Shown here: positions 1 through 45,267 of the stretch, piece after piece | How positions within the stretch are numbered: position 1 is the first letter of the stretch | How the letters are laid out: every line of letters begins with the position of its first letter | Program-made: the position numbers and the translations under genes | The notes under the pieces: model-generated | Seen by the model: the letters and a program-made list of their open reading frames with translations, nothing else | The model's database searches: none | What the model was told of the DNA's origin: nothing | Source of the DNA: a virus | Lineage: Duplodnaviria; Caudoviricetes | IMG/VR virus record: IMGVR_UViG_3300037424_000947 | Coordinates: 1-45,267 of that record | Strand: one strand, 5' to 3' | Length of the DNA: 45,267 nucleotides

Positions 1-11
1 GGTCACAAGGG
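1..11. repeat. Terminal direct repeat GGTCACAAGGG, left copy; probable cohesive end (cosN)
   Basis: Identical 11-mer at 1-11 and 45257-45267. The joined context TGCG-GGTCACAAGGG-CGCAGGATTTCGCTA resembles lambda cosN (TACG-GGGCGGCGACCT-CGCGGGTTTTCGCTA). Confidence 0.75.
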
Positions 12-65
12 CGCAGGATTTCGCTAGGATGTGGGTGCAAAACACAGTGAAGGCCTCGATGCCTG

Positions 66-2489
66 GTGTCGCGCTTGAGCGTCGCTGACAACTACGACGA
101 CGTCGTCGCGCAGCTCCGCAGCATCGGCCTGGTGTTTGAGTCGCTGGAGATCGGGCGACTCACGCGCTGCAAGGTCGAGGGCGATCGCGAGCGGCGTGGC
201 TGGTATGCGCTGCATGATTTCCGTCTCGCCAACGGCAAGCTCATGATCGTCGGCTCGTTCGGTGTGTGGCAGGGTGCCGAGAACAACGCGCAGAAAATCG
301 AGCTGCGCAAGATGGAGATCAACGCCGAGCAGCGCATGGCGATCAAGGCGCGCATCGCCGAGGACCGACGCCACGCCGAGGCGCGGCGCAAGCACGAGGC
401 GCAGCGGGCAGCCATGCGAGCGCGCGCGGCCTGGGGCAAGTGCGCGCCGACCTGGACGCCAGCGGCGCCCGGCTCAGTGCCGATCGGCTCGAACGACTAC
501 CTCACCCGCAAGGGCGTGCGCGCGCACGGCGTGCGCTTCTCCGCACGCGGCAACCTGGTGATCCCACTCACCGACGCGCACGGCAGCGTGCACGCGCTGC
601 AGGTCATCTACCACGAGGCGGCGGTCAAGAAGCGCAAGGGCCGCGACAAAGACTACTGGCCCGCCGGCGTCGAGACGCGCGGCCGGTTTTTCTTGATCGG
701 TACACCGGGCCCAGTGCTGCTCATCGCCGAGGGCTACGCCACCGCCGCCACGCTGCACGAGGCGACCAGCTTGCCGGTGGCCGTGGCATTCGCGGCCGGC
801 AACCTGCTGCCCGTCGCGCAAGCGCTGCGCGAGCGCTACCGCGACGCGCGCCTGCTCATCTGCGCCGACGACGACTGGCTCGGCAAATGCCGTGAGTGCC
901 AGAAGCTCACGCCCACGGCCGACGACACGTGCATGCACTGCGGCGCGGACACCACCATGCTCGCCAACGCCGGCGTGCAGTCGGCGGCCGCGGCCGCGCT
1001 CGCGGTGGGCGGCGCCTGGCTGGTGCCGGCGTTCGCCGATCGCGGCATGCGCAAGCTCACCGACTTCAACGACCTGCAGCACGAGGCGACCCTGCGCACG
1101 GTAGGCGCGCAGATCGAAGACAAGCTGCGCGAGCTCGGGTGGCGTGCGACCGAAGTCGCCGCGCCGCCGCCCGACGCAGGGGGGCGGGGTGACGCCGAGC
1201 CGCTCAAGCCGCTGCTCACCGTCGACGAAGCGGTCGATCGCTACTCGCTCGTGTACGGTGGCAAGGGCACGTTCTTCGATCACCAGGAACATGCCCTGAT
1301 CCCGAAGTCGGACGTGCTTGACCTCCTGCAGGATCACGCCTGGCGCGAGTGGAAGACGCGACCAAACCGCCTGGTCGTGCGCTTGGGCGAGATCGGCTTC
1401 GACCCAAGCGAGACCGACCCGAACATCCGCTGCAATTTGTGGGGTGGCTGGCCCACGACGCCAGCGCCAGGCAAGTGCGACGTGCTCCTCGAGCTGCTCG
1501 AGCATCTATGCAGCGGCGAGCAGAACGCGCGCGACTTGTTCGACTGGGTGTGCAAGTGGCTGGCCTATCCGATCCATCACCCGGGCGCGAAGATGAAAAC
1601 CGCGCTGATCCTGCACGGCCCGCAAGGCGTGGGCAAGAATCTCTTCTTCGAGGCGGTGATGGCGATCTACGGTCCCTACGGCCGCATCGTCGACCAGGCC
1701 GCGATCGAGGACAAGTTCAACGACTGGGCCTCGCGCAAGCTGTTCTTGATCGGCGACGAGGTGGTGGCGCGGCAGGAGCTGTTCCACATGAAGAACAAGC
1801 TCAAGGGCTTCGTCACCGGCACGTGGATTCGCATCAACCCGAAGAACGTCGCCGCGCACGACGAAGCCAACCACGTGAACGTGGTATTCCTCTCAAACGA
1901 GCGCCAACCGCTGGTGCTCGAGAAAGACGACCGCCGCTATGCGGTCATCTGGACACCCGAGCAGCTCTCGCGCGATTTCTACAATGACGTGAGCGCGGAG
2001 CTCGCGGCCGGCGGCGTCGCCGCCCTGCACGACTATCTGCTCAACCTCGAACTTGGCGACTTCAAACCACACACCCTGCCACCGATGACGACCGCCAAAG
2101 CGGACCTCATTGCGCTCTCGCTGGATTCGGTCGAGCGCTTCGTGGCGGAGTGGACCGGCGGCGAGACCGATTTCCCATGCTGCCCATGCCGGTCCATGGA
2201 TCTCTACGCCGCCTACCTGCGCTGGTGCCGCGCCAACGGCGTGCAGCGCCCGCGTGAGTCAAATCAGTTCCTGGGCCACATCGGCAAGTTGCGCGGTTGG
2301 TCGAACATGCCGCGGCAGACCTACGAATCGACCGCCTATGTGGGCAGTCCAAAGGCGCGGCGCATCGTGATCCCCGACGAGCCGACACTCATCAAACGCG
2401 AGAGTGCGCGCCGTGACGACCAGAGCGTGGCGCACTGGCTCACGGATTCGTACCTGGCATTCATAAATGGGTTGGAGTCTGAGCGATGA
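66..2489 (+). CDS. Primase-helicase (Toprim primase plus C-terminal SF3/D5-like helicase)
   Basis: 807 aa. Toprim motifs IAEGYATA, ICADDD and TDFNDL; Walker A GPQGVGKN; Walker B IGDE; FLSN and DDRRY motifs. Confidence 0.9.
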   Translation: MSRLSVADNYDDVVAQLRSIGLVFESLEIGRLTRCKVEGDRERRGWYALHDFRLANGKLMIVGSFGVWQGAENNAQKIELRKMEINAEQRMAIKARIAEDRRHAEARRKHEAQRAAMRARAAWGKCAPTWTPAAPGSVPIGSNDYLTRKGVRAHGVRFSARGNLVIPLTDAHGSVHALQVIYHEAAVKKRKGRDKDYWPAGVETRGRFFLIGTPGPVLLIAEGYATAATLHEATSLPVAVAFAAGNLLPVAQALRERYRDARLLICADDDWLGKCRECQKLTPTADDTCMHCGADTTMLANAGVQSAAAAALAVGGAWLVPAFADRGMRKLTDFNDLQHEATLRTVGAQIEDKLRELGWRATEVAAPPPDAGGRGDAEPLKPLLTVDEAVDRYSLVYGGKGTFFDHQEHALIPKSDVLDLLQDHAWREWKTRPNRLVVRLGEIGFDPSETDPNIRCNLWGGWPTTPAPGKCDVLLELLEHLCSGEQNARDLFDWVCKWLAYPIHHPGAKMKTALILHGPQGVGKNLFFEAVMAIYGPYGRIVDQAAIEDKFNDWASRKLFLIGDEVVARQELFHMKNKLKGFVTGTWIRINPKNVAAHDEANHVNVVFLSNERQPLVLEKDDRRYAVIWTPEQLSRDFYNDVSAELAAGGVAALHDYLLNLELGDFKPHTLPPMTTAKADLIALSLDSVERFVAEWTGGETDFPCCPCRSMDLYAAYLRWCRANGVQRPRESNQFLGHIGKLRGWSNMPRQTYESTAYVGSPKARRIVIPDEPTLIKRESARRDDQSVAHWLTDSYLAFINGLESER

Positions 2490-2743
2490 CGCTACGGGCG
2501 CTACGGGGTCCGCTACGGGGTCCGCTACAGGCTAAGTGCTTGATCGCAAAGGTCCGCTACGGGCGCTACGGGCAGATGCGCGCGCGTACACGCGAGCACA
2601 AAACACGCAGGCCACCCCACGCACGTGGAGGGCTCGCGCGCGTATAGGGGGGCGTAGCGCCCGTAGCGCCCGTAGCGGGCCCGTCATATCAGGCACTTAG
2701 CGTGTAGCGGCGGGTGTAGCGGTGCGTGTAGTGCCCGTAGTGG
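2490..2743. repeat. Putative replication origin with inverted iteron arrays
   Basis: Six CGCTACGGG-like copies at 2490-2572 and about seven inverted GTAGCG/GTAGTG copies at 2651-2743. Inverted pair CTAAGTGCTTGAT (2532-2544) and ATCAGGCACTTAG (2688-2700). Lies directly after the primase stop. Confidence 0.7.
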
Positions 2744-2774
2744 GTTTTTCTCTAACAGAGAAAAGGAGAAGTTG

Positions 2775-3290
2775 ATGAAGAAAACACTCAAGTGGTGGGC
2801 CCGCTGGGCGGCGCTCGTCGGATACGTCGTGGGCCTGGCGCTGTTCCTGGCCATCGGTGCCGTCATGGCCGCCGATTTCGATGGCCTCTTCCGCCGCCAC
2901 GGCGCGGCGCACGGCGTCGACTGGCGGCTGCTCAAGGCGATCGCGCTGGTGGAGTCGAGTCTCAACCCGCGCGCCGAACATCCCAACGGTCTGTCGTCGG
3001 GGCTCCTGCAGGTGTACTGCGCGCCCGCGCACGCGCCGGCCTGCCGCAATCGCTTCAACGTCGCCGGCTGGCCGCCCGCCTCGCGCGAGCAGCTCTACGA
3101 CGCCGACTACAACGCGCACATCGCCGCGCAGATCCTCGCCTGGAACCTGCGCACCTACGGCCGCGAGAAGGGCATCGCCGTCTACAACTCGTGGAGCGCG
3201 CGGCGCACGCCCGCCGGCCAGGCGTTCCCGAATCAGCCCTACGTCGACGCCGTGCTCGCCCGCTATCACGCACTCGGAGAAAAACCATGA
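2775..3290 (+). CDS. Lytic transglycosylase (SLT domain) with N-terminal hydrophobic segment
   Basis: Motifs LLKAIALVESS, GLLQ and AVYNS; RBS AAGGAG upstream. Confidence 0.8.
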   Translation: MKKTLKWWARWAALVGYVVGLALFLAIGAVMAADFDGLFRRHGAAHGVDWRLLKAIALVESSLNPRAEHPNGLSSGLLQVYCAPAHAPACRNRFNVAGWPPASREQLYDADYNAHIAAQILAWNLRTYGREKGIAVYNSWSARRTPAGQAFPNQPYVDAVLARYHALGEKP

Positions 3291-3607
3291 GCCGCAAGAC
3301 CAGCACCACGCACATCAATGCGCTGTTTCACCAGACGCGCACGATCGAGCCGCCCGCGGCCGAGCCCCACTACACCACCGAGCCGCAGACGCGCCTGGTG
3401 CTCGGCCCGTTCCAGCTCGTGCTGGAGCATCAGCAGCGCGATGGCACGCCCGCCCTGTGGGTATTGCCCGGCGGCGGCCGCGCCACTACCGCGCAGCTGC
3501 TCGTCATCGCGCGGCGCAACGGCTGGAAACGCCCGGTGCAGATCCAGGCCACCGTGCGCCGGCGCGTGCCCGGCGACAGCCGCCGCTTCGTTTCCCAAGA
3601 AACTTAA
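3287..3607 (+). CDS. Hypothetical protein
   Basis: ATGA overlap with the SLT gene, GGAG RBS, start MSRKTSTT. Confidence 0.6.
   Translation: MSRKTSTTHINALFHQTRTIEPPAAEPHYTTEPQTRLVLGPFQLVLEHQQRDGTPALWVLPGGGRATTAQLLVIARRNGWKRPVQIQATVRRRVPGDSRRFVSQET
3590..3603. promoter_or_regulatory. parS/NBS-like site 1, GTTTCCCAAGAAAC
   Basis: One of five GTTTC-N4-GAAAC palindromes; exact reverse complement of the site at 42190. Confidence 0.55.
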
Positions 3608-3609
3608 CC

Positions 3610-4215
3610 ATGGAGAGTGAAATCATGGTCAGCATCCGCCCGCAAGTGCTCGCGCAACTCAAGCGCGGGCCGAGGTCGCCCGAGCAACTGCGCAAGGCGA
3701 TCACCGAAATCGAGAGCGAAAAGCAGCTCGCGAACTGCCTGTACAATCTGCGCAAGGCCGGCGAGATCCGCCGCCTCGACGACGGCCGTTACGAGCTCGG
3801 CGTCGAGAAGGGCTTCGCGGCCACGCGCCCGAAGGTGTCCGCGCGCGAGGGGGCGGCCGCCAACCCCACGCCGCGCGACCCAATCCTCGCCGCGCCGGCG
3901 GACCCGATGGAGACATGCGAGCGCTGCAGTGCGCCACTCATTCACGGCCAGCCCTGCTTCTGCACCAAGCGTACCGCCTCCACCGTGCCGGCGACCGTGG
4001 GTCAAGGCGGCCGCGAGGCCGACGCCTGGAACAACCTGCAGGCACGCGAACAGCGCGCGCTGCTCGAAAAGGCGGCGGCCGATACGCAAGACGCGCTCGA
4101 TGAATACCTGGCCAGCATCGCCGATCCGAAGATCCTCAAGCCGCTGCGCGCCGCCCGTGATGCGACGCGCGCGGCGCTGGCCGCGATCGATTTCCTCGAG
4201 GCTATCCACGCATGA
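3610..4215 (+). CDS. Hypothetical protein with N-terminal winged-HTH-like region
   Basis: LKRGPRSPEQL...LYNLRKAGEI...GRYEL pattern; CxxC...CxC cluster; coupled to neighbours. Confidence 0.6.
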   Translation: MESEIMVSIRPQVLAQLKRGPRSPEQLRKAITEIESEKQLANCLYNLRKAGEIRRLDDGRYELGVEKGFAATRPKVSAREGAAANPTPRDPILAAPADPMETCERCSAPLIHGQPCFCTKRTASTVPATVGQGGREADAWNNLQAREQRALLEKAAADTQDALDEYLASIADPKILKPLRAARDATRAALAAIDFLEAIHA

Positions 4216-4340
4216 GCGATATCGCCTTCATCGTCATCGTGTTGGTCCTGTTCCTCGTGGTGCCGTTCGCGCTCGGCAAGATGCTGGACCTGCTCGATGC
4301 CGTGGCCGGCGATGACGACGAAGAGGCGCGCAAGCCATGA
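4212..4340 (+). CDS. Small membrane protein (42 aa, absent from ORF track)
   Basis: MSDIAFIVIVLVLFLVVPFALGK...; ATGA overlaps at both ends. Confidence 0.55.
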   Translation: MSDIAFIVIVLVLFLVVPFALGKMLDLLDAVAGDDDEEARKP

Positions 4341-4519
4341 GCAAACCAATACCACCGAAATTGCTGCGCGATCAGTGGCGCAGGCTGGCCGAGAACACCT
4401 TCATGGTTTCGGCGGTGGGCGAATATACGCCCGAGGAATTTCTGGTTTTGCTCGATGCCGTTGATGAGCTAGAGGCCGAAGTCGAGCGCCTGAGAAAAGA
4501 CAGAAGGGGGCCACAGTGA
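4337..4519 (+). CDS. Hypothetical protein
   Basis: 60 aa, overlapping start/stop with both neighbours. Confidence 0.55.
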   Translation: MSKPIPPKLLRDQWRRLAENTFMVSAVGEYTPEEFLVLLDAVDELEAEVERLRKDRRGPQ

Positions 4520-4713
4520 CCGAGCTCTATCTCTTCGCCGCCGCCTTCGTCACTGTGTTCGCGCTCGGCTTCCAGCAGCAGAACGTCCTCTGGCGCGCGG
4601 TGCCCATCGCCTCGGCCATCGAGATCCTCGCCACGCTGGTCGGCGGCCCGGTCGGCATCGTCGCGGCGATGTATGTGCACCCGCGTCTCGCGCGCCGCTG
4701 GGGGCGCCGGTAA
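4516..4713 (+). CDS. Small membrane protein
   Basis: 65 aa, two hydrophobic segments, GTGA overlap. Confidence 0.55.
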   Translation: MTELYLFAAAFVTVFALGFQQQNVLWRAVPIASAIEILATLVGGPVGIVAAMYVHPRLARRWGRR

Positions 4714-4715
4714 CG

Positions 4716-5300
4716 ATGGATACCACCGCGCCGGTTTCGTTCAGCGAATTCGCCCGCCATCTCGGCCGTGCGCCGAGCTACGTGACGAAGCTGCGCCAAG
4801 CCGGCCGCCTGGTGCTCACCGACGACGGGAAGCGCGTACACGTCGACGCCTCAAAGCAACGCATCGCCGCTACCGAGAGCGGCCAGCCCCAGCACGTGGC
4901 CGCGCGCGAACACCACGCGCAGCGCCGCGCCCAACCCGCGCCGCCGGCGGGCGAGGCGCCACCGGAAGCCGATGCGCCGCTGGTGCCGGGCACGCGCGCG
5001 GATTGGGAACGGCGCGAGGCAGCAGCGCGCGCACAGCTGCGCGAGATTGAGCTCGCCAAAACGCGCGGCGATCTGGTGGAGACCGCCGCCGTGCACCGCG
5101 CCGGCAGCGAGGCGGGCGGCATCCTGCGCACCACGCTCGAGAACCTAGCCGACCAGCTGGCGCCGCAACTGGCCGAGGGCGACCCCGAACGCGAGCAGCG
5201 CATCCATGCCCAGCTGAGCGAGCACGTCGAGCTGCTGCTCACTGAGATCAGCCAAAAGCTAGACGCGCTCGCGCGCCAACCCGGAGCGCCGTCGCCGTGA
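4716..5300 (+). CDS. Terminase small subunit (Nu1-like)
   Basis: N-terminal HTH (SFSEFARHLGRAPSYVTKL), coiled coil ending ELAKTRGDLV, immediately before TerL. Confidence 0.8.
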   Translation: MDTTAPVSFSEFARHLGRAPSYVTKLRQAGRLVLTDDGKRVHVDASKQRIAATESGQPQHVAAREHHAQRRAQPAPPAGEAPPEADAPLVPGTRADWERREAAARAQLREIELAKTRGDLVETAAVHRAGSEAGGILRTTLENLADQLAPQLAEGDPEREQRIHAQLSEHVELLLTEISQKLDALARQPGAPSP

Positions 5301-7330
5301 ACCCCACCGCCCTCCCCCGCCCCGATGGCCGCGCCATTTTCCTCGGCGCGATGGCTGTCGCCTGCAAGCCGCGCAAGCGCCTCACGGTGAGCCAGTGGGC
5401 GGACGCGCATCGGCGGCTGTCGAACAAAGCCTCGAGCGAGCCGGGACAATGGCGCACGTCGCGCGTGCCATATCTGCGCGAGCCGATGGACTGCCTGTCG
5501 GTGCACTCGCCCGTGCAGAGCGCATCGATCATGAAGAGCGCGCAGACCGGTTTCACCGAGGTCGCGCTCAACTGGATCGGCTACGTGATGGACCACGCGC
5601 AGGCGCCGATGCTCGCCGTGGTGCCGACGCTGGACGTGCGCAAACGCTGGGTGCGCCAGCGCGTCGACCCGATGCTGGCCGACACGCCCACGCTTGCGGC
5701 GTTGTTCGATTCACGACGCAAACGCGACGGCGCGAACGCCGAGGAGATGAAGGACTTCCCCAATGGCATGCTCGTGATCGGCGGCGCCAACTCACCCGCC
5801 TCGCTCGCGTCGATGCCGATCAAGTACGTGGTGAATGACGAGGTGGACCGCTTCCCCTGGGAGGTCGGCGGCGAGGGCGACCCGCTCGGGTTGATCCGCA
5901 TGCGCCAGGCGAACTTCCCGCGGCGCAAGGAGCTGAACATCTCCTCGCCCACGGTCGAAGGCGCCTCACGCATCGAGGAGCTGTTCAACGCCGGCGACCA
6001 GCGCCACTACCACGTGCCCTGTCCGCACACCGAGTGCGGCGAGTTGCTGGTGCTGAAATGGAAGCAGCTGCAATGGCACATCGACAAGGCGACCGGCCAG
6101 GTGGCGCATGCGTGGTATGTGTGCGAGCACTGCGGCGCTGCGATCGACGAGCATCACAAAACCGAGATGCTCAAGGAAGTCGGCCACGGCGGCCGCGCGC
6201 GCTGGATACCCAAGCATCCCGGCCGCGCCGCGCGCAGCTACCACATCAATGGCCTCTATGCGCCGCTCGGTTTAGGCTTGCGCTGGGTAGAGCTGGCCGA
6301 TAACTGGCTCAAGGCCCAAGGCGACAAAACGAAGCTCAAGGTGTTCATCAACACCAAGCTCGGCGAGGTGTGGCAGGATCAGGACAAGAAAGTTGACCAC
6401 CGTTCGCTCAGCGAGCGCGCCGAGCCCTACGGCCTGCGCGAGATCCCGCTCGGTTGCCTGCTGCTCACCTGCGGGGTGGACGTGCAGGATGACCGCCTCG
6501 AGCTGCAGGTGCTCGGCCACGGTCGCGGCAAAGTCACGTGGACCATCGATAAGCTCGTGCTGCCGGGCGATCCCGCGCGCGATGAGGTGTGGGACCATCT
6601 CACCGACTATCTGATCAAGCCGTTCACCAACCAGTTCGGCCGCGAGCTCATGATCGAGGCGACCGGCATCGACACCGGCGGCCACCATACGCAGGACGTG
6701 TACAACTACGTGCGCAGCGTCACGCAGAACGTGTACAACTACGTGCGCAGCGTCAAGGAGCTGCAGGCGAAAAGGCGCCCGCGCCGGGTGATGGCAATGA
6801 AAGGCGCGAACACGCCCGGCAAGCCGATCCTCACTGGCCGCCCGCTGCCGCAAGACGTGAACCACCGTAACAAATACATCAAGCACGGCGTGCTGCTGTG
6901 GATGATCGGCACCGACACCGCCAAGGATCTGCTCAATTCGCGCCTCAAAGGCGACGCGAACCACGACGCCGGCTCGCGCCTGGTGCGCTTCTCAAACGCC
7001 TTGCCCGAGGATTTCTACCTGCAGCTCACCGCCGAGGTATTCGACCCCGAGCGCAACAAGTGGGTGAAGCTGCGCAACCGTCGGAATGAAGACCTCGACA
7101 CCTGGATCTACGGCACCGCCGCCGCCTACCACCCCGAGGTACGCGTGCACGCCATGCAGCCACGCGACTGGGCGCGCCTGGAGCTCATGCTCGAACCGAA
7201 AGACATCACGCCCGCGCCCACCGGCACCGCCGCGCCCGAGGCGATAACGCCCGCGCCCAAGGCCAAGCCCCGCAAACCGTCGGGCGACGGCGACGGCGGC
7301 GGCTTCGGCTCGTCGGACTGGAACCTGTAA
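5297..7330 (+). CDS. Terminase large subunit, lambda GpA family
   Basis: TVSQWAD, KSAQTGFTE (Walker A), VVNDEVD, SSPT, CPH...CEHC, GVDVQ and RNEDLD motifs. Confidence 0.95.
   Translation: MNPTALPRPDGRAIFLGAMAVACKPRKRLTVSQWADAHRRLSNKASSEPGQWRTSRVPYLREPMDCLSVHSPVQSASIMKSAQTGFTEVALNWIGYVMDHAQAPMLAVVPTLDVRKRWVRQRVDPMLADTPTLAALFDSRRKRDGANAEEMKDFPNGMLVIGGANSPASLASMPIKYVVNDEVDRFPWEVGGEGDPLGLIRMRQANFPRRKELNISSPTVEGASRIEELFNAGDQRHYHVPCPHTECGELLVLKWKQLQWHIDKATGQVAHAWYVCEHCGAAIDEHHKTEMLKEVGHGGRARWIPKHPGRAARSYHINGLYAPLGLGLRWVELADNWLKAQGDKTKLKVFINTKLGEVWQDQDKKVDHRSLSERAEPYGLREIPLGCLLLTCGVDVQDDRLELQVLGHGRGKVTWTIDKLVLPGDPARDEVWDHLTDYLIKPFTNQFGRELMIEATGIDTGGHHTQDVYNYVRSVTQNVYNYVRSVKELQAKRRPRRVMAMKGANTPGKPILTGRPLPQDVNHRNKYIKHGVLLWMIGTDTAKDLLNSRLKGDANHDAGSRLVRFSNALPEDFYLQLTAEVFDPERNKWVKLRNRRNEDLDTWIYGTAAAYHPEVRVHAMQPRDWARLELMLEPKDITPAPTGTAAPEAITPAPKAKPRKPSGDGDGGGFGSSDWNL
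6689..6754 (+). repeat. In-frame 33-bp tandem duplication in TerL
   Basis: ACGCAG(G/A)ACGTGTACAACTACGTGCGCAGCGTC twice, giving TQDVYNYVRSV-TQNVYNYVRSV. Confidence 0.9.
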
Positions 7331-7345
7331 ACGAGGAGAACAACG

Positions 7346-7606
7346 ATGGGAATTGAAGTGCATCCAGTTCAAATGCCCGGCGGCTGCTGTGGCCACGAGC
7401 CGGCCATGGCACCGAAGTCGGTAACGATGCGTGCGTACGAAGTCTACTGCCAACTCCACGGATCGCAGGAAGCGATAGTGACTGGCTGGTGCCGCGGAGG
7501 ATTCGCCATCGGCGAGCTGGTCGCCTTCCTGTATGCGCGTTCGTTTCCGCGCGAGGAGTGGCGCCAGCGGGTCGACGAGGCGCTGCGCGGGATGAAGAAC
7601 CTTTGA
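7346..7606 (+). CDS. Hypothetical protein
   Basis: 86 aa with strong GAGGAG RBS. Confidence 0.65.
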   Translation: MGIEVHPVQMPGGCCGHEPAMAPKSVTMRAYEVYCQLHGSQEAIVTGWCRGGFAIGELVAFLYARSFPREEWRQRVDEALRGMKNL

Positions 7607-7616
7607 CGCCCAACGC

Positions 7617-7958
7617 GTGAGCGGAACGATGGCCGAGGCGGACTTGATCGAGGCAATGCACGACGACCTCTATCGCCTGCTCACGCGCCTGGGCGTCGAG
7701 GATCTCACGGCACTGCGCGAGGCCGGCGCCCTGGTGGATGATCTGCAGCGCCGCTTCGGCGGCCGCGAGCACTACCTGCCGGCAGTGGACAAGGCCACCC
7801 GCAACGCCCGCATCGCGGCGGAGCTGGCCGCCGGCCACGATCCCCAGGAAGTAGCGGCCCGCCACGGCGTAAGCAAGAAGACCCTCGCGCGCGTGGCGCG
7901 CCGCACCCGGCGTGATGACGACGGCGGTGGCTTCGGCTCGCCGGAGTGGAATCTGTAG
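7617..7958 (+). CDS. Mor/C-family transcription activator (probable late regulator)
   Basis: FGGREHYLP...RNARI...EVAARHGVSKKTLARV matches the Mor/C pattern. Alternative start at 7629. Confidence 0.75.
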   Translation: MSGTMAEADLIEAMHDDLYRLLTRLGVEDLTALREAGALVDDLQRRFGGREHYLPAVDKATRNARIAAELAAGHDPQEVAARHGVSKKTLARVARRTRRDDDGGGFGSPEWNL

Positions 7959-7960
7959 CC

Positions 7961-8047
7961 ATTGACTTTTTATCGTCAATGCCCTATATTGTTTTACATG
8001 GCTGGACGATCCAGCCACCCGCGCCTCGGGGTCAACGGTGGGCAGGA
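7961..8047 (+). promoter_or_regulatory. Repeated expression cassette, copy 1: sigma70 promoter, operator, structured leader, RBS
   Basis: TTGACT(7962)-17 bp-TATATT(7985); inverted repeat ATTGAC-N8-GTCAAT over the -35 box; near-identical to 8293-8379. Confidence 0.8.
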
Positions 8048-8054
8048 TAATAAA

Positions 8055-8276
8055 ATGAGCGATATCGAAGCCTATGACAAAAAGATCAAATACTGGAATG
8101 ACTACGCGAGGCGGTGGGGGCACAAGGCGACCTTGGAAAGGGCCACCCGAGCCTATGCCGGCGGCATTTTGGGCCGTGGCTTTTGTGAAGACGCTGCAGC
8201 GTTTGTTGCCCGCACGCCGCATCTTCGCGCAACCCTGGACTGGTTGAACCAAAACCGAACGAAGAAAAAGGCGTAA
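8055..8276 (+). CDS. Small orphan protein (anti-defence candidate)
   Basis: 73 aa from MSDIEAY, directly after the RBS of cassette copy 1. Confidence 0.65.
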   Translation: MSDIEAYDKKIKYWNDYARRWGHKATLERATRAYAGGILGRGFCEDAAAFVARTPHLRATLDWLNQNRTKKKA

Positions 8277-8292
8277 TTGTTTGAAATGGGGT

Positions 8293-8379
8293 ATTGACTT
8301 TAATCAGTCAATGCCCTATATTGTTTTACATGGCTGGACGATCCAGCCACCCGCGCCTCGGGGTCAACGGTGGGCAGGA
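8293..8379 (+). promoter_or_regulatory. Repeated expression cassette, copy 2
   Basis: TTGACT(8294)-17 bp-TATATT(8317); ATTGACT-N6-AGTCAAT; same leader and AGGA RBS as copy 1. Confidence 0.8.
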
Positions 8380-8386
8380 GACAAAG

Positions 8387-8788
8387 ATGGAAAACTTCAC
8401 CAACGTTTTCGCAGATGCCGACATCATCAGCCGCTACACCCGCGCGCAAGCGATTGAGGATGGCGTGCTCGTGGACCTGATGCAGGACAAGATGCTCGAT
8501 GTGTGCCGGCAGCACTACAAGCACCCGATCGCGGCCACTTCGGCGGTGTTCGACATCATGCAGCGCGCGGTCGAGAACAAGCGCCACTGCAACGACTACG
8601 CCGGCGTGCTGCACGACATGCTCTGGATGAGCCGCGTGTACAGCCGCAAGGTCGACGCCTCGACGGTGCTGTTCAAGGTCATCATCACCGGCGCCGCCCG
8701 CCAGCGCAATTTCGTGTTCAAGCTGGTGGTCGGCCCCGGCGACCAGGGCGAGCCGGTGATCACGATCATGATGCCGAACGAAGACTAA
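8387..8788 (+). CDS. DUF6573-like mobile-element protein
   Basis: YTRAQAIEDGVLVD N-terminal and GPGDQGEPVITIMMPNED C-terminal motifs; family recalled, not searched. Confidence 0.6.
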   Translation: MENFTNVFADADIISRYTRAQAIEDGVLVDLMQDKMLDVCRQHYKHPIAATSAVFDIMQRAVENKRHCNDYAGVLHDMLWMSRVYSRKVDASTVLFKVIITGAARQRNFVFKLVVGPGDQGEPVITIMMPNED

Positions 8789-8796
8789 CCCACCAG

Positions 8797-8827
8797 GACC
8801 CCGCCCACCCGGGCGGGGTCTCTTTTT
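8797..8827 (+). terminator. Intrinsic terminator
   Basis: GACCCCGCCC-ACCC-GGGCGGGGTC followed by TCTTTTT. Confidence 0.8.
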
Positions 8828-8837
8828 GTGAGGACCG

Positions 8838-9035
8838 ATGGCAGACCATAGCAAACGCAATTGGCAGCGCGCCATGCACGATCGTGCCGACCAGGTGGTC
8901 GGGGCGATGCTGGCCGAGACCCGGCCGCCAGCAATGAGCGCGGAGGAGTTTCTCGCGCAGCAGTTGCGTGCCGCCTACGTCACCGGCTACCGCGACGGCC
9001 GCGACTCGATGAAATCACGCGAGGGTCCACAATGA
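8838..9035 (+). CDS. Hypothetical protein
   Basis: 65 aa, GAGGA RBS, ATGA overlap with next gene. Confidence 0.6.
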   Translation: MADHSKRNWQRAMHDRADQVVGAMLAETRPPAMSAEEFLAQQLRAAYVTGYRDGRDSMKSREGPQ

Positions 9036-9244
9036 ACAAGAGAGAATTCGACCGCCGCATCAAGGCGCTCGGCACCCGCAGCCGTGCCCTGCCCGCTGCG
9101 CGCGCGGTGCTAGTCGACGGCGTCTCGCAGAATGCCGCCGCGCGCGAGCTCGAGGTCGACGTCGGCCAGCTCAACCGCCTTGTGACGCGCATCCGCGCGG
9201 TACAGATATGTGAGTGCTGCGGCCAGGCGATCGTCACCGACTAA
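9032..9244 (+). CDS. KorA/TrfB-like HTH protein with C-terminal Cys motif (Aca-like candidate)
   Basis: ARAVLVDGVSQNAAARELEVDVGQLNRLVTRI resembles IncP KorA ARGVLVDGKPQ...AVSQAVHRV; ends CECCG. Confidence 0.65.
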   Translation: MNKREFDRRIKALGTRSRALPAARAVLVDGVSQNAAARELEVDVGQLNRLVTRIRAVQICECCGQAIVTD

Positions 9245-9396
9245 CCTCAACCCCTCCATCGGTCACGGCGTGCCGGCAAAAACCGCCGGCACCCCGTGGC
9301 GTGTACTACGGGCGAACGCTGGCGCGATCGCCCTATTTTTAACAACCGCCACCCCCAAACTTGCCAACTTGCGCAAAAACGCAAACTGGCCTATCG

Positions 9397-9421
9397 GGAC
9401 AAAACTTGGGTAGTTTTGTCC
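9397..9421. promoter_or_regulatory. Inverted repeat before head genes, possible Mor-type activator site
   Basis: GGACAAAACT-TGGGT-AGTTTTGTCC, a perfect 10-bp inverted repeat 25 nt upstream of the gpW start. Confidence 0.5.
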
Positions 9422-9446
9422 AACCCGCCTCATCCATGCTTCGCCC

Positions 9447-9659
9447 ATGGCCTACACCCAGACCGACATCGACAACTTAGAGCGCGCCATCGCTATGGGC
9501 GAGCTCAAGGTCAAGTTCGCCGATCGCGAGGTGACCTATCGCAGCCTCGACGATCTCAAGGCGGCGCTCAGGTTCATCGAGGGCCGCATCGCCGCGCAGT
9601 CGGTGCCGGCCACCGGCCCGCGCCACCAGGTCGCCGACTTCTCGGAGTCGAACACGTGA
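9447..9659 (+). CDS. Head-tail joining protein (gpW-like)
   Basis: MAYTQTDIDNLERAIAMG...VTYRSLDDL pattern; lies before the portal. Confidence 0.85.
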   Translation: MAYTQTDIDNLERAIAMGELKVKFADREVTYRSLDDLKAALRFIEGRIAAQSVPATGPRHQVADFSESNT

Positions 9660-10012
9660 GCGCGCGCGGTATTCTCCGCATCATCGAGGGCGAGCAGCTT
9701 GGGTTTTGGTGTCCGGGCTGCAAAGAGATGCACGTCGTCGGGCCTGGCTGGAAGTTTAACGGCAATTACGACCGACCGACGTTTAGCCCGAGCGTGCTGG
9801 TTACATCGGGCCATTACCTCGCGAGTCACAAACAGGGCGAACCGTGCTGGTGTACCTACGCGGCTGAGCACCCAGACCAAATCACCCCCAAGTGTTTCCG
9901 TTGCCACTCATTCGTGATCGATGGGCAGATCCAGTTCCTGGGCGATTGCACGCACGAACTCGCCGGCAAGACGGTTCCGCTGATGCCGCCGGCTCATTTC
10001 CTGAAATCATAA
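9656..10012 (+). CDS. Cys/His-rich putative Zn-binding protein (DUF6527-like)
   Basis: FWCPGC..H, WKFNG, PTFSPS, CHSF and DCTH motifs; GTGA overlap with gpW. Confidence 0.6.
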   Translation: MSARGILRIIEGEQLGFWCPGCKEMHVVGPGWKFNGNYDRPTFSPSVLVTSGHYLASHKQGEPCWCTYAAEHPDQITPKCFRCHSFVIDGQIQFLGDCTHELAGKTVPLMPPAHFLKS

Positions 10013-10014
10013 AC

Positions 10015-11571
10015 ATGAACCTCCTCGACCGCGCCATCGCCACCGTCTCGCCCACCTGGGCGGTCAAGCGTGTGCACGCGCGTTCGGTGCTCGCCTATCA
10101 CGAGGCGGTGAAGACCACGCGCCTGCGCCGCGCACGCACTAAAGACGGCCGCGGCGATCAGATCGTCGGCATGAGCGCGGCCAAGCTGCGCATCTATGCG
10201 CGCGACATGGAGCGCAACCACGACATCTCGCGCGGCGCGTTGAATCGCCTGGTGCAGAACATCGTCGGCCCGCGCGGCATCACCATCGAACCGCAGCCGC
10301 GCACGAAAGGCGGCGAGATTCACGAAACCTTCGCGCGCGAGATCCTCGCGCTGTGGCGCGACTTCGGCAAGCGGCCCGAAGTCACGTGGCAGCACGACTG
10401 GCCATCGAGCCAGCGCTTGCTGTGCCGTTCCTGGATGCGCGATGGCGAATCCTTCGCGCAGCGGCTCATGGGCAGCGTGCCCGGTCTCGACCACGGCACC
10501 GAGGTGCCCTACTCGATCGAGATGATGGAATCCGACAGCGTGCCGCTCGACTACTACGACGAGGCGCACCGCATCACGCAAGGTGTCGAGCGCAACGCGT
10601 GGGGCCGGCCGGTCGGCTACTGGCTCTACAAGATCGACCCGGCGAAACTCTACAACCTCACGACCATCGCGGACCTCAAGCGCGTGGGCGCCGAGCGAAT
10701 GCTCCACGTGAAACTTGTCGACCGCATGTTGCAGGCGCGCGGGATTTCCGTTTTTGCCTCCGTGCTCACGCGCCTGGACGACGTGAAAGACTACGAAGAC
10801 TCCGAGCGCATCGCGGCCAAAGTCGCCGCGTCGATGGCCGCCTACATCAAGAAGGGCGCGCCTGATAACTACGTGCAAAAGCTCAACGATGACGGAACCG
10901 AACCTGAGCCGCGCAACATGAAGTTCCGCCCCGGCGTCGTGTTCGACGATTTGTTGCTCGGCGAAGAGATCGGCACCATCAACACCAACCGCCCGAATAC
11001 CGGGCTCGAAGCGTTCCGCCAAGGGCAACTGCGCGCGGTGGCCGCAGGCATCGATGTCGGCTACTCATCCCTCTCTCGCTACTACGATGGCAACTACAAC
11101 TCACAGCGCCAGGAGCTTATCGATCAGTGGGCTGCTTACGGCGTGTTGCAATCGGAATTCGGCGCGCGTGTTGTGGTGCCGGTGTACGGGGATTTTCTCA
11201 ATGTCGCCATTCTCTCGGGCCGTCTCAAGGTGCCTACCGACCTCGACCCCGCTTCGCTCGACGACGCGATCCTGGTCGGCCCGCAGATGCCATGGATCGA
11301 TCCGGTGAAGGAGATGCTCGCGAACAAAGGCCTCGAGCGTGCCGGCTACAAACCGGCGCAGCAGACCATCCGCGAGCGCGGCGGCAACCCGAACGACGTG
11401 TTCGAGCAGATCCGCCTCTGGCGCAAGAAGGCCGACGCGGCCGAGCTGGTGTTCGACTCCGATCCCGCGAAGACGGCCAACGCCGGCACGGCGCAAGATT
11501 ACCTGCGCGAGCAGGTCGACAACCAAGACGAAGGAGGCAGCAATGCCGCAACCCAAGCTACCCAGCGCTAA
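10015..11571 (+). CDS. Portal protein, lambda family
   Basis: LRIYARDMERN, RDGE, QGVERNAWGRPVGY, QARG and WIDPVKE motifs. Confidence 0.95.
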   Translation: MNLLDRAIATVSPTWAVKRVHARSVLAYHEAVKTTRLRRARTKDGRGDQIVGMSAAKLRIYARDMERNHDISRGALNRLVQNIVGPRGITIEPQPRTKGGEIHETFAREILALWRDFGKRPEVTWQHDWPSSQRLLCRSWMRDGESFAQRLMGSVPGLDHGTEVPYSIEMMESDSVPLDYYDEAHRITQGVERNAWGRPVGYWLYKIDPAKLYNLTTIADLKRVGAERMLHVKLVDRMLQARGISVFASVLTRLDDVKDYEDSERIAAKVAASMAAYIKKGAPDNYVQKLNDDGTEPEPRNMKFRPGVVFDDLLLGEEIGTINTNRPNTGLEAFRQGQLRAVAAGIDVGYSSLSRYYDGNYNSQRQELIDQWAAYGVLQSEFGARVVVPVYGDFLNVAILSGRLKVPTDLDPASLDDAILVGPQMPWIDPVKEMLANKGLERAGYKPAQQTIRERGGNPNDVFEQIRLWRKKADAAELVFDSDPAKTANAGTAQDYLREQVDNQDEGGSNAATQATQR

Positions 11572-13645
11572 TCCGCCGCCGGAGAATAAAAACTGGTACA
11601 CCATCCGCGCGAAGAGCGAGGACACCGCCGAGGTGCTCATCTACGGCGACATCGGCGACTCGTGGTACGGCGAGAGCGTCACCGCGCAGCAGTTCGTGAA
11701 AGAGCTGCAGGCACTCGGCGACAAGAACCTCGTCGTGCGCATCAACTCCTACGGCGGCTCGGTGTCCGACGGCGCCGCGATCTACAACGCCATCAAGCGC
11801 CACCCCAAGAGCAAGACGGTCGAGATCGACGGCGTGGCAGTGTCCATCGCCTCGCTCATTGCCATGGCCGGCGATACCGTGAACATCGCGGCCAACGCGC
11901 TGTTCATGGTGCACGCGCCCTGGGGCTACGCCATCGGCAACTCTGCGGAGATGCGCAAATACGCCGACGTGCTCGACAAGTACGCCGAGGCGATGGCGAC
12001 AAGCTATGCCAGCAAAACCGGCAAGACGGCGGAGGAAATCTACGAGCTGCTCTCCGATGGCGCCGACCACTGGTACACGGCGCAGGAGGCGAAAGACGCC
12101 GGCTTCGTCAATGCCATCACCACTGCCACGCAGGACGAGGAATCCGCCCGCTACCAGCAGGCGGCGCTCGCCCGCTTCAAAATCCCGGCGGCTGCCGCCG
12201 CCCGTTTCGCGGCCGTTGCCGCTCAACTCACTCCCAACAAGGAGATCGTTATGCCCCTAAACAAAGACCCGGCGGCCGACCCGAAGCCGGACAACGTCGT
12301 CGAAATCGAAAAGGTCGCAGAGGCCAAAGCGCAGGCGAAGATCGCAGCCCGCAACGAAGAGATCTCCGATCTGTTCGCGCTGGTCGGCACGCGCGCCGGC
12401 GCCAACAACGCCGAGTTCGCGGAGCTGCACCGCGCCTGTCTGGCCGACACCAAGCTAACGGTGGCGGAGGTGCGCAAGAAGATCATGGACAAGCTCGGCG
12501 AAGGCAGCGAGTCGCTCGCCGGTATCGCCTCCGGCCGCGCGATCGCGGGCGAGGATGCGCGCGACAAGCAGCGCATCGCCATGGTCGGCTCGCTGGCCGC
12601 GCGCATGGGCGCGGAGAAGGCCGACGGCGCCAACCCCTACCGCGGCATGCGCCTGCACGAACTCGCGCGCGCCTGTCTGCAGGCGAGCGGCGTGAAGGTC
12701 GACGGCCTGTCGATGATGGACCTCGCCGCGGCTGCGCTCACGCGCCAGTCGCCGCGCGGCGCGCAGACCACGAGCGACTTCCCGGTCATCCTCGAGAACA
12801 CCATGCACAAGCTGGTGCTCACGGGCTTCATGGCGCAGACCGCCACCTGGCAGCGCTTCTGCAAGACTGGCACGGTGTCGGACTTCCGCGCGTGGAACCG
12901 CCTGGTGCCCGGCTTGCTCGGCAACCTCGACACCGTGAACGAGGCCGGTGAGTACGTGAACAAGAACATCCCGGACGCGCAGAAGGAAAGCATCCAGGCT
13001 ACTCGCAAGGGCAACATCATCAACGTCACGCCCGAGGTGCTGGTCAATGACGACATCGGCTACATCCAGTCGATGGCCTCCGGCCTCGGCGCCACGGGCC
13101 AGCGCGCCATCGAGCGCGCCGTGTATGCGGTGCTCAACAGCAACCCGGTCATGGCGGATGGCAACGCGCTGTATTCGGTGGCGCACGGCAACCTTGCCGC
13201 CGTCGGTGCGGTGCCGTCGGTGATCACGCTCGATGCCGCGCGCCAGGCGCTCATGTCGCAGACGGCGCCGGGTACGGATGCCGAATATCTCGACATCCAG
13301 CCGGCCGTGGCCGTGGTGCCGCTCGCGCAGGGCGGCAACACGCGCGTGATCGTCAACGCCGTCTACGACCCCGACACCGCGAATAAGCTGCAGCGGCCGA
13401 ACATGGTCAACGGCATGGTCAAGGACATCGTGGACAGCCCGCGCGTCGCCGGCACCGTCTGGCACATCCTGGCCGACCCGAACGTCGCGCCGATATACGA
13501 GGTGGTGTTCCTCGATGGCCAGCAGACGCCGGCGTTGAGCGAGGAGGTGAACTTCCGCACCTCCGGCCTGGCGTGGAAGATCGAGCTGCCGTTCGGCGTC
13601 GGCGCCATCAGCTGGCGCGGCGGGTATCGAAACGCGGGTGCATAG
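11543..13645 (+). CDS. ClpP-like prohead protease / major capsid protein fusion
   Basis: IYGDIG, RINSYGGSV, SIASLI and MVHAP (S14 protease), then TTSDFP and SDFR capsid motifs; AAGGAGG RBS. Confidence 0.92.
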   Translation: MPQPKLPSANPPPENKNWYTIRAKSEDTAEVLIYGDIGDSWYGESVTAQQFVKELQALGDKNLVVRINSYGGSVSDGAAIYNAIKRHPKSKTVEIDGVAVSIASLIAMAGDTVNIAANALFMVHAPWGYAIGNSAEMRKYADVLDKYAEAMATSYASKTGKTAEEIYELLSDGADHWYTAQEAKDAGFVNAITTATQDEESARYQQAALARFKIPAAAAARFAAVAAQLTPNKEIVMPLNKDPAADPKPDNVVEIEKVAEAKAQAKIAARNEEISDLFALVGTRAGANNAEFAELHRACLADTKLTVAEVRKKIMDKLGEGSESLAGIASGRAIAGEDARDKQRIAMVGSLAARMGAEKADGANPYRGMRLHELARACLQASGVKVDGLSMMDLAAAALTRQSPRGAQTTSDFPVILENTMHKLVLTGFMAQTATWQRFCKTGTVSDFRAWNRLVPGLLGNLDTVNEAGEYVNKNIPDAQKESIQATRKGNIINVTPEVLVNDDIGYIQSMASGLGATGQRAIERAVYAVLNSNPVMADGNALYSVAHGNLAAVGAVPSVITLDAARQALMSQTAPGTDAEYLDIQPAVAVVPLAQGGNTRVIVNAVYDPDTANKLQRPNMVNGMVKDIVDSPRVAGTVWHILADPNVAPIYEVVFLDGQQTPALSEEVNFRTSGLAWKIELPFGVGAISWRGGYRNAGA

Positions 13646-13660
13646 GCCTGACCTGACGAC

Positions 13661-13694
13661 CGGGCCGGTTGACCGGCCCGGTTTCCCCAGAAAC
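13661..13694. promoter_or_regulatory. Hairpin after the capsid gene plus parS/NBS-like site 2 (GTTTCCCCAGAAAC, 13681-13694)
   Basis: CGGGCCGGT-TG-ACCGGCCCG stem directly followed by GTTTC-N4-GAAAC. Confidence 0.5.
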
Positions 13695-13725
13695 CAAACA
13701 ACGAACACGAAACAAGGAGCGCATC

Positions 13726-14064
13726 ATGCCTAGCAGCTATCTTCAACCCGGTGACACACTCACCGTCACCAACAGCACCGGCGTGGCCATCGCGGCCGGT
13801 GCCGGCATCCTGGTCGGCACCCGCGTGGCCGTCGCAATGGTCGATCTCGCCATCGCCGCCAGCGGCAGCGCCATGTTCACCGGCGTGCACAACGTTACCA
13901 AAAGCGTCGCCGCCGGCTCCGGCGGCGCGCAGGGTGCGGCCGTGTACTGGGATAACACCGCGAAAAATTTCACCGCGGTGGTAACCGCCAACACGCTGGC
14001 CGGCTATTTCGCCGAGACCGTCGCCGACGCCGTCGCGACGTGTAAGGTCAAGCTGCTCAGCTAA
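13726..14064 (+). CDS. Capsid cement/decoration protein (DUF2190-like)
   Basis: SYLQPGDTL start and GAAVYWD motif; follows the capsid fusion. Confidence 0.75.
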   Translation: MPSSYLQPGDTLTVTNSTGVAIAAGAGILVGTRVAVAMVDLAIAASGSAMFTGVHNVTKSVAAGSGGAQGAAVYWDNTAKNFTAVVTANTLAGYFAETVADAVATCKVKLLS

Positions 14065-14068
14065 GTCG

Positions 14069-14374
14069 ATGGTCGACTACACCGCCATGCGCCAGTCCCT
14101 GCTCGCCGTGTTCGGCGAGCCGGTGCAGGTCATGGTGGGCGCGGTGACAAGCCCGCTCACCGCGGCCTACCTCGCGCCGTATCAGGGCATGGACGTGGGC
14201 GGCGTACCGGTCAGCCGGCCCAACCCGCAGTTCATGGTCGACGCCGCCGAGTGGGATGTGGTCGGCGCAAACCGTGGCGACACCATCACACGCAATGGCA
14301 CCGTCTACACGATCGTCGACGCGCAGCCGACTGATGACGGGCTCACCACGATCAACGTGAGGCGCTACGCATGA
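14069..14374 (+). CDS. Head-tail joining protein
   Basis: FGEPV...GDTITRNGTVYTIVDAQPTDDG pattern and position. Confidence 0.7.
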   Translation: MVDYTAMRQSLLAVFGEPVQVMVGAVTSPLTAAYLAPYQGMDVGGVPVSRPNPQFMVDAAEWDVVGANRGDTITRNGTVYTIVDAQPTDDGLTTINVRRYA

Positions 14375-14901
14375 TCGCTCTCGAGATCGATCCCCGCGGG
14401 CTCGCCGCCGTCGAGGCGGCGCTCGTGGCGCGGCCGGCACAAGCAACGCGCGCGCTCGTGCGGGCGATCAATAAGACGCTCTCATGGGCGACCAGTCAAG
14501 GCCAGCGCGCAATCGCGGCCAAGCACAATATTCCGCTCAAGGCGCTGCGCGCGCGCCGGCGCACCGCGGTGGCCCGGGCAACATCCAAGCATCTATCCGG
14601 GCGTGCCTGGTTTGGTACGGCGCCGATCAAGGCCGCATATCTCGGAACGCCGCGGCAGACCAAGGCGGGCGCCCGCGTGGGCAGGCTGGCGTTCGCCGGT
14701 GCATTCGTCGCGCCCATGCCCTCGGGGCATGTAGGCATTTTCCGCCGTCTAGGCACCTCGCGCCTGCCCATCGTCGAGGAGGAGGTGCGCCTGACGGCCG
14801 CGGAGCAGGCGCTGAGTGGCGTGAAATCGCAACTGGCGGAACGATTGCAGACCGTGTTTTTCCAGGAAATGAACTACGAAACAAATGTGAAGAGGCGCTG
14901 A
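14371..14901 (+). CDS. Tail completion protein (lambda gpZ-like)
   Basis: RALVRAINKT and GAFVAPMPSGHVGIFRR..RLPI motifs. Confidence 0.75.
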   Translation: MIALEIDPRGLAAVEAALVARPAQATRALVRAINKTLSWATSQGQRAIAAKHNIPLKALRARRRTAVARATSKHLSGRAWFGTAPIKAAYLGTPRQTKAGARVGRLAFAGAFVAPMPSGHVGIFRRLGTSRLPIVEEEVRLTAAEQALSGVKSQLAERLQTVFFQEMNYETNVKRR

Positions 14902-15095
14902 TGGATGCCATCGCGAGTCAGCTGTTGTCGTCGGTGATTTCGGGCTTGCTCGGTGGGGCAGTTACGGGTGTCGCCGCGATATCGGCGATCCGCATCGAGA
15001 TCAAATATCTGCGGCGCGATGTGGATCACGCGCACAAACGTATCGACCGCGTCGAAGAGCGGCCGATGAAAACAAAATACGGAGAGCCCACGTGA
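14901..15095 (+). CDS. Small membrane / coiled-coil protein
   Basis: Gly-rich hydrophobic segment then IKYLRRDVDHAHKRID; coupled on both sides. Confidence 0.55.
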   Translation: MDAIASQLLSSVISGLLGGAVTGVAAISAIRIEIKYLRRDVDHAHKRIDRVEERPMKTKYGEPT

Positions 15096-15526
15096 TCAAT
15101 CCGCTCGATGCCGAGCCGCTCATTCTTGCGCGCCTGTCCGCCCAGATCACGGGCGTGAAGATCGCCTCGGCGGCCTCCATCGCGGGCACGCTGGACATCA
15201 CCGCAATATTGCCCGCGATGTTCCTGCAGCCCGGCGCCGCGGCGATCGTGAGCGGCACGGGTGACGGCCGCGGTACGCTCGAGGAACAGACGTGGTATCT
15301 CATCGTGGCCGTCGCGGCGATTCCTGATCCCGAGACACTCAGCGCCAATTACCAGGCCGCCGGTGATTTGATCGGCAAGGCCATCGAGGCCCTGGCCGGC
15401 TGGTCACCGTCGCCGAACTTCCGGCCGATGCGGTATGCGGGCCGCGACGATACGGAGATGTCGCTCGGCTGGGTCGAGTTCCCGATCCGCTTCACGGTGC
15501 GCCGGACCATCACCATAGGGGCATGA
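15092..15526 (+). CDS. Tail terminator protein
   Basis: Position before the tube gene; QTWYLIV and ALAGWSP motifs. Confidence 0.65.
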   Translation: MINPLDAEPLILARLSAQITGVKIASAASIAGTLDITAILPAMFLQPGAAAIVSGTGDGRGTLEEQTWYLIVAVAAIPDPETLSANYQAAGDLIGKAIEALAGWSPSPNFRPMRYAGRDDTEMSLGWVEFPIRFTVRRTITIGA

Positions 15527-15527
15527 C

Positions 15528-15707
15528 ATGAAAACCAAAACCATCGAGATCCTCTGCGATAAGCACACGCATGCAGGACGCGATTATCCGCGCGGCGCGA
15601 TCATCCAGCACATGGATGCGGATTCCGCCGATTGGCTGATCAGCCTCGCGCGCGCAAAAGAGACCGATAACAAATCCAAGCCGCTCAAGAAGGAGAGCCA
15701 AGCATGA
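15528..15707 (+). CDS. Small tail-region protein (59 aa, absent from ORF track)
   Basis: MKTKTIEILCDKHTHAGRDYPRG...ADWLI; ATGA overlap with the tube gene. Confidence 0.6.
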   Translation: MKTKTIEILCDKHTHAGRDYPRGAIIQHMDADSADWLISLARAKETDNKSKPLKKESQA

Positions 15708-16459
15708 AACTCGTATCCCTGCAGGGCAATGTCTACGTCGCCAACCGCGATACCAATGGTAATCCGCTCGCCTTCCGCCATCTCGGCAACGTGCCATCGA
15801 TCGAGATCACGCTCGAATCGGGCACGGTCGATCATTTCGAGTCGACCTCGGGTCAGCGGCTGCAGGATGGGCGGCTCATCATCAGCAAGACCGCGGGTCT
15901 TTCGATGACGCTCGATGAATGGACGACGAAAAATCTGGCGCTCGCGCTCTACGGCACTGATGCAGTGATTGCCGGCAGCACCGTCACCGCGGAGGTGTTC
16001 CCGGCTGGACTCGTCAATGGTGATTTCGTGCGCCTCACGAAGCAGGATGTATCCGCCGTGGTGATCAAAGACAGCGCCGGTGTACCGGTAACACTCGTGG
16101 AAGGCACCGATTACCAGATCACGAGCGCCAAACACGGCACGATCAAGATCCTCAATGTAGGCACCTACATACAGCCATTCAAGGCGGATTACACCTACGC
16201 CGGCGGCACCAATATCGCGCTATTCAGCGCCGCGCCGCCCGAGCTGTGGCTGAAAGTGGACGGCGTGAACACGGCCGAGGCGAACAAGCCCGTGCTCGCG
16301 GAACTCTATCGCGTGATCCTCGATCCCGTCGCCGCGCTCGCGCTCATTCACAACGAAGGCTATGGGCCGATGGAGCTCTCGGGTGCGGTGCTCTACGACG
16401 CGACCAAGGTCGCCGATACGACGCTCGGACAGTTCGGCCATATGGTAGAGATGGCGTAA
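15704..16459 (+). CDS. Major tail tube protein
   Basis: QGNVYVA..GNV, HFESTSG and NLALALYG motifs; AAGGAG RBS. Confidence 0.85.
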   Translation: MKLVSLQGNVYVANRDTNGNPLAFRHLGNVPSIEITLESGTVDHFESTSGQRLQDGRLIISKTAGLSMTLDEWTTKNLALALYGTDAVIAGSTVTAEVFPAGLVNGDFVRLTKQDVSAVVIKDSAGVPVTLVEGTDYQITSAKHGTIKILNVGTYIQPFKADYTYAGGTNIALFSAAPPELWLKVDGVNTAEANKPVLAELYRVILDPVAALALIHNEGYGPMELSGAVLYDATKVADTTLGQFGHMVEMA

Positions 16460-16474
16460 ATGCCGGAGTAAATA

Positions 16475-16945
16475 ATGACTGACGCCAAAACCACAAGCGA
16501 CGCCGAGGTCCTCTTCGCCGGTGAGGAGATCACCATCGGCGGCGAGACGATCATGGTGCGGGAGTTCCGCTACCTCGAGGGTCTCAAGGCGACCGCGATC
16601 GCGCGGCCGATCCTCGCGGGCCTGCGCGCGCTCATCGAGGCGCGCGCGGACTTTGCACCCGAGGCACTCGATGCGCTGATCAGCGAGCATCATGAGGCCT
16701 GGCTCGCGCTCATCAGCATGAGCACCGGTCGGCCGGTGGAATGGATTGCGACGCTGAACGACAAAGCGGGGATTGCACTTTCGCTCACCTTCTGGTCGGT
16801 GAACGGCCCTTTTTTTACGAGGCGGCTGGTGCTCGCGGGGGCGCTCGCCGCGGAGCTGGGCAAGCTATCCCGCTCGCGGAAATCTTCGCCGAGCTCGTCG
16901 CCGGCGGATTCGGCCGAGATCACCGCGACATCGGCGAGCGCCTGA
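16475..16945 (+). CDS. Tail assembly chaperone (gpG-like)
   Basis: Between tube and tape measure genes; FWSVNGPFF at the slippery site. Confidence 0.8.
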   Translation: MTDAKTTSDAEVLFAGEEITIGGETIMVREFRYLEGLKATAIARPILAGLRALIEARADFAPEALDALISEHHEAWLALISMSTGRPVEWIATLNDKAGIALSLTFWSVNGPFFTRRLVLAGALAAELGKLSRSRKSSPSSSPADSAEITATSASA

Positions 16946-17085
16946 CCTGGCGCCAGATCCGGCGTTACTACGAGATTGCCCAGGCACGCCGCCGTCGCCA
17001 CCGCGCAGATCTCATCGAGGCGGTAGCCGTCGGATGCAACGGCAAAAACGTGGGCCGGACAATCCAAAAATTGAGAAAGGGCTAG
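16807..17085 (+). CDS. -1 frameshift extension of the tail chaperone (gpGT-like)
   Basis: Slippery C-CCT-TTT-TTT at 16807-16816; the -1 frame stays open to 17085 (LTWRQIRRYY). Confidence 0.75.
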   Translation, partial: PFFYEAAGARGGARRGAGQAIPLAEIFAELVAGGFGRDHRDIGERLTWRQIRRYYEIAQARRRRHRADLIEAVAVGCNGKNVGRTIQKLRKG

Positions 17086-17109
17086 CGATGACAATGGGCA
17101 TTCTCACGC

Positions 17110-19350
17110 ATGGTAGATAACGTGGAACTCGCCCTGCGCATCAGCGCGGACATCAAGGATGTCCAGCGCGACGTGCGCACGTTACGCGGCGAGATCAAGG
17201 GACTGGGGCGCGAACGCGGCCCACGTGACGTCAATGCCGCGTTGGCCGAAATGCAGCGACAGGGCCAACGCGCCCGCAGCGCGTTATCCGGTCTCAAGGG
17301 CATACTCGCCACGCTTGGGGCGGCACTCTCTTTCCGCGAAATCATCAATGCCACAGTCCGCCAAGAGCAGGCAATGCGCCAGCTCGAGACGCGCCTGCGT
17401 TCGACCGGCGGCGCCGTCGGCTACACCGCGGACGAACTCGCCGGGATGGCCGCCGAGCTGCAGCGCACGACCACCTTCGGCGATGAGGCGATCATGGAGA
17501 TGCAGGGCGTACTGCTCTCCTTCCGCCGCATTCAGGGCCCGATCTTCCGCGAGGCCACGGAGGCGATCCTCGATCTCTCGGTGGGCATGGGCAAGGACCT
17601 CCAGGGCGCGGCTGTCCAGGTGGGCAAGGCGCTCGAGGATCCAGTCAAGGGCGTGTCGGCACTCGCCGAATCCGGCGTGCAGTTATCGGAGGAACAGAAA
17701 AAGCTCATCGAGGGATTCGTCCGGATGGGCGATACCGCCTCGGCGCAGCGCATCATTCTGCGCGAGCTGCAGACGCAGTTCGGCGGCTCGGCGCGCGCGG
17801 CGCGCGATACATTGGGCGGCGCGCTCACCGGCTTGCGCAATGCCTTCGGTGATCTCCTCGAGGCCAAGGGCGGCGTCAAGGAATCGAAAGAGGAAATCGA
17901 AAAGCTCATCGCTATCCTGCAAGACCCGCGGACCGCGGAAGCGGTCGACGGCATCGTATCGGCTGTCGTGCGGGGCTTGGGCAAGCTCGTCGAGTTTGTC
18001 GCCGCGGTACATTTTTTAACCGCCGGTTCATCCGATGAAGTTGAGCAGCTCGATCAACAGGTCACAAAGATCGATGCGCGCATCAAGCAATTGCGTGAGG
18101 CTGCCGCGCTGCCGCGTGCATTCCGAGGCGTTGGCACGGCAAGCGGGCTGCGTGGCGAAGAGAAATTATTCGAGTCGGAAGAATCGATCCTTAAGCGCAT
18201 CAACGCGCTGGAAGCCGAGCGCACGCGCCTTGCCACGCGGCAGATGGAGATCCTCGATGAGCGCGGCCGAAAGCTGAAGGAAGAACAATCCACCACGGTA
18301 AAACAAGACACCACCGGCGCACCGTCGAAACCGTCCGGCCCAACCAAGGAAGAAATCGACGCCGCCAATAAAGCGCGCGAGGCACTGCTCGGTGTGAACG
18401 AGTCGCTGCGCCAGCAGATCGACGCCTTCGATGCCGCCGATGATTTCGTCCTCAACTATCGTCTCACGATGGGTGATCTCAGTGAGGAGGTGGCGCGCCT
18501 GGGGCCCGAGGGACAAAAGCTCGCCACCTCGATCATCGCGCAAGCGCAGGCGCTGGAAGTATTAAAGACACAAAAGGAGGCCGATGCCGAGGCCGAACGG
18601 CAACGGAAAAAAGAGATCGAGGAGGCCGAGCGTGCGCGCCAGGCGACCGAGCGCGAGGGCGAGACGCTCACCGCGCGCCTGCGCACCGCGCAGGAACAAT
18701 ACAACGTCGAGCTCGCGCGCTACAAGGAGTTGCTCGATGCCGGCGCGATCTCCGAGGAGACATTTGGTCGCGCGCAAGCCGATGCCGAAAAGCGACGCGA
18801 GGAATCCAAAAATAAACAAGATGACGCCAACGATGACATGACGAAACGCGCCGAACAGGCAGCGCGCAGCATCGAGAGCAGCTTTGCCGATTTTCTGTTC
18901 GATCCATTCGATAAGGGAATCGAAGGTATGTTGACCAGCTTCCTGACCATTCTCCGCCGCATGATCGCGGAGGCCGCGGCCGCGCAGATCATAAAGGCAG
19001 TTATGGGCGCCGGCGGCGGTGCATTCGCTGCTGGAGTATTCCACGAAGGCGGCATCGTAGGCGAAGGCGGACGCACGCGCAGCGTCTCGCCCGCCCTCTT
19101 CGTGAACGCGCCGCGTTTGCATTCGGGGCTGCGCGCCGACGAATTCCCCGCGATCCTGCAGCGCGGCGAAGAGGTGCTCGCGAAAGACGACGCGCGCAAC
19201 AGCGCCAACGGCGAAGGCGCGGGCACGCGCATCATCAACGTCATCGATCCGAACCTGGTGCAGGATTATCTCTCGAGCGCCGCCGGCGAGCGCGTGCTCG
19301 TGAATGTCATCCAGCGCAACGGCGGCGCGATCAAGCAGATGCTCGCATGA
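17110..19350 (+). CDS. Tape measure protein
   Basis: 746 aa, Ala/Glu/Arg-rich helical; VGKALEDP and FHEGGIVG...ILQRGEEVL motifs. Confidence 0.9.
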   Translation: MVDNVELALRISADIKDVQRDVRTLRGEIKGLGRERGPRDVNAALAEMQRQGQRARSALSGLKGILATLGAALSFREIINATVRQEQAMRQLETRLRSTGGAVGYTADELAGMAAELQRTTTFGDEAIMEMQGVLLSFRRIQGPIFREATEAILDLSVGMGKDLQGAAVQVGKALEDPVKGVSALAESGVQLSEEQKKLIEGFVRMGDTASAQRIILRELQTQFGGSARAARDTLGGALTGLRNAFGDLLEAKGGVKESKEEIEKLIAILQDPRTAEAVDGIVSAVVRGLGKLVEFVAAVHFLTAGSSDEVEQLDQQVTKIDARIKQLREAAALPRAFRGVGTASGLRGEEKLFESEESILKRINALEAERTRLATRQMEILDERGRKLKEEQSTTVKQDTTGAPSKPSGPTKEEIDAANKAREALLGVNESLRQQIDAFDAADDFVLNYRLTMGDLSEEVARLGPEGQKLATSIIAQAQALEVLKTQKEADAEAERQRKKEIEEAERARQATEREGETLTARLRTAQEQYNVELARYKELLDAGAISEETFGRAQADAEKRREESKNKQDDANDDMTKRAEQAARSIESSFADFLFDPFDKGIEGMLTSFLTILRRMIAEAAAAQIIKAVMGAGGGAFAAGVFHEGGIVGEGGRTRSVSPALFVNAPRLHSGLRADEFPAILQRGEEVLAKDDARNSANGEGAGTRIINVIDPNLVQDYLSSAAGERVLVNVIQRNGGAIKQMLA

Positions 19351-20513
19351 CGGCCGTTTTCGCCTTCCGCCCGAACTGGCGCCGCAGCGTGATCGAGCGC
19401 CTGGAGTGGCTCACGGATGTCATCGAGAGCCAGAATGCGACCGAGGAGCGCAGCCGCCTGCGCACGCATCCGCGCCGTACGCTGGAATACGAGATCCTCA
19501 CCGCCGACGGGGCCGCGCGCGCGCTCGATGCGCTCCTCTGGCGCCACCAGGCGAAACAAGTCGTGCTGCCGATCTGGACGGATGCGCAGGTGCTCACCAT
19601 TACGCTCGCCGCCGACAGTATCACCATCCCCGCCCAAACGGCGGGTTTCGATTTCATCAATGGCGGGCGCGCGGTCCTGTTGCGCGATCACGAGACATTC
19701 GAAGAGGTCACTATTGCCACCGTCGAGGCCAACCAGATCACGCTGAGCGCTCCCACCACGAGCGCGTGGCCGGCCGGCACGCGCCTCTATCCCGCGCGGC
19801 TCGCACGCCTGCCGGAGGATCTCCCGCTCAAGCGCGAGACCGCGGGCCTTGCGACCGGTGTATTGCGTTTCGAGCTCGACAACACGGACGCGGCTTCGCA
19901 GCCCGACACCGATCTCTATCAGGGCATCGAGGTGAGCACGCGCCGGCCGAATTGGATCGGCGGCATAAATTACAGCTACCGCCGCAAGATCGAACGCCAC
20001 GATTACCTGCTCGGCGTGGTGGAGGTCGACGACATCTCCGGCCTGCCGGCGCCGATACGCACGCACCGTTTTTTGCTCGAAGAGCGCGCGGCGATCGGCG
20101 CTTTCCGCGGCTGGTTGCATGCGCGCGCCGGCCGCGCGCAGGCCTTCTGGCAGCCGCAATGGCAGCTCGATCTCGAACAGAGCGCGCCGATCGGCGAGAC
20201 ACAGCTCGAGCTGCGCGTGCGCGCGCTCGACTACGCGGCCGCCTATGCCTTCGACCCGAACCGCCGCGACATCGCCATCTTGCATCGCGCCAGCGGCAAC
20301 TGGTATTTCCGGCGCATCGAGGCCGTGGCGCCAGGCGGGCCTGATGAGGAGATCCTCACGCTCGACGCATCGCTGGGCATCGCGGCCGCGCCGGGTGAGT
20401 TATTCCTCGCCTGGCTGGTGCTCTCGCGCCTCGATGCCGATGCCGTGGAGATCGGCTGGCAGAGCGCCGGCAATGCGGTGAGCGATCTCACGCTGCGCGG
20501 GGTGCGCCAATGA
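19347..20513 (+). CDS. Tail tip / distal tail protein
   Basis: PNW..VIERLEWLTDV motif; follows the tape measure gene. Confidence 0.7.
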   Translation: MTAVFAFRPNWRRSVIERLEWLTDVIESQNATEERSRLRTHPRRTLEYEILTADGAARALDALLWRHQAKQVVLPIWTDAQVLTITLAADSITIPAQTAGFDFINGGRAVLLRDHETFEEVTIATVEANQITLSAPTTSAWPAGTRLYPARLARLPEDLPLKRETAGLATGVLRFELDNTDAASQPDTDLYQGIEVSTRRPNWIGGINYSYRRKIERHDYLLGVVEVDDISGLPAPIRTHRFLLEERAAIGAFRGWLHARAGRAQAFWQPQWQLDLEQSAPIGETQLELRVRALDYAAAYAFDPNRRDIAILHRASGNWYFRRIEAVAPGGPDEEILTLDASLGIAAAPGELFLAWLVLSRLDADAVEIGWQSAGNAVSDLTLRGVRQ

Positions 20514-20529
20514 TCCAAGTCCGTGTTCG

Positions 20530-20545
20530 GGTTTCCCGGGAAACC
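20530..20545. promoter_or_regulatory. parS/NBS-like site 3, perfect palindrome GGTTTCCCGGGAAACC
   Basis: 16-bp perfect palindrome in a short intergenic gap. Confidence 0.6.
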
Positions 20546-20562
20546 GCCGCCGAGTTATTCCC

Positions 20563-21369
20563 ATGAGCAGCATCGAGCTATACCGGTTCGTCGAAGGGCC
20601 ATTGGTATTCACGCAGACCAGCGTCGGTGCGCCGGTGTCATACAACGGCGAAACGTACGATCCGCAACCGCTCGCCCGGTCGCAGGTTGAATCCAAGAAC
20701 GAGATGTCCCGGGCCAGCATCGATATCAGGACCAGCCTGAATAACCCACTGGCGCTGCGCTATCTTTCCCAGCCCGTGGACCGCGTTGTCACGCTCGCCA
20801 TCTTCAAGCAGGTCGACGGAGTCACTAATATCTTTTGGCGTGGCCGCCTGGGCGCCGTGAAGGCGACGGACAGGGAAGTCGCCCTCACGTTCGAATCGGT
20901 GTTCACGTCCTTGCGCCGCCCCGGCCTGCGCGCCCGCTATCAGCGGGGTTGCCGCTATGCCCTCTACGGGCACGGATGCGCGCTGGACCCGGAGAACTTT
21001 CGGATGTCCGTGTTGATGACCGGCTTTAGCGGCACGACGCTGTTCGTGTCGGACACCAGCGCCGAGCCCAACAACCGGTTCCAGGGCGGGATGGTCCGTA
21101 GCCCCGAAGGCACGCTGCGATACGTGATGAGCAGCGTGGTCAATCAAGTGACATTGGCGCGAAGTTTTGATTCGTTGATCACGACGTTTCTGAACAGAGG
21201 CTATGGGCAGAGCTATGGCAATTCCTATGGCGGCTACGTGGAATTGGGTCTGTACCCTGGCTGTGCGCACGATATGACGGCGTGTCAATCATTCAACAAT
21301 CTGGATAACTACGGCGGCTTCCCCTGGATTCCGCTAAAGAATCCATTCGGCGGCAGTTCGATAGCCTGA
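20563..21369 (+). CDS. Baseplate hub / tail tip protein (BR0599/DUF2163-like)
   Basis: C..LYG.GC, LYPGCAH...C..FNNLDNYGGFPWIP motifs. Confidence 0.85.
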   Translation: MSSIELYRFVEGPLVFTQTSVGAPVSYNGETYDPQPLARSQVESKNEMSRASIDIRTSLNNPLALRYLSQPVDRVVTLAIFKQVDGVTNIFWRGRLGAVKATDREVALTFESVFTSLRRPGLRARYQRGCRYALYGHGCALDPENFRMSVLMTGFSGTTLFVSDTSAEPNNRFQGGMVRSPEGTLRYVMSSVVNQVTLARSFDSLITTFLNRGYGQSYGNSYGGYVELGLYPGCAHDMTACQSFNNLDNYGGFPWIPLKNPFGGSSIA

Positions 21370-21381
21370 AGGAGGCTGATC

Positions 21382-21612
21382 ATGTGGTGGCATGTGGTGT
21401 TGTTCGTGGTGTCATTGGTGGTGTCTTACGCCATGATCCCGAAACCGGAAACCCAACCGCCCGCTGGGCTTGGTGATATTCAAGTTCCAACCGCGGAAGA
21501 GGGTCGGGAAATTCCCGTGCTGTTCGGTACACGTTTCGTAAACAGCCCTAATGTCGTCTATTACGGAAACCTCAGTTCTGTTGCGGTGAAAGCAAGCGGC
21601 GGCAAAAAATGA
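21382..21612 (+). CDS. Small tail assembly protein
   Basis: PTAEEGREIPVLFGT...PNVVYYG motif. Confidence 0.75.
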   Translation: MWWHVVLFVVSLVVSYAMIPKPETQPPAGLGDIQVPTAEEGREIPVLFGTRFVNSPNVVYYGNLSSVAVKASGGKK

Positions 21613-21809
21613 ATGATCCCGTGATCCGTATGTCGGATTTGCGCGCGGGTCGTATGTGCAGCCGCGGGGCGCGGGCGTTTGCCGAACGCCATAATTTGGA
21701 TTGGCAAGACTTCCTGCGCAATGGTATTCCCGCGAGCAAGCTCGAGGCGACGGGCGATGCGATGATAATAAAAATCGTGGAGGCTATCCGTGGGCGGCAG
21801 CAGCAGTAA
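21609..21809 (+). CDS. Small tail-associated protein
   Basis: MCSRGARAFAERHNLDWQDFLRNGI motif typical of this tail module. Confidence 0.7.
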   Translation: MNDPVIRMSDLRAGRMCSRGARAFAERHNLDWQDFLRNGIPASKLEATGDAMIIKIVEAIRGRQQQ

Positions 21810-24800
21810 AAAACAAACTGTCGGCTACAAATATTTTCTGAGCGTGCATGCGATCCTGACGCATGGCCCGGTGGATCGCATATTGCGTCTGCAATTCGAC
21901 AAAAAGGACGCCTGGGTCGGGGATTCCACTGGCGGTCAGCTGAACGTCTATGCGCCTGAACTGTTTGGCGGAGATAAAAAGGAAGGTGGTGTATCGGGCC
22001 AGATCACGTTTGCGCCCGGCGCGCCGGATCAAATGCCCAATGCCCATCTCCAGAGTATTATTGGCGCCTCATTGCCTGCATTCCGGGGCGTTGCGGGTTT
22101 GGTTTTTGGTCCCCTTGTCTCCGGGCTGAGTTCTGCTGGTTTCTATTTTGGCATGAACCCATACCTGAAACCGTGGTCGGTGCGGCTTCAGCGCATTCAC
22201 AAAACCACCGACGGGGCAACGCAATGGAATGATGCCGTGGCCGAGATTCCCGCGGCCGTGGATCGACAGCCCGTGGGGGGTCCGGTCTGGCGGCCTCGCA
22301 ATACGGGCTATTTTGTTGTCGGCGCCTCGCAGGAGATCGACGGCGTTTACCGCAATCCCACGGACCAGAGCTGGCTGGATGGCTACATCGACAGCTTGCG
22401 CATCACCAAGGGCGTCGCGCGCTACACGACCAAAACATTTACACCGCCGAACGCACCATTCAACCAAGTCGACGATCCGTACTGGAACGAAACCCTCGCC
22501 GCGGTGTTGTATCACAATGGAGTGGCCATCGATTTAAAGGGCAATCCCGTTTCCGCCCTCATCTCCACGGACACCTCCAAATTCGGGACCACCTCCGCCA
22601 AATTCACCGACACGGTTGGCAGCTATGGAAGGATCGACGTCGGCGTCGGTAATGATGATCTCGGTGGTACTTTCACCATCGAAGCCTGGGTTTACATCAA
22701 CGGGCCCAGCTCGGGCCCTTATGCCTCGCCCATTCTCAGTGCGGGCGCGATCAATGTCTCCGGTTATGACACCGATTTCTATGTCGGTATTGATAGGTTC
22801 CTGCACTTCATACAGACGGGAGAGGTGCCGAACACCAACCTAGCGGGCATGCTCAATAAGGTGTCCTACGGCCGATGGACGTTTGTCACTCTGACGCGTG
22901 ACAACGTCTCGGGCCTGTATTACATGCATGCGGATGGTCGGCTGGTGACCGGCACGTCGACCGGGGCCAACATGAATCCGGTCCACATCATTCGCGAGTG
23001 TTTGACCGACCCCGACTGGGGCATGGGCTATCTCGCGTCGGATATCGATGATGCCTCTTTCCTCACCGCGGCCGATACGCTTGCCGATGAGTACATGGGC
23101 ATGTCGTTACTGTGGGATCGGCAAATGGCCATCGAGGATTTCATCAAGATAGTTGTCCAGCATATCGATGCAGCTTTATTTGTCAGCCGCACGACTGGCA
23201 AATTCATACTGAAGCTAATTCGGAATGATTACATTCCGGATAGCCTGCTCGTGCTGGACGTGAACAATGCAAATGTGTCTGACTACAGCTATCGGGCATT
23301 TGGTGAGCTGGTCAATGCCGTCACGGTGAATTATTGGGATGACGATAACAACGCTCAAGGTAGTGTCACAGTGTCTGACCCGGCGTTGGTCCAGGATCTG
23401 GGAGCCATCGGGACCACCGTGCAATATCCGGGATTTACCAATAAGGACCTGGCCGCGCAGGTAGCCCTGCGCGACCTGGTCTCTTTGTCCAGCCCGCTGC
23501 GATCCGCCACGATCTACGCCGGTATTACCGCGGCCAATCTCAATATCGGCGATCCATTCAAATTGGATTGGCCCGATTTTTCCGATACCCCGATCATCAT
23601 GCGCGTAATCGGACTTGCGCTGGGCGATGGAAAATCAAACCAGATCCGGATCACCGCGACCGAGGATCGTTTCGCTTTGCCCAGTTCGGGCGCGACCGCT
23701 CCTCCAGCGACCCAATGGACCGATCCCGTGGTGGCGCCCATACCCGCGACGGTGCGCGTGGTAATGGAAACTCCCTATTACGAGCTGGTCCAGCGCCAGG
23801 GGCAGACCATTATCGAGAACATTCTCGGCACGTCGCCCGAATCGGGTTATTTGATGGTCACCGCGCAGCGGCCCGAGGCGGCAATCAGGGCTGATATCCG
23901 TGTCGATGACGGCGGTGGATACGATGATCAGGGTATGTGCGATTTCAGTCCCGCAGCGACCCTGGTGAATTCCATTGGATACATGGATACGGTGCTCGAC
24001 GTCGTCGCCGGGCCGGACTTTAATTCGGTGGAAGACGGTACCTATGCATTGATGGGTAATGAACTCATCAAGATCGTCAGCGTCACGGATACCACTGTGA
24101 TCGTGGGCCGGGGCGTGTTGGATACCGTGCCCGGCGCACACGCGGCGGGAACGGCGATTATCTTTGTGGATGTCTATGCGGAAGTGGTGAATAAGGAATA
24201 TGTATTGAGCGAAACGATTAACGTCAAGCTTCTTCCAACCACGGGCGCGGGCACGCTCGATATTGCTGATGCGACTGCGGATGCGCTCATGTTTGCGCAG
24301 CGCGCGTTCAGACCCTACGCGCCAGGAAATCTGAAAATCAACGGGAGTTATTTTCCGCTAGCCATCCTGGGCGCAGCGAGCTTCACCTGGTCGCACCGCG
24401 ACCGAAAGCAACAGACATCGGGCGACCTGGTCGTGTTCACGGATGGCAACGTTGGCCCGGAGGCGGGCACCACCTACACGTTGGAGATCTACGGCGAGAC
24501 GGATGCCCTGCTGCGCACCGCGACCGGGCTCACGGGCACCAGTTACGATTATGCAGAAGCCGATGAAAAATCGGACAGCAATCTCACAGCGGGTGACGCC
24601 CCTCCGCCACCGGCGACTGCTATCCGTTCCGCCATGGGGGCAACTCTCACGGGCACTCAGAAATGGTATTTTAGTGTGCGGGGAGATAACGGCAGAATAT
24701 ATGGCGTGCCGCTTGAGGCCACGGACATCCTGATCATTGATCCCGAAGCGGGGACCGCTACCCGCTCCACCATGGGCGCGACCCTCACGGGCACGCTTAA

Positions 24801-26355
24801 ATGGATTGGTGGGGCGAAGGCCGCAAACGGAAAAATTTATTGCGTGCCTTACAATGCCCCGGACATCTTGATTATTGATCCTGGCACGGGAACAGCCAGC
24901 CGCTCCACCATGGGACTACCTTCCATGACGGACTTAGGCAAATGGGTTGGTGCCGTGTTGGGTAGTGATGGAAAAATTTATGGAGTGCCTGATGATTCTC
25001 CTGACATCCTGATCATTGATCCCGTTGCGGGGACCGCCATCCGCTCCACCATGGGGGCAACCTTGACGGGTACTCAAAAATGGCGCACCGGGGTGGCGGG
25101 CTTGGATGGCAAAATCTACTGCCCACCTTATAACGCCACGGACATCCTGATCATTGATCCCGTTGCGGGGACCGCCATCCGCTCCACCATGGGGGCAACC
25201 CTCACGGGTACTCAAAAATGGAACGGTTCTGTAGGCGCAAATAATCGCATCTATGCGGTGCCCTATGATGCCACGGACATCCTGATCATTGACCCCGTTG
25301 CGGGGACCGCCATCCGCTCCGCCATGGGGGCAACCCTCACGGGATCAGCCAAGTGGTTGGGAGGGGCATTGGCCAACGGTCGCATATATTGCATCCCTGT
25401 AGGGGCGACCGATCTTTTGATCATTGATCCGGTAATGGGGACAGCATCCCGTGATGCGATGGGCCTCACTCTTAGCGATACCAACAAATTCACCGGGGCA
25501 ACGGTGAGTATGAACGGGGTCCTTTATGGCAACCCGTATTCGTCTGAGACGGTGCTTGTGATCGAGCCCCGCCCTTTTGAATATGACCTTCTGGTGAATG
25601 AGGATTCACCCTCTGTGTTCTACAAATTCTGGGAGGTGTCCGGCACCACGGCCTATGACCAGAGCGGCAACGCGCGCAACGGTACGTATGTCAACGGTCC
25701 ACTTTTACAACAACCCGGGATTTTCTCCTTTGACAAGGGAGTTCATTACGACGGTATCAATGACCGCGTTACCGTCCCCGCCCTTACTTCACTGGTTGCT
25801 AGTGGATTCACGGTCGAGGTAATTGGTGTGCTGGACGACACCACCGTGGGCCGCTTTTTTGAGCTCACCGGCCAGGCTCCTTACTGTGTTTTGATACCCA
25901 ACTACATAGCGGGTGGGTTCCACGTCCAGGTTGGCAGCGTGGGGGGCATTAACGTCTCCGGCGTGGATTGCACTCAACCCCATGTTTTTACGCTGGTGCA
26001 AGAAACTACCGGGGCCTGGGAAATTTACGTGGATGGAGTCCAAAAAGGTTCTGGCACAAGCAATGGGATTCAATTGACCCCTGCCAATAACTATATCGGT
26101 GTTGCGGTAGACGGAGCTACCCAGCCACTCAAGGGCACCACCGTTCGATTTGCTTGGCACGCGGCACCGCTTACCCCTGCCCGAATTGCCCTGCGAGCGG
26201 CGGCAGCTCGCCAAATGCTGCTCCGTCTCAACAACAGCTTGCACATCCGGCTGAGTGCTCAGCGGGATGCCCTAGATAGTTTTCAGTCGCATGACTACAC
26301 GTTCGATCGAGCCGGCTACGGCTTCAACTATGGAAAATACTACGGAGGTGTGTAA
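21790..26355 (+). CDS. Central tail tip / host-specificity protein with LamG-like domains and beta-propeller repeats
   Basis: 1521 aa. VGYKY, PAFRGV, NPVHIIRECLTD and WSHRDR tip motifs; LamG-like GYIDSLRITKGVARY and FTIEAWV; seven internal repeats. Confidence 0.85.
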   Translation: MGGSSSKKQTVGYKYFLSVHAILTHGPVDRILRLQFDKKDAWVGDSTGGQLNVYAPELFGGDKKEGGVSGQITFAPGAPDQMPNAHLQSIIGASLPAFRGVAGLVFGPLVSGLSSAGFYFGMNPYLKPWSVRLQRIHKTTDGATQWNDAVAEIPAAVDRQPVGGPVWRPRNTGYFVVGASQEIDGVYRNPTDQSWLDGYIDSLRITKGVARYTTKTFTPPNAPFNQVDDPYWNETLAAVLYHNGVAIDLKGNPVSALISTDTSKFGTTSAKFTDTVGSYGRIDVGVGNDDLGGTFTIEAWVYINGPSSGPYASPILSAGAINVSGYDTDFYVGIDRFLHFIQTGEVPNTNLAGMLNKVSYGRWTFVTLTRDNVSGLYYMHADGRLVTGTSTGANMNPVHIIRECLTDPDWGMGYLASDIDDASFLTAADTLADEYMGMSLLWDRQMAIEDFIKIVVQHIDAALFVSRTTGKFILKLIRNDYIPDSLLVLDVNNANVSDYSYRAFGELVNAVTVNYWDDDNNAQGSVTVSDPALVQDLGAIGTTVQYPGFTNKDLAAQVALRDLVSLSSPLRSATIYAGITAANLNIGDPFKLDWPDFSDTPIIMRVIGLALGDGKSNQIRITATEDRFALPSSGATAPPATQWTDPVVAPIPATVRVVMETPYYELVQRQGQTIIENILGTSPESGYLMVTAQRPEAAIRADIRVDDGGGYDDQGMCDFSPAATLVNSIGYMDTVLDVVAGPDFNSVEDGTYALMGNELIKIVSVTDTTVIVGRGVLDTVPGAHAAGTAIIFVDVYAEVVNKEYVLSETINVKLLPTTGAGTLDIADATADALMFAQRAFRPYAPGNLKINGSYFPLAILGAASFTWSHRDRKQQTSGDLVVFTDGNVGPEAGTTYTLEIYGETDALLRTATGLTGTSYDYAEADEKSDSNLTAGDAPPPPATAIRSAMGATLTGTQKWYFSVRGDNGRIYGVPLEATDILIIDPEAGTATRSTMGATLTGTLKWIGGAKAANGKIYCVPYNAPDILIIDPGTGTASRSTMGLPSMTDLGKWVGAVLGSDGKIYGVPDDSPDILIIDPVAGTAIRSTMGATLTGTQKWRTGVAGLDGKIYCPPYNATDILIIDPVAGTAIRSTMGATLTGTQKWNGSVGANNRIYAVPYDATDILIIDPVAGTAIRSAMGATLTGSAKWLGGALANGRIYCIPVGATDLLIIDPVMGTASRDAMGLTLSDTNKFTGATVSMNGVLYGNPYSSETVLVIEPRPFEYDLLVNEDSPSVFYKFWEVSGTTAYDQSGNARNGTYVNGPLLQQPGIFSFDKGVHYDGINDRVTVPALTSLVASGFTVEVIGVLDDTTVGRFFELTGQAPYCVLIPNYIAGGFHVQVGSVGGINVSGVDCTQPHVFTLVQETTGAWEIYVDGVQKGSGTSNGIQLTPANNYIGVAVDGATQPLKGTTVRFAWHAAPLTPARIALRAAAARQMLLRLNNSLHIRLSAQRDALDSFQSHDYTFDRAGYGFNYGKYYGGV
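24613..25566 (+). repeat. About seven tandem ~45-aa repeats (putative beta-propeller blades)
   Basis: Recurring RSTMGATLTGTQKW...GKIY.VP..ATDILIIDP; three copies near-identical at DNA level (about 25004, 25141, 25277). Confidence 0.85.
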
Positions 26356-27053
26356 TGGCAGCTGTTCAAGAACCTAACCTGGGGCTGTACTACTCATGGG
26401 CGCTGGGCGAGGTCGGTTGGAATACCGGCATGGATACCAACCTCAAGATGCTGGGCGTGTTAGTACGACTGGCCATTCTCTCCGCGACCCTATCCGCTCC
26501 CCCGGGATCTCCGACAGCGGGGGACCGCTACATTGTCGGCCCCGCCGCGACAGGAGCCTGGGCGACGAAAGAAAAGCAAATTGCGTTGTGGGATGGAACA
26601 GCGTGGGTATTTTATGTGCCCAAGAAAGGCTGGGAAGTTCGTGCGATGGATACCGGCCAGCTGTATATCCACAACGGGACCACTTGGGATGCCGAGCTGA
26701 AATTGTATTCGGTCTTATCAGCGACCATCGCGGCCCCGCCAGGCTCCCCGGCGAATGGAGATCGCTACGTTGTAGCGGCCACCGCCTCGGGGGCTTGGAC
26801 GGGCATGGAGGGTAAAATTGCCCAGTGGAACGCGGCAATTGCGGCGTGGACATTTACCACGCCGGGCAACGGCTGGGAGGTCCGAGCCTATGATTCCAAG
26901 CAACGCTACACGTATGTCAGCACAGCCTGGGCGTTGGAGGGCATGCTGTATGGCCGTTATGCGAATGATGCGGCCGCAGCGACAGGCGGGGTGCCGGTGG
27001 ACGGAATATATACCAATTCCACAACTGGGGCGTTGACTGTTCGTCTCGTATAA
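26355..27053 (+). CDS. Tail fibre-associated protein with two DUF2793-like repeats
   Basis: APPGSP..GDRY.V..ATGAW...IA.W....W.F..P..GW occurs twice. Confidence 0.75.
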   Translation: MAAVQEPNLGLYYSWALGEVGWNTGMDTNLKMLGVLVRLAILSATLSAPPGSPTAGDRYIVGPAATGAWATKEKQIALWDGTAWVFYVPKKGWEVRAMDTGQLYIHNGTTWDAELKLYSVLSATIAAPPGSPANGDRYVVAATASGAWTGMEGKIAQWNAAIAAWTFTTPGNGWEVRAYDSKQRYTYVSTAWALEGMLYGRYANDAAAATGGVPVDGIYTNSTTGALTVRLV

Positions 27054-27065
27054 GTGAGGAGAATC

Positions 27066-27677
27066 ATGATCACTGAATTCGCCCTGCGCACCGTTCTACG
27101 CCACGCCCCGCCGCCCTGGCTCGCCGCGCTCCTCGAGGAGTTGCCGCATTGGGGTCTCGACACCGATAACGAGATCGCATCATTCATCGCGCAGGTCGCG
27201 CACGAGTCGATGGAGTTCACGCGCTTCACCGAGAATCTCAGTTACTCGGCCGAGCGCCTGCAAGAGGTGTGGCGGCGCCGGTTCCCGACGATCGAGGTGG
27301 CGCGGCGCTACGAGCGCAACCCGATGGCGCTCGCGAACTTCGTCTACGCCAACCGGCTCGGCAACGGCAGCCCGGAGAGCGGTGACGGCTGGCGCTTCCG
27401 CGGCCGCGGGCCGATTCAGATCACCGGCCGGCGCAATTACCAAGCCTGCGCGAAAGGCATCAACGCGCCACTCCTCGAGCAGCCCGAGCTCCTGCTCACG
27501 CCGGCGATCGGCATCCGCAGTGCGTGCTGGTATTGGGCGAGCCGCGGGCTGGATCGCCTCGATGATGACGACGACGTGCTGGCCGAGACGCGCGCGGTGA
27601 ACGGCGGCACGCATGGCCTGGCGCAGCGACAGGCATATTTCGATAACGTAATGCGCGCGATCGCGGGAGGCAACTGA
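27066..27677 (+). CDS. Endolysin, glycoside hydrolase family 19
   Basis: FIAQVAHES, ENLSYS, FRGRGPIQITGRRNY and VNGGTHGL motifs. Confidence 0.9.
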   Translation: MITEFALRTVLRHAPPPWLAALLEELPHWGLDTDNEIASFIAQVAHESMEFTRFTENLSYSAERLQEVWRRRFPTIEVARRYERNPMALANFVYANRLGNGSPESGDGWRFRGRGPIQITGRRNYQACAKGINAPLLEQPELLLTPAIGIRSACWYWASRGLDRLDDDDDVLAETRAVNGGTHGLAQRQAYFDNVMRAIAGGN

Positions 27678-28057
27678 TGGGCGTGGGGATGCCGGCAGCA
27701 TTATTGCTCAACGAATTTGGTTCGAAGGTGTGGGATGCATTCGGTGAGCCGCCATATCACGTGGGTTCATCGCTCGAGAAAAAGACCGAGTGGCGCGATG
27801 TGGATGTGCGCCTGATTCTCGATGATGCTACCTATGCGGCGATGGGCCTCGGCGATCCTGACCAGCCCCATGACAATGGCAAATGGGTGGCTTTGTGTCT
27901 GGCGTTTTCGGTGCTCGGCCGCGAGATGACCGGTCTGCCGATCGATTTCCAGATTCAGCAGATGAGTCATGCGAATAAAAAATACAATGGCAGCCGATCC
28001 ATGATCGGCTGGGTGCCGCTGCGGATCGTGGAAACAATCACGGGGGAAGATACATGA
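27677..28057 (+). CDS. Small Pol-beta-fold nucleotidyltransferase-like protein
   Basis: hGS...DhD signature (YHVGSS...WRDVDVRLI) plus a later IDFQ acidic motif. Confidence 0.6.
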   Translation: MGVGMPAALLLNEFGSKVWDAFGEPPYHVGSSLEKKTEWRDVDVRLILDDATYAAMGLGDPDQPHDNGKWVALCLAFSVLGREMTGLPIDFQIQQMSHANKKYNGSRSMIGWVPLRIVETITGEDT

Positions 28058-28356
28058 TCGACACCCTGACCGCTCTCGCCGCGCAGCACCTGGCGCTGAT
28101 GTTCTACCTCGCCGGCATCCTGGGCATGCTCGCGCATTACACGAAGAGGTGGGCGCGCGGCCAGTACGCCGGCAACCTCTGGGCGTATCTCTTCGCCGAC
28201 CACCCGCGCGCGAGCCTCGCGGCCGTCATCACCTACACCGGTGCCGCGGCGACGGTGCTCGCCACCGGCAGCATCGACGGCATGAAGCTCGCCCAGATTG
28301 CCGCGCTCGGCTTCACCACCGGCTACGCGATCGACAGCGCGGTGAACCGCGCATGA
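28054..28356 (+). CDS. Holin candidate
   Basis: 100 aa with three hydrophobic segments in the lysis cassette. Confidence 0.6.
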   Translation: MIDTLTALAAQHLALMFYLAGILGMLAHYTKRWARGQYAGNLWAYLFADHPRASLAAVITYTGAAATVLATGSIDGMKLAQIAALGFTTGYAIDSAVNRA

Positions 28357-28886
28357 CCACCTGGCGCGCCCTCCTCATTGGCCTCGCGCTCGGCATCCTC
28401 GCCGTGCTCGCGCTGCAGGCCTGGCAGGATCACCAACCCTTAACGCCGGCGACACCCGCCCCCCTCGCCCGCGAGCTGCGCGGCGAGATCACCAGCGTGG
28501 CTCAGTGCAAGCCAGTGGTGATCTACCGCGACCAGGTCAAGCAGGAGCTCGGCCTGCCGGCGGACGTGCGGGCCAATGCCGCGCGCCAAGTGGTGGCCGC
28601 GACCAAGGTGCCGGCGAGCGATCGCCCGCACACCGTTTCGGCGGTGGCGGATCTCGACACCGGCAAGGTGGATTTGTATCTGCGCCCCGATCCCCTCCCC
28701 TGGCTCGCCCTCGAGCGCCGGACGTCGTTCGGCCTGGTGTACGGCATCGACGACGCCGGCCGCATCCTGCTGCGCGGCAGCGCCCAGCTCGAGCTCCTGC
28801 AGCTGCGCCACGCCCACCTCGGCGCCGCCGTACACGTGGACACCACCGGGCGAGCGCTGGCCGGCGTGGCGCTCACATTTCGCTGA
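28353..28886 (+). CDS. Spanin-position membrane protein
   Basis: N-terminal TM helix, C-terminal alternating hydrophobic strands, last gene of the lysis cassette. Confidence 0.5.
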   Translation: MTTWRALLIGLALGILAVLALQAWQDHQPLTPATPAPLARELRGEITSVAQCKPVVIYRDQVKQELGLPADVRANAARQVVAATKVPASDRPHTVSAVADLDTGKVDLYLRPDPLPWLALERRTSFGLVYGIDDAGRILLRGSAQLELLQLRHAHLGAAVHVDTTGRALAGVALTFR

Positions 28887-28887
28887 G

Positions 28888-29154
28888 CTATCGCAGCTCA
28901 TCCACGATCCTCTCTGCCTGCGCATCCGACAGCGACAGTGCCGGCACGCCATTGCGATAGAGCACCATCTCGATCGCGATGCGCATCATGTAGTCCCGCA
29001 CCGGATCGGGTATCGACCGCGCGCCGCTGATCCACTCGTAGAGGCGGTTGCTCTGGTATCGCGTGCCGAGCACGCGATTGAGGTCGCGCAGGGCATCGGC
29101 CTTGGTGCGGCCGGGGATGAGCTCGGTGTCGAGCCAGGATTGCACGAGGGTCAT
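28888..29154 (-). CDS. Small HTH protein (Aca-like candidate)
   Basis: TKADALRDLNRVLGTRYQSNRLYEWISGARSIP is XRE-type HTH-like; last gene of a minus-strand operon; ATGA overlap. Confidence 0.6.
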   Translation of the reverse strand: MTLVQSWLDTELIPGRTKADALRDLNRVLGTRYQSNRLYEWISGARSIPDPVRDYMMRIAIEMVLYRNGVPALSLSDAQAERIVDELR

Positions 29155-29489
29155 ACGATGCCCAGGCGGGCCACGAGATCCGCACAGATGCGACGCTGCA
29201 CCGCCGCTACCGCCAGCGACGCCCGCGCGCGCGCGGTGGCAACAGGCGCGAACGCCCACATGCCATCGGGATTATCGAGCTGGAGATAGTAGCCGATCGT
29301 GATCGTCTCCGGGTCCTTGGGCGGCTGCTCGCCAGCGGCGCGCGCCTGGTCGCGCTCCGCGGCCAGTACCGGGGCGAGTGCCGCACGCCCCTCCTCGGTG
29401 GCGAGCGGGAATCGCCAGATCAGGCGATCGCCGATGTCACGCGCCGACTTCGCGGGGCGGACCTGGAATTGTTGACGGGTTGGATCCAT
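29151..29489 (-). CDS. Small orphan protein (anti-defence candidate)
   Basis: 112 aa, GAGGA RBS, coupled to the HTH gene. Confidence 0.6.
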   Translation of the reverse strand: MDPTRQQFQVRPAKSARDIGDRLIWRFPLATEEGRAALAPVLAAERDQARAAGEQPPKDPETITIGYYLQLDNPDGMWAFAPVATARARASLAVAAVQRRICADLVARLGIV

Positions 29490-29511
29490 CGGGTCTATCC
29501 TCGTTGCTGTT

Positions 29512-29622
29512 GTATTCCGGGCATCTGCCCGGCCTCATCGAAGTATCGAAGTCGGTACAAGCACCAGACTTCAACTGTGCACCATTCCGGCGGGGAGCAA
29601 TCCCCGCCGGCCTCATTGAAAC
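29512..29622 (+). CRISPR. Orphan two-repeat CRISPR-like unit with type I-G (I-U)-like repeats, no cas genes
   Basis: R1 GTATTCCGGGCATCTGCCCGGCCTCATCGAAGT (29512-29544); 37-nt spacer; R2 CCATTCCGGCGGGGAGCAATCCCCGCCGGCCTCATTGAAAC (29582-29622). Both share ATTCCGG-stem-CCGGCCTCAT(T/C)GAA. Confidence 0.65.
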
Positions 29623-29627
29623 CCCTC

Positions 29628-30038
29628 CTATTCTACGAGCACATGATGATGTGGCGGCCGCGCGCATACGCGGTAGCCGGGCACGTAGCCGGCTTCATAC
29701 CACACCAGCGGCGCGCCGCATACCGGGCACGGCGAGAAATCAGCCTGCTCCCACAGGGTGCCGATCTCGCCTGGGTATTCCGGTTCAATATCCATCCGCA
29801 GCGCGAGATGATCAGTGCCGACGATGCGCACCGCCACGACACCCTCTGGCACTGTATTGCCCAGCGCCACCGTGTAGATCTGATGCCCGCCATCCGCCGG
29901 CTCCGGCGTGATGCTGGCGCCGGCGCGCTGCAAGGCTTCGCGCGCTGGAATAGTCAGGCGCACGCGTTCATGCGGTCCCTGCTCGACGCTGGCGTGCTCG
30001 GGGAATAGGCCATCTCGTCTTTGATACGTGAGTTCCAT
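29628..30038 (-). CDS. Orphan protein with C-terminal Zn ribbon (anti-defence candidate)
   Basis: 136 aa from MELTYQ, AGGAG RBS, CPVCG...C....HH. Confidence 0.65.
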   Translation of the reverse strand: MELTYQRRDGLFPEHASVEQGPHERVRLTIPAREALQRAGASITPEPADGGHQIYTVALGNTVPEGVVAVRIVGTDHLALRMDIEPEYPGEIGTLWEQADFSPCPVCGAPLVWYEAGYVPGYRVCARPPHHHVLVE

Positions 30039-30126
30039 GTGATTCTCCTGCTGCGGTCCGCCGCAGCTATCGGGTGTAGCGAGTGCCCACCAGTGAGCCG
30101 GCTCTGACCCGGCTCTAGCTGGGCAC

Positions 30127-30447
30127 TCAATAATCGTGCTGGCAGGATGCGCAATCAGATGGCCGGGGGCGCCCCTCGATGCTACCGCACGAGCAACCGG
30201 TCCAATTCGTGCGCGCCATGCGGGCATCCCGGCGGGTCCCGATCGAGCTGTACGAGCCCGTGCGCGCCCCTTTCTCGATGGCGCAGAGCGCCACCCCATT
30301 GCCGCGCCAGAGCACACGAGCAATGATCTCCGTCTTGGTCTCGCCGGATTTTTTTGCAACGACCACGGACTGGCCGTCGCTGACAGACTCGGTGGGTACG
30401 CGCACACCCCAGTCGCCGTTCTTGAGCTTGGTGTAGGTTGCTTGCAT
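30127..30447 (-). CDS. Small orphan protein, first gene of accessory operon
   Basis: 106 aa, GAGGAG RBS, C-terminal CSC...CASC. Confidence 0.7.
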   Translation of the reverse strand: MQATYTKLKNGDWGVRVPTESVSDGQSVVVAKKSGETKTEIIARVLWRGNGVALCAIEKGARTGSYSSIGTRRDARMARTNWTGCSCGSIEGRPRPSDCASCQHDY

Positions 30448-30523
30448 GTGGATCTCCTCAGCATTCTGCTTAGGTCCGCCTGATCCCCGGCGGCGGGTGG
30501 TAGCTCATCTACCCATGAGCTAA

Positions 30524-30552
30524 ATGATAGTCCCGCATGTGGGACTACGCAA
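30524..30552 (-). promoter_or_regulatory. sigma70 promoter with palindromic operator
   Basis: Minus strand TTGCGT-17 bp-TATCAT; palindrome TAGTCCC-N6-GGGACTA (30528-30547) fills the spacer. Confidence 0.75.
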
Positions 30553-30583
30553 GAGGGGAAGGGGATCAGCCGACGAACGGTAT

Positions 30584-30597
30584 GTTTCCCGGGAAAC
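30584..30597. promoter_or_regulatory. parS/NBS-like site 4, GTTTCCCGGGAAAC
   Basis: Perfect 14-bp palindrome identical to the core of site 3. Confidence 0.6.
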
Positions 30598-30605
30598 CGG
30601 AGGGA

Positions 30606-32210
30606 TCAGGCGACCCGGTAAGCCTTGAATTTACGGGGATTCTTACTGCCAAACTCTTCCCCCGCTACCATATTTAGAATCAGGCCGCCGAACCCGGCGA
30701 CCTGAGCCCACACCGCCCCGCTCTCATCCTGAGTCAATTCAATCTCGCCGAGCAGCTCGCCCAGCGCCTCACGGGCTGCCGCGGGCTCGGTCGCCATCAG
30801 TGCGGGCAGATCGGACACGCGTGCTTGGTAGTGCTCGATGAGCCGCGGGATCATGTTCGGCGGCGCTGGTGCCGGCAGCTCGACGAGGTCCGCCTGCAGT
30901 GCCCGGCGCTCGGCTTCGGCTTTTTTCAGCCGTTCTGCCACCGCCTGCGACCAGCCCGCGGCCGCCACTGCGTCGACGAGTCGGGCGATCTCGCGATCGA
31001 CCGTGGCCAGCCTGGTGCGGGCAGCGCGGCCGGCCGTCTCGTGCTCGCGGTGCATCGTGCGCTGCAGCGTGGCCACCTCCTGGCGTAGCACTGTGATCGC
31101 CTCATCGTCCAATAGTTCACTCCGCGCGATCCCCAATACCGCCGCCTCGAGCTCGGCGCGTTTCACCCGCACACCGGCGCACACTGTCGGCCCGCGGTCC
31201 TTGTGCGCGGTGCAGCCATACGCGCCCGCGGTCACCGCCGTTACTGATCCGCCGCAGTGGCCGCATTTCAGGAGGCCGGAGAGCGGCGCGCGTTTCGGTT
31301 TTCCGGGCTTCGTTCGCTTGGGTCCGTTGATGCGTTCCGCGCATGCGGTCCACAGCTCCTCAGACACTATGCGCAGCGCCGGAGTTTCCCGCGTCTGCCA
31401 CTGATCGCGCGAGCGCTCGAGGCGCCGGCGCCGGCCTGTGTCTGGATCTTTCACCCACTGCGAGCGATTCCATATATACATGCCGCGATACAGCTCATTG
31501 CGCAGCACGCCCGTGCCGTATTTCGGCTGGCCGTAGAGCGCGCTGATGGCCCAGGAGCTGCCGCGCGGTGAGGGCACGCCGAGCCGGTTGAGCTCGTAAA
31601 CGATGCGCCGCGGCGCCCAGCCTTCGGCGTAGTGCTCGAAGCACCAGCGCACCCACTTGGCCTGCTCCTCGTGCACCTCAAGATAGTGGCCGATCGGCTC
31701 GCCCTTGGCGTCGAGGCCGGCGACGCGCGTGCGGTAGCCATAGCTTAAACCCCCGGCATGGTAGCCGCGCTCGGTCTGCCCGGTGAGGCCTCGGTGCACC
31801 TTCTTGCCGAGGTCGCGCAGGTACTGCTGATTGACGCCGCCGATGATGACGCGCTGCAGCTCACGGCCTTCGCGCTCCGAATCGTAGCCGTCGCTGATCC
31901 CGATGATGCGCACCCCGAGCCGCTCCATCTCGCGGATGGTGCGCTCCTGGTCGACGATATCGCGCCAGCACCGGTCGAGCGACTCGATGAGTAGCACGTC
32001 GACGCGCCCAGCGCGGATCGCCTCCATGAGCGCGCGGCCGCCGGGGCGCAGCAACGTGGGCGTGCCGGCGGAAACCTCGCTATCGGAGAAGCGCAGCGCC
32101 GGCAGCCAATCTTCACGCTGCATGCGCACGTCGGCCAGGTGGAACTGGTCGGCGATCGAGGTCTCGCGTTGGTTTTCGCTTGAGTAGCGGGCGTAAATAG
32201 CCGTCCTCAT
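30606..32210 (-). CDS. Large serine recombinase (integrase)
   Basis: IYARYSS catalytic Ser, SLDR, YGY recombinase domain, LSGLLKCGHCG Zn ribbon, coiled coil. Confidence 0.95.
   Translation of the reverse strand: MRTAIYARYSSENQRETSIADQFHLADVRMQREDWLPALRFSDSEVSAGTPTLLRPGGRALMEAIRAGRVDVLLIESLDRCWRDIVDQERTIREMERLGVRIIGISDGYDSEREGRELQRVIIGGVNQQYLRDLGKKVHRGLTGQTERGYHAGGLSYGYRTRVAGLDAKGEPIGHYLEVHEEQAKWVRWCFEHYAEGWAPRRIVYELNRLGVPSPRGSSWAISALYGQPKYGTGVLRNELYRGMYIWNRSQWVKDPDTGRRRRLERSRDQWQTRETPALRIVSEELWTACAERINGPKRTKPGKPKRAPLSGLLKCGHCGGSVTAVTAGAYGCTAHKDRGPTVCAGVRVKRAELEAAVLGIARSELLDDEAITVLRQEVATLQRTMHREHETAGRAARTRLATVDREIARLVDAVAAAGWSQAVAERLKKAEAERRALQADLVELPAPAPPNMIPRLIEHYQARVSDLPALMATEPAAAREALGELLGEIELTQDESGAVWAQVAGFGGLILNMVAGEEFGSKNPRKFKAYRVA
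30650..30670 (+). other. Putative attP core resembling a tRNA-fMet 3' end
   Basis: CAAACTCTTCCCCCGCTACCA ends in CCCCGCTACCA and lies inside the integrase 3' end. Confidence 0.5.
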
Positions 32211-32211
32211 A

Positions 32212-32418
32212 TCAATCTTGTGGCCTCGTCGCGTCTTGGGCGGCCATCAGCCAATCCCGATAACCGGGATCAATATTCACCACCTCGAACGCGCCGTGCG
32301 CATCCTCGTGCGACAGCGCCAGACCGTGCATTTCGCAGACAGCCCACACCTCAGCGAGGAACACATCGATCTTCTCGTTCTCGATCTTCTTACCGGCGGC
32401 CATATTCCAGCGTTGCAT
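32212..32418 (-). CDS. Hypothetical protein
   Basis: 68 aa, GGAGG RBS, directly upstream of the integrase. Confidence 0.55.
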   Translation of the reverse strand: MQRWNMAAGKKIENEKIDVFLAEVWAVCEMHGLALSHEDAHGAFEVVNIDPGYRDWLMAAQDATRPQD

Positions 32419-32452
32419 ATCATTCCTCCATGTGAGGCGGTGGGCGAACAGA

Positions 32453-32677
32453 CTACCCCGAAGCGGGCCGGTCAGGGAAGCCGAGCCCGTAGTTGTCCTG
32501 CCCAGGCTGCGGCACGCTCAAGGCGCGTGCGTCGACGCACCCGCTCTTGCCGGTGAGCCACGCCACCGCGCGCCCGTGCAGCTCGCCCACGGCCCGCACC
32601 GTGTAGAGGTTGCCGTCGTGCTTGCCGCCGATGATGGGGTGATAGCGTACTGTCATTCCTTCTTTAATCGTCACCAT
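32453..32677 (-). CDS. Hypothetical protein
   Basis: 74 aa in the early operon. Confidence 0.55.
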   Translation of the reverse strand: MVTIKEGMTVRYHPIIGGKHDGNLYTVRAVGELHGRAVAWLTGKSGCVDARALSVPQPGQDNYGLGFPDRPASG

Positions 32678-33036
32678 TTGATGATCTCCATCTCTCTTGA
32701 AAACGGCAACCCGTAGTGATCGATGAAGAACGCCACGAAGGCGCTCACGGTTTCAAAGCCGTCGGCTTTCGCCAAGGCCTGGGCTTGCAACGGGGGGAGC
32801 GGTTCGCCATTGACGCGGATCACGATCCGCCCGGGCTCGTCATCGAGGTCGAACGGCTCCACGGCGGTGCACACCGCGTCGCGCAGCTTGCGCGCTTTGC
32901 GGGTGCGCATGCCGGTGTAATGCTGCAGCGCATCGCCCGGGCGCGTGGGGCGCTTGCGCCGTGGGCGGATGGTCTGCCGTTTTTCACCGCGCTCGACGAG
33001 ATCGGCGAATTGGGCTTTGAAGTTATAGGCGACCAC
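32671..33036 (-). CDS. ASCH/PUA-like domain protein
   Basis: FK.QFADLVERGEKRQTIR, YTGMRT and AKADGF motifs. Confidence 0.7.
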   Translation of the reverse strand: MVAYNFKAQFADLVERGEKRQTIRPRRKRPTRPGDALQHYTGMRTRKARKLRDAVCTAVEPFDLDDEPGRIVIRVNGEPLPPLQAQALAKADGFETVSAFVAFFIDHYGLPFSREMEIIKW

Positions 33037-33042
33037 GTTTTT

Positions 33043-33312
33043 TTACGCCGCCTTGCGCGTGGCTGCGAGCATCCGCAGTGCCCACTTCGGGAAGCGCCGG
33101 CCCAGGCGGCGCGAGTTCGGCCGGCCGGCCTGGCGGTAGTGGCCGTTGTGCAGCAGCATCCGCCCCGGCTTGAGCCCCACTGTGATCTCCTGATCGCGCT
33201 GCCCGGCGGTCAGCGGTCGAAAGAGTTTGCCGCGCGATCGCGCGACCTGGGCGGCGAAGTCCCACGCCCTGCGCGCGATGGCCTTCTTTCTCTGCTTGTA
33301 AGCTGTGCTCAT
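33043..33312 (-). CDS. Hypothetical basic protein
   Basis: 89 aa, GGAGGAG RBS. Confidence 0.55.
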   Translation of the reverse strand: MSTAYKQRKKAIARRAWDFAAQVARSRGKLFRPLTAGQRDQEITVGLKPGRMLLHNGHYRQAGRPNSRRLGRRFPKWALRMLAATRKAA

Positions 33313-33444
33313 GGTGCTCCTCCCATTTGTTGGGTTGTCGTATCGGGCGCTCGGCCCACTCTTTCCATCGCCATACCAGCCAGACGATCAGCATCGCGGC
33401 CATGAAGCCGCTGCTGAATCCGGCCTGGAAGGCGTCGACTTCGG

Positions 33445-33726
33445 TCATGCGTGGCCGGCTTTCTCGTGCTCAGGGGCCGCCTCAACTTCGCCGATGATGG
33501 GCCTGGTGCCGGTGGTTGCCTGCACGAACGCCGCGAAGCCATCGCCGACGACCTCGCGCCACCGCTGAAATATCTCCCGGTCCGCTTCACAGAGTTTTTT
33601 GCTGATCGAGGCCATAAAGATGGCATCGTCCATCGTGTCGTTGTCCGCGAAATAGGCGTTGATGACGCCGCCCTCCTCGCGGAACGCTAGACGGAACGGC
33701 GCTCGAATGAGTTTCTTGTCCATCAT
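33445..33726 (-). CDS. Hypothetical protein
   Basis: 93 aa, GGAGG RBS, coupled to neighbours. Confidence 0.6.
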   Translation of the reverse strand: MMDKKLIRAPFRLAFREEGGVINAYFADNDTMDDAIFMASISKKLCEADREIFQRWREVVGDGFAAFVQATTGTRPIIGEVEAAPEHEKAGHA

Positions 33727-34265
33727 CTGCCTCCTTTGCTTGGCGGTAGGTGCAGCAGCGCGCGCAGGGCCATGGCACCGGTCTGTGCCAATTCGAGCCG
33801 CAGGTGCTCGATGCTGCCGCCGGCGTAGTGGTGATCGATCGCAGCTTTCATCGCCTCGCCGGCCTCTTCGGCCAGGATGGCGACGGCGTGGATCTGGTCA
33901 TCGGGCCAGCCGGGGTGCTTCTCCTCGGCCTTGCGCAGCTCGGCGAAGACCAGGCTTACCGCATCATCGCCGCGTTCGGCGAGCGACTCGCTGTCGGTCT
34001 GCGCATCGCGCGGGCTCTTAGCGTCGGCTGCCTCTTCTTCCGGCGTGATAACGGCGGCGTAGACGCGCACCGGGAAGGTGCCCTCGTCGCGGGCGCGCAT
34101 GAACTCGTGACCGCAGGTGCAAATGCGGCCTTTGATGTCGAGGCAGATTACTTGCTGATCGGTCACGCCGACCTTCGCGAACTTGCACGACGCGGTGTCG
34201 CCCCAGTTGCCGAACGTCGAAAACTCAAACAGCTTTTTTCCGACGGTGACTTGCAGTGTCGGCAT
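33723..34265 (-). CDS. Protein with C-terminal MazG-like (all-alpha NTP pyrophosphatase) region
   Basis: ILAEEAGEAMKA...LRLELAQTGAMALRAL pattern; GGGAGG RBS. Confidence 0.55.
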   Translation of the reverse strand: MPTLQVTVGKKLFEFSTFGNWGDTASCKFAKVGVTDQQVICLDIKGRICTCGHEFMRARDEGTFPVRVYAAVITPEEEAADAKSPRDAQTDSESLAERGDDAVSLVFAELRKAEEKHPGWPDDQIHAVAILAEEAGEAMKAAIDHHYAGGSIEHLRLELAQTGAMALRALLHLPPSKGGR

Positions 34266-34415
34266 GGTTCCTCCCTTTCGGTTTGTGGTTGGGGCGCGCG
34301 CGCACGATCGCCGGCACTGGCTCGACGGCCGCCGGGTCAGCCGGCAGGCGGCCGGCGTAGAAATCCTCGACGATCTGGCGGGCGATGAGCCGGATGAGTG
34401 GGCGCGCGCGTGGGT

Positions 34416-34601
34416 TCATGGTGTCGGCTTCCCGTAGTACGTCTGCAGGCGGATACAGGCGAGCGCGAAGCCCTTCGGGTCGTCGACGTGGCGACGCAGC
34501 CGCCGATACAGCAGGCGCGCACCGAGCGCGATCTGCTGCGCCTCGGTCATCTTGCCGAGGCACGCCAGCGCGGCGCGATCGCTTGGCCGCAGCTCGGTCA
34601 T
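34416..34601 (-). CDS. Hypothetical protein
   Basis: From MTELRPSD; ATGA overlaps. Confidence 0.45.
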   Translation of the reverse strand: MTELRPSDRAALACLGKMTEAQQIALGARLLYRRLRRHVDDPKGFALACIRLQTYYGKPTP

Positions 34602-34891
34602 TGCAACGCCTTGAACCGGCTGGTGATGGCCGGCAGCATGAGCCGCTCGAGCGGGAAGCCGTCGTGCGCGAAGAGTGCCATGGTCTTCGCGAATACGGCC
34701 GCGCGGAAGTCGGGCGGCATATCGGCCCAGTGCACGCAATGGATCGCGTGCAGGGCGTCGTAGTCTTTGCGCGGCGGGATCGCGCCGGTGATCTTGAGAC
34801 AGTTGTCGACGGTGCAGATATCGAAGTGAGTGCCCGTGAACATCTTCTTGAGTGCCACCATCACGGCCTGCTGCTCGAAGTCGCTAACCAT
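34598..34891 (-). CDS. Hypothetical protein
   Basis: From MVSDFEQQ with AGGAGG RBS; HFDIC...HCVHW. Confidence 0.6.
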   Translation of the reverse strand: MVSDFEQQAVMVALKKMFTGTHFDICTVDNCLKITGAIPPRKDYDALHAIHCVHWADMPPDFRAAVFAKTMALFAHDGFPLERLMLPAITSRFKALQ

Positions 34892-35498
34892 GCCCGGCCT
34901 CCTTCTTCGCGTCGTCGTATTTCTGGATGCCCCACGCCAGCGCGTAGCAGCACCACATAAACCGATGCGTGTATTCGGTGAGGTCGATTTCCTGGAAATC
35001 TTGGAACACGTCCTCGCCGTTGTGCTCGAAGAGGCGGACAGCGCGCCGGGCTTCGTGCTCGCCCTCGTCGGCGCAGGATAGAATTTCATCCTCGACCGCT
35101 TCCCGCAGTTCCGGCGATGCGCCCATGTCGTCGATCCATTCCGTGATGCGCGCGCGGAACTTTTCAGCACGGTATTCCTTGATCCCGTCGTGGCAATCCG
35201 CGCCTTCTACCTTCTCGGCCCAGTAGCCTGGATTGATTCGCAGCTCATGCCCTTTTTGGAATTGGCAGCGGCCGGCGCGAAAAAACTGGAACATATCCTC
35301 AAGCCGCCGGAAAACGTAGGTGCCCATGTCGCCGGTGTAGCAGAGGCACCATGGCCAGGTGATCATGTCGAAGTGCATATCCGACGTGCTGGGCCGCTTA
35401 AACCGGATGTGCCGATAGACGCCGTCATCGCGCAGTATCTGCACCTGGTGCTCGGCCACGTCGCGCAGGAACGACTCTTCGTTGGTGACGTAAGTCAT
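34884..35498 (-). CDS. Conserved-looking phage hypothetical protein
   Basis: RDDGVYRHIRF...ITWP..L..TGDMGTYVF and YWAEK motifs. Confidence 0.65.
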   Translation of the reverse strand: MTYVTNEESFLRDVAEHQVQILRDDGVYRHIRFKRPSTSDMHFDMITWPWCLCYTGDMGTYVFRRLEDMFQFFRAGRCQFQKGHELRINPGYWAEKVEGADCHDGIKEYRAEKFRARITEWIDDMGASPELREAVEDEILSCADEGEHEARRAVRLFEHNGEDVFQDFQEIDLTEYTHRFMWCCYALAWGIQKYDDAKKEAGHG

Positions 35499-35827
35499 GC
35501 GTTGCCCTCCTCCGCTTCTTGTTTGCTCATCGCCGCCTGCGCGAGCTCGGCCAAGCGGCGCTGGCTCGATAGCACGCACGGCTCGCACACGGTGAGCACC
35601 ACGGGCGGCATCAGGGGCTTCGCCATGTCTTCGTCAGGGCCCATGTGATAGGCGAGCGTGGCGTTGCCGTTGAACATCATCGCCCTGCCCTGCTGGCGCT
35701 CGAGGGCGCGCAGATCCACGCCGAAGCGCTCGACGGTGACGCGCCAGAAAAGCGGGATGCCGCTGGCGAGGATCCTATTGCCGCACAGCGCGCAGGTGGC
35801 GTGCTTTCGCAGTTCCATTTCTTTCAT
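35495..35827 (-). CDS. Hypothetical protein with two CxxC motifs
   Basis: CALC and CEPC; 110 aa. Confidence 0.6.
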   Translation of the reverse strand: MKEMELRKHATCALCGNRILASGIPLFWRVTVERFGVDLRALERQQGRAMMFNGNATLAYHMGPDEDMAKPLMPPVVLTVCEPCVLSSQRRLAELAQAAMSKQEAEEGNA

Positions 35828-35837
35828 CTACTTGTCC

Positions 35838-36032
35838 TCACCTCAGTGTGTCGCAGCGGCCGCACTGATCGCGCAGCTTCATGCCCTGAACTAATAACTT
35901 TCTCCCGGGGCCAGCCTTTCGCGATTCCCATTTGTGGTAACCGAGCACGCAAAGAATGCGCTGCCACAAGGGCATGCGTTTCGGGAACCGCGGCATGGTG
36001 TCGTTCAACGACTTGATATCTTGTCCGTCCAT
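35838..36032 (-). CDS. Small hypothetical protein
   Basis: LC..GYHKW...CGRC; AGGAG RBS. Confidence 0.55.
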   Translation of the reverse strand: MDGQDIKSLNDTMPRFPKRMPLWQRILCVLGYHKWESRKAGPGRKLLVQGMKLRDQCGRCDTLR

Positions 36033-36034
36033 CG

Positions 36035-36592
36035 TTATTTCTCCTTATTCTTGTTCTTCTTGCGCGCCGCCGGCTTCAAGTTCACCACCACCACGTTGTC
36101 GACCACCGCGAGCCCGGGGCGATCGCCGAAAGGCAGCTCGGGCTGCGATTCGATGTGGCAGGTGACGTTCTCCTGCAGCTTGCTCACCAGATAGTCGAGC
36201 AGCTCCTGCCTGGGTCCTTCGATGGAGATCTGCGCAGTGAGGTCGAGGCGGTGGCCCGAACGCGGCATGAAGTGGATTTTCTTCATGTCGCCGCGCGCCT
36301 CGTGCTTACCGATGTGCACGATGCGATTCGGCCATTCGCCATCGACCTCGACCTCCTTGATGGCGTATGACTTGAGCGACTCCGGGTCCGCGCCCGGCAC
36401 GGTGGACCAGAACATGCCGGAGAGATCCTCGCCGGGTGAGGCGCCGAGCAGATCGTTTAGGATCATCGCCTGCGTTTCGCCGCTCACTTTGATGTCGATG
36501 GCCAATACGCGGTCATCCTCCTGGCCTTGCTTGCGCAGGTTCATGTGCTTGATCACGGCGTGGCTGCCGATGAATTTGAGATTGAGTGCCAT
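36035..36592 (-). CDS. Hypothetical protein
   Basis: 185 aa, GGAGG RBS. Confidence 0.65.
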   Translation of the reverse strand: MALNLKFIGSHAVIKHMNLRKQGQEDDRVLAIDIKVSGETQAMILNDLLGASPGEDLSGMFWSTVPGADPESLKSYAIKEVEVDGEWPNRIVHIGKHEARGDMKKIHFMPRSGHRLDLTAQISIEGPRQELLDYLVSKLQENVTCHIESQPELPFGDRPGLAVVDNVVVVNLKPAARKKNKNKEK

Positions 36593-36978
36593 TACATCCC
36601 CTCCGGTTGGATCGCTTCTGCCTCGAGGATCTCGAAGCGCCTATCCGGCGACACCGGCAGCATGTCCTGCGCTATGAAGATGAACACGCACGGGGCACGC
36701 ACGCGGAACGGCGCCTTGAGCGGCTGGTGCACGAGCGGCTCCAGCTCGGTGATCAGCGCCTTGGCCCAATCCCAGGCCGCACGGCTGGCCGGCATCTCGT
36801 CCACGATCAGCGCATCCGGCTGGCTCGCGAGCGCGCGGCCAAGGCCGAATGGGTGGCGCAACTCTTGGTACGTGGTTTCAACGTATCGGCCATGCAGCGC
36901 GGCTGCCTTGCGTGCCGCCGTGCTTTTGCCGGTGCCTTGGGCGCCAACGATCACCATCGCTTTGAGTTCGATCGCCAC
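36592..36978 (-). CDS. Small stand-alone P-loop NTPase
   Basis: Walker A GAQGTGKS, Walker B LIVDE and DRRF motif. Confidence 0.65.
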   Translation of the reverse strand: MAIELKAMVIVGAQGTGKSTAARKAAALHGRYVETTYQELRHPFGLGRALASQPDALIVDEMPASRAAWDWAKALITELEPLVHQPLKAPFRVRAPCVFIFIAQDMLPVSPDRRFEILEAEAIQPEGM

Positions 36979-36984
36979 GCTGGC

Positions 36985-37227
36985 TTACCGCTTCGGTGCC
37001 GCGCGATCGCAGCCGGGTGTTTTGCCGTTGTCGAGGGTGATCTCGTCGCCACCGATGGTCTCGAGGCGCTGCTCGTCGAACCACTGCGATTCGCGCATGG
37101 CGCCATCGCTGCCGACCGGGGGCGCCAGCAACACCTGGGCGCAACCGCTGATGTAATGCGCGTGGCCAGTTGCCACACCCGCGAAGCCGGTGACCTTGTC
37201 TTTGTATTTCCTGCCGAATTTAATCAT
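36985..37227 (-). CDS. Hypothetical protein
   Basis: KDKVTGFAG..TG...YISGC...WFDEQRL phage-type motif. Confidence 0.65.
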   Translation of the reverse strand: MIKFGRKYKDKVTGFAGVATGHAHYISGCAQVLLAPPVGSDGAMRESQWFDEQRLETIGGDEITLDNGKTPGCDRAAPKR

Positions 37228-37271
37228 GGGTTTTTGCCTCGTTGGGTTGTTGTGATGTTGTCTCTACGCGT

Positions 37272-37826
37272 TTATTGCTTACCGGAATGCTCGAGGTTCA
37301 GGATGATGCTCTTGGTCGCAATGGGCTGGTCGGAGATATGGAGGATCTGCCCGCCGCTGACGTAGTGCTGGTGATAGCGGCCCGCGGTGTCCCACCAATA
37401 CAAGTACTCCACCGAGCTGCCGTAGGTGCCGTCGTCTTGCAGCACTTCCCCGGTGTACTTCGTATTTCCGCCGATACTTACAGGGATGCCGTTATGACCG
37501 CCGCCAACGTACTGACCATCCGCCGCCGCAACCGTTACAGGCGAAAGCCGCTTGCCGCTGCTCGTCACCTTGCCGCGCACCGTTGAGTACATGACAACCT
37601 GGCCCGAGTAGGCCGAGATCACATAGAGGTGCTTGATCGAGCCGGGCTTGTTGTCGGCGGCGAGTCGATCGCGGACGTTGCGCTGTTCGGTCGTGAGGCC
37701 GTCGGTGCCGGTCTGCACGGCCGCCGTCGCCTTCTTCACGCCGGAGTGCGATGTCGGTTGAGAGGCTGGCACGTCAAAGCACGCGGTAAGAAGCATGGCC
37801 AGGAATACAACAGTCAGCTTTTTCAT
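37272..37826 (-). CDS. Lipoprotein
   Basis: Lipobox LLTAC after the MKKLTVVFLAM signal. Confidence 0.75.
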   Translation of the reverse strand: MKKLTVVFLAMLLTACFDVPASQPTSHSGVKKATAAVQTGTDGLTTEQRNVRDRLAADNKPGSIKHLYVISAYSGQVVMYSTVRGKVTSSGKRLSPVTVAAADGQYVGGGHNGIPVSIGGNTKYTGEVLQDDGTYGSSVEYLYWWDTAGRYHQHYVSGGQILHISDQPIATKSIILNLEHSGKQ

Positions 37827-37829
37827 TGA

Positions 37830-38318
37830 TCAATTCTCCGTGTAGGGTTTGAATTCGCGCGGCAGAGGTTCGCTCGCGCCTTCGGGCAACATGCCCGCAT
37901 TGGTGAAGCGCCAATTGAACTTGGCCATCTGCGCGTTGTACTCGGCAGCCAGGCCGTTGTAGCTGGCCTTCACGCCCGCCACCTCGGAGAGCCACTGGCC
38001 ATACAGCTCTTTGTCGGTGCGATCCCATTTGCCGCGGGGCATGTGATCGAGGAGCGTTAAGCGATGCTCGTACACCCGAATATCGGCGCGCTTTTTGTCG
38101 AGCTGCGCGCCGGCATCCTTGAACCACTCGTATTTCTTGAGCAACGCGGACGCTGAAAACTCCTGCTTGGCCACCTTCGCCGCGTCGGTGAACCAACCCA
38201 TCACCCAGCCGGTCGTGCCGATCAGGATGGACGCGGCCAGGATGAAGCCGAAGACGGCTAGGAACAGTTTTCCGGGTCCGTGCTTCGCTGCGCTTTCGTA
38301 GTGCTGCCAATTTTTCAT
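37830..38318 (-). CDS. Membrane-anchored coiled-coil protein
   Basis: N-terminal TM then helical YNGLAAEYNAQMAKF. Confidence 0.7.
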   Translation of the reverse strand: MKNWQHYESAAKHGPGKLFLAVFGFILAASILIGTTGWVMGWFTDAAKVAKQEFSASALLKKYEWFKDAGAQLDKKRADIRVYEHRLTLLDHMPRGKWDRTDKELYGQWLSEVAGVKASYNGLAAEYNAQMAKFNWRFTNAGMLPEGASEPLPREFKPYTEN

Positions 38319-38352
38319 TGCGTTTTTTTCTCCGATTAGTTGTCGAGCGCTG

Positions 38353-38616
38353 TTACATCCACACCTTGTTGCGTTGCACATCACCCGCGAACGGCACGTG
38401 GTGGAACGCCGGCGCCTGCGTGACCTTGCGCACCTCGTCAATGAGGCGCTGCACATCGGGGTCGATCTTCGGCGCGGCTGCGGGCGGTGGTGGGATCATG
38501 ATGGCGGTCGGCTCCTCGCGTTCGAGCGTCTGCGCCATGGCATAGCCGAGCACGGCCACGAGCGTGAGCGCGGCGGCCTCGGCGACCACCGCCACGATGA
38601 TGTTTTTGTTTTTCAT
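38353..38616 (-). CDS. Small membrane protein
   Basis: MKNKNII, hydrophobic segment and Pro-rich linker; AGGAGG RBS. Confidence 0.55.
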   Translation of the reverse strand: MKNKNIIVAVVAEAAALTLVAVLGYAMAQTLEREEPTAIMIPPPPAAAPKIDPDVQRLIDEVRKVTQAPAFHHVPFAGDVQRNKVWM

Positions 38617-38825
38617 GTGCTCCCTCCTTTGTTGTGGTTGGTCGCTTGGTGGCGCTGCGCTCGCTTCATGCGTCGCTCGCGTTCGCGTTTGCTCTGGTGT
38701 GGCTTTGCCCACGCGACCGAGCGTCGCTCGGTTATAGGCTGCGCGTTCGGTATGGGCACTATTGGCGAGACAGCGCCCGCGGCCAGACCTGCGGCAATGG
38801 CCATAAGCATCGATGCCCTCCTCAC
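38613..38825 (-). CDS. Hypothetical protein
   Basis: 70 aa, coupled to neighbours. Confidence 0.45.
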   Translation of the reverse strand: MRRASMLMAIAAGLAAGAVSPIVPIPNAQPITERRSVAWAKPHQSKRERERRMKRAQRHQATNHNKGGST

Positions 38826-39097
38826 TTCGGGTCTCCCGCGCGCCGCTGCGCCTTCCGTTCCATTGCCTCCGCCTGGCAGGCGGCGATCTTGAGGCGCTCG
38901 GCGAGGCGGCGGGCTTCGTCGGGGCTGAGCGTGATGGCCTCGTGCACCGCGCTGCGGTCATCTTCGATCACCAAGAACATGCGCGGGCCGACGCAGTGGA
39001 TGTGGTGCGGCAAGAAAGAAAACGTGCGCTTGCCCACATGCAGCGGCTCATGCCCGCGTCCGGTCGGCACCTCGACGCCCTCGGCCACGGTGCTCAC
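38822..39097 (-). CDS. Hypothetical protein
   Basis: GTG start overlapping the upstream stop; ITLSPDEARRLAERL. Confidence 0.5.
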   Translation of the reverse strand: MSTVAEGVEVPTGRGHEPLHVGKRTFSFLPHHIHCVGPRMFLVIEDDRSAVHEAITLSPDEARRLAERLKIAACQAEAMERKAQRRAGDPK

Positions 39098-39285
39098 GCC
39101 GCCTCCCGCCGCAGGCGCTCGGCGTGCCCGCGCAGCGTGATCGCGGTGAGCCATTGCCGATGCGCCCGGTCGCTTTGTCGGCGTGCTGCGCGCTTATTGC
39201 GTTGGTGCGCCTTGAGCAGGGCATCGGCCCGGCGGTGGAGCTGCCACACGCGCAGGCGGATGAAGAGATGTCGTAGGGTTTTCAT
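39094..39285 (-). CDS. Hypothetical protein
   Basis: 63 aa, coupled to neighbours. Confidence 0.5.
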   Translation of the reverse strand: MKTLRHLFIRLRVWQLHRRADALLKAHQRNKRAARRQSDRAHRQWLTAITLRGHAERLRREAA

Positions 39286-39530
39286 GCGTGGCTTTCCTCC
39301 TCGGGTTTGCGGGCAGCCGTCGCTGGCGTGGCGCGACGGATAACGTCGTGATCACTCGCCTCGCAGAGACCCGGGTCGTTCGGCCCTTCCAGGCCGCGCC
39401 ACGCGTCGCAGCGGAAGATGTTCTTCGCCGGCGTCGGGCCACGACCGGGTACGCGTTTGACGAACACCAGTACGCGATTGATGCCATCGAAGCGCACCTT
39501 GTCGCCGGGCTTGAGTGAGGTGGGTCTCAT
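39282..39530 (-). CDS. Hypothetical protein
   Basis: 82 aa, AGGAGG RBS. Confidence 0.55.
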   Translation of the reverse strand: MRPTSLKPGDKVRFDGINRVLVFVKRVPGRGPTPAKNIFRCDAWRGLEGPNDPGLCEASDHDVIRRATPATAARKPEEESHA

Positions 39531-39817
39531 GCCGAGTCTCCCTCCTTGATCATGGCTTTCTTGATGGTGCCGATGTCGGCAGCGGCGTTGCGCCGGGCTT
39601 GCCGTTGCCGGCTTGCGCTAATCTCGATCTCGGCGGCCAACGCGTACATCAGCGGTATGCGCTCGGCCTTGCTGAGCGCATACCAATCGAGCAGCGAAGC
39701 GGTATCGGACACCTGCGCGTGTGCGCAGGCGGTCGCCCGCGCGGCCAAGTCGGCGCGTGCCCATAAGTAGGCGCACACGTCGTCGGCGCGGATGGATAGC
39801 GCGAGCACCGGATGCAT
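39527..39817 (-). CDS. Hypothetical protein
   Basis: From MHPVLALS with GAGGGG RBS. Confidence 0.5.
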   Translation of the reverse strand: MHPVLALSIRADDVCAYLWARADLAARATACAHAQVSDTASLLDWYALSKAERIPLMYALAAEIEISASRQRQARRNAAADIGTIKKAMIKEGDSA

Positions 39818-39818
39818 G

Positions 39819-40244
39819 TCAGTGCCCCTCGCCACGGTAGGCGAGCAGCAGCGCGCGGCAGAAGTTGCCGCCGCGCTCGAGCACCCGGCGTGCCCTGGCC
39901 AGCGCGGGCGCGATTTCATCCGGTGCGTGCGTCTTGCGCAGTACGCCCTCGATCGCGCGCAAGTGCGATTGGGTGCGCTGCTCGCGGCGCAGGTAGAAGG
40001 CAAGCAGGCGCTGCGCGTTGGGGTCGTCGGCGGTGCGCAGCACGGCGAAACGCGCCTGCGTGAGGGCCTCAGTGAAGTCGCCGCGATCGCCAACGATGCG
40101 GTTGGCCTCGCTGATGCCGGCCTCAATGGCGGCCACCGGATAACCGTGGAACTCCGTCATCACCGCCTGCGTGACGCGATCACTCAGCGAGACGCGTGCG
40201 TGCCGGCGCGCCTGATACGGGCGAATATCCACGACGGCGCTCAT
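39819..40244 (-). CDS. Hypothetical protein
   Basis: From MSAVVDIRP; ATGA overlap. Confidence 0.55.
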   Translation of the reverse strand: MSAVVDIRPYQARRHARVSLSDRVTQAVMTEFHGYPVAAIEAGISEANRIVGDRGDFTEALTQARFAVLRTADDPNAQRLLAFYLRREQRTQSHLRAIEGVLRKTHAPDEIAPALARARRVLERGGNFCRALLLAYRGEGH

Positions 40245-40507
40245 GCGGCCACCTTTTTCTTTGTCTTGAGGTGATGGCTTATAGATGCGCCACAGAACGG
40301 GCAGAAGAGCACTACTAGTGGCCTTTTCCGGTAATTTCCGCTCCTCATGGCAACCAGGGACCGCGTCGGCTTGCCGGTTTTGATGTTGAAGAAGTGGTAA
40401 GCAACGAGGCCTTTGTGGCTGGTGCTTTCCTCCATGGCGTTCGCCAACAGCGTGCACGCCTGGATGTGGTCGTTCTTCACCGCGCATTTTGTTTTCTTCG
40501 CGCTCAT
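40241..40507 (-). CDS. Hypothetical protein with FCPFCG motif
   Basis: 88 aa; ATGA overlap with ParB. Confidence 0.6.
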   Translation of the reverse strand: MSAKKTKCAVKNDHIQACTLLANAMEESTSHKGLVAYHFFNIKTGKPTRSLVAMRSGNYRKRPLVVLFCPFCGASISHHLKTKKKVAA

Positions 40508-41835
40508 GCGGTCACCGCCTTGCCCGCGCCTTTCTTCTTCGCCACTTTCTTCTCGGTGGGCTTCTTGAGCTCCTCGAGCGCGGCCTTCTCCAGGGCTTTG
40601 AGATCGATGCCGTGGCGGTGCGCGACCTTGGCCAGCGGGTTGTTGTGGTCGTGCAGCGCGGCCTCGATGATGAGCCCGTGTAGCTCGGCGGCGTTCGCGC
40701 CGTCGACGTGTTTATGAAACGCGCTGTGCCAGTTCCCGCCCTTCTTGATGTCCCAACCACGGCGCTCGGCGATCTCGTTCATGTTTTGCCAATCGAATAC
40801 CGCGTTGGCGATCAGGCGCAGATCCTCGAGGCCGGGGTTACCGTTGGCCTGCGCGATGATCGTCTCGGTAGCGCGCACGGCGGCGATCTTCTCGGCGCGC
40901 TGGCGCAGCTTATGCGCCGCAGTCTTCGGGTCTACCTTCGCCTTCGGGCGCGTCGGCTTGTTGCCCGCCTCGTCTTTGCCGCTGGCCTTCGCCTCGGCCT
41001 GCTTCTTGTCGAAGCACGCGCGATCGAGGCAGAAGTGAGCCTCATTGCCATCCTCGCCGGCGATCGTCTTGCGCGAGGGACACTTCTCGCAGCCAGCGAG
41101 ATCGAAGCGCGGCGCGTTGTTGCCGTAGCCCTCGTCGAGATCGGGGTGCACGCGGTCGAAAGCCTCGATCACCAGGTCGGGCATTTCGGCCACGGTCAGC
41201 GGGCCGTTATATTCATTCTGCAGCCACTCCTCGACCTTGATGCGCACGGCGTCGAGCGCCGCCGGCGAATCCTTCGCGGTGAGGATGTGCTTGCCGTGGG
41301 CGGCGGTGAGCTTCCCAGTCTTGATGAGCTCCTGCGCCCACTCGGGCAGCTCCACCAGGCGGATGAGGTTCGATGCATACGAGCGGCTCATGGTGATGCC
41401 GCGCTTGGCGAGCAGCTCGGGGATGTCCTTGACCTGGATGCCGTGCGCCTCGACCAGCTGGCGCAGGAAGCGCGCCCAATCGAGCGGGCCGAGTTTCTCG
41501 GCGTGGTGGTTGTCGGCCACCTGGTCGAGTTTCCAGTTGATGGTGTCCTCGCCCTCCGCGCCGCGCGCCGTGGCGAGGATGCACGGCACGTCTGCCAGGC
41601 CTGCGATCTTCGCCGCGCGCCACCGGCGCTCGCCGTCTTTGATCGTCCAGTCGCTGCGCACGACGATGGGCAGCTCGATATCGCGTTCCTGGATGTCATC
41701 GGCGAGCTCGATCAGCGTGGCCTGATTGAATTCGGTCCGCGGCTGGTGGGGATCCGGTTGCAGCATCTCCACCGGGACGCGGACGATCTGACCTGGCACG
41801 AGCACCGGGGCCTCGAGGGTTTTGGTCTCGGCCAT
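40504..41835 (-). CDS. parB: ParB/Spo0J-family protein with Cys-containing C-terminal extension
   Basis: QPRTEF, DGERRWRA (ParB box II) and HTH SRSYASNLIRL..LP...GKLTAAH; C..CP...CLD..CF. Confidence 0.85.
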   Translation of the reverse strand: MAETKTLEAPVLVPGQIVRVPVEMLQPDPHQPRTEFNQATLIELADDIQERDIELPIVVRSDWTIKDGERRWRAAKIAGLADVPCILATARGAEGEDTINWKLDQVADNHHAEKLGPLDWARFLRQLVEAHGIQVKDIPELLAKRGITMSRSYASNLIRLVELPEWAQELIKTGKLTAAHGKHILTAKDSPAALDAVRIKVEEWLQNEYNGPLTVAEMPDLVIEAFDRVHPDLDEGYGNNAPRFDLAGCEKCPSRKTIAGEDGNEAHFCLDRACFDKKQAEAKASGKDEAGNKPTRPKAKVDPKTAAHKLRQRAEKIAAVRATETIIAQANGNPGLEDLRLIANAVFDWQNMNEIAERRGWDIKKGGNWHSAFHKHVDGANAAELHGLIIEAALHDHNNPLAKVAHRHGIDLKALEKAALEELKKPTEKKVAKKKGAGKAVTA

Positions 41836-42173
41836 TACACGCCCTCCTCGAGAATGGCGCGCTGCATGGCGAGGCCCGCGGCGAAGAAGAAGAGCTCGGC
41901 GGTGTCGGGATCGTCGATGATGTGTTCGGCACAGGTGTATGCGCCGTGGCACCACGACTTGACCTTGAGCCAGCCGTCGTGCAGCTCCTCACGCTCGGCG
42001 CCGCACGCCTCAAACCCGTGCCGCGCCCCCCACCAGCGCACCAGCACCTTCTCGGCCGGGGTGAGTTTGGCGCTCGCCGGGTGGCGATTGCGCGCGCACC
42101 GGCGCGCGTCCTGCGTGGCCGCCCCCCGGGGCGCAAGCGCCGGGGCGGCGTGGGTCGGGGTGGTATGGGGCAT
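41835..42173 (-). CDS. Hypothetical protein, first gene of leftward early operon
   Basis: 112 aa, AGGAG RBS. Confidence 0.55.
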   Translation of the reverse strand: MPHTTPTHAAPALAPRGAATQDARRCARNRHPASAKLTPAEKVLVRWWGARHGFEACGAEREELHDGWLKVKSWCHGAYTCAEHIIDDPDTAELFFFAAGLAMQRAILEEGV

Positions 42174-42189
42174 CGCTCTTCTCCTGTTG

Positions 42190-42203
42190 GTTTCTTGGGA
42201 AAC
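42190..42203. promoter_or_regulatory. parS/NBS-like site 5, GTTTCTTGGGAAAC
   Basis: In the leader of the operon that encodes ParB. Confidence 0.55.
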
Positions 42204-42218
42204 GGGGCTACAGGAAAG

Positions 42219-42259
42219 AGAATACCAAAACGGTAAGATGTGTCAACCCGAAACGGTAA
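42219..42259 (-). promoter_or_regulatory. Leftward early promoter (PL-like) with two repressor operators
   Basis: Minus strand TTGACA-16 bp-TATTCT; operators ATACCAAAACGGTAA (42222) and AACCCGAAACGGTAA (42245). Confidence 0.75.
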
Positions 42260-42321
42260 GATGCGAGGCGTGATTAGACGATGCCAAAAAGGCCAATAAA
42301 TTCATTAGGAAACGGTTTTTA

Positions 42322-42948
42322 TTACAGGAACTCTATCCAGCGCTCTTCGGTGATGATCGACAACGCCTGTCCCAGACGTTTGTTTTCAATAGCTTTTTGA
42401 ATTTTGTGGCCGAAGCTTGAATATAGCCAATCGCGCGAACTAAGTGTGCCAACCACGAGATAATTGAGGTGGCAGGTGATGTTATTCGTTATTCGTCCGC
42501 CACGAGAAATTATGGCGTTCTCGCATTTCTTTCGCGGCCCATATAGAAATTTGCCGGTGAGGCAAAACAGGGAACCGTCGAACGTGACAGCATCAATGAC
42601 ATCAGCCGGCAATTGGGTTGCGAAACCGCCCGCCGCGCCTGTTTCAAAAAAACTGCCGCCGACAATTGCCACAAGTGTGTTTTTAAGATCTTCCGCTTCT
42701 TCTGTTGTGACCACCCGATCTGCAAGAATTCCTGAAACTCTTGCTGCGATCACATCGCCCGGCCAACAGTCCGTGATATCTTCATTGTCCCTTAGCCACA
42801 TTTCAAGGAACAAAATCTCCGCGTTGTTCAACGTGTTGTCTGCGATCAGCCCTTGACATATACCTAACAAGGACTCGATGGCCTTTTCTGTGTTCCGTTG
42901 CCAGTTAAACGAGGGTGAAGGCGCTTGTCCATCGCGATCTTGTGTCAT
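42322..42948 (-). CDS. BRCT-domain protein (low-GC cargo)
   Basis: FCLTGKF.YGPR...RGG...LNYLVVG...W....GHKIQKA..I..EERW is BRCT-like. Confidence 0.75.
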   Translation of the reverse strand: MTQDRDGQAPSPSFNWQRNTEKAIESLLGICQGLIADNTLNNAEILFLEMWLRDNEDITDCWPGDVIAARVSGILADRVVTTEEAEDLKNTLVAIVGGSFFETGAAGGFATQLPADVIDAVTFDGSLFCLTGKFLYGPRKKCENAIISRGGRITNNITCHLNYLVVGTLSSRDWLYSSFGHKIQKAIENKRLGQALSIITEERWIEFL

Positions 42949-43442
42949 TATAAAATAAGCTCCACATCGAGACCGAGACGCGAACAACGACCAGATTTTA
43001 GAAACTCAACAAACTCGGACTGTGTTGAAGAATACATTCCCAATAGACTGACGCTTCGATAAAGCCAAAACGCAATTTCTCCATCGATCTTTTTATCATT
43101 GAATTGATCTGCAGTTGCCGCACGGACTTGGACCGTGAGCCGCTCATCGCGCATATGAATCACATCGAAGGGTTTGAAAGAATATAACGGCGGGTCGCCT
43201 ACAGTTAGCACCCATTCAACGCGTCGTATTTTTTTAATCTCATCATCACTTAGATGGCCCGCCTTTCGTGCCTCTTCTCTGGCGTTGTCAGTGGCGACAC
43301 GATCAATGCGCTCAATATAGGAAATATCGATCGCAACCAAAAAAGCCTCGTATAGCGGAAACACATAATCTTGTAGCGCCGGCGGATCACATTTCCGTCT
43401 GATCGTTCGGCTTTGATTGTTTTGCTCGCGATCCGGTGTCAT
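42948..43442 (-). CDS. Hypothetical protein (low-GC cargo)
   Basis: 164 aa ORF between repressor and BRCT genes; start uncertain. Confidence 0.55.
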   Translation of the reverse strand: MTPDREQNNQSRTIRRKCDPPALQDYVFPLYEAFLVAIDISYIERIDRVATDNAREEARKAGHLSDDEIKKIRRVEWVLTVGDPPLYSFKPFDVIHMRDERLTVQVRAATADQFNDKKIDGEIAFWLYRSVSLLGMYSSTQSEFVEFLKSGRCSRLGLDVELIL

Positions 43443-43818
43443 TTTTTTCAGCGCGATTTATCAGACCTTCGATGATTGCCAGTACGTGGGCACGCATCAC
43501 AGCATCAAGCCGTTTCCAGGCATCCAGCAACGCAACGTTGTCATCTTGGGAGATACGATAAGGCGCTCGCCCTTCATTGATGGCCGCCTCCCTGGCTGCG
43601 CCAATAGGATAGATAGCGTCCATCCTCCCAACCGGCAATTTCAAGGCCGATTCAATGCTCCGGGCGAGATTGCTGCCCATGTTTTTTTTGGTCAATAACT
43701 GATCGATTTGATTCCGATCTCGGCCTATAGCATGTGCGAGTTGGTCACGTCCGCCATATTTATCCACCAGCGCCAGAAGGTTTGCCCGGCGTATCTCAGC
43801 AATTGTTTGAATACCCAT
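43387..43818 (-). CDS. Immunity repressor (CI-like HTH, no peptidase domain seen)
   Basis: IRRANL..L....GG...LAHAIG...QI.QL....NMG..LARSIE..L.LP.G.MD pattern; divergent from the Cro-like gene. Confidence 0.8.
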   Translation of the reverse strand: MGIQTIAEIRRANLLALVDKYGGRDQLAHAIGRDRNQIDQLLTKKNMGSNLARSIESALKLPVGRMDAIYPIGAAREAAINEGRAPYRISQDDNVALLDAWKRLDAVMRAHVLAIIEGLINRAEKNDTGSRAKQSKPNDQTEM

Positions 43819-43838
43819 CAATATTATATGTCAGTTTC

Positions 43839-43905
43839 TTACCGAATTGGTAAATGGCCGAAACGGTAATATGCGGCTTGACGCGACTGACCGAAACGGT
43901 AATAT
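43839..43905. promoter_or_regulatory. OR-like region: three operators and rightward promoter
   Basis: TTACCGAATTGGTAA (43839), TGGCCGAAACGGTAA (43855), TGACCGAAACGGTAA (43888); TTGACG(43878)-16 bp-TAATAT. Confidence 0.8.
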
Positions 43906-43914
43906 GTGGGCCCT

Positions 43915-44178
43915 ATGGATTCTCCCAACTTCAAAGACTTCTTTTTGGGCCTTGGTGTAGTGGAACGCCAAGCGTTTGCCTCGCGTGCGGGCACCACCGT
44001 GGGGTATGTGCAAACGCATTTGATTTATGCACGGAAAGTTCCCCGCCGGCCTCTCCTCGATGCGTTAGTTATCGCCTGCGCTGCTCAAGGGGGGCCATCT
44101 CGTCAGCAGCTTTTGGCATTTTTCTATGATCAGGGCAGCCAAAACCTGCCTATTGATGCAAACGGTCATACCGCTTAA
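43915..44178 (+). CDS. Cro-like regulator
   Basis: ERQAFASRAGTTVGYV.......RK.P HTH, divergent from the repressor. Confidence 0.75.
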   Translation: MDSPNFKDFFLGLGVVERQAFASRAGTTVGYVQTHLIYARKVPRRPLLDALVIACAAQGGPSRQQLLAFFYDQGSQNLPIDANGHTA

Positions 44179-44205
44179 CGCCGGAACACACCAACGGAGA
44201 TCAAC

Positions 44206-44481
44206 ATGGCAAAACGCAGCACGAATAAGCGCGGGTACAGTCAGCTGCGCAAGTGGCTGGCGAAGCTGCAAATCCGCGCCCGGTTGGCTCGACCGCTACG
44301 CGACAGCAATATCCGGCTCTCGCTCTGCCTGCGGGATGGCACTGTCGAGATATTCTCGTGCGAGACCAACACGGCCGTGTTGCTACCAGAGCAAGACATC
44401 GATTTGCTCATAGCAAACCTGAAGAGCTTTCATCAAGACCGGTCAATACGCGAAACAGTTTCCCTTGATCCGTTTTCTTGA
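44206..44481 (+). CDS. Hypothetical protein
   Basis: 91 aa, GGAG RBS. Confidence 0.5.
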   Translation: MAKRSTNKRGYSQLRKWLAKLQIRARLARPLRDSNIRLSLCLRDGTVEIFSCETNTAVLLPEQDIDLLIANLKSFHQDRSIRETVSLDPFS

Positions 44482-44627
44482 ACGTGTGCGAACGAAAAAA
44501 TGCCATTGCGGCTGTCGCGGCATTCAGCGCATGGCCATATTTTTTTTGCTCAATGGATGAGTTCGTCATGACGCCACGATAACCAACCCGGCGCTACGCC
44601 AAAACCACAACAACAAAAGGAGGGAAT

Positions 44628-45077
44628 GTGGCAATGAAAAAATCGTACCTGGGCATGATCAGGGCATACCCGGGCGGATGGGATGCAATGGCGGCGGCGC
44701 TGGGCATGAGCCGCATGGCGCTAGAGAACCGCATCTACGAACGCAAGGGGCAATCGGTATTGGTGGAGACGGCCCTGCAGATGCAGGCGTTCTCGCAGAC
44801 TACCCTATTCGCTGAGGCAGTGGCCCATCAGGCTGGGGGTTTATTCATTACGGTGCCTGCCCCCGCTGATGACCTCGACCGCGATGATCTGCTAATCAAG
44901 TTCAATGAGCTGCACGCCGAGCTGGGCGATCTTTCCCGCACGTTCAATGAGGCGGTGAAGGATGGCGAGATCGACGCCGGCGAGCGCGAGGACCTGGTTG
45001 CCATCAAGCGCCGCATCCAGGCTAAGACCGCCGAGCTGCTCGCGCTCTCGTTCCAGGTCTACTGTCGCGACGAGTAG
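44628..45077 (+). CDS. YmfL/CII-like phage regulatory protein
   Basis: MIRAYPGGWDAMAAALGMS..ALENRIYERKGQ and DGEIDAGE motifs; AGGAGG RBS. Confidence 0.8.
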   Translation: MAMKKSYLGMIRAYPGGWDAMAAALGMSRMALENRIYERKGQSVLVETALQMQAFSQTTLFAEAVAHQAGGLFITVPAPADDLDRDDLLIKFNELHAELGDLSRTFNEAVKDGEIDAGEREDLVAIKRRIQAKTAELLALSFQVYCRDE

Positions 45078-45228
45078 CAGCGACCAGACATGAGCGCGCC
45101 CGCAGGCCTCACCTCAACACCCGCGCGCCCCGCCTCCCCTGGTGGCAATCATTCGCGCGTGGCTTCCGTTTTGCATTTCACTCTGCACGCGCGCGCCTGC
45201 CACCCCTCAACAGGGGCACCGGTGTCGC

Positions 45229-45267
45229 GGGTCCTCCCCCACCGCAGAACTTTGCGGGTCACAAGGG
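45229..45267. other. cosQ-like GGGTCCT (45229-45235) and right copy of the terminal 11-mer (45257-45267)
   Basis: The lambda cosQ heptamer lies 21 nt before the repeated 11-mer. Confidence 0.7.

Follow-up and report, generated by a model that had tools for sequence, protein, structure and literature searches.

A predicted autorepressed accessory operon with an antisense pair of type I-G-like CRISPR repeats in a temperate phage

The window, by which we mean the whole stretch of DNA analysed, is an entire virus record of 45,267 bases with 11 bases identical at its start and end. It encodes terminase, portal, protease-capsid, tail and endolysin genes together with a repressor, a CII-like protein and a large serine integrase, and because of this gene content we assign it to a temperate tailed phage. 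The sequencing run that contains it best is a sediment metagenome, which may be its source. Between the integrase stop (30606) and the end of the convergent lysis region (28886), the minus strand carries a cassette of three small open reading frames (ORF1–ORF3) followed by a gene for a helix-turn-helix (HTH) protein (Table 1). The first-pass annotation had described here a minus-strand promoter with a palindrome in its spacer, four ORFs, translational coupling of the last one and CRISPR-like repeats. All of these are present in the sequence, the promoter and palindrome at the same coordinates and with the same letters, and the ATGA overlap that couples the 88-aa HTH gene to ORF3 was confirmed.

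Table 1 Features of the cassette and its setting, in window coordinates.
Feature	Position	Strand	Description
Predicted sigma70 promoter TTGCGT-17-TATCAT	30524..30552	-	TTGCGT 30552-30547, TATCAT 30529-30524
Operator palindrome TAGTCC-N8-GGACTA	30528..30547		Predicted HTH-protein site; 7-bp arms: TAGTCCC-N6-GGGACTA
Second palindrome TAGCTCAT-N6-ATGAGCTA	30501..30522		Straddles predicted start site
ORF1, 106 aa	30127..30447	-	N-terminal domain and C-terminal four-cysteine module
Structured ORF1-ORF2 intergenic RNA	30039..30126	-	Long hairpin past stop, short hairpin ahead of RBS
ORF2, 136 aa	29628..30038	-	Conserved family
Type I-G-like repeat 2	29582..29622	+	5-nt lead, 10-bp stem, 12-nt tail CCTC+ATTGAAAC
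Inter-repeat segment ('spacer'), 37 nt	29545..29581	+	Own hairpin
Type I-G-like repeat 1	29512..29544	+	5-nt lead, 6-bp stem, 12-nt tail CCTC+ATCGAAGT
Promoter-like site TTGACG-18-TATCCT	29472..29501	+	10 nt before repeat 1, overlaps ORF3 start
ORF3, 112 aa	29151..29489	-	GC3 0.79, RBS-like GAGGA
HTH gene, 88 aa, predicted autorepressor	28888..29154	-	ATGA overlap with ORF3
Large serine integrase	30606..32210	-	Directly upstream of cassette; context, outside cassette
Second accessory locus palindrome sites	7960-7981, 8293-8312	+	
DUF6573 gene in second accessory locus	8387-8788	+	
Terminal gene of second accessory locus	9032-9244	+	Weakly like KorA/TrfB, E 7e-5

Several features of the wider phage genome were recorded alongside the cassette. 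A palindrome, GTTTCCCGGGAAAC, lies just past the integrase stop (30584-30597) and has a second copy between two tail genes (20530-20545). The 3′ end of the integrase gene (30640-30665) resembles a tRNA 3′ end on the plus strand, including an ACCA end that we take to be a tRNA-like pattern, and could be an attachment site; a related integrase contig from groundwater run X2 has an alignment that begins at 30659. Comparison with nine tRNAs did not confirm an attachment site there, the matches reaching at most 14/30. A second accessory locus (7960-9244, plus strand), with a duplicated block of about 90 nt and its own palindrome over a promoter-like site, shows the same operator–cargo–regulator order as the cassette at 28888-30552 with another regulator.

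The HTH protein belongs to no Pfam, PHROG or NCBIfam family. A four-sequence profile retrieved 278 cluster representatives at E ≤ 0.001, all of them unnamed, and just 1 of 80 aligned family members touched HTH_3. Searches of viral and GTDB contigs yielded no true relative, the candidate L001 having been dropped as a 15-residue match, and neither the HTH protein nor ORF1 nor ORF2 had a match in 50,697 phage records. The AF2 model (pLDDT 93.4) adopts a five-helix Xre-type fold, as would suit the small HTH DNA-binding protein expected of an Aca; HTH rows predominate in the VIA list for this model, and Atlas concurs. The top row was Aca7, at a Z of 6.2 such as small helical folds commonly reach (rmsd 2.1, 58 aligned residues), tied with HigA2 (Z 5.9), an Xre protein (5.7) and MqsA, with Aca10 (5.3) and Aca1 (4.9) lower. 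Foldseek returned nothing significant, and an 80-sequence profile found no Aca chain at E ≤ 1 among PDB chains, a comparison that covers those of the named families Aca1-14 with structures. An Xre/Aca-type fold alone therefore does not make the protein an Aca.

The operon promoter matches the consensus at 8/12 positions, under the cut-off of the promoter scanner, and perfect palindromes whose arms measure at least 7 number 86 across the window, so neither element is significant alone. Their support comes from conservation in homolog loci. Context was available for ten loci with HTH homologs (six metagenomic, four on Halomonas plasmids; 82,788 bases, from the family of 278 clusters). The operator, which is single copy in the window with up to two mismatches allowed, occurred with all 12 half-site bases in 4 of these 10 loci (L047, L048, L090 and L091) and in none of 200 Markov resamples of the same bases. 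In each of the four it overlaps a TATAAT in the same register as the operator and −10 box of the window, with the first gene starting about 40 nt further on and the HTH gene lying 1.9-3.0 kb downstream; an inverted repeat over the operon promoter and linked to the regulator, as in Aca systems, was thus found in the window and in these loci. Their HTH proteins are about 40% identical to the phage protein while the cargo is unrelated to that of the phage (DUF5983, DUF2786/DUF7168 and unknown genes), and therefore repressor and operator appear to travel together as the cargo changes. The four positives represent one Halomonas plasmid lineage (L047 and L091 are 93% identical) and so amount to about one independent replicate.

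The operator was not found in the other 6 of the 10 loci: the operon head has apparently been lost in L051/L088 (99% identical) and L089, and L049, L050 and L052 belong to a different lineage, of which L050 has a gene for a DUF3560 methyltransferase upstream. The HTH gene is apparently the last of a co-oriented run in 9/10 loci, and a TrfB-like gene follows it in L090. Halomonas-type plasmids (L088-L091, L047, L048, L051) carry an operon of small, unknown genes that ends in the HTH family and mostly faces umuDC; in 3 of the 4 Halomonas plasmid records nothing is annotated on the strand of the HTH gene at its position. Across IMG/VR the operator with its −10 pattern gave 35 stretches, and the flanks of these (several of them short) contained no gene of the HTH, ORF1 or ORF2 families; these matches therefore look like chance, and the operator motif alone is no marker. 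The second palindrome may serve as a further, weak operator or may belong to a hairpin in the leader. The leader fold over it reached a z of −1.4, short of significance, no similar element was seen in the leaders of the HTH-homolog loci, and neither this fold nor the homolog leaders gave a sign of a conserved leader RNA as in Aca1/Aca2.

Conservation of the predicted operator alongside its regulator, a comparative sequence result, is the strongest of the analysis. We consider it quite probable that the two constitute a new Aca-like regulator–operator pair, and hold with similar confidence that the HTH protein autorepresses the operon. The 'new Aca family' of the first-pass annotation thus gained an HTH fold (AF2) and the same operator ahead of homolog operons; Aca membership itself did not follow, as the Pfam scan of the neighbours of HTH homologs (13 + 17 proteins, partly the same genes, in 10 loci) revealed no Acr family and hence no known acr gene.

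The three cargo genes had been described as orphans, which holds for ORF3, for which the searches run returned no relatives, but not for the other two. ORF1, for which Pfam, PHROG and NCBIfam gave no family, has 26 relatives; this group is modular, the four-cysteine C-terminal module standing behind its own N-domain or behind a DUF5710 domain. ORF2 has 208 relatives, again without a known family, and no match in the plasmid collection. Its residues C104, C107, C125, H131 and H132 are invariant and likely form a zinc site. The AF2 model of ORF2 is confident (pLDDT 95.6), and its best VIA row reached a Z of 3.8 with no Foldseek hit, so that no fold family stands above Z 3.8 among those listed, which is no proof of a new fold. 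The context of the ORF2 family was followed in 17 loci, L008 being left out because it duplicates L003. The ORF2-family gene is preceded by an ORF1-family gene in 7/17, an HTH or NikA-like gene is near it in four (L002, L009, L011 and L014; Pfam), and the HTH family of the cassette adjoins it in 0/17. In L011 (1309-2975), a unit of NikA-like gene, promoter, repeat tail and ORF1-family gene is duplicated in tandem with differing C-termini.

As the first-pass annotation had proposed, the intergenic RNA is structured: both the ORF1–ORF2 and the ORF2–ORF3 regions fold better than shuffled sequences (z −3.3 and −3.6). Rfam gave no match for the ORF1–ORF2 region, and a hammerhead reading of three hairpins was ruled out by eye and by Rfam. 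Among ORF2-family operons, an intergenic hammerhead II match of 35.7 bits (cut-off 37) was recorded in L004 (2162-2226) and a weak intergenic twister-P1 match in L005 (2451-2492).

The CRISPR-like repeats described inside the operon were recovered as a pair, reading on the plus strand and hence antisense to it. Because of this orientation the operator would not control them and, facing the opposite way from ORF1–ORF3, they would need a transcript of their own. Rfam CRISPR-DR16 matched repeat 1 with 28.3 bits (E 0.0007) and repeat 2 with 24.4 bits (E 0.012), both below the 35-bit gathering score. The reference here is T. sulfidiphilus, whose Csb2 binds the hairpin and cleaves at a point 4 nt 3′ to it, so that an 8-nt handle remains (PMC9638904); the tail of repeat 2 is identical at 14/15 positions to the T. 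sulfidiphilus I-G repeat taken from the supplement of the same paper. Both window repeats consist of a 5′ lead, a hairpin, 4 nt and an 8-nt ATTGAAGC-type handle, that of repeat 1 being a variant, and both stems differ from the 7-bp stems of two array repeats that were folded. The lead–stem–12-nt-tail geometry is shared with real array repeats from Csb2 genomes (3/3). Searching 301 genomes of one phylum for the window-type repeat pattern gave 1 match, in single copy, and no host; the exact two-repeat pattern had 0 matches in IMG/VR, and we found no mention of the repeat tail in the literature.

Upstream of repeat 1, the promoter-like site matches 9/12 consensus positions. Such sites number 2 in 8 kb against 1.7 expected, a frequency at chance, so that only its position makes it a suggestive candidate for the promoter of a repeat RNA. 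There was no RNA dataset among the runs listed as containing the phage. A 59-codon ORF with a strong RBS (29614-29437, minus strand) runs through both repeats; its codon pattern is flat, its longer 76-aa form is absent from the protein collection, and it is probably not a gene.

Two repeats around one spacer-length segment could form a functional mini-array that would use the type I-G Cascade of the host against competing phages, the operon being a separate autorepressed unit. Viruses are known to carry mini-arrays of one or two spacers (PMC11656645), a promoter-like site precedes the repeats, and their start-to-start distance of 70 nt comes close to that in a real I-G array (71-76 nt). However, the known mini-arrays have repeats identical to those of the host (PMC11656645), whereas repeats 1 and 2 have unlike handles and stems of 6 and 10 bp. 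The 37-nt segment folds on itself, opens with a duplicate of the repeat handle and found no target in 50,697 phages, 72,556 plasmids or the window, the spacer-only search being confined to these collections. We regard a mini-array as unlikely.

Groundwater run X2 bears on the same question with a 251-nt contig (depth 2.2) that spans 29527-29773, where the end of ORF2 is retained together with repeat 2. It differs from the window by 15 substitutions (12 listed) and one 14-nt gap between the repeats. Both listed substitutions in repeat 2 fall at loop positions, and the gap with three substitutions abolishes the spacer hairpin. This pattern would fit selection on the repeats and not on the guide, on the thin evidence of a single shallow contig that may carry errors. 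We favour a decoy over a mini-array because the stem is kept while the X2 spacer loses 14 nt, and because RacrIF1 inhibits by way of its repeat hairpin together with the stretch of RNA that precedes the cut (PMC10651486). That the repeat RNA acts as a decoy rather than as a targeting RNA is a judgement we hold at about even.

Repeat tails of this kind also occur near relatives of the cargo genes. Two of the 17 ORF2-family loci contain 7 I-G-like tails (three in L004, four in L011) against about 0.7 expected, an enrichment that is partly circular because the pattern was tuned after those loci had been seen; there were none in 45 control loci (346,242 bases) and none in 8 ORF1-family loci. Two tails in L004 and two in L011 continue without a break into an RBS and ATG, and L029 has three copies before small genes. 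A scan for such repeat-tail–RBS fusions gave 27 stretches, many looking like chance. Tails fused to the RBS of small phage genes, several per operon, were seen in L004 (2810-3500), L011 (1671-2770), L029, L027, L036 and L045, and mRNAs with such a fusion might be processed by host Csb2.

Alternatively, the operon could be an autorepressed moron, expressed early or in the lysogen for a role other than anti-defence (host modulation, superinfection exclusion or toxin–antidote), with the repeats a decaying relic of array capture. Its own promoter and its place between the integrase and convergent lysis genes would agree with this, as would the generic nature of Xre-type autorepressors (HigA2, MqsA and Xre tie with Aca7), the fact that most ORF1 and ORF2 loci are without repeats, and the cargo of the HTH-homolog operons, in which the Pfam scan of neighbours revealed no known anti-defence family. 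A relic is harder to reconcile with two repeats that retain paired stems and the 12-nt tail although their stems differ, with the loop position of the X2 changes and with the tails placed before RBS and ATG in L004 and L011. Since the stems stay paired, the tail is kept and the X2 changes lie in the loop, selection on the repeat fold is suggested, and we give the moron reading a low probability.

According to the original proposal, the HTH gene would be a true aca and at least one of ORF1–ORF3 a protein that inhibits type I-G CRISPR systems. Small proteins, an acr-aca layout and I-G repeats do coincide in one locus, L004 and L011 have I-G-like repeats next to genes of the ORF1 and ORF2 families, and viral racr genes form clusters with acr genes (PMC10651486). 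Direct evidence for protein inhibitors did not emerge: the link to type I-G is through RNA repeats on the opposite strand, and ORF2 resembles no Acr in sequence or fold. Relatives of ORF2 are found in Planctomycetota, Myxococcota, Verrucomicrobia and Acidobacteria bins with different regulators, and Csb2 was detected in 0 of 5 ORF2-carrying genomes, which are incomplete and in whose scan no positive control matched, although the Csb2 model matched in other genomes. We find this proposal improbable. Equally improbable, in our estimate, is a two-layer anti-type-I-G cassette that would unite a new Aca family repressing new protein inhibitors (ORF2) and an antisense twin-hairpin decoy for Csb2, as one form of a wider phage strategy (L004, L011, L029) of RBS-fused I-G repeats by which host Csb2 would be titrated and would itself process the anti-defence mRNA.

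The reading we prefer is an autorepressed accessory operon of a temperate phage, likely serving anti-defence, with the antisense I-G repeat pair as decoy RNA; as a whole we consider it about as probable as all others together, and the anti-defence purpose of the cargo, judged separately, is likewise evenly balanced. Following the Aca paradigm, the promoter would fire on entry or induction, when repressor is absent, and ORF1–ORF3 would be made early. The translationally coupled HTH protein would then accumulate, bind the palindrome as a presumed dimer and block RNA polymerase; this step draws on the HTH fold and operator conservation. A short plus-strand RNA from about 29505 would carry the two I-G hairpins with their 4+8-nt tails, Csb2 would cut the hairpins without letting go of them, and the structured, non-targeting segment would be loaded with Cas7, titrating Cascade. 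For this step the repeat geometry is observed, and we infer transcription and inhibition. ORF1 and ORF2, which travel together in similar cassettes, would be likely zinc-binding early effectors.

Among the papers listed by literature searches on type I-G and anti-CRISPRs, none mentions an I-G inhibitor in its title or abstract opening. The locus offers three proteins and one RNA as ready candidates for trial in a reconstituted type I-G system. The regulator–operator pair, which the phage shares with Halomonas plasmids, is a new marker for mining anti-defence cargo, and ORF2 is a confidently modelled protein with more than 200 relatives and no fold match.

Known acr-aca operons consist of small genes followed by a terminal HTH gene, with an inverted repeat over the promoter (PMC13551039, PMC12658196). 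The layout of the cassette matches theirs, as first proposed (PMC13551039): it has the small genes, the terminal HTH gene and, over the promoter, an inverted repeat that is about 20 bp long, and Aca7 is the top structural row. It differs in that its HTH protein has no sequence match to PDB Aca proteins and is predicted to bind, that its operator is unlike the 19-bp Aca7 repeat of PMC12658196, and that no known acr was seen in the cassette or in the homolog operons scanned. With viral mini-arrays it shares two repeats around one spacer-length segment, but its repeats are non-identical and the segment is structured, variable in length and without a target in the collections searched. Like RacrIF1 and RacrIC1, the cassette has intergenic host-type repeats on a phage, a promoter-like site upstream and small accessory genes around, and no cas genes were seen among the phage ORFs scanned. 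A solitary repeat has no neighbour, whereas here two repeats lie 37 nt apart, and the SRUFinder rule against neighbouring repeats would exclude this non-identical pair (PMC10651486). RacrIC1 is co-transcribed (PMC10651486), whereas the cassette repeats are antisense to the operon, and they are of type I-G, a term absent from the main text of that paper. In its workings the locus resembles an acr-aca locus that carries a Racr-like passenger, but it can be filed as neither.

Follow-up and report, generated by a model that had tools for sequence, protein, structure and literature searches.

The closest described counterparts of the unit reported here are small RNAs that imitate CRISPR repeats. 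In the portions of the Racr paper drawn on here (Camara-Wilpert et al. 2023, PMC10651486), all Racrs put to the test are solitary repeats, drawn from subtypes I-C, I-E, I-F and V-A only; the inhibitory product of RacrIF1 lacks a handle, and RacrIC1 is co-transcribed with acrIC5. The supplement also catalogues 50 occurrences of I-G SRUs, with two to a row in the 15 rows considered; contig L066 harbours one of these SRUs. Cracr RNAs are described for V-A, I-F, I-E, I-C and I-B, the term "I-G" being absent from the main text, and they require at least nine PAM-proximal bases that match the spacer of a host CreR/CreA (Liu et al., bioRxiv 10.1101/2024.10.29.618823). According to the sections of Shmakov et al. 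(PMC10120712) considered here, regulatory mini-arrays consist of two repeats 20-60 nt apart with conserved spacer-side flanks and variable stems, and are located in anti-CRISPR loci; the viral examples belong to I-B and I-F1 and have identified promoter targets, viral mini-array spacers chiefly target other viruses, and I-G appears once, in a table, with a mini-array in 4% of 235 host loci. For type I-G itself, the relevant passages of PMC9638904 report that Csb2 cuts 4 nt beyond the repeat stem, leaving an 8-nt handle, and binds the hairpin product (KD 43 nM) and not the handle, and that seven Cas7 subunits cover 42 nt of RNA in the complex.

In the window, by which we mean the whole 45,267-nt stretch of phage DNA analysed, an earlier note had pointed to an orphan pair of type I-G-like repeats as a candidate RNA anti-CRISPR or mini-array. 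The coordinates and sequences that it gave for the repeats, the spacer and the promoter boxes were all exact on re-check, and its anatomy stood; it overlooked the 8-nt handle copy that opens the spacer as well as a Cracr reading of the unit. In full, R1, spacer and R2 take up 111 of 138 intergenic bases, with a minus-strand ORF on each side:

29472-29501, plus strand: candidate sigma-70 promoter, weak; TTGACG at 29472-29477, an 18-nt gap and TATCCT at 29496-29501
29512-29544, plus strand: R1, 33 nt, type I-G-like, 6-bp stem at 29517-29532
29537-29544, plus strand: altered 8-nt handle of R1; Csb2 cut predicted after 29536 (geometry from the parts of PMC9638904 used)
29545-29581, plus strand: pseudo-spacer, 37 nt, with a 9-bp hairpin
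29582-29622, plus strand: R2, 41 nt, type I-G-like, 10-bp stem at 29587-29610 with a GCAA loop
after 29614, plus strand: predicted Csb2 cut in R2 (same geometry, PMC9638904)
29537-29614, plus strand: predicted crRNA mimic of 78 nt, deduced from the cut geometry

Compared with the Racrs, as far as the portions of the paper used describe them, the unit likewise mimics a repeat between the genes of a virus, with no cas gene found, a cut-competent hairpin and small early genes nearby; it differs in having two repeats and a spacer, a product that would keep its 5' handle, and an orientation antisense to the operon. The intergenic, cas-less setting of a Racr was found, in a record that is about 71% complete, whereas the definition also calls for a solitary repeat with at least 90% identity to a known repeat, and here two repeats stand 37 nt apart, each below 90% against the host repeats aligned. 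By this solitary-repeat definition the unit is no Racr. With the Cracrs, which compete for Cas proteins, it shares the form of a mini-array on viral DNA in which degenerate repeats enclose a pseudo-spacer; unlike those in the sections of the preprint considered, its spacer has, in 31 I-G loci, no PAM-proximal match of at least nine bases that exceeds the level of shuffled sequences. The 37-nt distance, the conserved flanks and the variable stems correspond to the regulatory mini-arrays in the parts of PMC10120712 used. Hairpin, 4 nt, 8-nt handle and the 42-nt distance correspond to the I-G repeat and its Csb2 processing as given in the passages used of PMC9638904, whereas stems of 6 and 10 instead of 7-8 bp, altered handles and the lack of a cas operon or long array set the unit apart. 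In its presumed mode of action the unit comes closest to a Racr, in its construction to a Cracr. As our best explanation, to which we give a little less than an even chance, the unit is a non-targeting decoy crRNA directed against a host type I-G system. This was one of the readings put forward in the earlier note, and it remains the best option.

Repeat family, folding and predicted processing

Under a search rule of a stem of at least 6 bp and a tail with at most two substitutions, R1 and R2 are the sole units of the window, and 200 order-3 Markov simulated genomes gave a chance expectation of 0.045 single units per genome and no pairs. Both fold into perfect hairpins followed by 12 unpaired bases (R1: 6 bp, -12.1 kcal/mol, z -2.3; R2: 10 bp, -23.2 kcal/mol, z -4.5), which bears out the observation that the stems have diverged and still pair between conserved flanks. 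The longest ungapped stretch common to R1 and R2 is 14 nt at 93%, and the stems are unlike, so that the repeats lack the near-identity of a targeting mini-array. None of 4227 Rfam families exceeded its gathering score on the unit, the exact repeat-pair pattern had no match in the viral contigs scanned, and a DNA-similarity search with the unit in 50,697 phage and 72,556 plasmid records returned nothing with 80% coverage.

A pattern scan of bacterial genomes gave 33 rows, corresponding to 32 distinct loci (27 without overlap), with the repeat frame of R1 and R2. Nearly all of them are long arrays of 36-37-nt repeats that have the 5' flank, a CCGG-based stem and the tail as in R1 and R2. Type I-G cas genes above the cut-off (cas8g1, csb1, csb2, cas3g and cas4g/1g were counted) are present in 8 of the 10 bacterial loci scanned, the scan covering 46 of 209 listed ORFs; in the remaining two, L010 and L021, a cas gene was absent among the ORFs supplied. 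Comparison of both repeats with CRISPR arrays thus revealed a family resemblance, and the assignment to type I-G is upheld by the common frame and the adjacent I-G cas genes: 5' flank, hairpin and 12-nt tail are those of the arrays beside such genes. The canonical form of 36-37 nt, a 7-8-bp stem and a ATTGAAGC handle is not preserved in the window, where the repeats measure 33 and 41 nt and their stems 6 and 10 bp. Host stems have 7-8 bp in 27 of 27 arrays, and 897 of 904 host tails carry the consensus with none equal to either window handle, a count that is biased by a search pattern favouring the consensus. Against the arrays fetched in this analysis, R1 reaches about 83-86% identity at best, and R2 less.

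Since the published Csb2 geometry, with a tail of 4 + 8 nt after the stem, fits the plus strand alone, this strand is the crRNA-sense strand, and it does run opposite to the surrounding minus-strand operon, both as previously proposed. Cutting at the two predicted sites would yield a 78-nt RNA that begins with an 8-nt handle, continues for 42 nt up to the following hairpin, of 10 bp, and ends in a 4-nt tail. The handle-to-hairpin distance of 42 nt falls within the host mode, 657 of 899 host junctions lying at 40-43 nt. Csb2 processing and Cas7 loading call for conserved cut-site flanks, perfect stems and host spacing, all of which the unit has and which support the decoy; moreover, with Csb2 bound to the hairpin product instead of the handle, changes in the handle may be tolerated. 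A point that weakens the decoy is the predicted fold of a 174-nt transcript, in which 4 of the 12 bases that make up the R1 tail at the cut site are paired. Another is the precedent of the Racrs, which were tested as solitary repeats and, in the case of RacrIF1, inhibit through a product devoid of a handle.

Origin of the spacer and the search for targets

The first eight bases of the spacer (29545-29552) are an exact copy of the last 8 nt of R1, that is, of its handle. Both 8-mer copies contain the two private handle changes of R1, which occur in 0 of 904 host tails, and this points to a seed that was made locally and not captured. Despite the 8-nt duplication, host-like spacing is retained. 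The spacer hairpin has -10.5 kcal/mol on the plus strand; its minus-strand counterpart is longer and has greater stability (-13.2 kcal/mol). An unusually structured spacer, which was considered as a further hallmark, lost weight given that an equally good fold is reached by 297 of 858 host spacers or, with GC content matched, by 9 of 162. The stronger minus-strand fold and the unremarkable structure among host spacers both weaken the decoy.

Searches for a target gave only background in the phage's own genome. In 31 I-G loci (507 kb), nothing behind a TTN PAM rose above the shuffled background; the best match, 12/15, was attained in 27 of 100 shuffles and is remote from cas genes. Viral contigs, for which an exact 16-mer was required, contributed 15 loci with at best 25/37 matched positions and no TTN PAM, and 50,697 phage and 72,556 plasmid records contained no protospacer.

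These results bear on a Cracr-type guide, in which the 78-nt RNA would lead the I-G Cascade of the host to a cas or toxin promoter by a partial seed match and a TTN PAM and thereby repress it. Conserved spacer-side flanks and variable stems are the anatomy of viral regulatory mini-arrays in the sections of PMC10120712 used, and the host units in L039 and L038 described below indicate that a circuit to mimic seems present in I-G. Given that the eight PAM-proximal bases are a local duplication and that the best TTN-PAM match belongs to the shuffled background and is distant from cas genes, we regard such a guide as distinctly unlikely. A promoter target of the spacer may nevertheless exist in the true host, which weakens the decoy. 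The same searches speak against a working guide that uses host Cascade and Cas3 on a rival phage, a form of superinfection exclusion by the prophage. Such an inter-phage mini-array would agree with the canonical spacer length, with a phage that is likely temperate and with the preference of viral mini-array spacers for other viruses in the passages of PMC10120712 considered; confronted with the poor viral matches, the empty phage and plasmid records, a seed that copies the handle and two strongly unlike repeats, it is very improbable.

We favour the non-targeting decoy over a targeting RNA because no target was found and because the first eight spacer bases copy the R1 handle. The repeat family, the hairpins, the spacing, the orientation and the duplicated handle are observed, and from transcription onward we infer the following course. 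The weak plus-strand promoter would start a transcript just before R1, and host Csb2 would cut it after 29536 and 29614 and stay bound to both hairpins. The 78-nt product could then load a Cas7 backbone and Cas8g and guide them nowhere, so that Csb2 and Cas7 would be drawn off the host crRNAs. The antisense position would spare the operon mRNA from Csb2 cutting.

Transcription, operon and phage context

The candidate plus-strand promoter stops 10 nt short of R1 and overlaps the start and RBS of the adjacent ORF-A. It scores 9/12, with 0.5 such sites expected per shuffled 1.9-kb region, and a similar site 5-40 nt upstream is found at just 10 of 3614 random positions. The -10 box TATCCT is the reverse complement of the ORF-A RBS, and the same RBS occurs in a homolog without repeats. 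The -35 box lies within the ORF-A coding sequence at codons 5-6, where the Arg codon is rare in the phage (41/555) and the Gln codon frequent at gene starts (10/14). The random-position count together with the codon use offers modest support for a promoter, as judged from sequence. The earlier proposal thus holds for the boxes, their positions and the rarity of the site by chance; on the other side, the site is weak and its -10 box is accounted for by the conserved RBS. In a terminator scan, no plus-strand terminator was detected at the unit. The decoy is weakened by this result, by the explained -10 box and by the -35 box in coding sequence.

The unit is surrounded by four small minus-strand ORFs that extend from 30447 down to 28888, with the integrase gene upstream:

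28888-29154, minus strand: terminal operon gene, 88 aa, predicted HTH/XRE-like fold, Aca-like position
29151-29489, minus strand: ORF-A, 112 aa, two relatives by protein search and one metagenome locus
29628-30038, minus strand: ORF-B, 136 aa, with homologs in 9 viral loci; a zinc ribbon is possible from its C-terminal cysteine pairs
30127-30447, minus strand: ORF-C, 106 aa, opens the operon; weak DUF5710 in some relatives
30524-30552, minus strand: candidate operon promoter, TTGCGT, 17 nt, TATCAT, found by eye, the two boxes enclosing an inverted repeat of 6-7 bp
30606-32210, minus strand: large serine recombinase (integrase), PF00239, PF07508 and PF13408

Searched against Pfam, PHROGs and NCBIfam, the four operon proteins matched no family and no known Acr above the cut-off. 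The model of the 88-aa terminal protein consists of five helices (pLDDT 83). Comparison with the PDB by sequence or Foldseek gave nothing at E <= 0.001, and a wide structural search placed Aca7 on top of a list of many HTH proteins (Z 6.6 against the tool's bar of 8, rmsd 3.6, 61 aligned). The inverted repeat at 30529 is a possible operator by eye and was scored as terminator-like by the scan tool; this hairpin may be the end of the integrase transcript. The description of the operon as "acr/aca-style" is plausible but tentative, supported by the predicted HTH fold of the terminal gene product and the upstream palindrome, and limited by a generic fold, with Aca7 below the bar, and by the lack of a named family. 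Elsewhere, ORF-C homologs are often the first genes of small-gene operons, directly behind promoter-like inverted-repeat sites (L208, L209, L212). The gap at 30040-30130 contains two strong minus-strand hairpins (-48.4 kcal/mol, z -4.4), a possible mRNA stabiliser or RNase III site, and the gap between integrase and operon (30450-30605) contains several inverted repeats, where attP may sit besides the operon promoter.

The phage is tailed, with genes for terminase, portal, capsid, tail and a serine integrase, and the large serine recombinase gene makes it likely temperate. Its record is estimated to be 71% complete. Among 53 ORFs (17 + 36) of this record compared with Pfam there is no cas gene, and a Cas1 search of the window was negative (0/1) with a control positive in 7 of 14 genomes, so that the claim of a cas-less window holds within this scope; a corresponding Csb2 search (0/1) is uninformative, its control being positive nowhere. 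The terminase matches proteobacterial phages at about 41%, and the best match of the integrase is 46% (7 of 401 genomes). Neither 19 kb of phage DNA compared with 5 I-G genomes nor 1081 + 37 host spacers compared with the phage gave a match, full-length in the case of the spacers. With the serine integrase only 1 kb away, the repeat was also considered as an integrase attachment site. Further features of the genome are a DUF6573 gene between the terminase and portal genes (8330-8788, plus strand), likely with its own upstream region, a 1521-aa tail protein (21790-26355, plus strand) with about eight 44-aa internal, propeller-like repeats and two lectin-like domains, and a 14-nt direct repeat at 2490-2568, 65 nt apart and right after the primase gene, as a possible replication origin.

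A convincing I-G unit is missing from the 51 loci that contain an ORF-A, ORF-B or ORF-C homolog, where 3 weak matches with three substitutions turned up, and the one metagenome locus with an ORF-A homolog is without repeats. Close viral-contig relatives were found neither for ORF-A (0 of 47 candidates) nor by the HTH alignment (0 of 45); the nearest protein matches stand at 89%, 77% and 59%. With the 51 loci lacking it, the unit looks like a lineage-specific insert. Its absence from the 51 loci weakens the decoy and agrees with a relic or passenger, namely a piece captured from an I-G array or a regulatory mini-array, from which no functional RNA arises any more and whose hairpins may just stabilise or punctuate the minus-strand mRNA. 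The weak plus-strand promoter, two handles off the 897/904 host consensus, the strong hairpins in the other operon gap (z -4.4) and the minus-strand preference of the spacer hairpin point in the same direction. A mere relic is hard to reconcile with stems that are still perfect despite altered length and sequence, with intact cut-site flanks in both repeats, with retained host spacing and with similar units in at least 25 other viral cases, and we therefore consider it unlikely, if still worth serious attention.

Viral and host counterparts and their meaning

Pattern scans of viral DNA gave 7 and at least 121 loci, 80 of them with full flanks. Restriction to intergenic cases with 1-3 repeats, a stem of 6 bp or more and a called gene on either side left at least 25 units. 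Among the 25 viral I-G units in the matches listed, 13 are antisense to both neighbours, 8 are sense and 4 are mixed, strand calls being approximate owing to a crude gene caller that missed three short genes of the window. The antisense placement, put forward in the earlier note as unusual, is common instead; an enrichment of antisense units among these 25 is not significant (13 vs 8, p 0.38).

The orientation is also relevant for an antisense blocker, in which anti-repeats in the operon mRNA would block processing by pairing with the single-stranded repeat tails of host pre-crRNA, where Csb2 cuts. The anti-repeats do lie within the likely operon transcript, pairing with 12 host repeat variants is predicted at -15.0 to -27.7 kcal/mol for anti-R1 and -16.1 to -19.1 kcal/mol for anti-R2, 2 of the 3 handle changes yield G-U pairs, and the 13 of 25 viral units antisense to both neighbours, among the matches listed, have the same arrangement. 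However, such pairing holds for any reversed repeat (a perfect antisense reaches -50.6) and needs neither a lengthened stem nor canonical spacer length, the anti-tails are predicted to be partly buried, with 7 and 5 of 12 bases at <=0.1 unpaired, the orientation bias is not significant, and the 7 papers that a literature search gave, judged by titles and abstract openings, describe no comparable phage RNA. A blocker of this kind therefore appears highly doubtful. Just as little credence goes to a broader proposal, according to which phages facing I-G share a family of engineered-looking mini-units with a handle-copy guide start and the window unit works on two strands, the plus strand as a full-length blank guide and sponge for Csb2 and Cas7 and the mRNA anti-repeats as a mask over the pre-crRNA cut site.

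On the repeat-sense strand, 5 of the 25 viral units listed have a terminator-like and 3 a promoter-like site. Some other viral I-G units among these matches thus carry their own transcription signals, which supports the decoy. L092 combines both kinds of site on the sense strand and is antisense to its neighbours; like L102, it has two repeats with unequal stems, altered distal handles and clear intrinsic terminators, and L050 contains three divergent repeats. In L093 a promoter-like site lies 12 nt ahead of the repeat, and L099 holds two separate units. Together with L003 and L115, these five are viral I-G mini-units with divergent repeats and good test candidates.

A copy of the handle end (at least 4 bases) starts the post-repeat sequence at 5 of 48 other viral junctions compared with 2 of 858 host spacers (Fisher p 7e-6; 6/49 including the window), although some purine-rich cases may be chance. 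The copies are 4 nt long in L004, L064, L092, L122 and L145 and 8 nt in the window (29537-29552). In L004 the handle copy is in tandem, which could let the guide match the locus it comes from, behind the TTG of the repeat. Five other viral pseudo-spacers with 13/15 matches to I-G loci were put down to chance in view of the many queries.

Two host loci contain CreR-like units of two repeats. The unit of L039 (~6700-6810) sits between divergent cas3g and cas4g/1g and has a TTN-PAM target at 6688 on the minus strand (12/15), and that of L038 (~7530-7630) has one at 7456, also on the minus strand (13/15). Each target is the best in its locus, lies just upstream and was reached in 0 of 2000 shuffles. 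Sequence thus suggests RNA-guided self-repression in type I-G.

RNA decoys are a known phage trick, and type I-G is a little-studied subtype. The window unit is not unique: similar units number a few dozen, and the Racr supplement contains I-G solitary repeats as well. Neither of the two defining papers on phage anti-CRISPR RNAs tests type I-G, and among 20 of 79 titles from a literature search on I-G anti-CRISPRs, none dealt with an I-G inhibitor. The subtype is peculiar in that the 5' handle is gripped by no subunit and Csb2 sits on the 3' hairpin, and for this reason a decoy may work differently from RacrIF1. As a reconstituted I-G system exists, the 111-base unit and its at least 25 viral counterparts are directly testable. 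If true, the two-strand proposal would make the unit the first demonstrated RNA inhibitor of type I-G, with an antisense mode new to class 1 CRISPR, and a working inhibitor would be an off-switch for I-G editing. On the host side, the CreR-like units suggest that type I-G also regulates itself by RNA.
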